DNA of 63,421 bases, counting the filler, from Globobulimina sp. (Eukaryota): NCBI GenBank assembly GCA_003354225.1. It is 42 parts of 42 records of this genome, joined end to end, with 100 filler letters (N's around TTAATTAATTAA, not from the genome) between each part and the next. Parts side by side here need not be neighbours in the genome. Positions count along the whole stretch, not along the records: positions 51,431 to 52,842 come from PIVH01017096.1; 41 more parts are not named here. The stretch is one strand, 5' to 3'. Position 1 is the stretch's first letter. Every line of letters begins with the position of its first letter. Positions 1 to 63,421 of this stretch are shown piece by piece. Position numbers and translations under genes: made by a program. The notes under the pieces were generated by a model that did no database searches, was not told where the DNA came from, and saw only the letters and a list, made by a program, of their open reading frames with translations.

Positions 1-467
1 TTAGATACAATCCAGATTAAAATGTAGATTTAATGTGTTTCCTGAGAATTTGGCGTGAATGTATGCCAAATCTCTGGATACCAAAGCAATGCGGCCATGA
101 ATCATCCTGGATCTATCTTAATGTGATTCTTGTTGATTCCATATAATTCAATACAACATTAAATCTTTTCGATGTACCATAAATCTTTTTGCATACAATT
201 ATACCATAAAATGCCATTTAGAATCTTTCTGAATGTCGACATTCACGAATTGAATGTATTCCATGTTTTGAATCTTTTGAATCGATTTGAATCTTTTTGA
301 ATCTTTGAGATTGCCATCGACCGTTTCTGAATGTCATGGCGAATCTAAGTCTTTACCCAAAGTTTTTGAACAAACATCACCAAAACTTACACACATTTCT
401 TTCCTATTTACACCGTTTCTAGCAAAGCAAATACAAATCACAGCAGCCAAGTACAAGTGTTCCAGCG

Positions 468-1414
468 ATGAAGAATTATCCATTATATATTGCGCCAGAA
501 AATCCTGCAATGCGCCAGAAAATAAGGTGGGAGGAAGCCTATGCGCAAGGCAGAAAAGATGAGAGAGAATATATCAATAAACAGGCAATTGGATGGAATC
601 ATAATCCATCATATCACGTACCATTGAGTCCATTGCCGCCACTCAATCCATCATATCACGTACCATCAACGATGAACGCGCAAATCCCACCTTTGCCGCC
701 AATATCAAATATCCAATTCGCAAATCCATTGAATCCTCCACCAATTAAAGCCATCACAAACGCATCGCAAATATCAAATAATTCGCAAGTAGCAGCAAAT
801 CCATCGCAAGCAGCAAATCCATCGAAAGAAGAAGCCGACGCTGGAACAATTGTATTGGTCGATGCTGACATTGAAGAGCCTCTCGTATGGCAACAATGTG
901 ACCTCTCAAGGATTGATTTTAAAGTTTTGTTATTTTTATAAAACGTTTCTGAGAATAATTTATGGTTTTTGTTGCACGTACTTTTACAGCGCACCTTGTC
1001 TCTTGTTTTGGTGCATAAAAAATGCAACAGAACCACCCTCAAAGATTTTGTGATACAGAGAGTATCAAATAAATTCCCGCGAACCTGGTATATTTTGGCG
1101 CGGTTTAATATTTTATTGAAAAGTGCCACATCAAAAAGGGCATATTGCGTAATTAATAAAAATGTATATGAGAATTATTCAGAAGGTATTTTAAAAAAAT
1201 ATGATGATTTGCAAAAAATGTATCCATGGCCGCATGAATTGGTGGTTCTTTACAGCGAAATTGTGGGCGAGATCAATGCGCGAATAATAAGAAGAAAGAA
1301 AAAGAAATTGGATGATAATAAACAAGCAAATACATTGCATTGTGGAGGATTAAATGTTGCGAATGATGGCAATAAAAACATTAATAACAATTCGACAGAA
1401 ACTATGGAGCTGAC
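468..1414 (+). CDS. Hypothetical protein, Pro/Asn-rich N-terminus, probably two exons (468-~925, ~970-1414), 3' partial
   Basis: Two successive ORFs separated by a short AT-rich stretch; internal repeats NPSYHVP x2 and AANPS x2; no domain recognised. Confidence 0.3.
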
Positions 1415-1514
1415 NNNNNNNNNNNNNNNNNNNNNNNNNNNNNNNNNNNNNNNNNNNNTTAATTAATTAANNNNNNNNNNNNNNNNNNNNNNNNNNNNNN
1501 NNNNNNNNNNNNNN
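1415..1514. other. Artificial contig spacer (N44-TTAATTAATTAA-N44); first of 41 identical spacers, last at 61911-62010
   Basis: Identical 100-bp block recurs every 1514-1511 bp; inter-spacer lengths fall monotonically 1414, 1413, 1412, 1411; TTAATTAATTAA gives stops in all six frames. Confidence 0.99.
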
Positions 1515-1616
1515 AAAAAAAAAAAAAATTGTAAGGAAAAGTTGGTCCAGTAATATTTGGTCATATCAATATTGTGGTCATAGCGTCTGCATCTTATCCG
1601 ATACATCACTGTATGT

Positions 1617-1804
1617 GATATAATAGTTGCATTACTACTTTGCATATGTTGATCGCAAAGTGAAAGCCGTGTCTAGATTTTACCATTCAGTCGTTGACCA
1701 GCTAACTAAAACGTAGTGAAAATGAAAAATGATGGATGTCATCTAGTTACTGCTTTCACTTTGCGATCAACATATGCAAAGTTTCGATATGCAACTATTA
1801 TATC
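1617..1804. repeat. Palindromic MITE-like element, ~62-bp imperfect inverted arms
   Basis: GATATAATAGTTGCAT..ACTTTGCATATGTTGATCGCAAAGTGAAAGC..CTAGAT (1617-1678) is the reverse complement of 1741-1804. Confidence 0.85.
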
Positions 1805-1937
1805 CCATAAAATAATCAATATACATGATTTTGGAGTGTTGAATGGATCAATAGAATTTTGTAGTATGTAAAAAATTGATCAATAGAAATGATTTCCGAG
1901 GCACAGCCGAAGGAAATCATATATTGATCCATTTTTA

Positions 1938-2093
1938 ACGTTTATATTAATTACAACGTTTATATTGATCCAATCAGAAATATCTGTATTAATTACAACG
2001 TTTATATTGATCGCATGATTTGTATTGATCGCATGATTTGTATTGATCGCATAGTTTGTATTGATCGCATTTGTATTGATCGCATTTGTATTG
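1938..2093. repeat. Minisatellite of 15/18-bp units (TGTATTGATCGCAT[GA]T) plus duplicated TATTAATTACAACGTTTATATTGATC
   Basis: Tandem copies read directly. Confidence 0.85.
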
Positions 2094-2262
2094 GTATTAT
2101 AATATATTGATATTACAGTAGTTATCAATAGTTTTATGATATTTATTACTATCCCGATCAATACAGGTATTGAGTCGAAAGTAAGCCGATCAATGGTATA
2201 TGAAAGCAGTATTTATATCATTTTAGTTATATTATAACGTCATAATAATAAGTTATAAATTA

Positions 2263-2470
2263 TATTTGACTTTTTAGGCTTAAACTTCTAAACACTTCTT
2301 TTGTGATTGGCAAGGTTTTTGGGTTAGCTAGAGTGATTTTCAACTTTGAATACTAGGATTCGAAACCTAGGTCAACTTCGAATACTAGGTTGAAAACCGC
2401 TCTAGCTAACCCAAAAACCTTGCCACTCACAAAAGAAGTGTTTAGAAGCTTAAGCCTAAAAAGTCAATTG
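2263..2470. mobile_element. MITE family A, full-length copy (208 bp, ~80-bp TIRs ending AAGTCAATTG)
   Basis: Near-perfect inverted arms TTGACTTTTTAGGCTTAAACTTCTAAACACTTCTTTTGTG...; TA on both flanks (2261-2262, 2471-2472); further copies at 7569-7620 and 53839-53967. Confidence 0.9.
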
Positions 2471-2614
2471 TATGTATGTTGTGTTATATTCTATAGTTTC
2501 CTTGAATTTTGCATCATCTCTTTACATGTTATTTGAAATTATGGTATACACAAAAGGCCAGGAAATGAACGACTATTTATGGAAACATACATATGAGAGT
2601 TTATGAGGCGATAA

Positions 2615-2735
2615 GGGAATGTTGGTAGGTGAAAAAAACTGCATTCTTTACAATCCTTTAAGAAAAACGTTTGAACTTCTTACAAGTTCTTACGAATGAA
2701 ATGGACCTAGAATTACGTCATTTACCAACATTCCC
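2615..2735. mobile_element. MITE family B (Tourist/PIF-Harbinger-like), short derivative
   Basis: Perfect 13-bp TIR GGGAATGTTGGTA / TACCAACATTCCC; TAA on both sides (2612-2614, 2736-2738); internal sequence matches the longer copy at 17867-18059. Confidence 0.85.
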
Positions 2736-3310
2736 TAACCCTGATATTAAAGTTTTCACGAAGTAAGCAAACGTTTTTATGAAATAAAAAGTTTTAAGGA
2801 TTCAAAAAAAATCACACTTACAGAGTTGCATCGCTTCTAAAGTAGTAATACAATAAACCAACAACAATTCACTGCATTTTCCTTTGTTATCCCTTTTAAT
2901 CCCTGTGAATTAAGCAAATCCTCATTCCNNNNNNNNNNNNNNNNNNNNNNNNNNNNNNNNNNNNNNNNNNNNTTAATTAATTAANNNNNNNNNNNNNNNN
3001 NNNNNNNNNNNNNNNNNNNNNNNNNNNNATATTAAAAAAATTGTAATGGATTATTATTGTCCATGTTTAGTAAATTGCGCATTGGTAAATAGATTGGAAA
3101 TACATTTTGATAATGTGACAGTAAATAACGATGGTTTATTAATCCAAGATATTGGGAATGGTTTATTGAAATTTAGACATTCATTAAAGAAATTAATGAG
3201 AAAAAAAAAACAATAGAAAACAATAAAAAACAAAAAAAAAAGTATGTATTGAACTTTACCATTTTCCATATCCTTTTTTTTTGTTTTTTTGTGTTTGCTT
3301 TTCCTAACTA

Positions 3311-3384
3311 ATTATTTTACATAATACCACCCATTATTTTACATAATACCACCCATTATTTTACACGAAACACATTATTTTACA
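3311..3384. repeat. 22-bp tandem repeat ATTATTTTACATAATACCACCC, ~3 copies
   Basis: Direct tandem copies. Confidence 0.85.
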
Positions 3385-3432
3385 TTGATATCCTTGCACA
3401 CAAAACGAAATTTGAATATTTTATCTCTGAGC

Positions 3433-3805
3433 ATGGCGTCCCTTTATGTGTGTAAATTCATGAACAAATCATTCCAATGCAATAAATACAATCGCTGTAA
3501 CTATTATTATTTCTTCAATCATATGAAAAGATCAATACTTATTTCAAACGCATTCACAAAAAAACCAACAAAGAGTCATTTGTCATTGTTCAGATCAACC
3601 AAACACCAAATGTGTTATCCCAAAAATTCACACCCAGTGGCTACAATATATTAGAAACAGACAACAAGACATTGGATATCTCGTCGTATAAGGACTCAAT
3701 GAACAAATCAGGATTGGCGAGAGAATTATTTGTGATCGACGGAATTAAGAATGTGTTCATGACCAAAGAATATGTGACAGTCACTGTGGATGACACATTA
3801 AAACA
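3433..3805 (+). pseudogene. NFU1: NFU1-like Fe-S scaffold N-terminal domain, frameshifted and truncated
   Basis: VQINQTPNVLSQKFTP...SGLARELFVIDGIKNVFMTKEYVTVT fits the Nfu_N pattern (TPNP.SLKF.P...SPLA..LF.I.GV..VF....ITV); the ATG-bearing frame differs from the domain frame, shift near the A-run at ~3557-3564; similarity stops at ~3805. Confidence 0.7.
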
Positions 3806-3919
3806 AGGGATAATTAAATGTTCTGGAAAAAAAACATTCCTCAGTCAACATTCTGAAAACATTCTGAAGCTAAAAAACATTCCTCTAACATTCTAAAAAC
3901 ATTCCTCTTCCATCACACC

Positions 3920-4435
3920 ATGTCATTCGGTTTTTTTTACGACGACGAAAGCTCAGAGCCTCCACAGACAGAAAGCAGTTCAGACGATGACGGGCCATCA
4001 CTGCCACAAATAACTGCCAAAGAAAGACGCAATTTCAAAAAGCTTAGAATGAGAGTTGAGAGGCAAAGAAAGAAAGAAAATCAACAACGAATTGCAAATA
4101 AGAAGATGCAATTATGGGTGAAACATAAACCACCATGGAACGATATTTTGGAGGAATTTGGTATTCAATTGAATGAAAATGATGAATTTATGATCGGGGA
4201 TACAAAGTATTCAAAGACTCTTTTGAATCCATACATTGAAGTCATGGAAAATATACAATTAAATGGAAAATATACAACTATTTTTTTAAAGAATGGAAAA
4301 TATACAATTAAATTTAAGTTAACATCTGCTTTTAACCGAGCCATTGGATATGCATCAGAGGCGAAACCAAAGTATTCACATATATTGGATGAGGAGATGG
4401 CGATTTTAAAACAAGATATAACTATGGATATCTGA
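3920..4435 (+). CDS. Hypothetical protein, acidic N-terminus then basic NLS-like segment; possibly transposon-borne
   Basis: 171-aa ORF preceded by a cluster of AACATTC repeats. Confidence 0.4.
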   Translation: MSFGFFYDDESSEPPQTESSSDDDGPSLPQITAKERRNFKKLRMRVERQRKKENQQRIANKKMQLWVKHKPPWNDILEEFGIQLNENDEFMIGDTKYSKTLLNPYIEVMENIQLNGKYTTIFLKNGKYTIKFKLTSAFNRAIGYASEAKPKYSHILDEEMAILKQDITMDI

Positions 4436-4542
4436 TGGTGAANNNNNNNNNNNNNNNNNNNNNNNNNNNNNNNNNNNNNNNNNNNNTTAATTAATTAANN
4501 NNNNNNNNNNNNNNNNNNNNNNNNNNNNNNNNNNNNNNNNNN

Positions 4543-4886
4543 GCAAAATAGCCTTGCGAGGATAGGAAACAAAATAATATGATTGCGCCCAAAATGCTGC
4601 ACGGCTTCTGGTCGCATGCTAAGTTTGTGGGGGATAGGAAAAATTGTATGAAAAAACATAATCCAAATAAAAAATCGAATATACAGCGTGAAAATATTAA
4701 TACAGCGGGATGTTCGCGCAATTTAGCATTGTACATATATGTGGCCATCACAAACATACATCCACACATGGTTAATATGGAGCCGATTAAGTAATATATG
4801 TGTAAAGTATTGCATGTATCTTCTGAATCTGTGCATATTGTGCAAATATGAGACTGCATATTGTGATCATGATCTGCCTCGGACAT
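4543..4886 (-). CDS. cAMP-receptor-like (Dicty_CAR-type) 7TM GPCR, 5' part
   Basis: TM1 IGSILTMCGCMFVMATY, loop KLREHPAVLIF..CIFD, extracellular Cys then CSILGAIILFCFLSS. Confidence 0.75.
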
Positions 4887-4951
4887 GCTGATTCTATAAG
4901 GTTTTTTAATTCGAGAAAAAAAAAGTACTTTTAGTAACTAGCCAAATCACA

Positions 4952-5955
4952 ATGTCGCAAGACATCAATGAGCCACTGTTGACATATGAACCAGACGGCA
5001 ATAAACCATCCAAAAACAAAAAAAAGAGAAAGAAATTAAATGCGAAACACATCAATATACCAAACGCTGAGCATTTAAGAGAATCCAAAGTATTTGTTAC
5101 AAGAGAAACGGTTTCAGTTTATATTGATTGCGATATAAAGAACCATCAAACCAATATTGTTTCAGATACAATAATTTTACTAAATGATGACGAGAAGTTT
5201 CATGAAAATTGGATTGAAGTTTATTTACCAATTCCTGGCTGGATTACATATGATACATTTACAACTTCATTAATTAAAATAACTAATCACTACGCAACCA
5301 CTGAGAACACAGAGTTTTTGTTGGACAAATTCCGCGAAAAAGAAGCGAATGAAAACAAATGCATAGAAGCTATCAAATTATACTTTCGCAAAAGACCACG
5401 TTTATTAAATCTCATCGTCTTAATAGTATTAGGTTTTTGTGAATTATTTGTGATTACAGATCTTTACTTTGATACTGTAGTCGCCATTGAATTGTACAAA
5501 GCGGTGCAACCAATCTGGTTTTCAGTCAGTTGCGTTCTGATCATTGCACCGTACTTTGTTGCTTGGGCCGTATTATTCCAATTCATTCGCAACAAAGTTT
5601 TCTTGCAATCATTCCATGACAAAACTTGCAAACAATTTTGCTTCAAGTTCATATTGTTGCCATTGTTCCTGATATCGCCGCTTGGTCTGCTTACCCTGAT
5701 ATTGTACGATGGGTATCATACATTGAATGTTTTGTGTTAAAACCAATCTGGTTTGGCATAACCGGCCGGAAATTACGTACAGAATCATACGGAGAACGTG
5801 GATATAAAAAATTAAGGTATGACTGCAATATTTGATGCATGTCAGCCCACTTTATTTTGTGTATACTTTAAGATCCGTATCAGAAATATTCGCAGAAACG
5901 ATATGCCAATCAATGTTTTATGCGTGGATATTATACAGAACACGGCGCGAAGGAC
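4952..5955 (+). CDS. XK-related-like multipass membrane protein; frameshift ~5715, intron 5817-5872, 3' partial
   Basis: DLYFDTVVAIELY..WFSVSCVLIIAP; continues in another frame (ECFVLKPIWF..GYKKLR) then after GT..AG intron SVSEIFAETICQ (XK E..LES.PQ-like). Confidence 0.55.
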
Positions 5956-6422
5956 NNNNNNNNNNNNNNNNNNNNNNNNNNNNNNNNNNNNNNNNNNNNT
6001 TAATTAATTAANNNNNNNNNNNNNNNNNNNNNNNNNNNNNNNNNNNNNNNNNNNNTCAATTGCAACTGCTATGAAAGAAGCATACTATGATTATGGGAAG
6101 CAATTATTATCACAAAATATTGATTGTGATTATAAATGTTATGAAGGAGCCTTTTAATCAGCATCATGTGAATGTAAAAACTGTGGGTATAGTGATTGTT
6201 GCTCAATCAACACTGCGATTGCAAGAACATATTATATCTCCTTTGGCGTTGTATGTTTCGTCTTGCTTTACATGTAAAATTTTGCTAGTTTATAAAACAT
6301 TTGCATCGACAGAAACTATCAACAAAAAATTATCATAAAACAAGGTGCTTTTTTGATAGGGGTTTGTTGGATACGCGTAACCTTTTAGTAACTATTATAT
6401 AAAAGAAAACATCTTTTTTTTA

Positions 6423-7468
6423 ATGGCACGGCTTCGTGAAACTTTTAAGTTGCATCAAAAATTAGCAAAATGTATCAACAATCCCAATTCTGAATTATGG
6501 TGTGAATATTATACTGCATTAAATAAACTTGAAAGTGAATTAAGAATATCTTCTGGCATTAGTCGCATTACACAATTCTCACCCAATGAGTTAAACAAAA
6601 TATTATTGCAACAAAAAGAATTCTGGATAGCAAATAAAACAAATAAAAAATCTGTTAAACAAATGTTAAAACATCTTATATTTTATGGAAATCATTGTTT
6701 CATTCATATATTAATGTATTTTAAATCTATATCAGAAAGAGAAGAATTGATAGCAATGATTGTAATGGCACATAATAACTGTTGTCATGCCTTTGAGAAA
6801 TTTGATTTGGTCATATGTCCTGCACTAAAATGTACAACAGCGCTTGAAATATTAATCATATTAACAACAGAATTTAGTGAGCGGTACGGCACTCAAGAAT
6901 GGAAATACGTATTTTGGAGGACATTTGTTTATTTTTTGCTGGATCCGGATCAGTCAGTTGGTGGTGACCAAACTGAACTATCTCTACAGACAATGGCTGG
7001 TTTTATGTTGTTTTTTAGTGCAAAATACATTGAAAATGTGTTGTTAAATAAAAGTGCCAAAGAATTACAGAAAGAAATTGTTTCAAATTTACCAACAGAA
7101 CAAAGATTAGCAAATATTGTTGCAATGGAAATAATCAATGTATTATTTAGTTTTCGTAACTATAAAGATATTGAGAAATATGCAAAAATGTTTATACCTC
7201 AGACATTTGACAGAAATAAATACAATCTCACATTAATAGGGGACCTATGTTTCCTTTATGGAAAAATGCATTTAAAAAATGAAAGATATTTGGATGCAAA
7301 ATATGAATTTATTGGTGCCATTTATTATGCGACATCGTTTGTGATCATATCTTTATCATTGCAATATTTAAGTACAATTTGTAAATATTTTGGTGAATAT
7401 GGAATTGGTTTAAAATGTTTAAAACTTGCATATAAATTATGTCACGTTGATAATGAAATGTGTATTGC
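6423..7468 (+). CDS. Hypothetical helical (TPR-like) protein, 3' partial
   Basis: Long ORF; TPR-like segments LYGKMHLKNERYLDAKYEF, KYFGEYGIGLKCLKLAY. Confidence 0.55.
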
Positions 7469-7568
7469 NNNNNNNNNNNNNNNNNNNNNNNNNNNNNNNN
7501 NNNNNNNNNNNNTTAATTAATTAANNNNNNNNNNNNNNNNNNNNNNNNNNNNNNNNNNNNNNNNNNNN

Positions 7569-7620
7569 CTTGCCAATCACAAAAGAAGTGTTTAGAAGTT
7601 TAAGCCTAAAAAGTCAATTG
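7569..7620. mobile_element. MITE family A right arm at contig start
   Basis: CTTGCCAATCACAAAAGAAGTGTTTAGAAGTTTAAGCCTAAAAAGTCAATTG nearly identical to 2419-2470. Confidence 0.9.
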
Positions 7621-7637
7621 AAAAAAACTGCAACAAA

Positions 7638-8780
7638 TCATGTCCAAACAATGAATGCAGAAAATCCGATAATGTCACCATTTGCTGTCCTCCCAATCAC
7701 AAAGTTTTGATGAATTGAATTGAACAGTTCCTCTTCCTCATAGCCTTTGAAATGCTCATTGTCTTCGTCCATTGCCATATCACAGGGAACTACAATAATT
7801 GATGTATCATTTAAATTTTTATTCAAATAATCAACCCATTCAAAACTAAAATTATTTGATTGTTTTTCATCAATATAAATACCACTCATTTTTTGTACAT
7901 TTTGCACTGTTAATTTAACGCGCTTTGTATCAATATGTTTAATCATAGTTTCATTTAATAGCAAATCATTGATACTTTTATTAAATACATTCTTTGTTAA
8001 ATCGTCAAATCCGCGTTTAAGTTGTTTCAATCCTTTCTGTTTTAAATTCCTTTCCATAATCAATAATTGCAAAAATTGTTTCGTTGTGAAATAATTATCA
8101 TTTTCAACTATAAATTCAGTAATAATGTTACAAAAAAGTGGAATTTGTGATATCACACATTTTGATTTTTTAATCGCTGATATTGTTTTTGATTGACTGC
8201 AAATTATTTTATGATCATTATACAAAATGATTGGATTTAAGTAATCGTCGGTTTCTGATCGAAACATAATATTTGCTGTTGTTGACAATCTATTTAATTC
8301 ACTCAAAAATACATTAATATTAAATTCCGATTTTTTATCATTATTTGATGATAGATTGGTTGCCAAATTATTTTTATTCCAATTGAATTTACTCCTCATT
8401 CTCATGAATCTTAATGCTAATTTTTCATTTTTATTGTTATTATTGCTTTCATTTAATTTGCTTTTCTTTGTTGATGGTTTATTGTCATTCATATCTGTTT
8501 CTTGATCACTTTCATCCAAAATCATCGATAAACTTCTTTTTCTGCCATTTTTATTTCCAACATTATTATTATTATTATCATTTTTCGGAGTTGATCCTTT
8601 GAAATAAGAATCAGCACACTTATTAATATCTAAATCATTATTTTTGAGGCATTCAAGTAATTTTCTATCTGATGACTCCGAGGTAATGCTACGTAATGCA
8701 TTTAATTTCGTTTGCATTTCGGGTATTGGTATTCCCCATAATTCACACATATTAGTTAACATTTCATTCACTGTGGACAT
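7638..8780 (-). CDS. UBA/CUE-like domain plus nuclease A inhibitor (NuiA)-like domain protein
   Basis: LRSIT..SDRKLLECLKNNDLDINKCADSYF (UBA-like); IMFRSETDDYLNPI and terminal FVIGRTANGDIIGFSAFIVWT resemble NuiA LLFMSESEYPF and YIIG.T..G.LAGIST.VVET. Confidence 0.6.
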   Translation of the reverse strand: MSTVNEMLTNMCELWGIPIPEMQTKLNALRSITSESSDRKLLECLKNNDLDINKCADSYFKGSTPKNDNNNNNVGNKNGRKRSLSMILDESDQETDMNDNKPSTKKSKLNESNNNNKNEKLALRFMRMRSKFNWNKNNLATNLSSNNDKKSEFNINVFLSELNRLSTTANIMFRSETDDYLNPIILYNDHKIICSQSKTISAIKKSKCVISQIPLFCNIITEFIVENDNYFTTKQFLQLLIMERNLKQKGLKQLKRGFDDLTKNVFNKSINDLLLNETMIKHIDTKRVKLTVQNVQKMSGIYIDEKQSNNFSFEWVDYLNKNLNDTSIIVVPCDMAMDEDNEHFKGYEEEELFNSIHQNFVIGRTANGDIIGFSAFIVWT

Positions 8781-9081
8781 CACGTAAACTGTTTGTTGAT
8801 TCAGACAGGATGGTAAGTAGTAGCAAGTTTGAGTAGTCACTCTTCACTAACTATTTTCTTCTGTGTTCACAATACATTCCCGTTCACATCCACTAAAAAC
8901 TAATTCCCATTCGCATTTCTCATCTGATTGATATCCCCCACAAACCCTCTAAACTCCTCCAATAAACGACACAATGGGCAGNNNNNNNNNNNNNNNNNNN
9001 NNNNNNNNNNNNNNNNNNNNNNNNNTTAATTAATTAANNNNNNNNNNNNNNNNNNNNNNNNNNNNNNNNNNNNNNNNNNNN

Positions 9082-9290
9082 TTGATGATTTTGTTGGTTT
9101 GATAGAGCAAGTGTTGATTGAGTCTGTTGTCAGCTTCAGTGATGGAGATATGGGATTTGCAGCAAGTATTTTGGGTGTTAGTCAAAAAGGGTTGGAGCAA
9201 AAATTATCTAGGGATTTTGGAAGCAAGGACGTAGCAGAATTGTATGTTTTGGCTAAAAGAATGCGTAAAAACAAAGTTAAAGTTAATTAG
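9082..9290 (+). CDS. Bacterial Fis-type helix-turn-helix protein, 5' partial
   Basis: IEQVLIESVVSFSDGDMGFAASILGVSQKGLEQKL fits HTH_8; stop 8 bp before the next ATG. Confidence 0.6.
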
Positions 9291-9298
9291 GGGTAAGT

Positions 9299-10396
9299 AT
9301 GCTTAAAAATTTCACTAGAGGCGGTCAAACTTTAATGCACAAATGGCAAATGTCATTACAAGTTTTAAAAAAAATCTTTTTTGTGATGCTGCTTGGGTGG
9401 TTGATTGTTTTTTGTCTGTTTGTATTAACTCAAGTTCCTAGTAGAGCTTGGTACAATTGCTCTGCTTATGCTATAGCACACATTAAAACCCATAAATATA
9501 TAACGTCAACTCCAGAATATGTTATGCAAACCTATGATGGAATAACAAAATATTCAGATCTTATTAAAAAAGATAAGGCTATTAAAAATCAAGCAATGGC
9601 GGTTTGGCTTGTCCTGAAAAGTGCTTTTTGGTATGGGTGTCTTTTAAATTTAATATTCTTTATTTTTGTCTATATTATTTTGAATTTTCGTGGCAAGTCA
9701 CAGGGCAAAACTAAGCATGTGCGGGGAACAAAATTGGTTAAACCTAAGAGTCTTAGAAGGCGATTAATACTTACTTTCAAAGCGTCTAAGATTGAAATAT
9801 CTGGATTACCTTTAGTAAAGAATTCCGAGACTACCCATATATTAATATCTGGTGTTACTGGTGTGGGGAAGACTGCTTTGATATTGACTTTGTTAAAGTT
9901 TGTTAGGTTGTTAGGGTGGAAGGCTTTAATAGTAGATACTACTGGTTCATTTGTTGAGAAGTTTTATCGTCCGAAGTATGACAAAATATTAAATGTTTTT
10001 GATGAAAGGTGCAACTCATGGACGTTCTGGGGAGAATGCACAGAAGAGCCACACTATGAGGCTTTGATGAAATCCGCTATAAAATCTGATGGTAGCGTTG
10101 AGAATGGTGACTTTTGGGCTGGTGCTGCTCGTGTCATTGTGGCTGAATTATTGCGTGAAATGCAACGTCAAGGTAAGACTAGCAATAAAGAACTAGCTCA
10201 GCATTTGTTCTATGATAAAGTTGATGAGCTAAAAAGATTTTTAGACGAAACAACAGCAGCTAGGTTTGTTCAAGAAGAAGCTGGCAAGATGCCATATAAT
10301 ATATTGGCTCATTTGATAGCTCCGTTACAATTAATTAGATATTTGCCAGATTCAGAATGCTCTCCCACTCGTATAGCTGCTCAGGATTTTTCTTAA
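9299..10396 (+). CDS. traD: F-type type IV secretion coupling protein TraD, C-terminally truncated
   Basis: NFTRGGQ N-terminus, two TM helices, HVRGT motif, LPLVKNSETTHILISGVTGVGKT (Walker A), IVDTTGSFVEKFY, LNVFDERC..W, FW..AAR; no introns; AGGGG upstream of ATG. Confidence 0.9.
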   Translation: MLKNFTRGGQTLMHKWQMSLQVLKKIFFVMLLGWLIVFCLFVLTQVPSRAWYNCSAYAIAHIKTHKYITSTPEYVMQTYDGITKYSDLIKKDKAIKNQAMAVWLVLKSAFWYGCLLNLIFFIFVYIILNFRGKSQGKTKHVRGTKLVKPKSLRRRLILTFKASKIEISGLPLVKNSETTHILISGVTGVGKTALILTLLKFVRLLGWKALIVDTTGSFVEKFYRPKYDKILNVFDERCNSWTFWGECTEEPHYEALMKSAIKSDGSVENGDFWAGAARVIVAELLREMQRQGKTSNKELAQHLFYDKVDELKRFLDETTAARFVQEEAGKMPYNILAHLIAPLQLIRYLPDSECSPTRIAAQDFS

Positions 10397-10861
10397 AAAC
10401 TGCCGGAGAATAGTTGATTGTATTACGCACCATGAAGCCGGAAAAAATCGGGATCTTGAGCGCTTATTGCTTTATTGGGTTTATGCAGTATACGNNNNNN
10501 NNNNNNNNNNNNNNNNNNNNNNNNNNNNNNNNNNNNNNTTAATTAATTAANNNNNNNNNNNNNNNNNNNNNNNNNNNNNNNNNNNNNNNNNNNNGTCAGA
10601 GTATAGTTATAACAGTAAGTTGCAGAATGTATTGGTGAATGCAATACTGAGTGAGCTGGAGCTTAAAGATAAAGAAATATTGAGGTATATGTATATACAT
10701 TATACAGTGGTTCGTCTCTTATTGTCCGCATTCTAAATATATACACATACAAATTACAAATGTACAGTTAATAATAAACTGTAGATTTGACACAAAAAAA
10801 CATTTGTTTGTATATGATACTCATTTTTGTTGTTCCAAATTAAAGTGAAGGCATAATACGT

Positions 10862-11374
10862 ATGAATCGGCGACTTAGTACTATGGATAGCAACTCTGTG
10901 GTAAATTATTTGTTGCTGCATTCGTCTGTGAATAATACAGAGTGGGCGGAACTGGATGATATTGATTTTTTGGAAGGTTTGGATGTGGACAATATTCTGA
11001 ATAAAGTAGAAGAGAAAGAGAAAGAGTTGGAGCAGTTGGATGAATATGATGATACGTTGCAGCTTAATGACGATATTGAGGGAAATGAGGTGTTTGATGA
11101 TGTTAATTCTGATTATATCTATAGCCATTACTGTCACTCAGCAACCACATCATCTTCGAGTGTTTCTGTTTCGTCACGTTCGTCCATTTCAATATCGCGG
11201 TTTAGAGCCATTATGGATAAATCAGATAAAAAATATGATGTTGATCAAGTTGTTAAGGATTTATCGGATGAAAATGGACAAATTCCGTTGCATAGGATCT
11301 CTTCTTACAGGAAACGAATGGATTCAACAGTTGACATCGATATGTTTACAAAAGAAAATGTTAATATACAATGA
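10862..11374 (+). CDS. C-terminal exon of an acidic hypothetical protein
   Basis: 170-aa D/E-rich ORF downstream of an intron-like GTATATG segment (~10685). Confidence 0.4.
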   Translation: MNRRLSTMDSNSVVNYLLLHSSVNNTEWAELDDIDFLEGLDVDNILNKVEEKEKELEQLDEYDDTLQLNDDIEGNEVFDDVNSDYIYSHYCHSATTSSSSVSVSSRSSISISRFRAIMDKSDKKYDVDQVVKDLSDENGQIPLHRISSYRKRMDSTVDIDMFTKENVNIQ

Positions 11375-12107
11375 CATAACGTTACCATCACCGTTCATGT
11401 TTGTACAATTGATAAGAAATATTGTTAATTCGTGTATTTTGCGTGAGATCTTTTGTGTTTTGTATTTTATTTTGAAATTATATTTTGTGTTTGTTTTGTT
11501 TTGATGACTAGCTTACATCAACAAAATCTTCGAATCAATGAAACAATTTTTTAATTTGTTTGTTTTGTTTTTATTTTGTTTATATTTTGTTTATAATTTA
11601 TTTCCAAGGTTTTCTCTTTATTTTCTTGGTTTATTTATTATTTATTTTTTGATTGGTACTATACTAGCTTTATATATATTTTTATTCGCATTTGATATGA
11701 TTTTGTTTTTTCCACAGTTATCTTTTTATCAAATTGCATTTTATTCCATATACTTTTTATTCTTTCTATTTAGTGCCTATCTTATCTTTTTTACTCTCTT
11801 TCGTTCTTTTTTTCTTATGTTTAGAAGTTCCAATGTTCCAGCAAAACAAGTTCATTCTGGCAGGTTTCAATGTTTGTAGGTCCGACAAAATCCGATTATG
11901 TTTCTTTCATTACTGCTGATCTGTAGTGAAAATATTGGTCAAACCTAAAACCTCTAAACATAAAAAACAGGAAACCTAAAAACATGGAACTTCGCACTAG
12001 TTCGCAGNNNNNNNNNNNNNNNNNNNNNNNNNNNNNNNNNNNNNNNNNNNNTTAATTAATTAANNNNNNNNNNNNNNNNNNNNNNNNNNNNNNNNNNNNN
12101 NNNNNNN

Positions 12108-12490
12108 CTCATTAGGATCAAATACAAATGCTGCTTCGCGATGGGCGTCATATCGATGTTGCGCACGTGGACGAGATGGCTTGGATGAACCTGTATACCT
12201 TGCGTAATAATATCATTATCCTCAGCCGATTCCTCCTCACAGTCTGCAAATTCTTCGTCGTCGATATCCATTTTCATGGCAACCGCGTGTTGCGCACAAA
12301 ACCAAGTGAATTTATTTGCGCCTTCTTCGTCATATCTCTCTCTCTCTGCTCCCGACAGACAGCCATCGTGGATCCATTCATTGCATGCATTTTCTTCGAG
12401 ATTTCCAACCTCACATAATATCGATGTGCCGTTGACGTCTACGTCGCGAACGCAACATAAATAAACATAACCTTTTGCATTGCTGGCCAT
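12108..12490 (-). CDS. PHD-finger-like protein, 3' partial
   Basis: YLCC..SILCE..CNEWIHDGC..WFCAQH. Confidence 0.65.
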
Positions 12491-12686
12491 ATTGCGTTGA
12501 CTTATGCTCTTTTGGGAGAGCAGAATTTTAGATTGCTTTGAATCGGTTTCATATGAATTTAATACTTAAATGGGTTAAATTCATTATCTAAAAACCGATT
12601 CAAAGTTGGCAAACTAGAGCGTAAGTGCCATTTAATCGAACCTTTTTGAGTTAAGTCACAGAAAATACTTAGTTAGCACTAGTCTA

Positions 12687-13520
12687 ATGGCAGCAGTTCT
12701 AGTTGATGTGGATCTAAACGATGAAAAAATGAACGCCACCCGCTCAGCCATCATACCACAGAAAAACGTCCCTCTAAAACTAAAATATCCAAAACCACTG
12801 TTCCTCCGCACCAAAAATGGCAAATCATTTCTAATCATCATATCGCATCATGAAGATGAGAAAAAAAACTGTGTCGGTTATGACATCGCACAAGAAAAAT
12901 ATTTCAAACTCGGTTCGTATCCAGCCATACAATTAAAAAACCCCACTCTGAGCATATCCGATGATTTTCAATATTTATATTGCTTTGACGGCACAAAACT
13001 AAATCGTTCCTTTGCTGTTTTTGAATTCGATTTAAATGGCGATCGGCCCAAAATAATCGACATCAAAAAATCAGTGCCACACAAAAACATCCGATGCCAA
13101 CGGAATATCATAACTTGCGGCAAACAAACCTTATCTTGCTATGTCCCCAAACCATGGGACGAGTTCCATATTTTCGGCGGCCGCTCAAATACAAAGCATT
13201 TAAAATGGGACATACGCATTAAAAAATTCATAACTTGCTCCGAGACGCATAATATTATGCAAACGCAAATGAATAAACAAAAATTAGTCGCCACGGAGCT
13301 TTTATTCTGCGTCAAACAAACGAGATTTTACATGTTAGCGCCCAATGGGACGCATGAAATATGGACATTGTTGTATGAGACCACTGGAAAACAGACGAAT
13401 GAGTGGGAAAAAAGCAAATTAACATTGCCATATGAACTATTTTCGGGTTTTGGAGCAATTTTTTATAACAAATATATGCTAATATTTGGTGGCTTTGGCA
13501 GGAACGGCTTGAATTATATC
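12687..13520 (+). CDS. Kelch-like beta-propeller protein, 3' partial
   Basis: FHIFGG..KHLKWD, WEKSKLTLP, MLIFGGFG. Confidence 0.7.
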
Positions 13521-13630
13521 NNNNNNNNNNNNNNNNNNNNNNNNNNNNNNNNNNNNNNNNNNNNTTAATTAATTAANNNNNNNNNNNNNNNNNNNNNNNN
13601 NNNNNNNNNNNNNNNNNNNNTCTGAAATGA

Positions 13631-13735
13631 TTCAAAAAGATCCATAATTGACCCATTATGATACATTTTGATTCGTTTTCACGTATCAAAATGTATCATG
13701 TGATGCGTATCAAATATGGATCTTTTTGAACAGCC
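13631..13735. mobile_element. Palindromic MITE-like element, right end GAACAGCC followed by TTA
   Basis: TTCAAAAAGATCCATA..ATGATACATTTTGAT inverted against ATCAAAATGTATCAT..TATGGATCTTTTTGAA; left terminus missing. Confidence 0.7.
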
Positions 13736-13820
13736 TTAGCCACTGCCGTCATTTCAATTTTAAGAGTTTGTACATGTTTTGACCAGAAAGTTCAGGAAAA
13801 TCATGGAAACTCATAACAAA

Positions 13821-13960
13821 AATCATAAAAATCTCAAAAATTCAAATCTCAGAAGGAATTTCGTGAAGGATTTCTATGTGAGTTGTGACAAAAACATGCA
13901 TAAAAATCAACATGCACAAAAATCATAAAAATCTCAAAAATTCAAATCTCAAAAGAAATC
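13821..13960. repeat. Direct repeat, 100-bp period (AATCATAAAAATCTCAAAAATTCAAATCTCA)
   Basis: 31-bp exact copies at 13821 and 13921. Confidence 0.85.
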
Positions 13961-15133
13961 CTTCATGTGATTGTCTATTTGTTTGTGAATATATTTGAGA
14001 TTGAGAATTGAAGCAAAATACACCAAATCTGCCACTTTTGGAGGCCAGGAAAAACTCTTCACTTCAGTCTCTCATTCGGATGTAAGAGAGGGAAGTGATA
14101 AGGGTCGTGACAATCACCAAGAGCTTATGCAAAGCGCATGCAGTGTTGGGATCAGATCGATCTCCTGACACCAGTACGTCTAGTACCACGTGGGTAGGTA
14201 ATTAAATCTCACAAATATCAAAAAGCTGAAAAGTTCTATAAAATAATTTATATTTATATTTACATTGCACTCAACAAACACACACATTTTTAAAAAATAA
14301 AATAAATAGTCAAATAACCGCCTGCGGCCGTATGGACCTCACAAAATTTGCTTCGCAAATTTTGTTCGGTCAAATAATAACGCTGCACTCACATGTGTGA
14401 TCCTCATTTGATTATTATTAATATTCAGATATTATTTAATGGCCTAAAATTGGCATTTCATATCCTATTAATATCCAAATATATATTATTTAATGGCATA
14501 TTATTTGCAATAAAATACACTTCGCAATGTACGTATTCCCGATCAAGCCAGGCCCCCACACCACTTCGCAATAAATCAATGGTTTTTCAAAGAAATCCCA
14601 TATGGCAATCAATCACTGGAGGTATGAGTAGGAACCCGACCGTCAATGGATTTATTTGATGGGTAGGAATGGTGTCAATGAAAAACCAACACCAACAAGG
14701 AATGGTGTCAATACTATTGGCGGAATAAATCCGGTTTTGTATACCCGTCAATAATATCGTCAATAATATCGTCAATAATAAAATCGGAGTGGAGGGCGCG
14801 GCTTCATTTTGCAATTGTTGTTGGGACAGCTCTCCGTTTGAAATCTTCCCATAGCTGCGTAATATAATTTTAATTCTGTTTGCAGAAGTGCAGTGCAATA
14901 ATGTAGCATCACATTTACCATCCACAAATGGTGTGGCACTCATGGCTGTTAGAGTTTTCTTTGACCGCACTTATGTTTTAAATAGCGAAGACTTAGTGGT
15001 AATGGGCACAAGGAAGGCACAGGATGATTTAAANNNNNNNNNNNNNNNNNNNNNNNNNNNNNNNNNNNNNNNNNNNNTTAATTAATTAANNNNNNNNNNN
15101 NNNNNNNNNNNNNNNNNNNNNNNNNNNNNNNNN

Positions 15134-15300
<167 letters not shown>

Positions 15301-15667
15301 TTATTTGTTTCTTTTGTTTGTTAGTTTGATTGGTGACAAAATATGTGCAAAATACATCTTATTTACACTACAAATTCTTGTGTCGGATTCATAAAAATTC
15401 TGGTTCGTTTATTTAATGGTTCGTTGTGGATTTTGAAAATAAAAAGTTTAAAAAGAACTGGTCATCTTTAAAACCAACGCAAAATGCATCGTTAAAAAGA
15501 TGATATTGTACATATAACATATAAATAAATAACAAAAGGAAAAGAGTAAAAAGTAGGCTAATATTTATATATTTCAATTAATAATTTAATATCTAACAGG
15601 AATAAGTAACATAATAAGCTATAAATTGTATCTAAACTCACGTGTCAGTGTCTAAACTGAATTCGAA

Positions 15668-16546
15668 TCATATTATTCCGTTTTTCCTCCTTCTCAAACT
15701 ATATCGTTTTTTTTCCGGTCTTTGATCGAAATCACGGACATTATCTGACATTGTGTCCATTTCATGCATTGATATAGCAAATGTCTCATGCAATGTGCGA
15801 TAAATCCACGTTTGGATCAATTTATCATGTTTTATCTTTACATATTCGCCTTGTTTGTAGGCATTGTATTGTTGCATTAAGGCATGTATTATTTTATCAT
15901 TATTTTCAAATTCATTGGCAAACTGACAATCTCTTTTAAACAATCCCCAATATGGAATGACTGGAATTGCTGCAGCTGGGCACGGACCATTTGATGCTTG
16001 CGATATTTGTGATATTTTATTTCTTAATAAAATAAAATTATCTCTATAGCTAACAATATCAGAAATCAATTTTAATTGATTGTGATGTTTTTTTTTAATA
16101 ACACTTTTGTGTTTATACCAGGCAATTTTTAATTTTTTTGGATAAACACAATTTGATTTCAATGCACAATTAATTGCAATTAGGCCATGGAAATTGTTTA
16201 ATTTCAGTAAAAAACCACATACAATGATCCATTTTTTAATAATTTTCGCTCTCAATTTGCTATTCGGTGCAATAAGAATAGAATATTGTACCCAACAAAC
16301 AATCTGATTAAACATTTTTGTATAATTTTGTGTATAATAATTATTATTATCCATACAATCAAAATTATCAAATGGTATATTCAGATAAATATTATACATT
16401 ATCAATGTTAATTGTTCTGCGATAGATTTTGGTTTAATGCTTTTTAACAAGAACTGTTTTGTCCCAACACCTTCATGACTCAAAGGTAGACCATTTCTAT
16501 GAAACGGTTTACTGATGAGTTTCCTCTGTTTTTTCATTTGTTTTTG
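15668..16546 (-). CDS. RasGEF (CDC25 domain) protein, 5' partial
   Basis: IAEQLTL, FNQIVCWVQYSIL, RAKIIKKWI, LNNFHGLIAI..AL, VIPYWG. Confidence 0.9.
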   Translation of the reverse strand, partial: QKQMKKQRKLISKPFHRNGLPLSHEGVGTKQFLLKSIKPKSIAEQLTLIMYNIYLNIPFDNFDCMDNNNYYTQNYTKMFNQIVCWVQYSILIAPNSKLRAKIIKKWIIVCGFLLKLNNFHGLIAINCALKSNCVYPKKLKIAWYKHKSVIKKKHHNQLKLISDIVSYRDNFILLRNKISQISQASNGPCPAAAIPVIPYWGLFKRDCQFANEFENNDKIIHALMQQYNAYKQGEYVKIKHDKLIQTWIYRTLHETFAISMHEMDTMSDNVRDFDQRPEKKRYSLRRRKNGII

Positions 16547-16773
16547 NNNNNNNNNNNNNNNNNNNNNNNNNNNNNNNNNNNNNNNNNNNNTTAATTAATT
16601 AANNNNNNNNNNNNNNNNNNNNNNNNNNNNNNNNNNNNNNNNNNNNTTAAACATATTTATATGGAATATGAAACAAATAGGATCCAAGTCACTCAACAAC
16701 AAAAGTTACATTGTAATACAATATAAAGTGTGTCATTTGCATAATAATAAAAACATATACACAGACACCAACA

Positions 16774-17310
16774 ATGCAGCCAACACCAACACCAACAAGT
16801 AATCCAACAAGTAATCCAACACAAATACCAACAAGTAATCCAAGTATGGATCCAACACAAACACCTACGCAACCACCAACTGCTACTGCACCGCCTTCAA
16901 CTTCAACTACACCCCGACAGACACCAACAAGTGATCCAACTCCAACACAGACTATCCATAACACAGTAAACCCACAATTGCAAGATAATAATAATAATAA
17001 TAATAATATAAATGTACATAATAACGGTGACAGTTACTCGCAAGCCCTCAGAACCGGTGAGACCATAGGTATGTGATATCGATATATGTTTGAGTTTATG
17101 TGATATGTTTAATATACGAATAACGTATAAAATAAGTTCCGTACACTTATATATTTTATGGTGCCTTGACATTTGTTGCATTTTTATTAATTGGAATGGC
17201 ATTTTGCTGTTACTCTAAATTGAATGCACCTAAACATGAAGAAGAAGAAGAACATGGTAATAATAATAATGATATTCAATCATCAAATTCTTTTTCTTTA
17301 TATTATTAAT
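16774..17310 (+). CDS. Mucin-like Pro/Thr-repeat membrane protein fragment with intron at ~17069
   Basis: PTSNPT repeats, GTATGT donor at 17069, then a hydrophobic segment. Confidence 0.5.
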
Positions 17311-17518
17311 AATTATTAATAAAAAAAGTATGAATAAGCACAGGATAGAAATCCTACACTCCCGTATATATAGAAACGTTTTTTATTTTATTTTTGTTTT
17401 AAGAGCCTCATCAATTTTATTTCAAAATATTTTTACTTTTTTTTTTACTTTTTTTTTTCAATTTATTAATTAATTAAAGGGATTTAAAACAACGCAAAGT
17501 GCACGCCATTACATATGG

Positions 17519-17675
17519 CGCATTGTAGAGTACTTTCCCTGTAGATTGGTTTAAAATGATTTCGTTTCAGATTATCCTCGCACTGCTGGAAGATGGTGGT
17601 TCCATTATCAGTCTAAAAAAAACTGAAACGAAATCCTTTCGAACCAATCTACAGGGAAAGTATCACTACAATTCG
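17519..17675. repeat. Palindromic MITE-like element, ~52-bp arms
   Basis: ATTGTAG..TACTTTCCCTGTAGATTGGTT..GATTTCGTTTCAG inverted at 17623-17675. Confidence 0.85.
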
Positions 17676-17866
17676 TAAATCAAATCGTCACACTGGCAGT
17701 TGCAACGTTCGTGCAAAATTCTAAAGTTAAATTGAATATCCATATTAAGCCCAAATTTGGATTCTTACACTTTCAAATATGCACATATAGCGATGATGTA
17801 ATATTGACATGCCCCCTTATCAATTACGCTCGGCTCGGTGGGAAGTACTGGGAACCGTCACGGTAT

Positions 17867-18059
17867 GGGAATGTTGTTAAATTACGTAATTAAAATTTGA
17901 CCCTAGGTCCTAGGTCCTACATTGTTGCAATTTGTTACAATGTGAAAAATCTGCTTCAACTCCTTTACATTCCTTTAAGAAAAAAAGTTTGAAGTTGTTA
18001 CAATTTGTTGCCATTGCGATTGGACCTAGGAACTAGGGTCGAATTTTAATTACGTAACA
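17867..18059. mobile_element. MITE family B, long copy cut by contig end
   Basis: Starts GGGAATGTTG; arms TTACGTAATTAAAATTTGACCCTAG..TAGGTCC / GGACCTAG..CTAGGGTCGAATTTTAATTACGTAA; core shared with 2615-2735. Confidence 0.85.
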
Positions 18060-18159
18060 NNNNNNNNNNNNNNNNNNNNNNNNNNNNNNNNNNNNNNNNN
18101 NNNTTAATTAATTAANNNNNNNNNNNNNNNNNNNNNNNNNNNNNNNNNNNNNNNNNNNN

Positions 18160-18922
18160 CACGCAAGTCATAGCCGAACAGATCACGTTGATGGACTTTG
18201 CCATTTTTCAGTCGATTACCCGGCGCGAAATGACCGGACAAGGCTGGAAAAAGAAGGATCGCGCTGTGCGGTCTCCGCATTTATTGGCTATGATAGCGCA
18301 GTTTAACAGTATAAGCAAATGGGTGCAATGCGTGGTGTTGCAGCAAAAAAATGTACGGCAACGCACGCAATGCATTGAGAAATTCATCCGCATCGCAGTG
18401 AAATTGAGGGAGTTACGCAATTTCAGCGCGTGCTGTGCAGTGAATTTTGGTTTGTCGGCGAATGTGTTGTATCGGCTAGAAAATGCCTGGACGCGTGTTT
18501 CGAAGAAAGAGTCGAAGCAGTTTAGTGAGATCCAGCTGATCTACAAAGCGAAGAAGAACTGGGAATTGCTGCGTGTGCTGCATAAGAATGCCTATGCGCC
18601 CTCCATACTGCATACGGGACTGTTTATGCAGGATTTGGTGAACACGGATGAAGGCAATGAGGATAAGAAGAAAGATGGCACTGTGAATCTCAATAAGTTG
18701 CGGCGAACTTATAACTTAATTGAACAGATTTGTATGTATCAACAATCGCAGTATTTCACGGTGAAAGGCGACATGATTCTGCAGGAATATTTGCGGAAAG
18801 AGTGGCAGAAACAAGCGTTGTATAATGAGAATAAAATGTATAAGATATCCAAGATTGTGCAGAATAAAGATGCGGAGGGGAAAGAAATCGAAGAGTCCGA
18901 TTTGTTGCTTATTGCGTGGTGA
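18160..18922 (+). CDS. RasGEF (CDC25 domain) protein, 5' partial
   Basis: IAEQITLMDFAIF..W.KK..SPHL..FNSISKWV..RTQCIEKFI..LRNFS..TDEGN..VNLNKLR. Confidence 0.92.
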
Positions 18923-19672
18923 TAGTTTGGGGGTTAATTTCTGTAATTAATTAATGCTTTTTTTTGTTTTTTCTTTGCGTTTATTGTTTTGAATTGTATC
19001 ATACATTTGGCTTTTGGTCAGGTTTTTGGCTCGATCTAGATTCTTTTAATTATTTGTCAGATACACAGTGAGCAAAAAAAGCACAAATATATTAAATTGG
19101 AAGCTAGTTATATGAAAATCTCATCTCTTCGTCTGATGAAAGCAGACTTTTTTTATACTTCCGGTAGCCGTGTGGCTCAAACGTAGCTTGTATTTAACAG
19201 CCATCACACGGTGTTATTTATGGTTTATTTATGGTTTATTTATGGTGGTGTTGATTATCACCAAATGTGTACATTTTCATTCTCAATCCATTCATCTGGT
19301 GAGGCTGCCTCAGGGATTAAACCTGAATCTTCTGGATCCATACATGCAGTGCTCTACTTGAGCTAGGCGACAATCCATATGCATACCAATTATACTAATT
19401 GTCAAAATCATTGTCGCTCAGTTTCTTTTCATAATCATTGTCGTTTTTTAGGAATTCCAGGATTTTAGAACTTTGCGTCTGTACAGAAATGAATTGCTGA
19501 GTGACAAAACCGTTATAAGGTAACAACTGCGTTGCTGATTGACAGAAACACCTGCTCAAACCCTTGAGAAAANNNNNNNNNNNNNNNNNNNNNNNNNNNN
19601 NNNNNNNNNNNNNNNNTTAATTAATTAANNNNNNNNNNNNNNNNNNNNNNNNNNNNNNNNNNNNNNNNNNNN

Positions 19673-20478
19673 TCTCCATTGCATAGCTTCCTGTTATATG
19701 ACTCGCATTGAACCGGACAGCCATAAATAGATTTTATCTCCAAAGTATAATCGCATGCTTCTGTCTCATATAAGGGTTCCTCATCGGGCACGTTTAGGAA
19801 CTCATTCTCGCATAAAAATGCGATGGTAAATCGTCTGTTGATTGGACAACCACCGTCATGCAGGAAATCGCCATTCACATAGCTCAATTTCACGCCAACT
19901 GTTGGGTTTTGCGGGTAATATAAGGACCATTCTGGTGGCCCACCTGTGTTTAATTTGTATCGGTGTATGTTTTTGTTTTTGTTTTTTAGCAATTATGGGG
20001 CAATAGATCTGTATATACCAAATTCGTTTGAAAGACGCCAACAATCGTCGATATAGCTGGTGTTTCCATCTGTATTATTGCGTAATTGATAGGCATAGGC
20101 AATGCCATTGATAGGTGTTAATTGTGTGTGGCATACACCTGCATTTGTTATATTTGTACAATAGCCTGGATTTGATGTTATATTAGAACATGATTTGTCT
20201 TCTTTTAATACTGGTGCTCCAATATTGAAATGATACAAATATTTTCCATATTCGTTACTTATATGAGAGTATCTATAATCTTTTACTTCGTAATAATCTC
20301 TCTCACCAAAACCGTTTGGTAGTTTAAGATTACACACATTGAACGCTGTGCCGATGGCTGGGAAGTATACAGAGCATTGATCAATGGATACGTATTGTAA
20401 TGGATCGGGTATCTTGCTGTTGGATATGGTGAACGATATGATTATGTTTAATATTATGATGATATATTGAGGCGCCAT
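19673..20478 (-). CDS. Mannose-6-phosphate receptor homology (MRH/ATG27-like) protein, intron 19944-20018, 3' partial
   Basis: Signal peptide; YLYHFNI, GVKLSYVNGD..C..NRRFTIAFLC, EACDYTLEIKSIYGCP; removing the 75-nt GT-AG intron joins the two ORFs in frame. Confidence 0.8.
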
Positions 20479-20556
20479 GTTCCGCTTACTTCAAGTTAAG
20501 TAAAAATTTGTATAAATTCCTTCGAAGTATACAAAAAAACTAAATTACAATTTGGC

Positions 20557-21085
20557 TTACATTGAAAAGAGTGGATGCATTTCACCAACATTTATTGTGT
20601 TTGTTTCATGTGCCGGTAAAACAATATCTTCATTGTCATCATTATTATTTATTGGATTAATTTCAACATCTTTCAGTTGTGTATTATTTACAGTATCCAA
20701 AATATCTGAAATATCAATATGAGCAACATCCATTTCATCAATATCATAAGTATCATCTTCATGTCCTATTACTGTCAGATTAATCTCTTTAATTATCTCC
20801 AATTCCAACAAATTATTTTTATTTTCATCTTGTTCCAATTCCAGGATATTATCCAACTCATTTTCACCTAAAACCATTGCAAATGTACCCGTTTGTGGCA
20901 AAGCAATCTTTTCCTTTCCTTTCTCTTTTTTTTTATTGTTTTTATGAAAGAAATACAAATGTATTTTATCCACCATTTCTAATTTAAATATATCCTCACT
21001 CGAAACATCAAAATGTTGACTATCCATTAAATGTTTTCTTCCATTTTGAATATCATGCTTTTTATTGCATTCATTATGGATTCTT
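20557..21085 (-). CDS. C-terminal part of an acidic hypothetical protein
   Basis: Open frame to contig end, no domain recognised. Confidence 0.4.
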
Positions 21086-21347
21086 NNNNNNNNNNNNNNN
21101 NNNNNNNNNNNNNNNNNNNNNNNNNNNNNTTAATTAATTAANNNNNNNNNNNNNNNNNNNNNNNNNNNNNNNNNNNNNNNNNNNNTATCCTATTTATATT
21201 CTTTCTTCTTTGTCTTTACTTTATCTTAGTCCCCTTATTAACATACTACACGAACTTTTGAAAATTGGTGCACTTATTGAACTGACTGGAAATTTAGAAG
21301 CTGTTTGACAAGTTTTTTAAAAAATCAGTACTTATCGGAAACCCCTA

Positions 21348-22598
21348 ATGTCACCACCTTATAATTATTACAATCGGTCTGGACAGCAAATATATCCAAA
21401 TGAGAATGGTGTTTATCAAAATGCCACATCCTGTTCTGCTGCGGATTGGGTTGATAATGATGTTGAAATATTACAAATTATCTTTTATATTGCATGCTGT
21501 GTAATATTTTGTTATGGTTTCAGCAGACTCATGAAAGGCAAAAGGCGCATGGAAAAAAGTATAGAACAGCTTCAAATACAACAACAAAACAAAAATAATG
21601 ATGAACAAAAACAATTAGAAATTGCAACAAAGCCAATTACCACCCAAACGTTCACAAGGTTGACATTTGCATCATTAGGAATAGCGATTACAATCGAAGT
21701 GATAACAAACGTATTATTAACAACCTGGTTTGCAAATAAATTAAGTGTGGCACAGTTAGATGCTACAAATGACGCAGATAATTTCCTTATTCCTATTGAA
21801 GATATATTTCAATTTTTCGAGGATGGAATGACAGTGCGCATCTCCCAAGCAATTGGAGCCAATGATTATATGACAGCCGGTTTATTGATCAGATGGGCTG
21901 CATTTGGCGGATTTATTACCGGTTTAATTGGTGCTTTGATAGCAACCATTTTGGCATTCATTGATCCTATTTTTTCATTCTTTGTTCCTACAACCACAGC
22001 CACTATAATTCCTAAACATTGCCCGCCAATTCCATCCATCTCGAATTTACAATCACTGGCAAGACCATATTGGATATTAACTGCGTTTTCATGGATTCCA
22101 GCATTTATCAATAAGTCCTCAACAGGTTTCTTTATCGGAAGTGGAGAAACACAATTTTGGGCTCTTGCTGTCATAGTTCAATCATTGTCGGCAATCTTGT
22201 TATTTTTTGCATTCATTGACAATGAGAATCTTATATCCCACACAGCATTGAAAGGATTAATTAATTTGGTTCCTGCGACGATTTTTACTTTATTTGCATT
22301 CATTTGTTTTGGTCGAAGTAAGTTTGTTGAACAAAATGGTCTGAAATCGAAGATGTTTACTAAAACTGGTTTCAAAATCTCATATCAAGCAGCTTTGGAT
22401 GGATCACGATTATTGTTGAAAGATTTGGTGTTGACGTTACAGAAATCAGTGTCTTTACTGATGGCAGCTCATATTGGTTTGGGTTCGCAATATCAACTGT
22501 TGTTATATAATACAGTCCAATCTGTGTATGGTTATAGTTACGGTTCACAGAATCAAGGCAGTGTATTTCCAATAACTTTAGGATATGGAATGAGATTA
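21348..22598 (+). CDS. MATE-family-like transporter with extra N-terminal TM, 3' partial
   Basis: Many TM helices; GMTVRISQAIGANDY, ARPYW..AFSWIP, GFFIGSGET. Confidence 0.7.
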
Positions 22599-22854
22599 NN
22601 NNNNNNNNNNNNNNNNNNNNNNNNNNNNNNNNNNNNNNNNNNTTAATTAATTAANNNNNNNNNNNNNNNNNNNNNNNNNNNNNNNNNNNNNNNNNNNNCA
22701 AGGAATTTAACCTAAATAATTTGACGACTTGCAGCCAGTTCTGGGCAAATCACTCTCCTGTAGTCGCCCTTATACTTCACTTGAAAGGTTTTCACAGAAA
22801 ATACCAAGACTACTAAATAACAAGAATAGTATTCTTGAAAATACAGTGAACAAA

Positions 22855-24111
22855 ATGCATGTGTTCATTTTAATTCTTTTATTCCGATGTTCTACCACAA
22901 TTTCTGACTGTACAAAAAATGGTGTTTTTATGGATGATGAAGACCTAAAGATGTTAGTGGATGAAGGAATTTTGACACAAACTCAAATTGATTATTTACA
23001 TGAACATTATTATGCAGATGCTTTAGCTGACATTAATGCACAAAATAACAACTTTAATGTGTTAGGTAAATTATATGATATTTTATCAAGTTCATTGCAT
23101 GGGATTGGTTGTATTATTTTAACGTCATCGTACATAATCCTTATGTACACAGCAATTGATTCTGCATACTGGCAAATTGGAATAACATTGTTTTATTTTT
23201 ATATATTCCATATGATATTGCATTTAGTCTCAAACACCATATTATCCATTACACTCTGTGTATATTGTTGTACTATGCCAACAATTACGATAATGATTTA
23301 TTTACTTCATCCTCAATGTTTAAATGGAATCGCTATCTTAACTCAATTGTTTACGCAAATAAAAAAATGTTTATTAATCGATGGTATTCCAACAGACCAA
23401 TATGAGTCTTATGACCAATATTTAGTGTCTCTGATACCTAATAAATTATTTATTTATATGGTAATCTTGAATGTAATCACAATAATTACATCATCCATTT
23501 ATTTATTTACTAGCAGTCAATATCAACATATTCAATTTATTACTCTTTGTATTTATGCATTTTCTATTTATAGCTTAATATTAATATTATCTTTATTTTC
23601 TGTCAAATCATCAAAAATTAATCAATTTTTAAACAAAGTCAATATTAAAAAATCAAAATTTTGTGATTTAAGATATATATATTCGTCAATGGCATATTGT
23701 ATTGTTATGTTTGTGATTTGTATTGCAACAAATAATAATTCTCGTGTATTATTTACAGTTTGTTTAGTTTCTGGATTGAATGCTTTTCATTTCTCATTTC
23801 CAATCTTTTTATTCATTGATGTGTTTAATTTAAATTTCAATCAATATCTGAATACATTCAAACAGTTATTCGTTGGCGATAAAAAAGGGTCGTTGGAATC
23901 GATTAAAATTTTGTTAGGTTTATTACAAAAACATGATATAAAATATAGAGCATACATTATAGTTTATATTATGACTAATATGGTTATGTTAGAGATGTGT
24001 ATTATGTATAAATTGTGGATACCTATGCCGTACAGCGCATTCTCGTTATTTGTATTGTCATTTAGCATCAAAACAGATATGAAATGGTCATTGTCCATTC
24101 ATCTGCCAATC
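22855..24111 (+). CDS. Multipass membrane protein (DUF2157-like N-terminus), 3' partial
   Basis: LKMLVDEGILTQTQIDYL followed by about ten hydrophobic segments. Confidence 0.55.
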
Positions 24112-24211
24112 NNNNNNNNNNNNNNNNNNNNNNNNNNNNNNNNNNNNNNNNNNNNTTAATTAATTAANNNNNNNNNNNNNNNNNNNNNNNNNNNNNNNNN
24201 NNNNNNNNNNN

Positions 24212-24706
24212 CAATGTAGTGGATATTGGAGAGATTGTACGCATTTAATTGGCATTTTTTGTTCTTATAATGCTAAAAATAAATATTATACAAAGTTTGA
24301 AGAAATCAGTTATGGACAATGTTCCAATTTATGTGGATGTCATGATTTGGTTTCAGATATAAACAGTAATTATATTGATGATGATGATGAAGAAGAATGT
24401 CAAGACAGTGATTATTATCTAATAACAACAATTGTAAATACCAGCTATAGCAATACAAATGATATCCAATCAAAAAAAGGAGATAAAATTGGAATAGGCA
24501 GTATTACGGGAATTATTATGTCGATTGTTATGGTGATTGGTTGTGTAATATTTTTGTGGTATTTCTGTATTTATAAAAAACAAAGCGGAGAAATACGCGG
24601 ACTGAGTCTAAAACAAAATTCACAATTGGTTGTTCGTGATGAAGAAGCAGATGGTGATGATGACACACTATTGTTTTGTGCTGAAACTCTTCCTACTAAA
24701 AGATAA
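24212..24706 (+). CDS. C-terminus of a Cys-rich type I membrane protein
   Basis: Single TM GIIMSIVMVIGCVIFLWYFCI, short tail. Confidence 0.55.
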   Translation, partial: QCSGYWRDCTHLIGIFCSYNAKNKYYTKFEEISYGQCSNLCGCHDLVSDINSNYIDDDDEEECQDSDYYLITTIVNTSYSNTNDIQSKKGDKIGIGSITGIIMSIVMVIGCVIFLWYFCIYKKQSGEIRGLSLKQNSQLVVRDEEADGDDDTLLFCAETLPTKR

Positions 24707-24736
24707 TTACATTTTTTATAATTACATTCGTTAACA

Positions 24737-25624
24737 ATGGCACCGTGTGTCCTGTTGCTCATTCCCTATAGTTTATGCACTTATTGCAGCATGGCACAAT
24801 TAAGTAGTTGGACAAAACCATCTTATCCGCGGTTCAGTTATTCATTCGGGGCTAAAGTTGTTGGTTATCACGCAGCAACAAATAAAATCTGGTTTATTGG
24901 TGGTTATACAAACAGCGACGATGTACACTCATTTGATGTTTCATCGCCAAGCTTCGTCCCACATAGTTCCTTACCATATGGCAGTGAAATAGAGGCATTT
25001 TCTCAATTATATGCAACTGCGGCTGGAGGAGATATCATTTATATGATTCGTGACAATGGCAATACAAATTATATATCCACCTTCAATATGAATGACCAAA
25101 CATTCACATCTTCATTGACTTCACTTAATACATACACCAAATACCATGCAACATTGGCATACATTGCTGGCTATTTAATGGTTGTTGGTGGAACCGATTA
25201 TTATGGATATCCCATCAAAGACTTTCAAATCTTACGGTTAAGCGACAAGACTTGGTTTAATGGACCAAATATGGACCAAGGAAGAGATGAATTTGCCTCT
25301 AATGTTAACAGTGCCAATTATTTGTATATTATTGGTGGTGGAACTGCCTCAATCGATAAAATAAATGTTGCCAACATTGAACAGATTAACAACGGAGGTT
25401 ATAGCTGGAACAGTATAGGAACAACATCCAACAGCGATAGTTCAATGCGAAGTGTAATATTCGAGGATGATATATTTGTGCTCGGAGGCTCAAGCGGTGC
25501 GACTGTGGATATCATACATACTTTGACAATTCCACAATAAATCCAACTGCATCGCCCACAATAAATCCAACTGCAAAGCTCACAATAAATCCAACTGCAT
25601 CGCCCACAATAAATCCAACTGCAT
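24737..25624 (+). CDS. Secreted Kelch-repeat protein, out of frame with a 24-bp PTINPTAS repeat tail
   Basis: Signal peptide; WFIGG, MVVGG, YIIGG, FVLGG; repeat ACAATAAATCCAACTGCATCGCCC from ~25533. Confidence 0.75.
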
Positions 25625-26110
25625 NNNNNNNNNNNNNNNNNNNNNNNNNNNNNNNNNNNNNNNNNNNNTTAATTAATTAANNNNNNNNNNNNNNNNNNNN
25701 NNNNNNNNNNNNNNNNNNNNNNNNGAATGGAGTGGAGGATAATAATGTTGATGATAATGAAATGGATCCGGATGAAAATGATATTGATTTGCAATATGCC
25801 ATTACTCAGTTTTTACAAAGATTTACTGGATAAATCAGGTTGAATGTATATATAATAATTATGCCCTAAAATAATACAAAACCTATTTGATTAGACTAGA
25901 TTCCATATTTTGTTGTGTTTTATATTCATATTTTTATAATTTAAATTGTTGTCCAGAACTCCAGATTTCAAAACTGTCTAAATATTTGGCCATATTCCAC
26001 ATTTTTGTGATTTAGACTTGGTTTTAATGGAAAACACTGCCTACTAAGAGTCAAGTGATCAATCTCCGATTTGGATTTGTCATTGGTTTCATTTAAAAAA
26101 AAAGACGTTA

Positions 26111-27137
26111 TTAATAGAGATTTCCAATTACAGGTTGCGGTTTTTGTGTGTTAACGACCACTGTTCCGTTGATGACCATTCGTATGTGTTTATGTGGAAC
26201 ATTTAAACAAGATCTCGATTCTGATATTTTCTCATTATAAAATTGTTTTACATATTGATTTATTTTTGATTTTGAGTCTAATAATTTGTGTGATCCTTGA
26301 AATGAAACAATAAAATCCTGATTACAATTATATGTATAGCCAATTATGAGAGATATTATTTCTTTTGGATAATTATTGATTTCTAACTCCGTATAAATTG
26401 AAATAATTCGTTTTTGTAAACTAAAATATAAATTATAAATTGAATCAATTAAAACATTATTTTTCATTAAAAACTGTGCGACAACTTGCATTTTTTCAAT
26501 ATTTACCGTTATAATGTTCATATCTGATGCATTTTCAATTAATTTTGAAAAGTTTTGCCAAATATTTATCTCATCATAAAAACCAAAATCGTTTAAATTT
26601 GGAATACAAGAATCACCTAAATATAATTGATTGATATTGGATAAATTTGTTATTGTTTTTAATAATTCATTGTATTGATACAGCTGAAATTGAGCCATAT
26701 TTAATGAAATGTCCTCTAAATTTATAAAATAGAAAAGAAACGCATTAAGACATTTATTTGCCGCATTTGAAAATGTTAAAAATCGATATGAATGTTTTAC
26801 AGTACGATGGCTAACTGTATCCAATGAATTTAATGTGAATGATTTCAGTGCATATTTGTCACAATGTGTTGTCATACATTTTAATAAAGTGGCAATATGT
26901 GCTGATTGTAAATGACTTAAATTTAATGAAAATGTCGCCAATGTTTTGCTACAATTCCCAACAATCATATGTTGCAATAACGGTATTAATTTGTGTACAT
27001 TCACATTGTATCGACACCAAAAATAAAATGATTTTAATTCAATTTCACTTAAATATATTGAACCTAATAATCTCCATATCAAAATTGCTAATATTTGTTG
27101 TAGATTTGTCAATTGATTTGCTATTGAAAGCATAATA
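26111..27137 (-). CDS. Leucine-rich-repeat (RNI-like) protein, 5' partial
   Basis: TLATFSLNLSHL, LKSFTLN, NLEDISLN, NINQLYLG. Confidence 0.55.
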
Positions 27138-27237
27138 NNNNNNNNNNNNNNNNNNNNNNNNNNNNNNNNNNNNNNNNNNNNTTAATTAATTAANNNNNNN
27201 NNNNNNNNNNNNNNNNNNNNNNNNNNNNNNNNNNNNN

Positions 27238-28018
27238 CTTTTTTATGGAATATTTGCCAAATGTTGTACCTTTGGGATATTTGAGTGATCCAACATTTGA
27301 TGGAAATATAAAGAATATTGATCAGATTATACATTTTTTAACAACATGTTATCAGCAAATATTGTCTGTATTGGATAAGTTATGGAATTTTGATGGAAAT
27401 TTTGTAATTCATAATGATTTATGGCAGGAAAATATTTTAGTTGATATAAACTCGCATAAATGCTATTTAATTGATTTTGAAATGTTATTTGAATATAAAA
27501 ATCTGGCAACATCAGATTTGTTAATTCGTGGCCAAATTCATAGACAGAATCCATTCGCGTGGTTTTATTTATTTAATAAAGATATGAGACATAAATTTAT
27601 CAAACAAAATGGAAATAACAATGTAACTCGACATACCTTGATACGCTATGGATATTTGACACAAAACTATAAATTAAGGTTTACTATTCTTGATATTGCG
27701 GCAAAGTATTTGAAAAATCAGCATTTAGATGAATTAATGGATAATATTTATAGTCCACCATTTGAGGAATGGATAGCTGCTGAGAAAAATCCAAAAAAAT
27801 ATACAAAGATGAACCAACTAAAATACATTAAGTTTTATAAAGTATTGAATCAAGTTTGGTGTTTGCGACAAAATCAATTATTGTCGCTACGTCAACTATT
27901 AAATAAACCAAAGGACAACAATCGAGAGCATGAGACTTTCCGTCAGGAGATTGTTCAAAAATTATTGCATCAGTTGCAACATGAAATGAATCAAACAAAT
28001 GTATCATGTTCCACATGA
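27238..28018 (+). CDS. Atypical protein-kinase-fold protein, 5' partial
   Basis: FMEYL..VIHNDLWQENILVD..YLIDFE. Confidence 0.75.
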
Positions 28019-28041
28019 TCACACCCATATTTTCAAACAAG

Positions 28042-28650
28042 TCATTCTCTTTTGAGAATGTATAATGTTGGTTCTAAAAAACTTTGATTTGAAGAATGTG
28101 ACAAAATCTTTTGTATAATGTATTTGAATACTGGTAAACTCTCTGATTTTGCATATATTACACCCTTTGGCATCAATTGATATCCAGGAACCGATGCAAA
28201 TTCAGATATTAAATAATCATAACCTTTTTTTAACAAATCATATTGTTTCATTGCATCACATTCCTCATCATTATCATTGTCACATATTTCCTGCAATAAA
28301 TTACATGGATCCACCTGTGTGGCATACTCCTCTTGACATAAATTTTCTTTTTTATCAAATCTAAAATCATCACAATACGATGGTGTGGTAAATCGAATAG
28401 CTCCTGACATTGCTGCTTTATTTCCGATATGAACGCAGTTTATATCATTTATATTTAAATTATCCTTTAAAATATTATTATAATTATAACATGATTCGTT
28501 TCTATTTGGTTGCACAATATATTCAAATTGAGTGATGGCAACACCTCCCGCATAATTATGTGATGCGGAGAAAACACCACCACATACAATGCCAAATGAT
28601 AGTAAAATAGAAACAGACACCGCAATCTGCGGAATCATAAATAAATTGCA
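28042..28650 (-). CDS. C-terminal part of a membrane-associated hypothetical protein
   Basis: Hydrophobic helix then Cys-rich region; open to contig end. Confidence 0.45.
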   Translation of the reverse strand, partial: CNLFMIPQIAVSVSILLSFGIVCGGVFSASHNYAGGVAITQFEYIVQPNRNESCYNYNNILKDNLNINDINCVHIGNKAAMSGAIRFTTPSYCDDFRFDKKENLCQEEYATQVDPCNLLQEICDNDNDEECDAMKQYDLLKKGYDYLISEFASVPGYQLMPKGVIYAKSESLPVFKYIIQKILSHSSNQSFLEPTLYILKRE

Positions 28651-28750
28651 NNNNNNNNNNNNNNNNNNNNNNNNNNNNNNNNNNNNNNNNNNNNTTAATT
28701 AATTAANNNNNNNNNNNNNNNNNNNNNNNNNNNNNNNNNNNNNNNNNNNN

Positions 28751-29550
28751 AATATACCAGAAACAAAATGCGTATATAACATTAATTTGTGATCATGCAA
28801 ACAATTTTGTAATTGTTTTGTTTCATTTTTCAACACAAATATTGTCTCTTTACAGCTTTTCATCTCCGCAAATACATCATGCCCAGAAACTATTTTTTGT
28901 TTAATTTGTTGAATGTATTCCTCGTCATCCACAGATTCACCACATTTTGGTCGATATAAATGATAATCGCTGTCACTTAATGTGTGGATTTGAAATCGAT
29001 TTAATTTTCGTTTTTGTGATTGATATTGTTTTTGTTTGCTGTCTGGATCTGTCAAGGCATAGTTAATGGCCTCGTCAATGGATTTGTTATCTGTGACAAT
29101 CACAGCTTGGGCGGCATCGTCAAAACTGAAGCCAAGCGATAAAAGCTGATTAATATTCGATTCAATTTGCGGATTATTCCAATCTATGTTTAGTCCCCAA
29201 TTGAAATCGTGTTGTAATAATTGTAATTTTGATTTGTATTTAAATGATTGAACTAATAAATGGCGTAGATAAAGTTTACATATTTTGGGTATGTTGTATC
29301 TATCCAAGTTCTTCCATTCTTTTTCTGTTAAATTATTTAAATGTTTTATGCTATTTCCACCTGCTAATTTTTCAATATTCGAGACTAAAATTTGTTTTTC
29401 TCTGTCTGGCAATTGTTTGCTTTTTGTTTCTAATACAATTGATACCGCGTTTGAAATGCTTGAATCTTCCGATAAAGCAGTGTGGGTAAAATCAGGTGCT
29501 AAATGCCATTTTGATTCTGGTGGATGATATCCTGGTGTTGCACAAGTCAT
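28751..29550 (-). CDS. UBA-domain protein with coiled coil, 3' partial
   Basis: INQLLSLGFSFDDAAQAVIVTDNKSIDEAINY. Confidence 0.75.
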
Positions 29551-29649
29551 TATTCAGTTGTGGAGGATGCACAGGAAAAAGTTTTTTAATAACTGTGAAG
29601 TTTACATACAAGACGAATACAGAAACATTAGATAGGTTCCAATATTGTA

Positions 29650-30162
29650 ATGGCACAAATGATCAGGAAAACTTCATTATTAACATTAAGTTTTTTGGTT
29701 TATATCGTGTCGTCTGTGTCAAATTTTATCATCTCACACTATAAAACACATGTAAATGTCCTGCTATTCCCATACCCAATTGGCGTATGTGTCAGCTACG
29801 AAGAAACATACAGCTACGAAGTAAGTGAAGCATTGTGGGGTATTTTCACCTGTAACGTAGCAGGTGACACTGTGACATTTACTCCACATGGCACGGATTA
29901 TAATTGTACATCTGCAGCAGGCACAACTAGAAAGTATACCCCATCCGCAGCAGACTATCAACTACATTCATTTGAATGTGCGGGAGAGGATAATTATGTG
30001 GCACGTGATTGGTGCTCCATTGATGTGAAGGCGCCGCAACCTGAAGTTGGTGATGATGGCAAAGATGATTGTTGTACTGGTACTTGCCTTCCACGGCCAC
30101 AAGCACAGGCCACTGGTGTTTGTGTACAGTTAACTGATGGTTCTGGTTTGTATACAATGAGT
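29650..30162 (+). CDS. Secreted Cys-rich hypothetical protein, 3' partial
   Basis: Signal-like N-terminus, repeated GVCV motifs. Confidence 0.55.
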
Positions 30163-30809
30163 NNNNNNNNNNNNNNNNNNNNNNNNNNNNNNNNNNNNNN
30201 NNNNNNTTAATTAATTAANNNNNNNNNNNNNNNNNNNNNNNNNNNNNNNNNNNNNNNNNNNNAGAATTACAAAATTTATTTTGATCCTTTCATACTGTCA
30301 TTTGGCGATACATTATCACGTTTACCATGCATGGCAATATACACATTTGCGAGTTTTAGTATATGACTCGTTAAATAATATACAATTAATAAAGGGTTGT
30401 TCTTATATTGCGCCATATAAGAACATGCAACCCCTAACACGCAAACCAACAGATTCCTCATCGGTCATAAATTCTGACTTTGCCACATCACATGTGGAAA
30501 ATTCGCAAGCTGCCATCAGTAAGTCCTGATATGCTATTTGAATGAATATGCATTTTTTACCAGTTTAATACTCTCGTCCACGCTACGAAACACTTGATGT
30601 TAATAGTACCATTCTCGAGTAAGTTTTTCAAAACATTTTGTACAATGCTTGCATTCCCACACAACCTATTCCCTCTTTTGAATTCGAAATAATTCCCAAT
30701 TTGTATTGCTGATTTACTGCACTTTTTGCAACAAAAAGCAAATCAAATTAAAACCAGTAACACATATCGTACATTGTCATTTATTACTCTTCAAAAATAA
30801 AAAACCAAA

Positions 30810-31614
30810 ATGAATAATAACAATAACAACAAATCATTACCACCGCCAATAATATCTAATCCATCAGAAACTACCAATGCATCCAATGAACTTCCAACAC
30901 CGCCATCCGTTCCCTTATCAGACCCGGCTCCATTTCCAAGCAACAATAATAACAACAATACAACCAACAACAACCACAGTCATAGACCGCCACCTCAGCC
31001 ACGACCACGACCACGACAACGCCCACCACCTCCAGCCATAACACCATTACCCAACCACTACAGGGCACCACCACCTCATTACAACAAATATTATCCATAT
31101 CGTTATGGTACAAATCCAATGTATAACTCATACCCCATTCCCCGTCAACATTATACACCATATCCATACACACAGCCTCATGTTCGACAGGTTGCACATC
31201 CACATATACCATCCTATCAATATCCCACTTTCAATGGCATTACACCTAAACTTCCAACCCAGTCCCAGCCACAGCCTGCAAATACCATCAATTATCCACA
31301 CGCGCCACCACGACACGCACCGCCTCCACACGCATCACCTCCACAAACGCCCCAACCACAACCAAAGCCAAAACAAGCACAGATTAGCACCAAATCCCCA
31401 CCCAAACCATCGCCAATCCCCATCTCCATCAATTCCACCCCCAAATCCACACCAACCCCAACCAAAAAAACCAACGCACCCAAAATAAATCCTACCTTTC
31501 GTCCCTTTTACGAAAATGAAAAAAAGCCCAACGACAAAAATGAAATGGATTCTGACCACCAATCCGATGATGTCGACTCTGATTACGACCCGGCCACCGC
31601 ACTCGATCCAAATG
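30810..31614 (+). CDS. Proline-rich low-complexity protein, first exon
   Basis: Poly-Asn and Pro/Gln/Tyr tracts; likely GTATTT donor near 31615. Confidence 0.55.
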
Positions 31615-31774
31615 GTATTTTATTCCATTTTCATTTCCTATCCTTGCACCAAAGCAACACTCCACCCATACCGCNNNNNNNNNNNNNNNNNNNNNNNNNN
31701 NNNNNNNNNNNNNNNNNNTTAATTAATTAANNNNNNNNNNNNNNNNNNNNNNNNNNNNNNNNNNNNNNNNNNNN

Positions 31775-32256
31775 TTCTGATTGGATTCAATATATATTAT
31801 TACATTGGTTGTGCTGTTAAATAGTGGTGATATTAAATCTATATTTTGTCCGTTGTCTGATTTTAATTCATTGGCAGAACATACAAATGAGAAATCTGGG
31901 ATCAATGTTTTAATGGTTTCAAATGATACATTTTTTAAATTATTATTAATTTTAAAGACGTGTATTTGTTTTGGGGGTGAGGCATTTTCAATTTTTCGAG
32001 CTGGCTCAAAGGCACATAACTTGATTTGATTTAAATCCATTGGTTTCTTGAATTGCACCAAAAAAAGCACCTTTTCATCAATGCTGGACACAAGAAATTT
32101 AGGGCTACGCCAATTCCAAGACTTGCCTGGTTTTCTATCCAATGTAATAGCATGGACGTTATTCAATGTGGATTGTTTCAAATCAATGTTTAATGCAATA
32201 AATCGTTTCATAAACGTTTTGATATTTAATAAATTAGTAAAAGAGCTTTGCGCCAT
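31775..32256 (-). CDS. PITH-domain protein, 3' partial
   Basis: LVSSIDEKVLFLVQF..MDLNQIKL..PPKQIHVF..SFE..FNST.NVIIYIESNQ. Confidence 0.8.
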
Positions 32257-32418
32257 GTGAAAAACTGACAAATTTGAGAAATCTAGATATATCTCGGAGT
32301 GATAATTATAAAAACAGTTTTTCAACTTCACCATCAACTGTTTCCTGAAAACCAGAAAAATTGAATTGTCGTTAATCTGAAAACTGTTGCTTTGTATCGT
32401 TAGGAATTGGTCGTTAAT

Positions 32419-33186
32419 ATGTCTAACAAATCATACAATTCAACAAATACGTATAACGGGGAGCATTCATCTTTATTGCGTCGCAAAAATCCACATAAAG
32501 ATGGCAAATTGCGTACAATTTCAACTTTGGCTTTAGCATTAGCAATAATAATGGTAAGTATAGTAATATTAATTGGATATTTGGAGTCCTCTAAATCCTG
32601 CACAGATAATTCCGACGATTCCTTTTTTTCATCTGACAAGTCATCAAATATATTAGCCCAATTACCACCGCAAACAGGATTTGTATCCATTGATGATGTA
32701 TCATTTTCAAATAACTGTACACATTTTATATATTACGACGAAATAAATGGTGAATATAAACGTACGGAATTAAGTACACATTCGTCATTGCACCCTGTAA
32801 CATTTGTATTGTCGCGAGCCTGGGCCGAGCATACTATACCAATCGGTGCATCAAATATTACCTTCAGTATATGTTTAAAAAAAGTGGAACCGATAAGTTT
32901 CTGTAAATTTTATATTTATTCCGGTGATAACTTCCAAGCCAATGCCGATTTACAGTATACAGTAAAATATAAAAACTATATTGAATCCACAATTGCTGAT
33001 GATTTACCTCAAAATCAAATCGTATTTGGAACTCAGGATATTATCACAGTCGGGGATTGTGTTACGATTAGGGCTGATTTTAGTCAATCCGGCAGCAATG
33101 GGATGGACACACCACTGCAGTATATACAGTTTAATGTGTCACAATATATGGGCCCGCAATCAAACGAATCGGAATATCGTCAATTT
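32419..33186 (+). CDS. Type II membrane hypothetical protein, 3' partial
   Basis: Single N-terminal TM then long ectodomain. Confidence 0.55.
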
Positions 33187-33607
33187 NNNNNNNNNNNNNN
33201 NNNNNNNNNNNNNNNNNNNNNNNNNNNNNNTTAATTAATTAANNNNNNNNNNNNNNNNNNNNNNNNNNNNNNNNNNNNNNNNNNNNATGTTGAATATACA
33301 ACACATTGTATACAATACCTTTGGTTTCAGTGGATTGGCTTCGTATTTCAGAGTCAAAATATAACGATACAAATCCTTCAAGACAAAATTGTTGAAATTC
33401 ATTTAAATTTGAGAACGGTTCATGTTCATACAATGTTTTATAACATCCTGTTTTCCAACAACACCATAACGTATCATCATTAATTTCATGATCACCCTCT
33501 GATGCAAAAAAATATTCTTCAATATTATTTGTTAATCGCTTAGAGTCTGACATTATAAACATTAAAAAAATAGAAAAAAAAACTTTGCTATACACATCTG
33601 CATCAAC

Positions 33608-34698
33608 ATGGCTTCTGCACAGAATTTGTCAACAGCTCAAGCAGAAACATATGCAATGTTATTAAATATGGGTTTCGAAGGATCCAATGCCGTGACAGCA
33701 GCAAGGATCTATGGATCAAATTTAAGTGCTGCCGTCCATTACTTGACGTCCTAAACACCACAAACATCTGCATTCTATCATCCACAGCCTGCGCATACAT
33801 ACACCGATATAACTAATAACGCGCAACCTCCACCACAGCCACAACCACAACCTCAACCTCAACCTCCTCCATCCAAACCTATAGCTAAAAAAAGTAATAA
33901 TACCGACAGACAATCAACGTACAAATCACCAGACGATATAGCAATATCAGAATTGTTAGCTCGTATTGCTGATACAATGCAAACCCTTTTAGACGAAGAC
34001 GAAATAATGAAATCAATCCGCACTGCCGAAATAGTCTCGGCTATGGACACCAACGATGCACAAAACAAACGAGAAAATGAACAGAAATCTAACACATCGC
34101 ACACACCGCAGACCAAAGAACAGCTGGAATACGATGAGAAAACAAACCAACACATTAAAAAAATCACAAAGCGTCTAAGTTTAAGCAAAAAGCAGTTACA
34201 ATCCCAAGTTATAGCCATTAAGCCATATCCATAATTCCCTATCCTTGCACATAGGCACACTACACAGGCAATGATAGGCAAAGCCACGTGGTTTGGGGAC
34301 ATATTAAGTTTACGAGAATACCCAGTCTCACTGATGGACGAGTTAGACTCGCACGGCAACACTGCCTTGTCCTTAGCCTGTCGTTTAGGACATGATTCAG
34401 TGTCACATTCCATCCTTGAAATGGGTTGTGACCCCATGATTGAATTAGGGAGCGGCTGGAATGTGATACAAGAGGCAGTTTTGCATAAAGACGCGCGGTT
34501 AGTACGCGACTGTTTAATCCATCAGATCCATTTACGAGGCAATAAGTATGAAGCACGCAACAAAGAAATCATTGTCCACCTTAAGAGTATGCCGGACTTT
34601 ACCATGGAAATCAAGTGGGAGATTACGAGCGTGTTGGCCGCGTTGAATAATTTAATCGCGACATTCGCGAAAACCGACAATTTTAAGATCTGGAAAAG
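33608..34698 (+). pseudogene. UBA plus ANKRD13-like ankyrin protein with two in-frame TAA (33752-33754, 34232-34234)
   Basis: One frame: MLLNMGF..AVTAARIYGSNLSAAVHYL (UBA), DSHGNTALSLACRLGH and GWNVIQEAV (ankyrins), LKSMPDFTMEIKWE..DNFKIWK (ANKRD13-type). Confidence 0.8.
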
Positions 34699-34798
34699 NN
34701 NNNNNNNNNNNNNNNNNNNNNNNNNNNNNNNNNNNNNNNNNNTTAATTAATTAANNNNNNNNNNNNNNNNNNNNNNNNNNNNNNNNNNNNNNNNNNNN

Positions 34799-35645
34799 AA
34801 ATAAGCAAAAACATTTATGTGTTGTCAATCTTCAGAAAACAGATCTTGATAATTTATGTTCAGTGCGGATATTCGCAAAATGTGACGATGTAATGCGACT
34901 ATTAATGGATAAATTGCAGCACGATATACCGCAATGGAAACTTGTTCGATATATTGATATCACATATTGTGCGGGTAATGGCGACGAGAAACAGGAAGAT
35001 GATGATAAAGGTGTGCGTTTTTTGCAGGTGAGTGCGGTGGAAGAGGATGGAACACCGTCTTCGTTGTTTAAATCTGTTGTATTGAGAGTTGGTGACAAAA
35101 AATATCCAAAATGGAGAGATTCGGTACGTGTGGAATTGCCAAAGAAACAGCAATTGGATTTAATGGAAACGGCATTGAAATCGTTGAATAAACGGTTAAA
35201 GAAATATGTGGCAATGATATATGATGCGGGATTTCATACAATTGATTCTTTGAGTGGTTTTAGTATGGGGATGGCTTGTGCTGTTATGGAAGGATCGAAT
35301 AATTATGAACGGAGATTGATTGTTGATAAATATTATAAATCAATATTGGAATTGACTGTTGATCAGGATTTAAAACATAAAGCTAAATTTGAAGGGATTG
35401 ATTTTGATGTATTGCTTGATGCGCATAATGATGATGAGAAAGTAGATAATGATAATACGTTTTCATTGGAATTGGAGTTTGCTAAACATTATGATGAATG
35501 TAATTTGGTTCTAAATTTATCAAAATATATAACAAACGTTAATAAAGAGAATGTGTCATTTGTTTTGAAGATTATTTATAATCCATTTGATAAAACGTGG
35601 AATGTACAACGAAATAAAGGAACCACAAAGATATGCAAATATTAA
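34799..35645 (+). CDS. C-terminal part of a hypothetical protein
   Basis: Long open frame, no domain recognised. Confidence 0.5.
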
Positions 35646-35723
35646 ATAAATGTACTTTACCATGAGTTGCCATATTTACACTCAAGTTTAAGCTCATAAA
35701 CAGTTTTCAAATCAGTTTTAGTA

Positions 35724-36210
35724 ATGTCGACAACAAACAACGACAGACAAGCACTTTTAACATATTCTGTTTCACCTTCAAATAAATCTAAAGATTCTAA
35801 ACGTAGGTTTAAAAAGGGAAAATATGCAACATTTGGTTCAATCATATTAATTTCAACTTATTTGCTTATTGCATATGGTGTTGGTTTTTGGCCATTTTCA
35901 TCTGGTGATAATATTAAAACTGATGGTCATGTATTCCATCCAAATATAATATATATTTTAATGGACGATTTAGGATTCACAGAGGTTGGATACAATGGAG
36001 CAGCCCAAAAAACACAAACTATCGATTCTTTGGCAAATCATGGAATTAAATTAAATTTCCATTATACAGAAACTGTTTGTTCTGCCACACGGAGTGCGTT
36101 ATTATCGGGAAGATATGCATGGAAAACCGATGTGAATTTTGTCGTAAGAGGTTATACTAAGCTTCATTTAGACATTAATACAACAACAATTTCTCAAGAA
36201 TTGCAAAAAA
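35724..36210 (+). CDS. Arylsulfatase (ARSB/I/J-like) with membrane anchor, 3' partial
   Basis: PNIIYILMDDLG, CSATRSALLSGRY (CxPxR-like with Ala). Confidence 0.92.
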
Positions 36211-36310
36211 NNNNNNNNNNNNNNNNNNNNNNNNNNNNNNNNNNNNNNNNNNNNTTAATTAATTAANNNNNNNNNNNNNNNNNNNNNNNNNNNNNNNNNN
36301 NNNNNNNNNN

Positions 36311-37722
36311 AAATCTTAATTTATCGCCAAAAGAAGAAGGAAACATCGGAAATATTTTCCAAAATTTATCTAAGACGGGACAGACGAATTTTGTACAATT
36401 TATCTCGCAAAAACTGCATAATTCCACTCGTCAATCCCTACAAAAATCATCCATTGATTTACTAATACAAAACGAAAAAGGTTTTGAATCTGTTTTACAA
36501 CTTCTAAATGCTATAACTTATATACATACAAATACCGGTGCACAGTCATCAAAAATATGACAGATAAATCCGCCAAAACATATTTAAGATTAACATTCAT
36601 AGAATCCACACCAACCCAAAGCATACAAGCAGCCACCAATGAATATGAATTACTATTTGATACTCCAGCCAACAAACAGAAAAATGACCTTCTTCATGGC
36701 CTCCATTCAGCTGCCACCTCCATCCAATCAATGGATGTAAATAATGTGTATCATGGATGGCTTTCAACATCTAATAATATAAAAACAACAGGAACTAAAC
36801 CACCCTCACTGGCCAGATCATTTGTGGATGAATTAAAAATTAAACATCAATCTGTTATAATAGCAGCTGTTGATAAATCATTGGAAAAACAGCTAAAAAC
36901 ACTCAAAGATGTTGTTATTTATGCATTAGCATTGGATGCAGAATATGGCGGATTTCATGAAACACCGAAATGGGCCATGACAGATGACATTGTTGAATCT
37001 AAAGTTATTGCAAAATCAACGGAAATGAGCTCGGAAATGTCATGGGAGGATGAGGATGATATATTGCTTGAAAAGGAGGAGGATGATTTATTGCCGCAAG
37101 TGTTATGTTAATATTTTACAGTTTTATATGTTTTATAAATGACACACATAAATACAGTGAGCGTATTCAACGAAAGATGGGAGAAAAAGCGCAAAAGCAA
37201 GAATATCGAGCCAAACATTTGCAAAAATGGCAGGATGGTTTACAAGGAAGGGAGAAAATTGTGGAAGATGAAAAAACGTATATAACACAGAAAGACTCTG
37301 ACATTCACAACAAAGAACAAACTATGTTCACAAAGTTATGTGTTGTATGTAATTTGTGGCAATGCACAAAACATTAAAAACAAATCAGAGAGCAACAATT
37401 ATTGACAATGAGCGAGGATTTAAAATGGAAAGGTTTGCAAAATAAACGTAATATATCGGAGATCGAACAAGAAACGCAATCGTTATTTATAATGGAACAG
37501 AAATTAAATCAACAACAAACGCAACAAAATAATGTTGCATTGGAATTGGAGACACGTAAACAAAGCATTGAGCAGAGAGATAAGGCATTAAATGATGAAT
37601 CTGAGGCAATGTTAGAAAGGGAAACTAACATTAAAAAGAGGGGAGATGTATTGAATGCGCAGAGTATAAAATTACGACAAGATAATGAAGAATATGTACG
37701 CGATAAACAGGTATTGGCAGAG
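36311..37722 (+). CDS. Multi-exon coiled-coil protein fragment
   Basis: Successive ORFs split by short AT-rich GT..AG segments (~36481-36545, ~37100-37157, ~37336-37390); Q/E/K heptads. Confidence 0.55.
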
Positions 37723-38490
37723 NNNNNNNNNNNNNNNNNNNNNNNNNNNNNNNNNNNNNNNNNNNNTTAATTAATTAANNNNNNNNNNNNNNNNNNNNNN
37801 NNNNNNNNNNNNNNNNNNNNNNTGGAGATCGTTCGAGATACATTGGTATGCTTTCTCATCGGAATTGGATCGTTGGGTAACGTTTGCAACATAACTTAAA
37901 AAAACGCCTGCAAACGGTACATATTATTTGGATATGGTCTAATCAAATTGAAGAACATTCACATTTACTTGCCAGGGTCCGCCATGTTTATTATTAAAAG
38001 TAAGTAGAAAGTTTTATTTTGAAAGTTTGTAAATCATTTAATTTACTGGTTACGTTTTAAAAAAATAGAACTATTATAAATCAATAAAATTAATATTAAT
38101 ATACAATGTTACAAATACGAATTTAGGATAACTATTCAATGAGGAATAATATTAAATGACGTGTAATTACTTTTGTCAATTTGTTTCTTAGAATTTAATT
38201 CAAAACACTTTTTTAATCCAAATGTATCGATAGTGATTGTAAAATCTTTAATTTGTTTCACATTTGATATCATGATTGCCTTTAAATTTATTTTCGTCAA
38301 TGTACGAATTGGAACTTTATTTTTATTTTCATAAAAAGATAATTTCATGTTTTTATTTTAAATTGATATCAACATCTTCGTTTTCATCATCTTCGTTTTC
38401 ATCAAAATATGCAATTTGTATTTTTCCAGATATCATAAAAAAATGCTTTGAGAATCATTCCATCCATTTTTAGCAAACGTTACAATTGTA

Positions 38491-38627
38491 CCGTAAATAC
38501 GTGAAGTTGAAAATACGTGAAGTTATCTGTAAATACGTGAAGTACTTCACGCATTTTCGATAACTTAGTTTGAAACAGTATATAAAATGCGTGAAGTACT
38601 TCACGTTGAACATAGTTTGAAACAGTG
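38491..38627 (+). mobile_element. Probable DNA-transposon end (pogo/Tc1-like TA|CCGTAAAT) with subterminal repeats
   Basis: AAATACGTGAAGT x3, palindrome CGTGAAGTACTTCACG x2, TAGTTTGAAACAGT x2; partner end not seen. Confidence 0.5.
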
Positions 38628-39019
38628 TTTGTGATTCAAACAATTCATTGCGCATACACTTTGATCTTCGTTGCTGAACACATGAAATCTTTGCTCGGAA
38701 ATGCAAACATTTTCTATGTATGGACAGTCATTCTCCATCCATTTCTCTGAATCCATTTCTCTGAATCAAACACTAAGAAATAGACAAACACTCAAAATAG
38801 AAAAGGAAAGAAAATATGTAAACATAAATGGGTGATTCCGCAACAAACAAAAACAAAGCATAACAACATAAAAATAAATAATAAATCAACACAAGAAAAA
38901 TAGAATTTAATCAAGAGTCCAATTAGAAACACATAAAATGATAAATATTAAATAGATAAATAAATAATAGCACTCATAGTTAACAAAGTACAAGAAACAT
39001 TTTCGAATTTATTCGGTGT

Positions 39020-39234
39020 CTAACCGCGTTTTTTCAGACGAAGTTTAAAGAATTTGGTTCCAGTTGGCAAAATCACTCCAAAGTAATAATACGCACTCAT
39101 TAATAGGCCAAAAATGATTCCAACCGTCAAAAATATCATAAATTCATCGCAGCTTATTTCTGTAAGCTTATTTCTTTCGTAATACGAATACACAAAACAC
39201 CATGGAAACAACACAAATCTGGTCGGATACGTAA
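39020..39234 (-). CDS. C-terminus of a TLC (LAG1/TRAM/CLN8)-like membrane protein
   Basis: YPTRFVLFPWCFVYS then final TM. Confidence 0.4.
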
Positions 39235-39334
39235 NNNNNNNNNNNNNNNNNNNNNNNNNNNNNNNNNNNNNNNNNNNNTTAATTAATTAANNNNNNNNNN
39301 NNNNNNNNNNNNNNNNNNNNNNNNNNNNNNNNNN

Positions 39335-39510
39335 GTTAAATGGATGTTTGTTTTTATATTGTCCCATAAATACTTCATTACAATGATTCGTTGTAGATGC
39401 TATTCCCATATACATATTGAAATCTTTGTTAACGATTTTTATTTCCCATATATGTATTCCTTTGGAGGCAATTTGTGCGCCATACACTGTTTTATACGGA
39501 CCATATCCTT
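39335..39510 (-). CDS. SPRY/B30.2-like fragment, apparently disrupted upstream
   Basis: TVYG..SKGIHIWEIKI..MYMGIAS. Confidence 0.6.
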
Positions 39511-39620
39511 TACATTCAACTCACCACCTTTATACCAAAACACTTGCTCTTGATTTGTTTCCGTTCCATCACAATAATAAAATTAAATCAAGTGAAAACT
39601 CAAGCGCTAGGATATTAAAC

Positions 39621-40746
39621 ATGTCGTTGGCGAAGCTTGAAGCAGCAGCCGAGTTATCAGGCAATCTCCAAAGTACTTTTAATTTCGTCACATCATTAAT
39701 ATTTTCCATAGTATATTTCATATCATTTTTTGGCCCGCCTTCATCAGATAAAGATGCACCGCAACAAAAAAATGCGCCACATCGTGGTAAGGCTGGAGGC
39801 AAAAGGAAAGTCAATCCAATAATCGTTAAAGTGGCCATCCTTTACGCCATGACTTACACCATTCGGTATTTATTATTTGTGATTTTATGGGCCATCGAAG
39901 ACGTTCCCTTACCATACATTTGGGAGGAAGAGATTTTAGAATATTTTTTCGATTTATGTTTTTCCATCGCAGCGTTTGCATTCAACCTATTGATGATTTT
40001 GCGATTACACACTGGTTTCCGAGGCACCATATATCAGACAAAAAAAGTAGATTTAATCATATTGTACACGCTTTTATCTGTGTCGTTCATTATCAATGAA
40101 TTTTATTTTATAATTCGCCATAACCGAAAAAAACCAGGGCATATTTTCTATCATGACAAGGTTAAGAGTGAATTTGGTGCGCATACCTACTTATTTCTGA
40201 TCGTAGTGATCCTTAATTTTGTGTTAGGCGGTATATTAATTTATAAATTTAATAAAAATGTGTGGAAATTGGTCGAGTTGCGGCAAGATGCAAACTCCAA
40301 ACTCCATTTGGATGAGCCGCGAGACCGCCGCGGTACCATTGAGACATTGGGCAAAACCATGGATGTGATGAGCAAGAAATTCCTGGGCATTTCTATAAAA
40401 TATACCTTATTATGTTCGATATGTATCGTTTTTACAAATTTACAGTTTTCGGGCTGGATCTTGTTACAATTTAATCGGATTGAAGATTATGAGACGATTT
40501 TATATTTTGATATTTTTTGGAGCTGGCTATTTGATGTGGTGTTAATTACCAATTTTGTTTGTATTTGGTTATCGTTTCCGTTTTCGAAACCATATTATTA
40601 TAAAAGATATATTTGTGGTTATTGGAATGAAAAATGTGAGTCGTGCTGTATGTATGTGGTTGGTCGACGTATTTATGCCGAAGAAAAAAAAAAAGGGAAG
40701 AAAATGGCGGAATATTTGGAACATCAAACTGAAAATAAAGATGATG
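39621..40746 (+). CDS. 7TM GPCR-like membrane protein
   Basis: About seven hydrophobic helices, Cys-rich proximal tail. Confidence 0.65.
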
Positions 40747-40846
40747 NNNNNNNNNNNNNNNNNNNNNNNNNNNNNNNNNNNNNNNNNNNNTTAATTAATT
40801 AANNNNNNNNNNNNNNNNNNNNNNNNNNNNNNNNNNNNNNNNNNNN

Positions 40847-42184
40847 ATCAACGCCCCTCTTATAACCAGCTGCAATCAAACACGTCTGCTCAAAATCCCA
40901 TATTGGCGCACCTTTCTCCTGCACAGCGCCCTGTTTTTCATCCTCATCGTCATCATCATCCTCATCGTCGTCATCATCATCATCGCTGTTATCCATATCA
41001 GCATCATCCGGCACCACAGCGCTGTAATCATCAGTGCCTGTTCCAAAGCAAGTGAGTATCGGTTGTTTCTCCGCCCGCGTTGCAATTGGCGCTGTTTGCA
41101 TAAAATCCGGTCTAACTCCCCATAAATCATCATCATCGATGCAGTTATCATCATAGAAAGGTCTGCTGACACAACTCGGTATGATGAGGAAATCGAACTG
41201 TATCGGTGTACAGTACAGCGTCGGTAAACTCGATATGGTGTAAATAAACTCATTGATACTGATCGCATATCGCGCATACGAGTCATATGAATCCCAAATA
41301 GTAAAATCCGTCTTGTAATTGAGGTTTACCATTGGCGACAAGCGATTGAATACAGCCATCATCCCATCGCATAAATACTTGGCTTTGCCAGGATCCGTTT
41401 GGATTAATTGTCGCGTGAAGGGGTCAATTTGTTCAAACCACTGCTTTGCAGTAAGCTTCGTGAACTTATCTCCCATCCGAGGATGCGATTCGTTGCCGTC
41501 CACAGAGTCTGGGTCTTTGCAGTCTGCGCAGTGTTTCTGATGCGACTCAATTCTGAATCGCATGAATGTGTCCACCAACGAGGATAACCATGGAAAGCCA
41601 TTGCTGATATCATAGGATTTCGCAATCACAAATCCCTTTTCGTCCACGGCCATACTGTGTTTTGTGGAGAACACGCCTTTTAAATATTTTTTACTCAGCT
41701 CAGCTGCTCTGGTTTTTTCTTGCTCGGTGCTCGACATTCGCAATGATAGTGGTGTGTCGTCTGATATTTTTGTGATTCTTTTCTTGGTCACGATCGACAC
41801 CAAAATGTCAAATATCTTTGTTTCATGGTCCTGTAACATTGGATACTTTTGAATGATATTTGCGATGATATCGCTTTCGTCCATATTTTCTAAATCATCT
41901 TCAACGCCTTCCATGTCATACGCTTCTTCGTGGAGATGATTTTCAAACTCTTCCACTATGAGTGATGCCTTTGTCTGTGGAATGTGAAGGGTTTGCAGTA
42001 ATTTCCGGTAAAATTGACCTTTGATTTTCTGCAATGGCTCCGACGGTGCAATATATTGTTTCATTAATTTGCCAGTTGGTGGTAGCTGATTTGGCAATAA
42101 ATGATAACAGCAAAATGAATATAATATTGCTTTTTGTTCGTCGTCGTTTAACAGTTGCGGATATTTGAGTAATTCAACGAGCAT
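40847..42184 (-). CDS. Internal part of a large hypothetical protein
   Basis: Open frame over almost the whole contig; poly-Asp tract. Confidence 0.6.
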
Positions 42185-42881
42185 ATCGATGCCTTCTGAA
42201 TCTTCAAATGCGTCCGGGTTCCAATCCTGTTATTATGGTATATGTAGGAGGGAAAACTNNNNNNNNNNNNNNNNNNNNNNNNNNNNNNNNNNNNNNNNNN
42301 NNTTAATTAATTAANNNNNNNNNNNNNNNNNNNNNNNNNNNNNNNNNNNNNNNNNNNNGATAGGACATCTAACGAACACATGAAAGTAAAAGATGAACTT
42401 TTGGTTGGAATGAATAGTAAATTGGAACAATTGAAAAACAAATATTTGGTTGCATTCATTAATAAAACAGTGGTTGACTTCGAAGGATTTGTTATTTCAA
42501 ATAAGAATAACTCAATGAATGGTTATTCTGAACGGTGGTTGTATACTTGCGAAAAATGTAGCTATGGTAATCATTATTTTCCAATAATAATACAACATTT
42601 TGACATGTAATACTGTCTCATATTAGTTATTCATTTTAGTTTGTGTGTTGTGTGCATGTTTTTGAGTTGTTTGATCTTTGAAATCTTTTCCAAACTTTTT
42701 GTTTGATCTTTGAATCTCCCATTAGCTCCATAAAATATGTGGTCATCATAAGCCAAATACTTGAAATAGTATTCTTGACATCTCTGATACTAAGTTTTGT
42801 GCAAAGTCAAAGTGAGCAAGTGAGTAAACGAGCATCCTTCCAAGTCATCAAACACGTAACCAAACAACCACAAACGTCATC

Positions 42882-43770
42882 ATGGCCATGCAAAAAGCAG
42901 ATAAATTCCTAATGATGGCAGACAAAAAAGCCACCAAATTCGATTGGTTTGGCGTGGCAAAACAGCAAAACCAAGAAGACGCCGCCGAAATCTACGCCAA
43001 AGCCGCCGCACAGTACAAAATCATCAAAGAATACGGCCAAGCCGGTCTATGTTACAGTAAATCAGCTCAATGCAACATGGCGGCACAGAATGACATCGAG
43101 GCCAAGGCCTCGTGGCGAGAGGCCGGTAAATGTTATCGCCACGTCGATTATAAAAAAGCCATTGAAGCGTATAAGAATGCAATCCAATTAAATTTAGATG
43201 CGGATAGATTTGGACAAGCGGCTCGATTACAGGAAGAGATCGGTGATATGTTGGCCGAGGACGACCATTTAGATGAAGCTATTGAATCTTACGAGCAATC
43301 TGCGGATTATTATGAGGCTGAAAACGACACTGGCAATAAAAATAAACGGTTGTTAAAAGTGGCTCATATGTGTGGCAGAGCAAAAAAATGGGCAAAAGCT
43401 ATTAAGATATTTGAAAACACGGCGAAACAGTCTGCGGATAACAATTTATTGCGATGGAAGGTGAAGGAATATATATTTAAAGCGATGTTGTTGCAAATTT
43501 GCATGTTGGGAGAGGATGATGTTAAGTGAATACATACGCAAATTCGCAAAAACATATTGAAATTGACTGTGATACACAGATTTTGAGAAAGAAAGAGATC
43601 AAATGGCCGACAGTGGGCAAGGATATTAATGAGAGATATTGCGATATCTCGGATATTTATGCGGGATCTCGTGAATGTAAGTTGATCATCCAAATTATTG
43701 ACTGTTTACCAACGGATATTGCAGAGTTTAAAGACGCAGTGGCTTCCTATGAAAGGATTTGTAAAGTGGA
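42882..43770 (+). CDS. SEC17: Alpha-SNAP (soluble NSF attachment protein), intron ~43521-43579, 3' partial
   Basis: EDAAEIYAKAAAQYK, GRF..AA-like DRFGQAAR, AIESYEQSADYYE, LLRWKVKEYIFKA, GSRECKL. Confidence 0.93.
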
Positions 43771-43870
43771 NNNNNNNNNNNNNNNNNNNNNNNNNNNNNN
43801 NNNNNNNNNNNNNNTTAATTAATTAANNNNNNNNNNNNNNNNNNNNNNNNNNNNNNNNNNNNNNNNNNNN

Positions 43871-44695
43871 GTAGAAAATTCTTCTATGTCTTCCTCTAAA
43901 TTTCTATGTCTTGCAGCCATTCTAACAGCAGATCTTACCAGCCATGGCAGGTTCGAGCCCGACAATGAGAATTTTTTTAATAACTTTTTTAAATTTTAAA
44001 CATTTAGCCAGCTTCATTTTGAACAGCTTTTAAACAATGAAAATAATGGATGACTCCTTAACATCAATTTTTATAGCTTTTCTTTATTGTAACGGGTATG
44101 TATTTTGATCATTTTGCGAATTATATAGCAATTTAGCAATTGTCGGGTTCGAACCTCTGACTGGCTACCAAATCGAGAAACACAGACTTTTCTACTTAGA
44201 CGTTGTCACATTGATACAAATCGATGAATATTATAAAGTCAGGGAGTGCAGCAGTATCTGAATTCAATTTTGAGGTTTTTTCAGAAAATAGATTCAGCCT
44301 GTTGGTTGATGATTAGCCGTACTATATACGATTACGCCTACATATTGATTATGTATTTTTCTGACCAAACATCAAAATTGAATTCTGATAAAAAGCTGCT
44401 GGTAGCCGGTCAGACGTTCGAACATGACAATTGGTAATTGCTATATAACTTTGTATGTGTTTGCAAAATGATCAAAATATATACCCGTTACAATAAAGAA
44501 AAGCTATAAAAATCTATGTTAGGGAGTCATTCGATTATTTTCATTTTTTAAAGGCTGTTAAAATGGAAGCAGGCTAATTTTTTAAAATTTTAAAAAAAAT
44601 TATATAAAATTTTCACTTTGTCGGGCTCGAACCTCTCATGGCTGGTAAGATCTGCTGTCTGAATGGCTGCAAGACATAGTAATAGAATTTTCTAC
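43871..44695. mobile_element. Foldback element, ~300-bp imperfect inverted arms (43871-44170, 44400-44695)
   Basis: Colinear reverse-complement match over the whole arms, e.g. CTATGTCTTGCAGCCATTC / GAATGGCTGCAAGACATAG and TTTTATAGCTTTTCTTTATTGTAACGGGTAT / ATACCCGTTACAATAAAGAAAAGCTATAAAA. Confidence 0.85.
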
Positions 44696-45833
44696 TTATA
44701 CTTTATTATGCAGAGGCAAACAGATGAACGATGTAAAGTGTAAATGATGTAAAGCGGAGAGCCACGCAAAGGGTTTTCATAAGAATTCAACATTGTCAGC
44801 GCAGCAGTAATGTAACATGTTTTGTCCGAAAAATACACACTCTAATAGACAGAGACAATCTTCAGCAGGCTGAGATTCATGACTTGCCGTACCTGACGTA
44901 ATTTTTATGCCCAATATGATTCTGCAATAACATTTGTGTTGTTTAGAGTGTAAAGTGATGAAAATGTGTTTTTGTATTTTAAATTGATTTTCGTCATTTT
45001 CGGCCTATTGTTGTGTTAATTATGGGAGATCCGCCATTGTTGTAGACTCGTGCTGGTGGCTGGGTATATTCTTCATGCCATATACCATTCGTATAAAGCC
45101 ATATTGTCAGCTATTAAGACTTTAGGGTTCCCAAATTGCATGCTCAGTATGACAACAAACGATATTGCGCAGATTAGTGTTTGAAGTCCTAAAATCATCA
45201 AAACCGTCTACTTTTCTTACATTCTGAACAAAATCAATCCATTCGAACCAAAAACAAGCAGCAATGCGTTTAGAATCAAATANNNNNNNNNNNNNNNNNN
45301 NNNNNNNNNNNNNNNNNNNNNNNNNNTTAATTAATTAANNNNNNNNNNNNNNNNNNNNNNNNNNNNNNNNNNNNNNNNNNNNTCGTAAATATTATGAAAA
45401 TCCGACCGTTGTTACAAGCATTTGTATTGTAATGCTAATGTCTCCACTTTGCGTACGTGCTCGAAGCCGTATCAACATAAGGTGCCGTCTAACACCCGTC
45501 ACGAGTCTCGGCATCGACTCACCCCCGGTAAGCTCCACTCGGCAAATACATTATTATGACGCATGACGTTCAAATACATACCTGCATAGAATCAATATTC
45601 ATCTCTACCGTTCCATTGTAACGTGTAATATTTTTGATTCATTTGCATCGTCATCTAATCCCTTTTATTATTAGAAATTATATATGTTTATATACACGAA
45701 CAGTATATTTGCTTTGGTTTTCTTGATCTTGGTGAACGACGGGTGCATTCAGTAAAAATGTGGTGCAATTTATGCTTGAAGAGGACGGAAAACTCGACTT
45801 TTTAATCATGTTTTTGGGTAGTTTTTGCAAAAA

Positions 45834-46751
45834 ATGATATTTGATGTATTGTTGTTATATTTATTGCAAATTGGTTCCAAAGCATCATTGAATTGGACAC
45901 AATCCATTTATCCAACATTACCCGTTGCAACATATAGTCCGTGCACAGGATATGACAGAAACACAAATAGCATTTGGATATTGGGTACAATTTGTTTTAA
46001 TTATCCCTAAAACTAATAATATTTTGAATTTAATACACTGAATACAGGAGGAGTACAAATACCATATGTCGATATTAGCAGTGCTCAATTAATCAGATAT
46101 GATGTCTATAAAAATAATTTGACTGTTTATCCAGATTTGCCAGTTGCTATTAGCTGTCATACTGAACATGCACTTATTGATAATACATTATATTTCGGTT
46201 ATTGGTCAGCAAATGCACCCAGTCATTATTTAGCATCATTTATTATGACATCAGCAATGTTCAATGCTACAGCTATTCCATTACAATTTTCTTCGTTTTA
46301 TCCCGGATGCATCACATCGTACAATAACAAATATATTATATTGTTGGGCGGGAATAGTCAAAATGGGGCATATTATTATGATTATTTTCAAATATATGAT
46401 ATTGACAAAAAGGAATGGATTAAAAATGGAACATCGTTGATCACAGCAAGACGCGGAGCGGGCTGTCAGGTTTACAATGACATTTTGTATTTGATTGGAG
46501 GTTGGAAGCAAACCAATATTCCATTGGATTCTGTCGATATTATAAATATTTCAAATATAACAAATATGGCTGGAATATCATGGGTAAGGTTGAATGATGC
46601 ATTGTATGCACCCACAGGAACAGTCGAAACAGTTCTTTATGATGATAAGATTTATAGTATCGGAGGTTATGAACATCCAACCTGCGGCATTACCGACGAA
46701 GTGGATATAATTGATACCAATACATGGCGTATATCATTGGCAATGTGTTGA
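45834..46751 (+). CDS. Secreted Kelch-repeat protein, intron 45985-46047
   Basis: Signal peptide; IWILG|G, IILLGG, LYLIGG, IYSIGG; splice restores the frame; similar to 24737-25540. Confidence 0.85.
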
Positions 46752-46894
46752 TCAGATAGTCATCCCCAAAATTAACCGATCCACAATCCAATGANNNNNN
46801 NNNNNNNNNNNNNNNNNNNNNNNNNNNNNNNNNNNNNNTTAATTAATTAANNNNNNNNNNNNNNNNNNNNNNNNNNNNNNNNNNNNNNNNNNNN

Positions 46895-48306
46895 CCATCT
46901 TCTTCCTCTTCTCTTTGTTTCAACACATCATTCAATTCAACAATTTCATTCACTAAGAACTCAATGATATTCATTGCAGTCTTTTCCATTGAATTCAATG
47001 AGTTTAATATCATCAAATCATTTGCCTCCAGTTCCTCCTCCTCCTCATCAGACAGCTCATCATTGCTCCCTTTAACATTGGTACTGTTTATATCGTCAAT
47101 ATCATCTTCAACGGAACTCAATGACTCTTCAATGCTCTCTGTGGCATTACTTGTATATTTATGCTGTTTTGTCCGTGGTGTCTCGGCTAACGACCCTCGC
47201 AATTTACTATATTCGCCAAGCAAATACTCACCAAAATAAGCAAACGCATTATATGTTACATATCCATTATTATCCGGGTCGTAGGCGGCCAATAACGACA
47301 ATCTTAACTGATCAATCAATGGATTTAACGACGCTCTCGATGCTAAGGGCGAATTGGGATTGCGTTCACACACAAAATATGCCAATGCGGCATAGACCAA
47401 CACATCAAATTGTATATAATTCATTAATATCGCACGAGATTCTTCCTTTTGTTTTTCGTTTATGTTCTGTTCATCGAATAATTGCTCCGTAAAATGACAC
47501 CACAATTTCAATAAACTAATTTGCGATCTACAAAATGCACGAATGTTTTCTACATTTTCCACAATATTTGTTGCATTTTCATAGTCTTCGTCCTCATCAT
47601 CCTCATCCATATCATACTCATCTTCATCTTCATACGAATCCTCATCATCGTCCTCCTCTTCATCTTCCTCATTGTCATCGGATTCAGATTCAGATTCATC
47701 ATATTCGTCATAGTCATCTTCATCGTCATCGTCATCGTGTTGCTCTGATTCAGATTCATCATTATGAGCGGAATCTGATTGTTGAGAGCTTTCAGTCTCC
47801 GATTGTTGCGAACTAGCACTGGTTTGTCCAGTTATTCCCGTATTGATTGCCGGTATTTTCTGCTTTTTATGTTTAGTGTTATTCTCATCCTCATTCTCAT
47901 CGTCATTGTCATCCCATTTTGTATATTGCAACGACATTTCTTTGGCAATAATATTTTCAATAAACTCCTCATATAATTGATGCAAATAAACTGCATTATT
48001 AATAAACTGTGTTTTGGTAATCTTATCCGTATTTATTTTATATTTCTTACTTTCTTCATTGATCTTTGTAATAAACATAGTGCTGTAATTACGAGAAAAA
48101 TCATAGATATCATCGATATATTTACTCATATACTTGGGCTTTATGCCATTATTTCGAGTCTCATATTCAATCTGTATGGCGAACAAAAACAAGCTCTGAA
48201 ACAGACTCTGCAGACACATCTCATCAATAAATAACTCATCATCATTCCCGTCAGCTTTCCCGCCAATTTTAGTAATATTAAATTGTTGATACAAGTACAA
48301 AAACAA
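46895..48306 (-). CDS. Internal part of an acidic protein with EF-hand-like loops
   Basis: Whole contig open; YDPDNNGYVTY; long D/E tract. Confidence 0.65.
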
Positions 48307-48854
48307 NNNNNNNNNNNNNNNNNNNNNNNNNNNNNNNNNNNNNNNNNNNNTTAATTAATTAANNNNNNNNNNNNNNNNNNNNNNNNNNNNNNNNNNNNNN
48401 NNNNNNCCAACACCACGCCAACACTTTGTTTGGACGACATACGCTGTATTGTTTATATGTTGCCTCAGCTCTGATTGTGCAGAAAATATATCAGACGATT
48501 CTGCAATTTTCATTTTAAAAAGGACTGTCACTGAATGCGTTAAATTTGTTGTTTATCTGCTAATTGAAGGATAGTTTGACGGTCTCCAGTGGTGTTTAGA
48601 CAAATTATGCTGTAAAAAGTGTTTAGACAAAGTCTTTAATTATAAAAAGAAGCAAATCACCAAATTAATGAAAAATATGGACAGTTTTAAATGTGGGAAA
48701 TGTCAATTATCAGAAATTCGCAAAGCAAAACTTGTGGGAAAGAAAAAAAGCAAAAAACGTAAACGTAATGACTGACTTTGAGGATTAATTTAATTATTTA
48801 ATTATTTATTTTTGTTATTTTTTGTGGTTTGATATGAGCAGTCTAAATTTTTTC

Positions 48855-48953
48855 CCGTCGACCAGGTCGCTCAGTGTTAATTGTTTTTCTCAGCGACCAC
48901 AATTTTTTCTACGGCGACCAGGTCGCTCAGTTGGTCGCTGGACTAAAACGTTG
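48855..48953. mobile_element. Probable DNA-transposon end with CGACC subterminal repeats (hAT-like)
   Basis: CGACCAGGTCGCTCAG x2 (48859, 48915) and inverted CAGCGACCA / TGGTCGCTG; ends AAAACGTTG. Confidence 0.45.
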
Positions 48954-50123
48954 GTCTCCACATTCACCACATGAATTATATCGATTGTTAATTGCAGCCT
49001 CACTTTTGCCACATAGCGGCCATAACCATTCAATGAGATTGTGCAATTTTTTGACAGTGTATGATGGAAATACATACCAATATGGTTTAGGGAAACCAAT
49101 GATAGTTTTTGTCGATGTTGATAAGACTTTCATTTTAGTGATGGTCAGCCCATTTTGTTGGCTAAATATCCATTTTTGTGGTTGCACTTGACAGCTGCAT
49201 GAATATTCTGAAATCCATCACTAAATACAACCAAATTGACACACAGGAACTGAGAGAGAGCATTGAGCAGAATCTATTTCGCCAACATCTTCATAGAATG
49301 TCATCGTAGGAATACTAATTGGATTTAATTGTTTATTGTTGAAGAAGCATATCTATGACGAAATCAATTTATATGCACGAATTTGTATAATACAACGGCG
49401 CTGACAGGCACAACCAGTAAAATGTTGAACATCATTCCAGTTAACTTTAATTATTGCCCGTTGGCTGGGGATTTAGATGTTGTGTGAATTATTTGTGCCA
49501 TATGTATTGATGAGCCATCAAATAAGACACATTTAAATGATTGTATATCATCATGGAGAGGCTGCAATGGTTCTACTTCGAATATTTGAACGAATGGGTT
49601 TGCAAACTTAAATCCATTTGTCATTCTTCCCACGCAATGGGAATGTACATATGGTGATGCGTATACATTATGTTGCTTTAATGACATGAACAAGGCGATA
49701 ATAAAAAATGAACAAGGCGATAATCTATTTTTCAAAGTGTTTTTCAAGATGATCCATTCTGTGACAAGTTGCGTTCGTTTGCTCAATGCTTATTGAGACA
49801 TCCTTGCATTTCTGCAACNNNNNNNNNNNNNNNNNNNNNNNNNNNNNNNNNNNNNNNNNNNNTTAATTAATTAANNNNNNNNNNNNNNNNNNNNNNNNNN
49901 NNNNNNNNNNNNNNNNNNTAAATGCTGAAAAAAAACTGGTTAGTAAAAAACTTCAATGGAGAAATGCGTTCCGATAGATAACCCCCCTCGAAATCCGATC
50001 ACCAAAAACACGTGGTCATCGTTAAGTGATTGTCATTGGGGTTTTATCAGTATTGAAAATTTGCAACACGTTTCTGAAATTTGCAACTGAAAGGACATTA
50101 TATTTTAATTTAAATTACAATCA

Positions 50124-51125
50124 TTAAGCGCCATATCGATGTTGAAAGTATGACAAGTTATTACCACCAATAATTTGCGAAGGTGGTCTATTTATTGGGC
50201 AAAAGAATAATTTGCAATTTTGGGTCCATGGCCTACTATTTCGCTTAGTACCTATTTGAAATCTTGCCTTATAATTTTCATTTGTGGTTTGATCGCGGCA
50301 AATTAACTTACAATGATAGCCTGTCAATGTGCTCAATGATATGCAAATAAGCAATGCATACACTCCAATACAAAATGTGTATGGTCTCACCTTTATTATA
50401 TTCCATAATTTCTTTTCATTTTCGTCATTTGCTGCATTTATTAATATAACACAACAGCAACTGGCGATGTACAATGCAAACAGTGAACAATGAAAGATGA
50501 ATAATGAGAAATATTTATAATTTCTATGTCCAATACAATTACCTATCCACGGACAGTGATGATCTGTATAGCAATTAGCAAATACTATATATATCATTAT
50601 CATACAACAATATATGTCATCTATATACATACCGAATTTACGAACGCAACATTTACAAAAGCGACAATGTTTAGCTCTGGGCGGCCTCCATATTTTGCAT
50701 GTTTCACAGAATTTGCTTCCATTTGGCTGTAATTGCTTATGTGGCAATGGGGTGCTTTCATTGCCCCGCGGCAAATAACCTGGTTCTGTGAATGCAGCCC
50801 GATACATATAATATGTTGTTATGAAAAATAAAATATATGAAAATATTATTAAAATCAGCAATGCTTTACATGAATAAAAATAGGGAGTCACTTTAATAAA
50901 ATATAATAGTGCAGGTACAAAATATAAGATATTTGTTATTATAAAATAATGAAAATCTACGCCAATCATAATGCGCCCATTACAACAAAAAAAATTTCTA
51001 CTCATTTTTTTCCATTGTTGCCATGTTACAATTCGATGTCCTGCACCATCTGCAAACATTGAATGGGACGGTGATACGTCGGTTGTATAAGTTATTGACG
51101 TGCTATTCATTTGATATGAGTCCAT
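50124..51125 (-). CDS. DHHC palmitoyltransferase (ERF2/ZDHHC9-like), intron 50564-50632
   Basis: [63 protein letters not shown]. Confidence 0.95.
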
Positions 51126-51430
51126 TCTGATTCAGTCCCTGCAGAAAGTTTTCGACTTGTTTTTATTTTCAAAACTAGCTAGATTTTTTTTTATCTCCAT
51201 TTCGCAGAGGCTGTTGCAATTGTGCTATCCAAAAACGATGAGTATTTCTGTTGTATCTCCTAGAGAACAAACTCAATTCAAATTTGACACAAATTCCTGC
51301 GCACAAGCAAGTGTAGAACAAAGCAACAACNNNNNNNNNNNNNNNNNNNNNNNNNNNNNNNNNNNNNNNNNNNNTTAATTAATTAANNNNNNNNNNNNNN
51401 NNNNNNNNNNNNNNNNNNNNNNNNNNNNNN

Positions 51431-52044
51431 GTTTTTCCAAACCAATTGCAATAAAAATACAATGCACAAATACTAAATATTGATAACATAGCAATTACAA
51501 ACATAATAAATAAATTTCTCGAAGTTTCTGGACTTAATTCGATCGTATAGTTATTGTATGCATTTTCCTTTTCTAAATCATTACCCGTTTCACCATTGGA
51601 TTGTGCTCCAAATAAATAATCGTCACCAGAGTCACTATACAAATATTGTGCACTTTCTGGCACATAGGTTTCATAGATGGCAATCACCGCATTGAGTGAG
51701 TTGACAATGTCCACTGCCTCATCAAAATTAATAGTATCACCTGCTGAGTTAAATGCTTTTTTGATAGCTCTGAGCATTTTCGATGTTTCACGGGTATTGA
51801 TATACGATTTTGCCACTGTTTTGAAATTTGTCATAAATATAGCTCGCGCGGCGGCTTCTGCAGTCACGTCACCAACACTGTGAGCAAAACCGGTTCTCGT
51901 CGCTAACATTCTTAAACTGCCGGCTACGTTGACCAGTACGGCGAGATCGCCGATTTCTTCAACCAAAGCAGTATTATCCTCATCTGATGATGCAATAATC
52001 GATAATATCATTAATACTCCAAAGAGAACTGCTATACTCTTCAT
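51431..52044 (-). CDS. Type I membrane protein with NarX/PilJ-like (P-box) ectodomain, 3' partial
   Basis: Signal peptide, LVNVAGSLRMLATR, helical bundle ending IVNSLNAVIAIYE, stalk, TM LFIMFVIAMLSIFSICALYFYC. Confidence 0.7.
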
Positions 52045-52171
52045 ATTAAAAGCTTGTTATTGATTTCGTTTGGTCGATTTAGTTTGGTTTGGATGGTGTT
52101 TGGTTTGAAAAAAAATGGAAGGATGGAAAAACAATAAAAACTTTGACCAGTAAAAAATTATTTAATATACA

Positions 52172-52809
52172 ATGGACTTAGCCAATGACACCGTCAACAC
52201 CGCTTGCAAAAAAAAAAGGAAATTATCACAACAAAATGACACTAAGAATGATGATAATGAACCACCTGCAAAGAAACAAAGATTAACAAATGTTATGCCA
52301 ACACAACCGCAACCAATGGAAAATCCAATGAAGAAAGCAAATGAAATATCACATAACAGAAAATTTCAAAAAAATATTATCAAAAATATGAAATGTTTGG
52401 ATGAGAAAAAAGTACGCAAACTCTTATTACATGTGATACAACATTGTGACGAAGCGGTTGAATTATTACAAAAGAAGTTACCATCAAAACCCACATCGGA
52501 ACCAATATTAATTCACTGTGTTGTGTGCCATTCGGATTATCAACACGAATACAATGGAGCACGAGTTTGCATTTTAGAGCCAGATTTAAATCCTGGCTAT
52601 TTTGGAAGAGGTGAGTGTGCGTGCGGTAAATAGGCGGTAATTGGGATTGTTACACTAACAAAGAATGCCCAGTTTGCTGTCAACGATTTTGTAATGGTGA
52701 TGGTGATGGCCATTGTTGTCGTGTTGGAAAACATATTTCTGATCCAAATTCAAACGAAATTAACGATTTATCTCTTCCAAGTTGTGATGAAAATTGCGAT
52801 GAAGATTGA
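52172..52809 (+). pseudogene. Nuclear Cys/His-rich hypothetical protein with 1-nt frameshift at ~52632
   Basis: KKKRK and PPAKKQR NLS-like; HCVVCH; Cys-rich frame resumes GGNWDCY..CPVCC..GKHI after the TAG. Confidence 0.55.
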
Positions 52810-53838
52810 TTATGGTTTCGCAGCAAATGATCGTGACACTGANNNNNNNNNNNNNNNNNNNNNNNNNNNNNNNNNNNNNNNNNNNNTTAATTAATTAANN
52901 NNNNNNNNNNNNNNNNNNNNNNNNNNNNNNNNNNNNNNNNNNGATGAAATCTCTAGAAATTAATATATGTAATACGATAAAATATGAATTATTGGTTGTT
53001 TTAATATGTGACAAATACCTCTCTCCATGCAATCAGTCGATCAAATATTCTTAATGTAAATGTTACGTATTAAACAACATGAATTTAAATAATATTTTGT
53101 TCCGATATTATCAAATGGATGCTATTACCATTACATATATCAATTACAACGGATTGTATTGCCTTTGCACTCGTTTAGTAAACATTATAACGAACCTTAG
53201 TCAAAAACTTTTCAATATGGTTGTTATCAATTTCATTACGCTATAATTATCAGATGCTATCCCATAAATACAATTTGGTTTCTAAATTTATAGTTTAAAT
53301 ACATGTATGGATGTATGTATTTAAAACAAGAAGGATAGTTTGATAAAGTTAATTATTTGTGAGGTGTTTGTAAGTGTTTGGTTTATTTAATTATAAACAC
53401 ACCAAATAAACTGTGACCACCGCAAATTATGGCGGACATCTTAATATAACAAGTTAATATTTAGGCGAAAATATAAGTCTATGGAAAGACATTAAGATAC
53501 TATCCATTGCTATAAACAATTACAATCCCTTATACGCACTTTATTATTCGCTTCCTTCTTTTTTTTTGTTTATTTTAACAACTAATGTATACATATGCTT
53601 GCACCCGAATAATTTAAATACTTTTTAATTCATGATCAGTATTCAGTAAAGTTCAAAAAATGCATAATAAAAAAAATAATATTCACGTGATAGTTTTGCG
53701 ATTGTAAATATGGACCATTATAAATTCATCTTACAATCCTATCTCAAATGTACCAGATCCATCAGTCATTTCTAATAAATCCATCATATAATCCATCCAT
53801 ACGCATCCATACTCATCCATACTCATCCATTGTGGTGA

Positions 53839-53967
53839 AACTTTGAATACTAGGATTCGAAACATAGGTCAACTTCGAATACTAGGTTGAAAACCACTCT
53901 AGCTAACCCAAAAACCTTGCCAATCACAAAAGAAGTGTTTAGAAGTTTAAGCATAAAAAGTCAATTG
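53839..53967. mobile_element. MITE family A half copy (loop plus right arm)
   Basis: Nearly identical to 2342-2470. Confidence 0.92.
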
Positions 53968-54823
53968 TGTGGTTTTCTTTAATTCCAGCAGATCATCGCC
54001 AAACATTTTGCCGATCGCGAAGTGGTTTGTAAAAAATAATTTTATAAGCCGCTTTAAGCCTGTAAAAAATAATGTTCAAATCCAGCAGTATTAAGCCTTA
54101 TAATATGCCATCTGGTCGTAACACTGGCATTGTATTAGAATCAAGGATGTAAAATCATAATAACATTGTATCATTTGTATGTGATAAATGTAGAGATCCA
54201 CAAAACATTGCTTAAATAAATATAGTGAAAGAAAAATTGAGTTGAAAGATATATATCAAATATTCGCATTATATACTTATTAATTTTTTAATATTCGACA
54301 TTAAAAATAATTTATCCTTATAACCAGTAATACCAATCCTATGGACATCATTTTNNNNNNNNNNNNNNNNNNNNNNNNNNNNNNNNNNNNNNNNNNNNTT
54401 AATTAATTAANNNNNNNNNNNNNNNNNNNNNNNNNNNNNNNNNNNNNNNNNNNNACGGTGGAAATGTTGCATATAATTCTAATGAGATTGATTTCAACAA
54501 ATGTTGTATTATTGGTGATATGCCTTGAGGATCAAACTGTAAATAACAATCATCCAAACTGTCTGTTTATGCATTCAATAATTACAAGTAAAAGAAAATC
54601 AAATAAAAAAAACCAAATTTAGGGCTTTCTCGGTTATTTAAATACACCCATTTCCAAAACTGGTTTGACATATTGATGTTTTGAGTGAGAACTTTCCAAC
54701 TAAAGCAAATCCAAACAATCCTCTCGTCATTCTCAGTCACCGTTGTAGTTTTACAACCATTCCATTTGTAGTTTGCCTGACATATATAAACCCAAAACCA
54801 TATACAATTATAAATATTGTGAC

Positions 54824-55729
54824 ATGGCAGATGATGATGGTTTCGTTGCAAATGAAGACGACGAATGGAAGACGGACGAAAATGAAGGCGCAGATATTTT
54901 CGATTTAGACCAAGAAGAGGATGAAAAAGAACCAGTCTTTACCAAAAAAGGTAGTGGCGCCAAAACCATATTTGTAACCTATCAATTCCGCCATTTCCAG
55001 GACGACTATACAGTTGTTGGCTCCATTGGTGAGCCCGGCCAATTTGGCGTAGCCTACGAATGCTATCTGCAAAGCGATGCAAACCAGACTCGTCGCTGTG
55101 TAAAAGAGATAAATAAGGCACGTTTCCATCACATTGACAGCGAAGCTCGCGACGAGGTCTTGCACACAATGCAAAATGAAATCGCTATATTAAAAAAAGT
55201 GGACCATCCCAATATCGTGAAATTATTCGATGTGTACGAAGACCGCCACAAATTGCATTTAATCATGGAATTCCTGCCCGGCGGCGAGTTATTTGCGCGC
55301 ATTTGTGAGAAGGAGTCGTTTAACGAGAAAGAGGCGGTGCGAATCTTGAAGCAGATATTAGAAGCATTGGATCATATGCACGACCGAAATATCTTACACT
55401 TGGATCTGAAGCCAGACAACATTTTGTTTGAGACTCGCGCCCCAGACTCCATCATCAAGCTGATCGACTTCGGCATGGCGCGCGTCGTGCCGCGTTTGGC
55501 CAAATTAAAAGACCGCGTCGGCACTCCCAATTACATGGCGCCGGAGGTGTTTTCCGGGAATTACAGCAAAGCGGCGGACATTTGGAGTGTGGGCGTGATC
55601 ACATTTTGTATGTTGTTCGGCTTCCCACCGTTTTACGTGGATGAGGAGGACATCCATTTGAACGAGCATCAGGCGCTGGAAATGAAGATAAAAAAAGGCT
55701 TTTCGCCAATGGTGAAGGACGGGTATTGA
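54824..55729 (+). CDS. CAMK-group Ser/Thr kinase ending prematurely after subdomain IX-X
   Basis: GQFGVA, VKEI, HPNIVKL, GGELF, HLDLKPDN, DFG, GTPNYMAPE, DIWSVGV; subdomain XI missing. Confidence 0.92.
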   Translation: MADDDGFVANEDDEWKTDENEGADIFDLDQEEDEKEPVFTKKGSGAKTIFVTYQFRHFQDDYTVVGSIGEPGQFGVAYECYLQSDANQTRRCVKEINKARFHHIDSEARDEVLHTMQNEIAILKKVDHPNIVKLFDVYEDRHKLHLIMEFLPGGELFARICEKESFNEKEAVRILKQILEALDHMHDRNILHLDLKPDNILFETRAPDSIIKLIDFGMARVVPRLAKLKDRVGTPNYMAPEVFSGNYSKAADIWSVGVITFCMLFGFPPFYVDEEDIHLNEHQALEMKIKKGFSPMVKDGY

Positions 55730-56676
55730 TTACGCGGGATATCGAAAAGGAACATCGGCTCGCGAATGAGAGTCACAAAAGCCCATTCGCGCGCGCGCTG
55801 AATATCGCTATCGCCGGATTGTCGATGTGATAAATCGGGTAGCTTACCCTTGTATTCTGTGTTTTGNNNNNNNNNNNNNNNNNNNNNNNNNNNNNNNNNN
55901 NNNNNNNNNNTTAATTAATTAANNNNNNNNNNNNNNNNNNNNNNNNNNNNNNNNNNNNNNNNNNNNTTTTTGTCTATAACTCGATCAATAAGGAGCCGTT
56001 TTTTCTGAAATTTTTTAGGAGAGGTTTTCAGTTATGGAGATTTTATTGCGGGTATTTTAGATTCACTAATCGATGCGATGACAGCACATTACGCCCCATG
56101 ACGCCAGATATTCGTTTCTCAACAAATTTCAGAATTTTCCAGTTGAAATCGTTTGCTCATTAGGTGAATCGACCGAATTTGATCTCTATATTTGTCAAGG
56201 TCTATTCCAAATTTATCATTTATTGATTCCAACCATATTATGCCTTTGTGCTCTCTGAGCACTTTTCACTGGCACATAATGTAAGTATTAATAAATAAAT
56301 GCGAAATATCATAAGCTTACCAGAAAAACTGATAATCTCCAAATTTGGGGGAGTACAAAATCGTTTTCTTTTGCGAAAACGAGATGTTTTGTCATCATGG
56401 TTTGTCTCTTTGACATCAACTTTGAGGCTCTCCTCACGGGCAATAGAACAGATCTTCAATGTTCTGCTCTGAAAATGTTCACTGAAAGCCTTCTTTCCAC
56501 AACATCCCAGTATGCCGTGAAGAACTTTTTTTGGCCGCGGCTGCCTGAAAATATTAAAACATGATTTTTAGTTCGCCCATATTACATGGAGGAATGAAAG
56601 AAAATTCCCAAAACGTTTGCCCTCAGGCTGCTAGGCTAGGGGCATATGTATGTGTGGCAGGGGGATTACCCCCAAG

Positions 56677-56772
56677 TAGGGACGTTCACTTGCGGAAATG
56701 GACTTTCGCCAAATTCGGAAATTGCCATTTCGGAAATCGGAAAATGCAATTTTCGGAAAATTCGGAAATGTC
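56677..56772 (+). mobile_element. Probable hAT-like terminus (TAGGGACG) with CGGAAA subterminal repeats in a non-coding contig
   Basis: TAGGG start then six CGGAAA copies; no partner TIR seen. Confidence 0.45.
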
Positions 56773-57477
56773 TATTTTGCTAAATAATCATGCATAACAT
56801 CACTATTTTATCACTTCATCATCATTAAAGGACTTCCTAATTAGTTTAAACAGGGTTCGTGTCGAATTTGGCTGTCAAAATCCCTTGATTTCCGAAAATT
56901 TTTGAAAATGGCCCTTCTGATATTAAAATCTTCTTTGAGAGTGCAGTTATTGCCGAAGTCCAAACATTTCGCGAAAATCGGTGTTTAGGTGCAAAATTTA
57001 CAACAGTGGTGGGACGAAGGTCAGAAATTTTGAAAAAATGCTAGAAGCAAACTTTTCCATTATTCGAGCCAAAATCCCCTGAGTACACACACACACACAC
57101 CGAACCGAATCCCCTGATGCAAAAATCCAGAGTTTTTCCAAATGAAATTACGATTTTTCCTGACCGTTCGTAAATTGTTTCTGTGGCGGAATGGAAGAAA
57201 GAAAAATGAAAGAAAGGGAAAATTAAAAAACATTTTGGGCAACTTTTCAGAGGAAATTCAAAATAAATAGAATTCCCTTGCCAAAAAATAATAGAAGGAG
57301 GTAACAATTCTACACCCCTGTCTGACTGAATCTGAGAGAGTAGAAGAATGGGAAAATAATAATAAATATTTTGAAACNNNNNNNNNNNNNNNNNNNNNNN
57401 NNNNNNNNNNNNNNNNNNNNNTTAATTAATTAANNNNNNNNNNNNNNNNNNNNNNNNNNNNNNNNNNNNNNNNNNNN

Positions 57478-58166
57478 CAGATAATATTACATACAATAAA
57501 CATACAAAAAACGAAATATTATCAAAGAATGGCGAGCATATGGTGTGGTTATTTGGTGTATCAATGACAATTGGATTCATTGTGTGTCTATTTGTGTCGG
57601 TAATATGTTATTTAATGAAGCAAGGATTCTTTGATGATACCCCCAAACGGCACAGTAGCAAACGTAAAAGAAGCCCAGTCATAGCTGGCATGGCCATGGG
57701 TAAAACCACACAATCTACGAATAGTGGTGGTGGTGACCGTGCGTCTCAGCCATCGCCGTCATCGCCAAAGAAGAATCTCCGTATTAATGTAACATATCAT
57801 TCGCCAACACCACAAAACCCAAATAAAATACGTATTGATACTGTGAATAATAACAATATAAATGCAGAGTATAGTAAGACTTATACGCACACAAAAACAA
57901 GAACGAAAACAAATACCTGTGATACTGTAATAATAATCGATACGTTGCTGGAAGGCAATGAAGAGGATGATGAACGTGATGGAATATTGGATAATGTGAC
58001 ACCTGTTATTCCCGCATCGATGGGGGTTACGCCAACATTAAACAGTATCAATGGGAGTCATGAATTTGATCACGAATCGTCATTGATTCAATACATTATT
58101 ACATGTTCGAGTAATAATGATAATGACGATGACGACGTGCAGTCATCTCCTGTTCCTTTCATGTAG
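57478..58166 (+). CDS. C-terminus of a type I membrane protein
   Basis: One TM then low-complexity tail. Confidence 0.5.
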
Positions 58167-58463
58167 TAACATAGTGTTTTAATTATTTAATTTACTTTGT
58201 ATAATTTCATTTTGATGGTTTGTGTGTGTTTCTTTTTTGCTTTGTGTTCAAATTTCGTAGCTTTATTAATTTAGCTAGCTGGGTTTTCTTTTTTTTATTT
58301 TATTTTATTTTGTTTTTCTTTATATTTATAAACTTAGTGTAGGACTTTGGATACTGTGTTTCACCGTGTTTGAGGGTTGGGTTTATGAATAAATTTCGCT
58401 ATTTTAGTAATTTTACAAGCTTGTCGCGTTTCAAGTCGGTTTAATTCAAAAGATTAATGAGCA

Positions 58464-58888
58464 ATGGCAACTTCTTCGTCAGCTGATTCAAAATATGATA
58501 ACGATACATCACCACAAACAACAGCAAGGAAAGATAGTGTCGCAGGCAATGAAATTATAACAATATGTGTTGGTAATTGTGGCATACATATGGGCAATAA
58601 ATACTTGTCAACAATTATGAATGAACACCAGCTAAACAAAAATGGCTCATTGCTTAGTGATACAAGTTGCAACACAGATAAATTAAATACAATGTTCCGA
58701 TATAAATCCAAGTCTGATAAATATGTTCCTCGTGCAATGTTTGTTGATATCGATGAAACATCAATTAATTCAATTAAATCATCGTGGTTAGGCTCATTGA
58801 TTGACGATGAGAACTTTCAATGTGGTGACTATGGCTCAGGTGTTGTAAACTGGGCAAAGGGACATTATACAGAAGGTGCAGAGATCAT
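58464..58888 (+). CDS. Divergent beta-tubulin-like protein with 28-aa N-terminal extension, 3' partial
   Basis: EIITICVGNCG, KYVPRAMFVD, NWAKGHYTEGAE. Confidence 0.92.
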
Positions 58889-58988
58889 NNNNNNNNNNNN
58901 NNNNNNNNNNNNNNNNNNNNNNNNNNNNNNNNTTAATTAATTAANNNNNNNNNNNNNNNNNNNNNNNNNNNNNNNNNNNNNNNNNNNN

Positions 58989-60399
58989 CCACTACGATTC
59001 GACGTATCTCAAAAAAACAGAGATATAATAATAAGCATAGGGACAAGGCACCGGCATCGGAGAAGGAGAAGGCGACGGATGCGGAGCAGAAACCATTTGA
59101 GAATTATGCTATACGGAGTTTATTCAAACGTAGATTAAGGTACGCAAAACATAGAAAATCCAAACATGTTACAAACAACATGTTACGTGTTTGGATTTTA
59201 TACGTTTTTGAGAAACGTTCCCTATGTTTATACCATACATATAAGCAAACAAAACGAGAAATTAATCAATGGCCTGGCGAATGGCACTATTAATCGCAAT
59301 TCGAATATTCGTTTTCGAACTAGTTTCCACAAAAAAGACAGGAAAAGAAGGCGGAGGATCACCATCGAAGACATGGGCAATGGCAAATGGTGCACCATAC
59401 AGTTAAATCATCAGTTTTTAGTGAGCGGCTTTATACGCAACATTGCAAACTTATTACCCATGTTTTTAACTGTCCCACTGTCCATTGTCAAATTAGTCGG
59501 AATGTTCTATTACATCTCCACACATTTACTACTGATATCAGGTAGCATGGAATGTAGAAACACCAAACATAATCAATTGCATATCCTAGGCATTAGCAAT
59601 AAGAAACGCTATAAAATCAAATTAAACCGTTTCAGGACTTTCAGCCCCGTAACAGCACCAAAAAAAGCAGACAAAACTGCAGCAAACTACGACAAACCTG
59701 CAGTAATTAGCAAAAAGAGGAGGAAAAAGAAGAAAAAAAGGGACAAATTGTCTGTGAGTAGGAACAAATTGGAAGACCTCAGACAGCGTAAAACATCCAC
59801 ACCGACCATACCGCCGCGCCATCAATCTGCAAAGTTAAACCCTAAGAAATACAAAGCCGCCGTCAAAAAAAGACAGAAAAAAAACGTGCGTACAATGTCG
59901 CTAAAATTCCGCAAAGACGCTTACAACAATAACCATGTGAATGCGCGGCATGCCATGGACGCGAAGCAGGGCAATAAAAAGGTGTCGACCAAAACAAAGC
60001 GGTCCAACAAAGACGTATCGTTGACGCAAGCTTTTGACCGCTATGGATTAGGGAATTGCTTTGCGACTTCGTTGGCTTTGCCGTCGTGGCCTTGGCTATG
60101 TGCTAAATTCGAACAGAATGAGGTGCCCATCCATACCAAAGGCAAATATTCTGTGATATTCCGGAGCGGCGGCACCCACACATGGAACGAAAACGTGTCC
60201 AAAGAGAACGATCTGATTATATTTAACAGCAAACACTTATACCACACACACACCAATCGTGCCAAAACCCGCACCATCGTGGAACTCAACGCAGCGACGT
60301 CTCCTTCACCCAAAAAACACAAAAAACACAAGAAAGGCAAGAAACATAAAAATAAACACATGCATCATCATCCGAGTCATGTTGTAAAACACGCCAAAC
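58989..60399 (+). CDS. Lys-rich hypothetical protein fragment, probable intron from ~59139
   Basis: Long ORF; LVSGFIR..VPLSIVKLV..FY motif, VIFRSGG. Confidence 0.5.
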
Positions 60400-61122
60400 N
60401 NNNNNNNNNNNNNNNNNNNNNNNNNNNNNNNNNNNNNNNNNNNTTAATTAATTAANNNNNNNNNNNNNNNNNNNNNNNNNNNNNNNNNNNNNNNNNNNNA
60501 ATTACAAATTCAATATATATGCGATATTTGGAGCCTTGTTTATCATCTCTTCTTTTTTAATCTTGGAAATTAAACCAAAATGTAATAAGATTTGCTCATT
60601 TTTTGGATATTATAAGGATGCAAAGAAAATTATGCCAAGCACTTCTCTCAACGATATTAATAATGAAAATTATACAAATGAATCTGTAAAAGGATTATTG
60701 ATGCATTTAACGGAGAAATCTAATAATTATGGAACCATATCTCAACTTTAATCGTAATATTATTATTTTTTATTTTATTTCCACTATTTATTTTTTCTAC
60801 AAAATAAAATTATTTGTTTTTTCTTCAATTATTTTTTAATAATGTTTCTATGACATCAGACAGAGAGTAAACAGCAAATACAAACATAACGGATCCGTAA
60901 TCCGTTACTAAGATTAATCCGAGCCAACATAAAGTTCCATTTAAACGTTAAGAAAGTTCCATTTAACGGAATTATGTAACCATATCGCAATATATATTTT
61001 TCTTTAATAAGTGAGTAAACAGCGAATACAAACATAACGGGTAACTAAGATGGCTAGCTAACCTCATATAATATAGGATTTTTTAAATGTAAAATAGTTT
61101 TTTATCCCCTTTCAGTTGCAAG

Positions 61123-61910
61123 ATGTACTCATATATAGTAGTTTCTGCAGTTTGCATCATAATTGGTACATATTATTTCTTTTTCAAAAAGAAAGCTCCA
61201 ACTCATCCAACATTACCAGTTGTAGTGAAAGCACTTGATCTCATTAATAAAGATGCCAATGCGATGAAACAGTTCCGTTCAGATTTTCGAAATTTAGGAT
61301 TTGCAGTGTTAGAAATGGATGAAATATTTTGGCAATGCGCAAGAAAATATCGCACACTTTCTTCAAACTGGCTTTGTAGCCATCCCATTAAAGACAAATT
61401 AAAATACGAAGCACAAGCAAAGGATGAGTTATTTAAACAACTTGGACGGAAACCAAACATTGGATATATTCTAACAGAACACAAAAAAGAATATCTCAAA
61501 TTCAAAAATACTTCGAATGAAGAAAGTTTTCCGTCTGCGCCGCTTTATGATGCGTTTAAAAAATTGTTTGTCGAATGGAACCACGCTGCCATGGCTTGTA
61601 TGGAAAGCATATTATCAGAGCCTGTAAAGACGAAAAATGGAAAGGAACCATTGACCTCGCAAACGGATAGAGATAATATTCGTAAATTTGGTGCCGTCCA
61701 TTCAAGCATTTCATTGATACATTATTTCTCTCAAAAATGTGCAAAAGAAGAGGAAGAAAAGTTAAGTGATGATGAGAAAGCATCAAATCGTACGGTTGAA
61801 GTTCCATTGGATGTTCATGTCGACACTGGCGTAATAACCATGGTGTCGTGCAGTGATGTGGCTGGTTTACAAATGTTGGATCGAAAAACGAATACATATT
61901 TCAAACCTGA
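61123..61910 (+). CDS. 2OG-Fe(II) dioxygenase (IPNS/DIOX-like) with N-terminal membrane anchor, 3' partial
   Basis: LGFAVL, SLIHY, HVDTGVITM..DVAGLQML (HxD motif). Confidence 0.85.
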
Positions 61911-62010
61911 NNNNNNNNNNNNNNNNNNNNNNNNNNNNNNNNNNNNNNNNNNNNTTAATTAATTAANNNNNNNNNNNNNNNNNNNNNNNNNNNNNNNNNN
62001 NNNNNNNNNN

Positions 62011-63192
62011 CGGTAGGCGGAGTTTCCTTCTTAGCTGGCCAAGCCAGCCGTTTGTTAGCCATTCACGAGTCGTTTCCCCTCTCATGCTCGTTCGTAGAGC
62101 TAAGCTAGTTCTAAATTTGTATTCTTTATTCCCGCCCACCCACCCCACGAGGGTCCGAACACAAAAATCAACTTATGCTACCACATACTTTATTGTTCTT
62201 TTTCAGATTTATTTTCTGTTGGTATTTGGGCCAATTGTCCTCCTTCCTCTGCTATCAGATTGCATGCTGATTTACAATTGACTGTGTTGCAGTCTCGTGC
62301 ACCGAGCACAGTGCACAATTATGCACTTGCCTTCAACAATTTTCTCCGTTTTTGCGATATACATAATTTCTGTCCTATACCAGCCGAACCATATCATGTG
62401 GCCTTGTTTTTACAACAACGTATGTCTTCTGCTCGAACTGCTTCGACTGTCAGTCAAGCTTTATATGGTATTAATTGGGCTCATACGTTGTGTCAGTTAC
62501 CTGGTCCTGCTAATAATATATTATGTAAACAAGTTGTTGAGGCTGCTTCTCGGCATTTTGGCACCGTTTCCAGTGCTAAAGAACCGGCCACACCCGGCTT
62601 ATTGTTAGCTCTTCATGCCGATTGTTTGGGTTCTATGTCAATTGTACCTTGGCGTACCTTTGTCTTATCGTTATTTATGTATTATGGTTTATTACGTTGG
62701 GATGAAGCATCTCACCTGACTGGTCATGACATTGAATTTTTTGATGACCATATTATTCTCCATTTGCGCCGTGCAAAAACGGATCAACATAAATTAGGCA
62801 ATCTGGTGCCTTTAGCTGCCACTGAGACCAATCTTTGTCCTTTCCGAGCTTTTAAACGATATTCTGCTCTGGCCGGCTTAAAATTGCCTTCTGCACATTT
62901 GCTTTTTCGCAACGTTTCTGGTACCAAATTAAACAAATGTCCTCTTACTTATAATAACCATTTAAAATTAGTACGTGCGGCTGTAGCACGCCATTCTAGG
63001 ATTGACCCTGTTTCTATTGGTTTGCATTCCTTCCGGTCTGGTGGTGCGTCTACATTGCTTGCTAATGGTGCTCAACCTCTTGCTATCAAGGAATTTGGAC
63101 GATGGCGTTCTGATCGCTCAATGGACAGATATTTACGACGTTCCACTCAAGCAAAATTGACCACTTCCAAACTTTTGCATCGTTCATATTAA
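62011..63192 (+). mobile_element. DIRS-order (tyrosine recombinase) retrotransposon, internal/3' part
   Basis: Upstream overlapping frame with WPSQPF (end of DIRS RT-RH-MT ORF) followed by YR ORF. Confidence 0.8.
62206..63192 (+). CDS. Tyrosine recombinase of DIRS-type element
   Basis: SRAPSTVHNY, GLLRWDE (R), AKTDQ (K), HSFRSGGAS (HxxR), GRWRS..MDRY (W, Y). Confidence 0.95.
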   Translation, partial: DLFSVGIWANCPPSSAIRLHADLQLTVLQSRAPSTVHNYALAFNNFLRFCDIHNFCPIPAEPYHVALFLQQRMSSARTASTVSQALYGINWAHTLCQLPGPANNILCKQVVEAASRHFGTVSSAKEPATPGLLLALHADCLGSMSIVPWRTFVLSLFMYYGLLRWDEASHLTGHDIEFFDDHIILHLRRAKTDQHKLGNLVPLAATETNLCPFRAFKRYSALAGLKLPSAHLLFRNVSGTKLNKCPLTYNNHLKLVRAAVARHSRIDPVSIGLHSFRSGGASTLLANGAQPLAIKEFGRWRSDRSMDRYLRRSTQAKLTTSKLLHRSY

Positions 63193-63421
63193 CAATGATA
63201 TCGATTCATTGATCAAATTTCACCTTGATAATTATTGTTTCATAATATACATAATATGTAATTTCGATTCTGCTAGTTATTACGTTTTCCCGTATCTTGT
63301 GCTTTGACGTATTTTTGTCCTCTTTCTCTATCCTCCGCGACATCGTGTGCATCTCAGATAGCAGCTGATCTAGCTTGATCTACCAAAATTGAATAGTCAG
63401 TATCAAAACAATTGTTGTTTT

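Follow-up and report, generated by a model that had tools for sequence, protein, structure and literature searches.

The reading frame that we call ORF A, on a short contig of the foraminifer Globobulimina sp. (assembly GCA_003354225.1), encodes a membrane-anchored protein whose ectodomain is, as judged from profile comparisons and structural models, a real, diverged PilJ-type four-helix domain set in a new eukaryotic architecture. The domain keeps the Gly, Ser, Arg and Met with which bacterial nitrate sensors contact their ligand, and nitrate binding by this candidate ectodomain is plausible by analogy with those sensors; its placement at the cell surface and a function as receptor we can only infer. 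We give somewhat under an even chance to the reading that the protein is PilJ/NarX-derived, binds nitrate or nitrite as a dimer via Arg45, and does so without NarQ-like signalling. Benthic foraminifera store nitrate at high concentrations and some of them respire it, and the ORF A product is a testable candidate for nitrate perception or handling in nitrate-storing protists.

Layout of ORF A and its contig

The window, that is the whole stretch of 63,421 nucleotides that was analysed, is made up of 42 contigs, each of 1411–1414 bp, joined via N44-TTAATTAATTAA-N44 linkers. As the window consists of separate short contigs, genuine genomic context is confined to 51431..52842, the 1412-bp contig that carries ORF A (PIVH01017096.1, GC 0.356, with linkers on both sides), and ORF B is the sole true neighbour of ORF A. 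ORF A (51431..52044, minus strand) opens with an ATG at 52044 and breaks off after residue 204, where the contig stops at 51431 and truncates the 3′ part of the frame; its 204 codons are collinear with a 215-aa homologue from Bolivina argentea (P0001). An AT-rich spacer of 127 bp (52045..52171) separates it from the divergent ORF B (52172..52633, plus strand, 153 aa), a candidate gene with basic NLS-like clusters (KKKRK and PAKKQR), a Cys/His-rich stretch towards its C-terminus and no family match in Pfam and NCBIfam scans.

The ORF A product, all features of which are encoded on the minus strand, begins with a hydrophobic segment (residues 1–20, MKSIAVLFGVLMILSIIASS, 51985..52044) that may either act as a signal peptide or stay on as a membrane anchor; 12 of its 20 residues are identical in P0001, and when aligned to NF008184, the NarQ model, it falls on the TM1 region. 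The PilJ/NarX-like four-helix bundle follows (residues 25–125, 51670..51972, with helices at 25–57, 60–78, 85–100 and 107–125), including the P-box, LVNVAGSLRMLATR (residues 37–50 with Arg45, 51895..51936), and ending in VDIVNSLNAVIAIYE (residues 111–125). Next comes an acidic stalk (residues 128–172, 51529..51663) in which Asp, Glu, Ser, Gly and Asn abound; modelled with low confidence and holding one N-x-T sequon (NYT), it leads to a single C-terminal TM helix (residues 177–201, 51442..51516), in which LFIMF..LS..ICA is present in 3/3 foraminiferal sequences and 12–13 of 22 residues are identical across species pairs. The signal-like segment, the P-box with Arg45, the helical domain of ~100 residues, the stalk and the TM helix all lie where the earlier note had placed them, as does the divergent neighbour with NLS-like motifs 127 bp away.

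The same note had left the output of the protein unknown because its tail is cut off by the contig end. The homologues suggest that probably no domain is missing: full-length P0001 stops 12 residues past the TM helix, so that a cytoplasmic output domain is probably lacking, and the P0002 fragment, from Globobulimina turgida, ends ~6 residues past it. Pfam scans found no HAMP or kinase family, and the arrangement TM1-sensor-TM2-HAMP-...-HisKA-HATPase was not found, P0001 and P0002 ending soon after their single C-terminal TM helix; the view of this architecture as unlike that of bacterial sensors is borne out. NarQ-like piston signalling is unlikely, since the ~45-residue low-confidence stalk parts the bundle from the TM helix, and with the output domain absent and the stalk disordered a sensor role would have no visible transduction path.

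Conservation of the ligand-contacting positions

Nitrate in the chemoreceptor McpN is contacted by G58, A59 and M62, and by two hydrogen bonds from R61 (PMC6381276), and a conserved G-x-x-R is described as common to nitrate sensors (PMC8199190). G42, S43, R45 and M46 of the query match McpN G58, A59, R61 and M62 as well as the G-S-x-R-M of NarX and NarQ. The G-x-x-R on helix 1, the Ser after the Gly and the Met after the Arg are all kept in both the query and P0001, and a TGSQRM box occurs in 4/4 bacterial relatives. The AGSLRM of the query is identical in E. coli NarX and NarQ, and translation of E. coli NarX gives AINKAGSLRMQSYRL, with Arg54, as the earlier note had given for its P-box. In metagenomes, the longer string INVAGSLRML is found letter for letter in two bacterial proteins that are bona fide NarX-like sensors. 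No other segment is as well conserved between the query and P0001 as the P-box (11/14 identical); helices 2–4 stand at ~30% identity.

The strict N-box, [IVL]-[ND]-x-A-G-x-Q-R-M-L-[ST]-Q (PMC6381276), agrees with the query (VNVAGSLRMLAT) at 7/10 specified positions, the deviations being Q to L, S/T to A and Q to T. E. coli NarX (INKAGSLRMQSY) likewise scores 7/10, and failure on the strict N-box therefore does not exclude nitrate binding. With the NSHK P-box consensus (PMC8199190) the query agrees at 8/14 specified positions. Further along the domain, the foraminiferal sequences have Phe or Tyr in place of the conserved helix 3 Trp, and 7 residues of this region are missing from the query.

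These departures bear on an explanation that we hold to be somewhat unlikely, namely that the domain descends from PilJ and no longer senses nitrate, binding another small anion or none, and that the protein acts in structure, trafficking or adhesion within the secretory pathway, for instance as an ER or Golgi resident retrieved by a di-lysine tail. Besides the substituted Trp, the 7-residue deletion and an N-box of just 7/10, the absence of an output domain, the short basic tail and the stalk modelled as disordered would all fit such a role. The C-terminus of P0001 (...NKKHF, with Lys at −4 and −3) fits the KKXX retrieval motif, but P0002 ends in KRNT, which misfits strict KKXX. Neither would loss of nitrate sensing lead one to expect the P-box as the best-conserved segment with four of four ligand-contacting positions retained, and the PilJ LBD reported as failing to bind nitrate is, unlike the ORF A product, one without the conserved N-box (PMC6381276).

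Relationship to PilJ, NarX and NarQ

Among Pfam families, PilJ (PF13675) ranks first for the query (18.6 bits, E 0.002, residues 35–56 only) and for P0001 (20.1 bits, E 7.2e-4), and second for the bacterial relative P0005 (19.4 bits, E 1.1e-3, in its C-terminal domain, over profile positions 7–95 of 114). The expected match to this family was thus returned in first place for the query, although at a score short of the curated gathering cut-off of 26.6 bits, which none of the three sequences reaches (18.6–20.1 bits); for scale, NarX scores 41 bits and NarQ 82.6 bits. In NCBIfam the query matches NarQ and nothing else (E 0.007), and P0001 matches NarQ best; the NarQ cut-off is not attained (15 bits vs 553).

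Profile–profile alignment with hhalign gave a stronger signal. The 7-sequence family matched a PilJ set of 22 sequences (20 of the 21 PF13675 places found, plus E. coli NarQ and NarX) with 96.4% probability (E 1.4e-9) over 78 columns, which take in the aromatic position of helix 3, as against 0.8% for NIT (9 sequences), 1.6% for 4HB_MCP_1 and 0.8% for reversed PilJ. On this sequence evidence the family is tied specifically to PilJ/NarX, not to other helical sensor families; NIT (PF08376) gave no match in Pfam scans at E ≤ 10. The foraminiferal trio aligned with a bacterial family of 176–180-aa proteins at 99.3% (E 2.4e-20, 111 columns), and by itself with PilJ at 89% over a 23-column stretch of the P-box only. 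The whole-domain link to PilJ is therefore transitive via the bacterial family, the members of which align with our PilJ profile across positions 16–111.

PDB sequence and profile searches were headed by chance matches to helical proteins, cytochrome b562 fusions among them. The bacterial domain was considered as the ascending helix of an MCP hairpin, since the MCPsignal envelope covers P0005 residues 5–129; for the foraminiferal proteins this idea was dropped because they give no MCPsignal match at E ≤ 10.

Fold and dimer models

AlphaFold2 supplied with the 7-sequence alignment predicted a four-helix bundle over residues 25–125 (pLDDT 80–91), with residues 135–170 of the stalk below pLDDT 50; from the single sequence the prediction was uninformative (pLDDT 40). 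The model compares with NarX, McpN, PilJ and NarQ at VIA Z 10.9–11.2, and Foldseek places NarQ entries at ranks 1, 4, 5, 9, 12, 14 and 20 and McpN at rank 10, all with E of at least 0.074. De novo bundles, cytochrome b562, CheA-P1 and FliS score equal or higher (top Z 13.1), and since unrelated four-helix bundles score as well or better, the fold match is non-discriminating.

A homodimer was modelled with ipSAE 0.86, 0.85 and 0.86 in three runs, versus 0.00 for the best of 3 controls, values that may reflect memory of solved NarQ/McpN dimers. The ipSAE mark was passed by 21/30 proteins solved as same-chain pairs and by 0/23 solved as single chains; of eukaryotic proteins 17/29 pass, but just 1/7 of those without an older solved relative. 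The runs share at least 100% of contacts, with partner pLDDT at least 91. The predicted interface consists of helix 1 and helix 4, with residues 42, 43, 45 and 46 from both copies, positions that lie at the interface in NarQ and McpN too, and the pairs 45–42′, 45–43′ and 45–46′. Arg45 of both copies would thus lie in the modelled interface, the arrangement that the earlier note had proposed as a check, with the same possible memory of solved NarQ/McpN dimers.

It is distinctly improbable, in our judgement, that AGSLRM is a chance motif and ORF A an orphan foraminiferal helical membrane protein whose motif and sub-threshold matches reflect amphipathic-helix composition. Every direct library match does lie under its cut-off, the fold is a generic bundle, and the sequence and profile searches of PDB chains show no NarX, NarQ or McpN among the matches listed at E ≤ 10. 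Motifs of this kind are also found in unrelated proteins: 6/8 open frames from metagenomes with NVAG[ST]LRML have no score on the PilJ profile, and an SDR-type dehydrogenase matches weakly over the motif in the PDB profile search. Chance composition would, however, have to explain why three diverged sequences independently pick PilJ, why hhalign separates PilJ (96.4% over 78 columns) from three controls (0.8–1.6%), why the bacterial relatives align with the PilJ profile at positions 16–111, why the sole NCBIfam match is NarQ, and why the dimer model sets the motif at the interface. The ESM Atlas falls on both sides, its three best clusters all being PilJ, at a score of 0.86 against a lead threshold of 0.9.

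Restriction to foraminifera

An exhaustive phmmer search of the ORF A product against 1.84 billion representatives gave 5 matches at E ≤ 1e-3: two eukaryotic, one bacterial (P0005, aligned across query residues 25–133) and two repeat proteins judged spurious. The eukaryotic relatives, P0001 (E 7.9e-19, full length) and P0002 (E 7e-11), are EukProt sequences from Bolivina argentea and Globobulimina turgida, show 38–49% identity and have the same signal-domain-stalk-TM-basic-tail layout. That the only eukaryotic relatives come from these two species bears out the eukaryotic origin proposed earlier for the gene. Globobulimina turgida is described as a denitrifier (PMC6783311), and Bolivina argentea expresses NRT2, pNR, NirK and Nor (PMC8153729); nitrate amendment was among the incubation treatments of this species in that paper. 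The nearest bacterial relatives are soluble proteins of 176–180 aa, 26–29% identical to the query and without a TM helix.

Within the databases searched the protein is foraminifera-specific. No bacterial protein with the ORF A layout was found in the protein-representative, longer-protein and metagenome searches. A word-index homology search with the ORF A protein alone gave 935 candidates and none significant, and among longer proteins searched with the 7-sequence domain alignment none of the 8000 candidates scored reached E ≤ 0.001, which is weak evidence. A scan of genome contigs with the bacterial family gave one locus, matching solely its MCP-signal part. Metagenome scans for a protein pattern (591 stretches, 0 confirmed) and for the P-box DNA pattern (32 loci) yielded no additional foraminifer-type relative, and tblastn with the protein query found no ORF A paralogue on the other 41 contigs of the window.

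ORF A was recovered from further sequencing runs. Run X5, from a different study and under a different organism label, yields it in 196 pieces, of which 183 are at least 99% alike. The runs listed as carrying the sequence include none of RNA, although we guess X6 to be such a run; it yields a copy mostly 90–95% alike (4/5 pieces) with two 3-nt in-frame indels; its 26 listed single changes (17 residue-changing, 9 silent) give no clear sign of strong purifying selection, and none is listed within the P-box codons. The contigs of X5 and X6 cover ORF A and its 5′ flank only, while X1 covers both the spacer and ORF B (with 21 nt absent at 52212 and 4 nt absent at 52617 in one contig); neither an uncovered part nor contig depth is evidence on expression. 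No joints were seen, so that nothing in the covered part points to introns. A 494-nt contig of run X5 extends 432 nt past the contig end at 51431.

That the contig belongs to a bacterium, or to some other organism present in the sample, the gene being a truncated bacterial sensor, can hardly be the case: the assembly is made of 1.4-kb fragments, and a TrwB-type coupling protein (E 5.1e-49) and a phage integrase lie on other contigs of the window, but the best relatives are the two foraminiferal sequences of the same layout, the searches made found no bacterial counterpart of that layout, the nearest bacterial proteins are distant and have no TM helix, and other window contigs carry RasGEF, protein kinase and DHHC genes (the last at 50124..51125, on a different contig from ORF A).

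Proposed mechanism and significance

On our preferred reading, a nitrate- or nitrite-binding dimer without NarQ-like signalling, the ectodomain would face the outside, a vacuole or another lumen and would presumably have been acquired from bacteria as a PilJ/NarX four-helix sensor domain. The dimer would form by contacts between helices 1 and 4 of two copies, with a single nitrate (or nitrite) ion on its axis between both Arg45 side chains and Gly42, Ser43 and Met46 packing around the ion, which is the arrangement of NarX, NarQ and McpN. Output might then pass through anion-stabilised dimerisation of the conserved TM helix or through a partner in the membrane, for instance a transporter, or the protein might simply bind and retain the anion.

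We regard as unlikely the further proposal that a captured bacterial nitrate module has been rebuilt as a single-pass protein without enzymatic output, in which two ectodomains clamped together by nitrate would set off signalling or gating, either by way of the conserved TM helices or by way of an associated nitrate transporter or a partner in the vacuole. Were it true, denitrifying eukaryotes would have their first molecular nitrate receptor, and the PilJ domain a new kind of wiring.

The candidate is cheap to test, involving a 115-residue soluble ectodomain, a single arginine and a single ligand. Should nitrate be bound, the list of bacterial nitrogen-cycle parts acquired by foraminifera would lengthen, and a PilJ domain would be shown to function without a kinase, chemoreceptor or cyclase output; should it not be bound, an intact P-box would be insufficient as a predictor of nitrate binding. 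The papers searched give no account of how foraminifera perceive or manage nitrate at the molecular level: none of them joins foraminifera with NarX nitrate sensing, the sole co-mention being a histidine-kinase survey, and, as judged from titles and the starts of abstracts, none treats foraminiferal nitrate sensing. A term search of the available text of three papers on foraminiferal denitrification (PMC9231491, PMC6783311 and PMC8153729) returned no mention of a nitrate sensor.

Comparison with known systems

The periplasmic domains of E. coli NarX and NarQ (PF13675; PDB 3EZH, 5IJI) resemble the ORF A domain in forming a four-helix bundle of ~100–115 residues after a hydrophobic N-terminal segment and in their identical AGSLRM core (VIA Z 11.2, rmsd 2.4 and 100 residues aligned for NarX; Z 10.9 for NarQ). 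The query may further resemble them in its predicted symmetric dimer, modelled with Arg at the interface. They differ in what follows, since NarX and NarQ continue into TM2, HAMP and kinase, whereas the query has a disordered 45-residue stalk and one TM helix, with a basic tail of a few residues in its homologues. There is also no direct sequence similarity between the two in helices 2–4, and the host of the query is a eukaryote.

The closest relatives over the whole domain are the bacterial 176–180-aa proteins (for example WP_263049804.1 from Reichenbachiella carrageenanivorans; P0005–P0008), which have in common with the foraminiferal domain its length, a P-box (here TGSQRM) and, within helix 4, the motif IN..I..YE. 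At their N-terminus lies a piece of MCPsignal (PF00015, E 4e-11) that has no counterpart in the query, and because signal peptide and TM helix are both absent these proteins are taken to be cytoplasmic.

Among eukaryotes, histidine kinases with NarX-like sensing regions are described from Klebsormidium, Physcomitrella, Selaginella and Polysphondylium, with horizontal acquisition proposed, in a survey that reports no histidine kinase in the sole foraminiferal genome it examined, that of Reticulomyxa filosa (PMC6324907). As presented there, these proteins keep the bacterial topology and the kinase output, unlike the ORF A product, which has no kinase. The NIT-domain (PF08376) proteins of pelagophytes and placozoans (PMC9481584, PMC7400543) are likewise candidate nitrate/nitrite sensors built on a bacterial helical domain, and in pico-nano algae this domain can associate with a kinase domain (PMC9481584); with an hhalign probability of 0.8% they belong to a different family from the ORF A domain.

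The LBD of McpN (PA2788) from Pseudomonas aeruginosa (PDB 6GCV), a nitrate-specific PilJ-type chemoreceptor domain, shares the G, A/S, R and M positions and aligns with the model at VIA Z 11.1 (rmsd 2.3, 100 residues, Foldseek rank 10). The query agrees with its N-box at 7/10 positions and, unlike McpN, is without an MCP signalling domain. Dimerisation of McpN-LBD is stabilised by nitrate (PMC6381276), and by analogy a McpN-like, nitrate-stabilised dimerisation is the mechanism that we infer for the ORF A product.

Genomic context of the candidate gene

The contigs of the window are each 1411-1414 bp long (42 in all) and are separated by N44-TTAATTAATTAA-N44 (e.g. 51331-51430), where TTAATTAATTAA is a linker with stops in all frames. 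Since the window is a concatenation of separate contigs, gene neighbourhood across the linkers is meaningless, and the DHHC gene at 50124..51125 (-) lies on another contig and is no neighbour of ORF A, the candidate nitrate-sensor gene. ORF A itself runs on the minus strand from 52044 down to 51431 (204 codons, truncated by the contig end) on a contig spanning 51431..52842 with a GC content of 0.356. A divergent neighbour with NLS-like motifs, described in the earlier note, was confirmed as ORF B (52172..52633, +, 153 aa), which is separated from ORF A by a 127 bp spacer and carries KKKRK and PAKKQR clusters and a Cys/His-rich C-terminal stretch (HCVVCH...CACGK), and for which no family match was found in Pfam or NCBIfam. 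The end of this putative gene is variable: one contig of sequencing run X1 is missing 4 nt of ORF B at 52617, besides an in-frame stretch of 21 nt at 52212. No paralogue of ORF A was found on the other 41 contigs by tblastn.

Elsewhere in the window, the Pfam match of the DHHC palmitoyltransferase ORF is split in two stretches, with an odd AT-rich hydrophobic insert directly ahead of the DHHC motif; this could be a short intron that stays in frame when read through. A bacterial-type ORF with a strong TrwB/VirD4-type type IV secretion coupling-protein domain (9299-10396, +; PF10412, E 5.1e-49) lies on a contig that is AT-rich (9082-10494, GC 0.361). This ORF may come from a bacterium, endobiotic or associated, that is present in the assembly. 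The last contig, of higher GC content (0.409), carries an ORF with a phage-integrase domain (62260-63192, +; PF00589, E 8.8e-9) that may also be of bacterial or mobile-element origin.

Protein layout and relatives of ORF A

Translation bore out the arrangement that had been read from the DNA: a hydrophobic N-terminal segment (residues 1-20, 51985-52044, -), a NarX/NarQ-type P-box LVNVAGSLRMLATR including Arg45 (residues 37-50, 51895-51936, -), a helical region with VDIVNSLNAVIAIYE at residues 111-125, and an acidic stretch followed by a hydrophobic transmembrane (TM) helix (about residues 177-201, 51442-51516, -).

A word-index homology search with the ORF A protein gave no relatives; phmmer, run exhaustively over 1.84 billion representatives, yielded five matches at E <= 1e-3. 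P0001 (215 aa, E 7.9e-19, 38% identity) is collinear over residues 1-198, P0002 is a fragment of 111 aa (E 7e-11), and P0005 (176 aa, E 9.8e-4) aligns with residues 25-133; the remaining two, long repeat proteins, were judged spurious. In EukProt, P0001 belongs to Bolivina argentea and P0002 to Globobulimina turgida, both benthic foraminifera. G. turgida is a denitrifier (PMC6783311), and the genes expressed by B. argentea include NRT2, NirK, Nor and one for a putative nitrate reductase (PMC8153729). Three further bacterial proteins (P0006-P0008, 177-180 aa) came from a profile search, WP_263049804.1 from Reichenbachiella carrageenanivorans among them. The small bacterial family P0005-P0008 consists of soluble proteins in which some 60 residues from the MCP signalling domain (PF00015, E 4e-11) at the N-terminus are fused to a C-terminal PilJ-like domain bearing LIN[KL]TGSQRMLLMK; lacking a TM helix, it would represent an unusual cytoplasmic PilJ-type module. 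No further foraminifer-type members were found among longer proteins, genome contigs or two metagenome scans, and within the databases searched the ORF A family is confined to foraminifera.

The contig was also matched by other sequencing runs. X5, from another study and under another organism label, contains ORF A in 196 pieces, of which 183 are 99% alike or better, and since one 494-nt contig extends 432 nt beyond the contig end, the missing 3' end of ORF A exists in public data. The copy in X6 is mostly 90-95% alike (4/5 pieces); it carries two 3-nt in-frame indels within the ORF, and none of its listed changes falls in a P-box codon. X1 and X2, which cover both ORFs at low depth, are possibly the source sample.

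ORF A is anchored through a single C-terminal TM helix, and its homologues carry no cytoplasmic domain. The earlier note had held that a cytoplasmic tail, and the output with it, was cut off; the query is indeed cut by the contig end, but the lost part probably amounts to no more than a handful of basic residues, because P0001, with a complete C-terminus, ends (...NKKHF) 12 residues beyond its TM helix and P0002 about 6 residues past its own. Between species, the foraminiferal hydrophobic segments are unusually well kept (N-terminal 12/20, TM helix 12-13/22) in comparison with helices 2-4 (around 30%). The N-terminal segment aligns with TM1 of NarQ. It might stay in place as an anchor instead of being cleaved off as a signal, which would give a bacterial-like two-TM topology.

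Homology with the PilJ/NarX domain

The Pfam PilJ model (PF13675), proposed earlier as a check, matched the query (E 0.002, 18.6 bits), P0001 (E 7.2e-4, 20.1 bits) and P0005 (E 1.1e-3, 19.4 bits), but every score fell below the cut-off of 26.6 bits; on this scale E. coli NarX reaches 41 bits and E. coli NarQ 82.6. The match of the query is limited to the P-box (residues 35-56). Its sole NCBIfam match was NarQ (NF008184; E 0.007, 15 bits, cut-off 553; P0001, E 0.013, 14.1 bits), in which residues 3-64 align with model positions 10-69, covering TM1 and the P-box. NarX, NarQ and McpN were absent from the PDB sequence and profile search matches listed. As the library matches were all below cut-off and the PDB searches listed none of these three proteins, we built our own PilJ set from 20 of 21 PF13675 places, drawn from 81 genomes (13 with a match), together with E. 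coli NarQ and NarX.

Using hhalign, the foraminiferal trio (query, P0001 and P0002) aligned with the bacterial family at 99.3% probability (E 2.4e-20, 111 columns). All seven sequences aligned with the PilJ set at 96.4% (E 1.4e-9) over 78 columns that span helices 1 to 3, with the conserved aromatic position among them, and the bacterial four at 95.8% (E 7.2e-9, 75 columns). The trio alone matched the set over the P-box only (89%, E 2.1e-6, 23 columns), so it is through the bacterial family that the domain as a whole connects with PilJ. Controls with all seven gave 0.8% against 9 NIT domains, 1.6% against 25 4HB_MCP_1 domains and 0.8% against the reversed PilJ alignment. In an ESM Atlas feature search, a lead only, the first three clusters were all PilJ (score 0.86). 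Two metagenome loci, scoring 30.5 (L065) and 49.3 bits (L077) with our PilJ profile, encode bacterial NarX-like sensors (TM1 then PilJ domain) with an exact INVAGSLRML, also present in the B. argentea homologue. Overall, the ORF A ectodomain is very probably a diverged homologue of the PilJ/NarX-type domain.

Fold and dimer models

AlphaFold2, run on the seven-sequence alignment, predicted a four-helix bundle (helices 25-57, 60-78, 85-100 and 107-125, pLDDT 80-91), followed by a low-confidence stalk (135-170) and the TM helix. Foldseek gave no match at E <= 0.001; NarQ entries ranked 1, 4, 5, 9, 12, 14 and 20, and McpN 10. In VIA, a Foldseek-independent search of 48,161 chains, the top match was a designed protein (Z 13.1, rmsd 2.4 Å, 113 residues aligned), and NarX (3EZH; Z 11.2, 2.4 Å, 100 residues), McpN (6GCV; Z 11.1, 2.3 Å, 100 residues), PilJ (8WDF; Z 11.1, 1.9 Å, 96 residues) and NarQ (5IJI; Z 10.9, 4.0 Å, 120 residues) scored level with cytochrome b562, CheA-P1 and FliS. 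The predicted fold is thus compatible with a NarX-type domain but, as a generic bundle, non-discriminating. The NarX alignment starts with model residue 33 on chain residue 42, an offset of 9 that, known from the first and last aligned residues only, would pair Arg45 with NarX Arg54.

Homodimer models of residues 21-135 scored 0.86, 0.85 and 0.86 (best of three controls, 0.00), with contact agreement of at least 100% and partner pLDDT of at least 91. Of 30 proteins solved as one-chain pairs, 21 reach the mark for this score, and of 23 solved as single chains none does; among eukaryotic proteins 17/29 reach it, but only 1/7 of those without an older solved relative. The symmetric interface, formed by helices 1 and 4, holds G42, S43, R45 and M46 of both copies (contact pairs R45-G42', R45-S43', R45-M46' and M46-G42'). 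Because NarQ- and McpN-like dimers are already solved, the pass may reflect memory, and the predicted dimer shows likeness to McpN/NarQ, not binding.

Ligand site and proposed working

McpN holds one nitrate on the dimer axis through contacts with G58, A59 and M62 and hydrogen bonds from R61 (PMC6381276), a geometry shared by the modelled ORF A dimer, and in NarQ Arg50 of both protomers binds nitrate, stacked on Gly47 (PMC8199190). The AGSLRM core of the query is identical to that of E. coli NarX and NarQ; the query matches 8/14 specified positions of the NSHK P-box consensus (PMC8199190) and 7/10 of the McpN N-box pattern, as does E. coli NarX. Between the query and P0001 (overall identity 38-41%), the P-box is the best-conserved segment (11/14), followed by the TM helix (12/22) and N-terminal segment (12/20), with helices 2-4 at around 30%. 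In contrast to PilJ domains, the foraminiferal sequences have Phe or Tyr for the helix 3 Trp, and the query lacks seven residues around this position. Nitrate binding is not shared by every PilJ domain; the P. aeruginosa PilJ LBD is a non-binder, but one in which the N-box is not conserved.

The bundle encoded by ORF A is of PilJ type, diverged but with its P-box intact, and we consider it quite possible, if short of probable, that the ectodomain binds nitrate or nitrite. Two ectodomains would clamp a single ion between their Arg45 residues. With a flexible stalk and minimal tail, NarQ-style piston signalling seems unlikely, which would leave either plain anion binding or anion-stabilised dimerisation, the latter relayed by a membrane partner or by the conserved TM helix. 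That ORF A is a true sensor is rather doubtful.

That the domain derives from PilJ but has no ligand or serves some other purpose, perhaps as an ER or Golgi resident, is a serious if somewhat unlikely alternative; the KKHF terminus of P0001 fits the KKXX retrieval motif. A chance motif within an orphan bundle is improbable beside the alignments with the PilJ set, and a contaminant of non-foraminiferal source, beside the two foraminiferal homologues, highly so.

Comparison with known systems

A literature search found no paper that connects foraminifera to a molecular nitrate sensor or to any protein of NarX or PilJ type. NIT-domain proteins have reportedly been found in placozoans. They are known from pelagophytes (PMC9481584). 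Among eukaryotes, histidine kinases with NarX-like sensing regions have been reported from Klebsormidium, Physcomitrella, Selaginella and Polysphondylium, in a survey that found no histidine kinase in Reticulomyxa filosa (PMC6324907). The PilJ-type domain itself is already known; what is new in the ORF A family is its tail-less single-pass architecture and its foraminiferal host.
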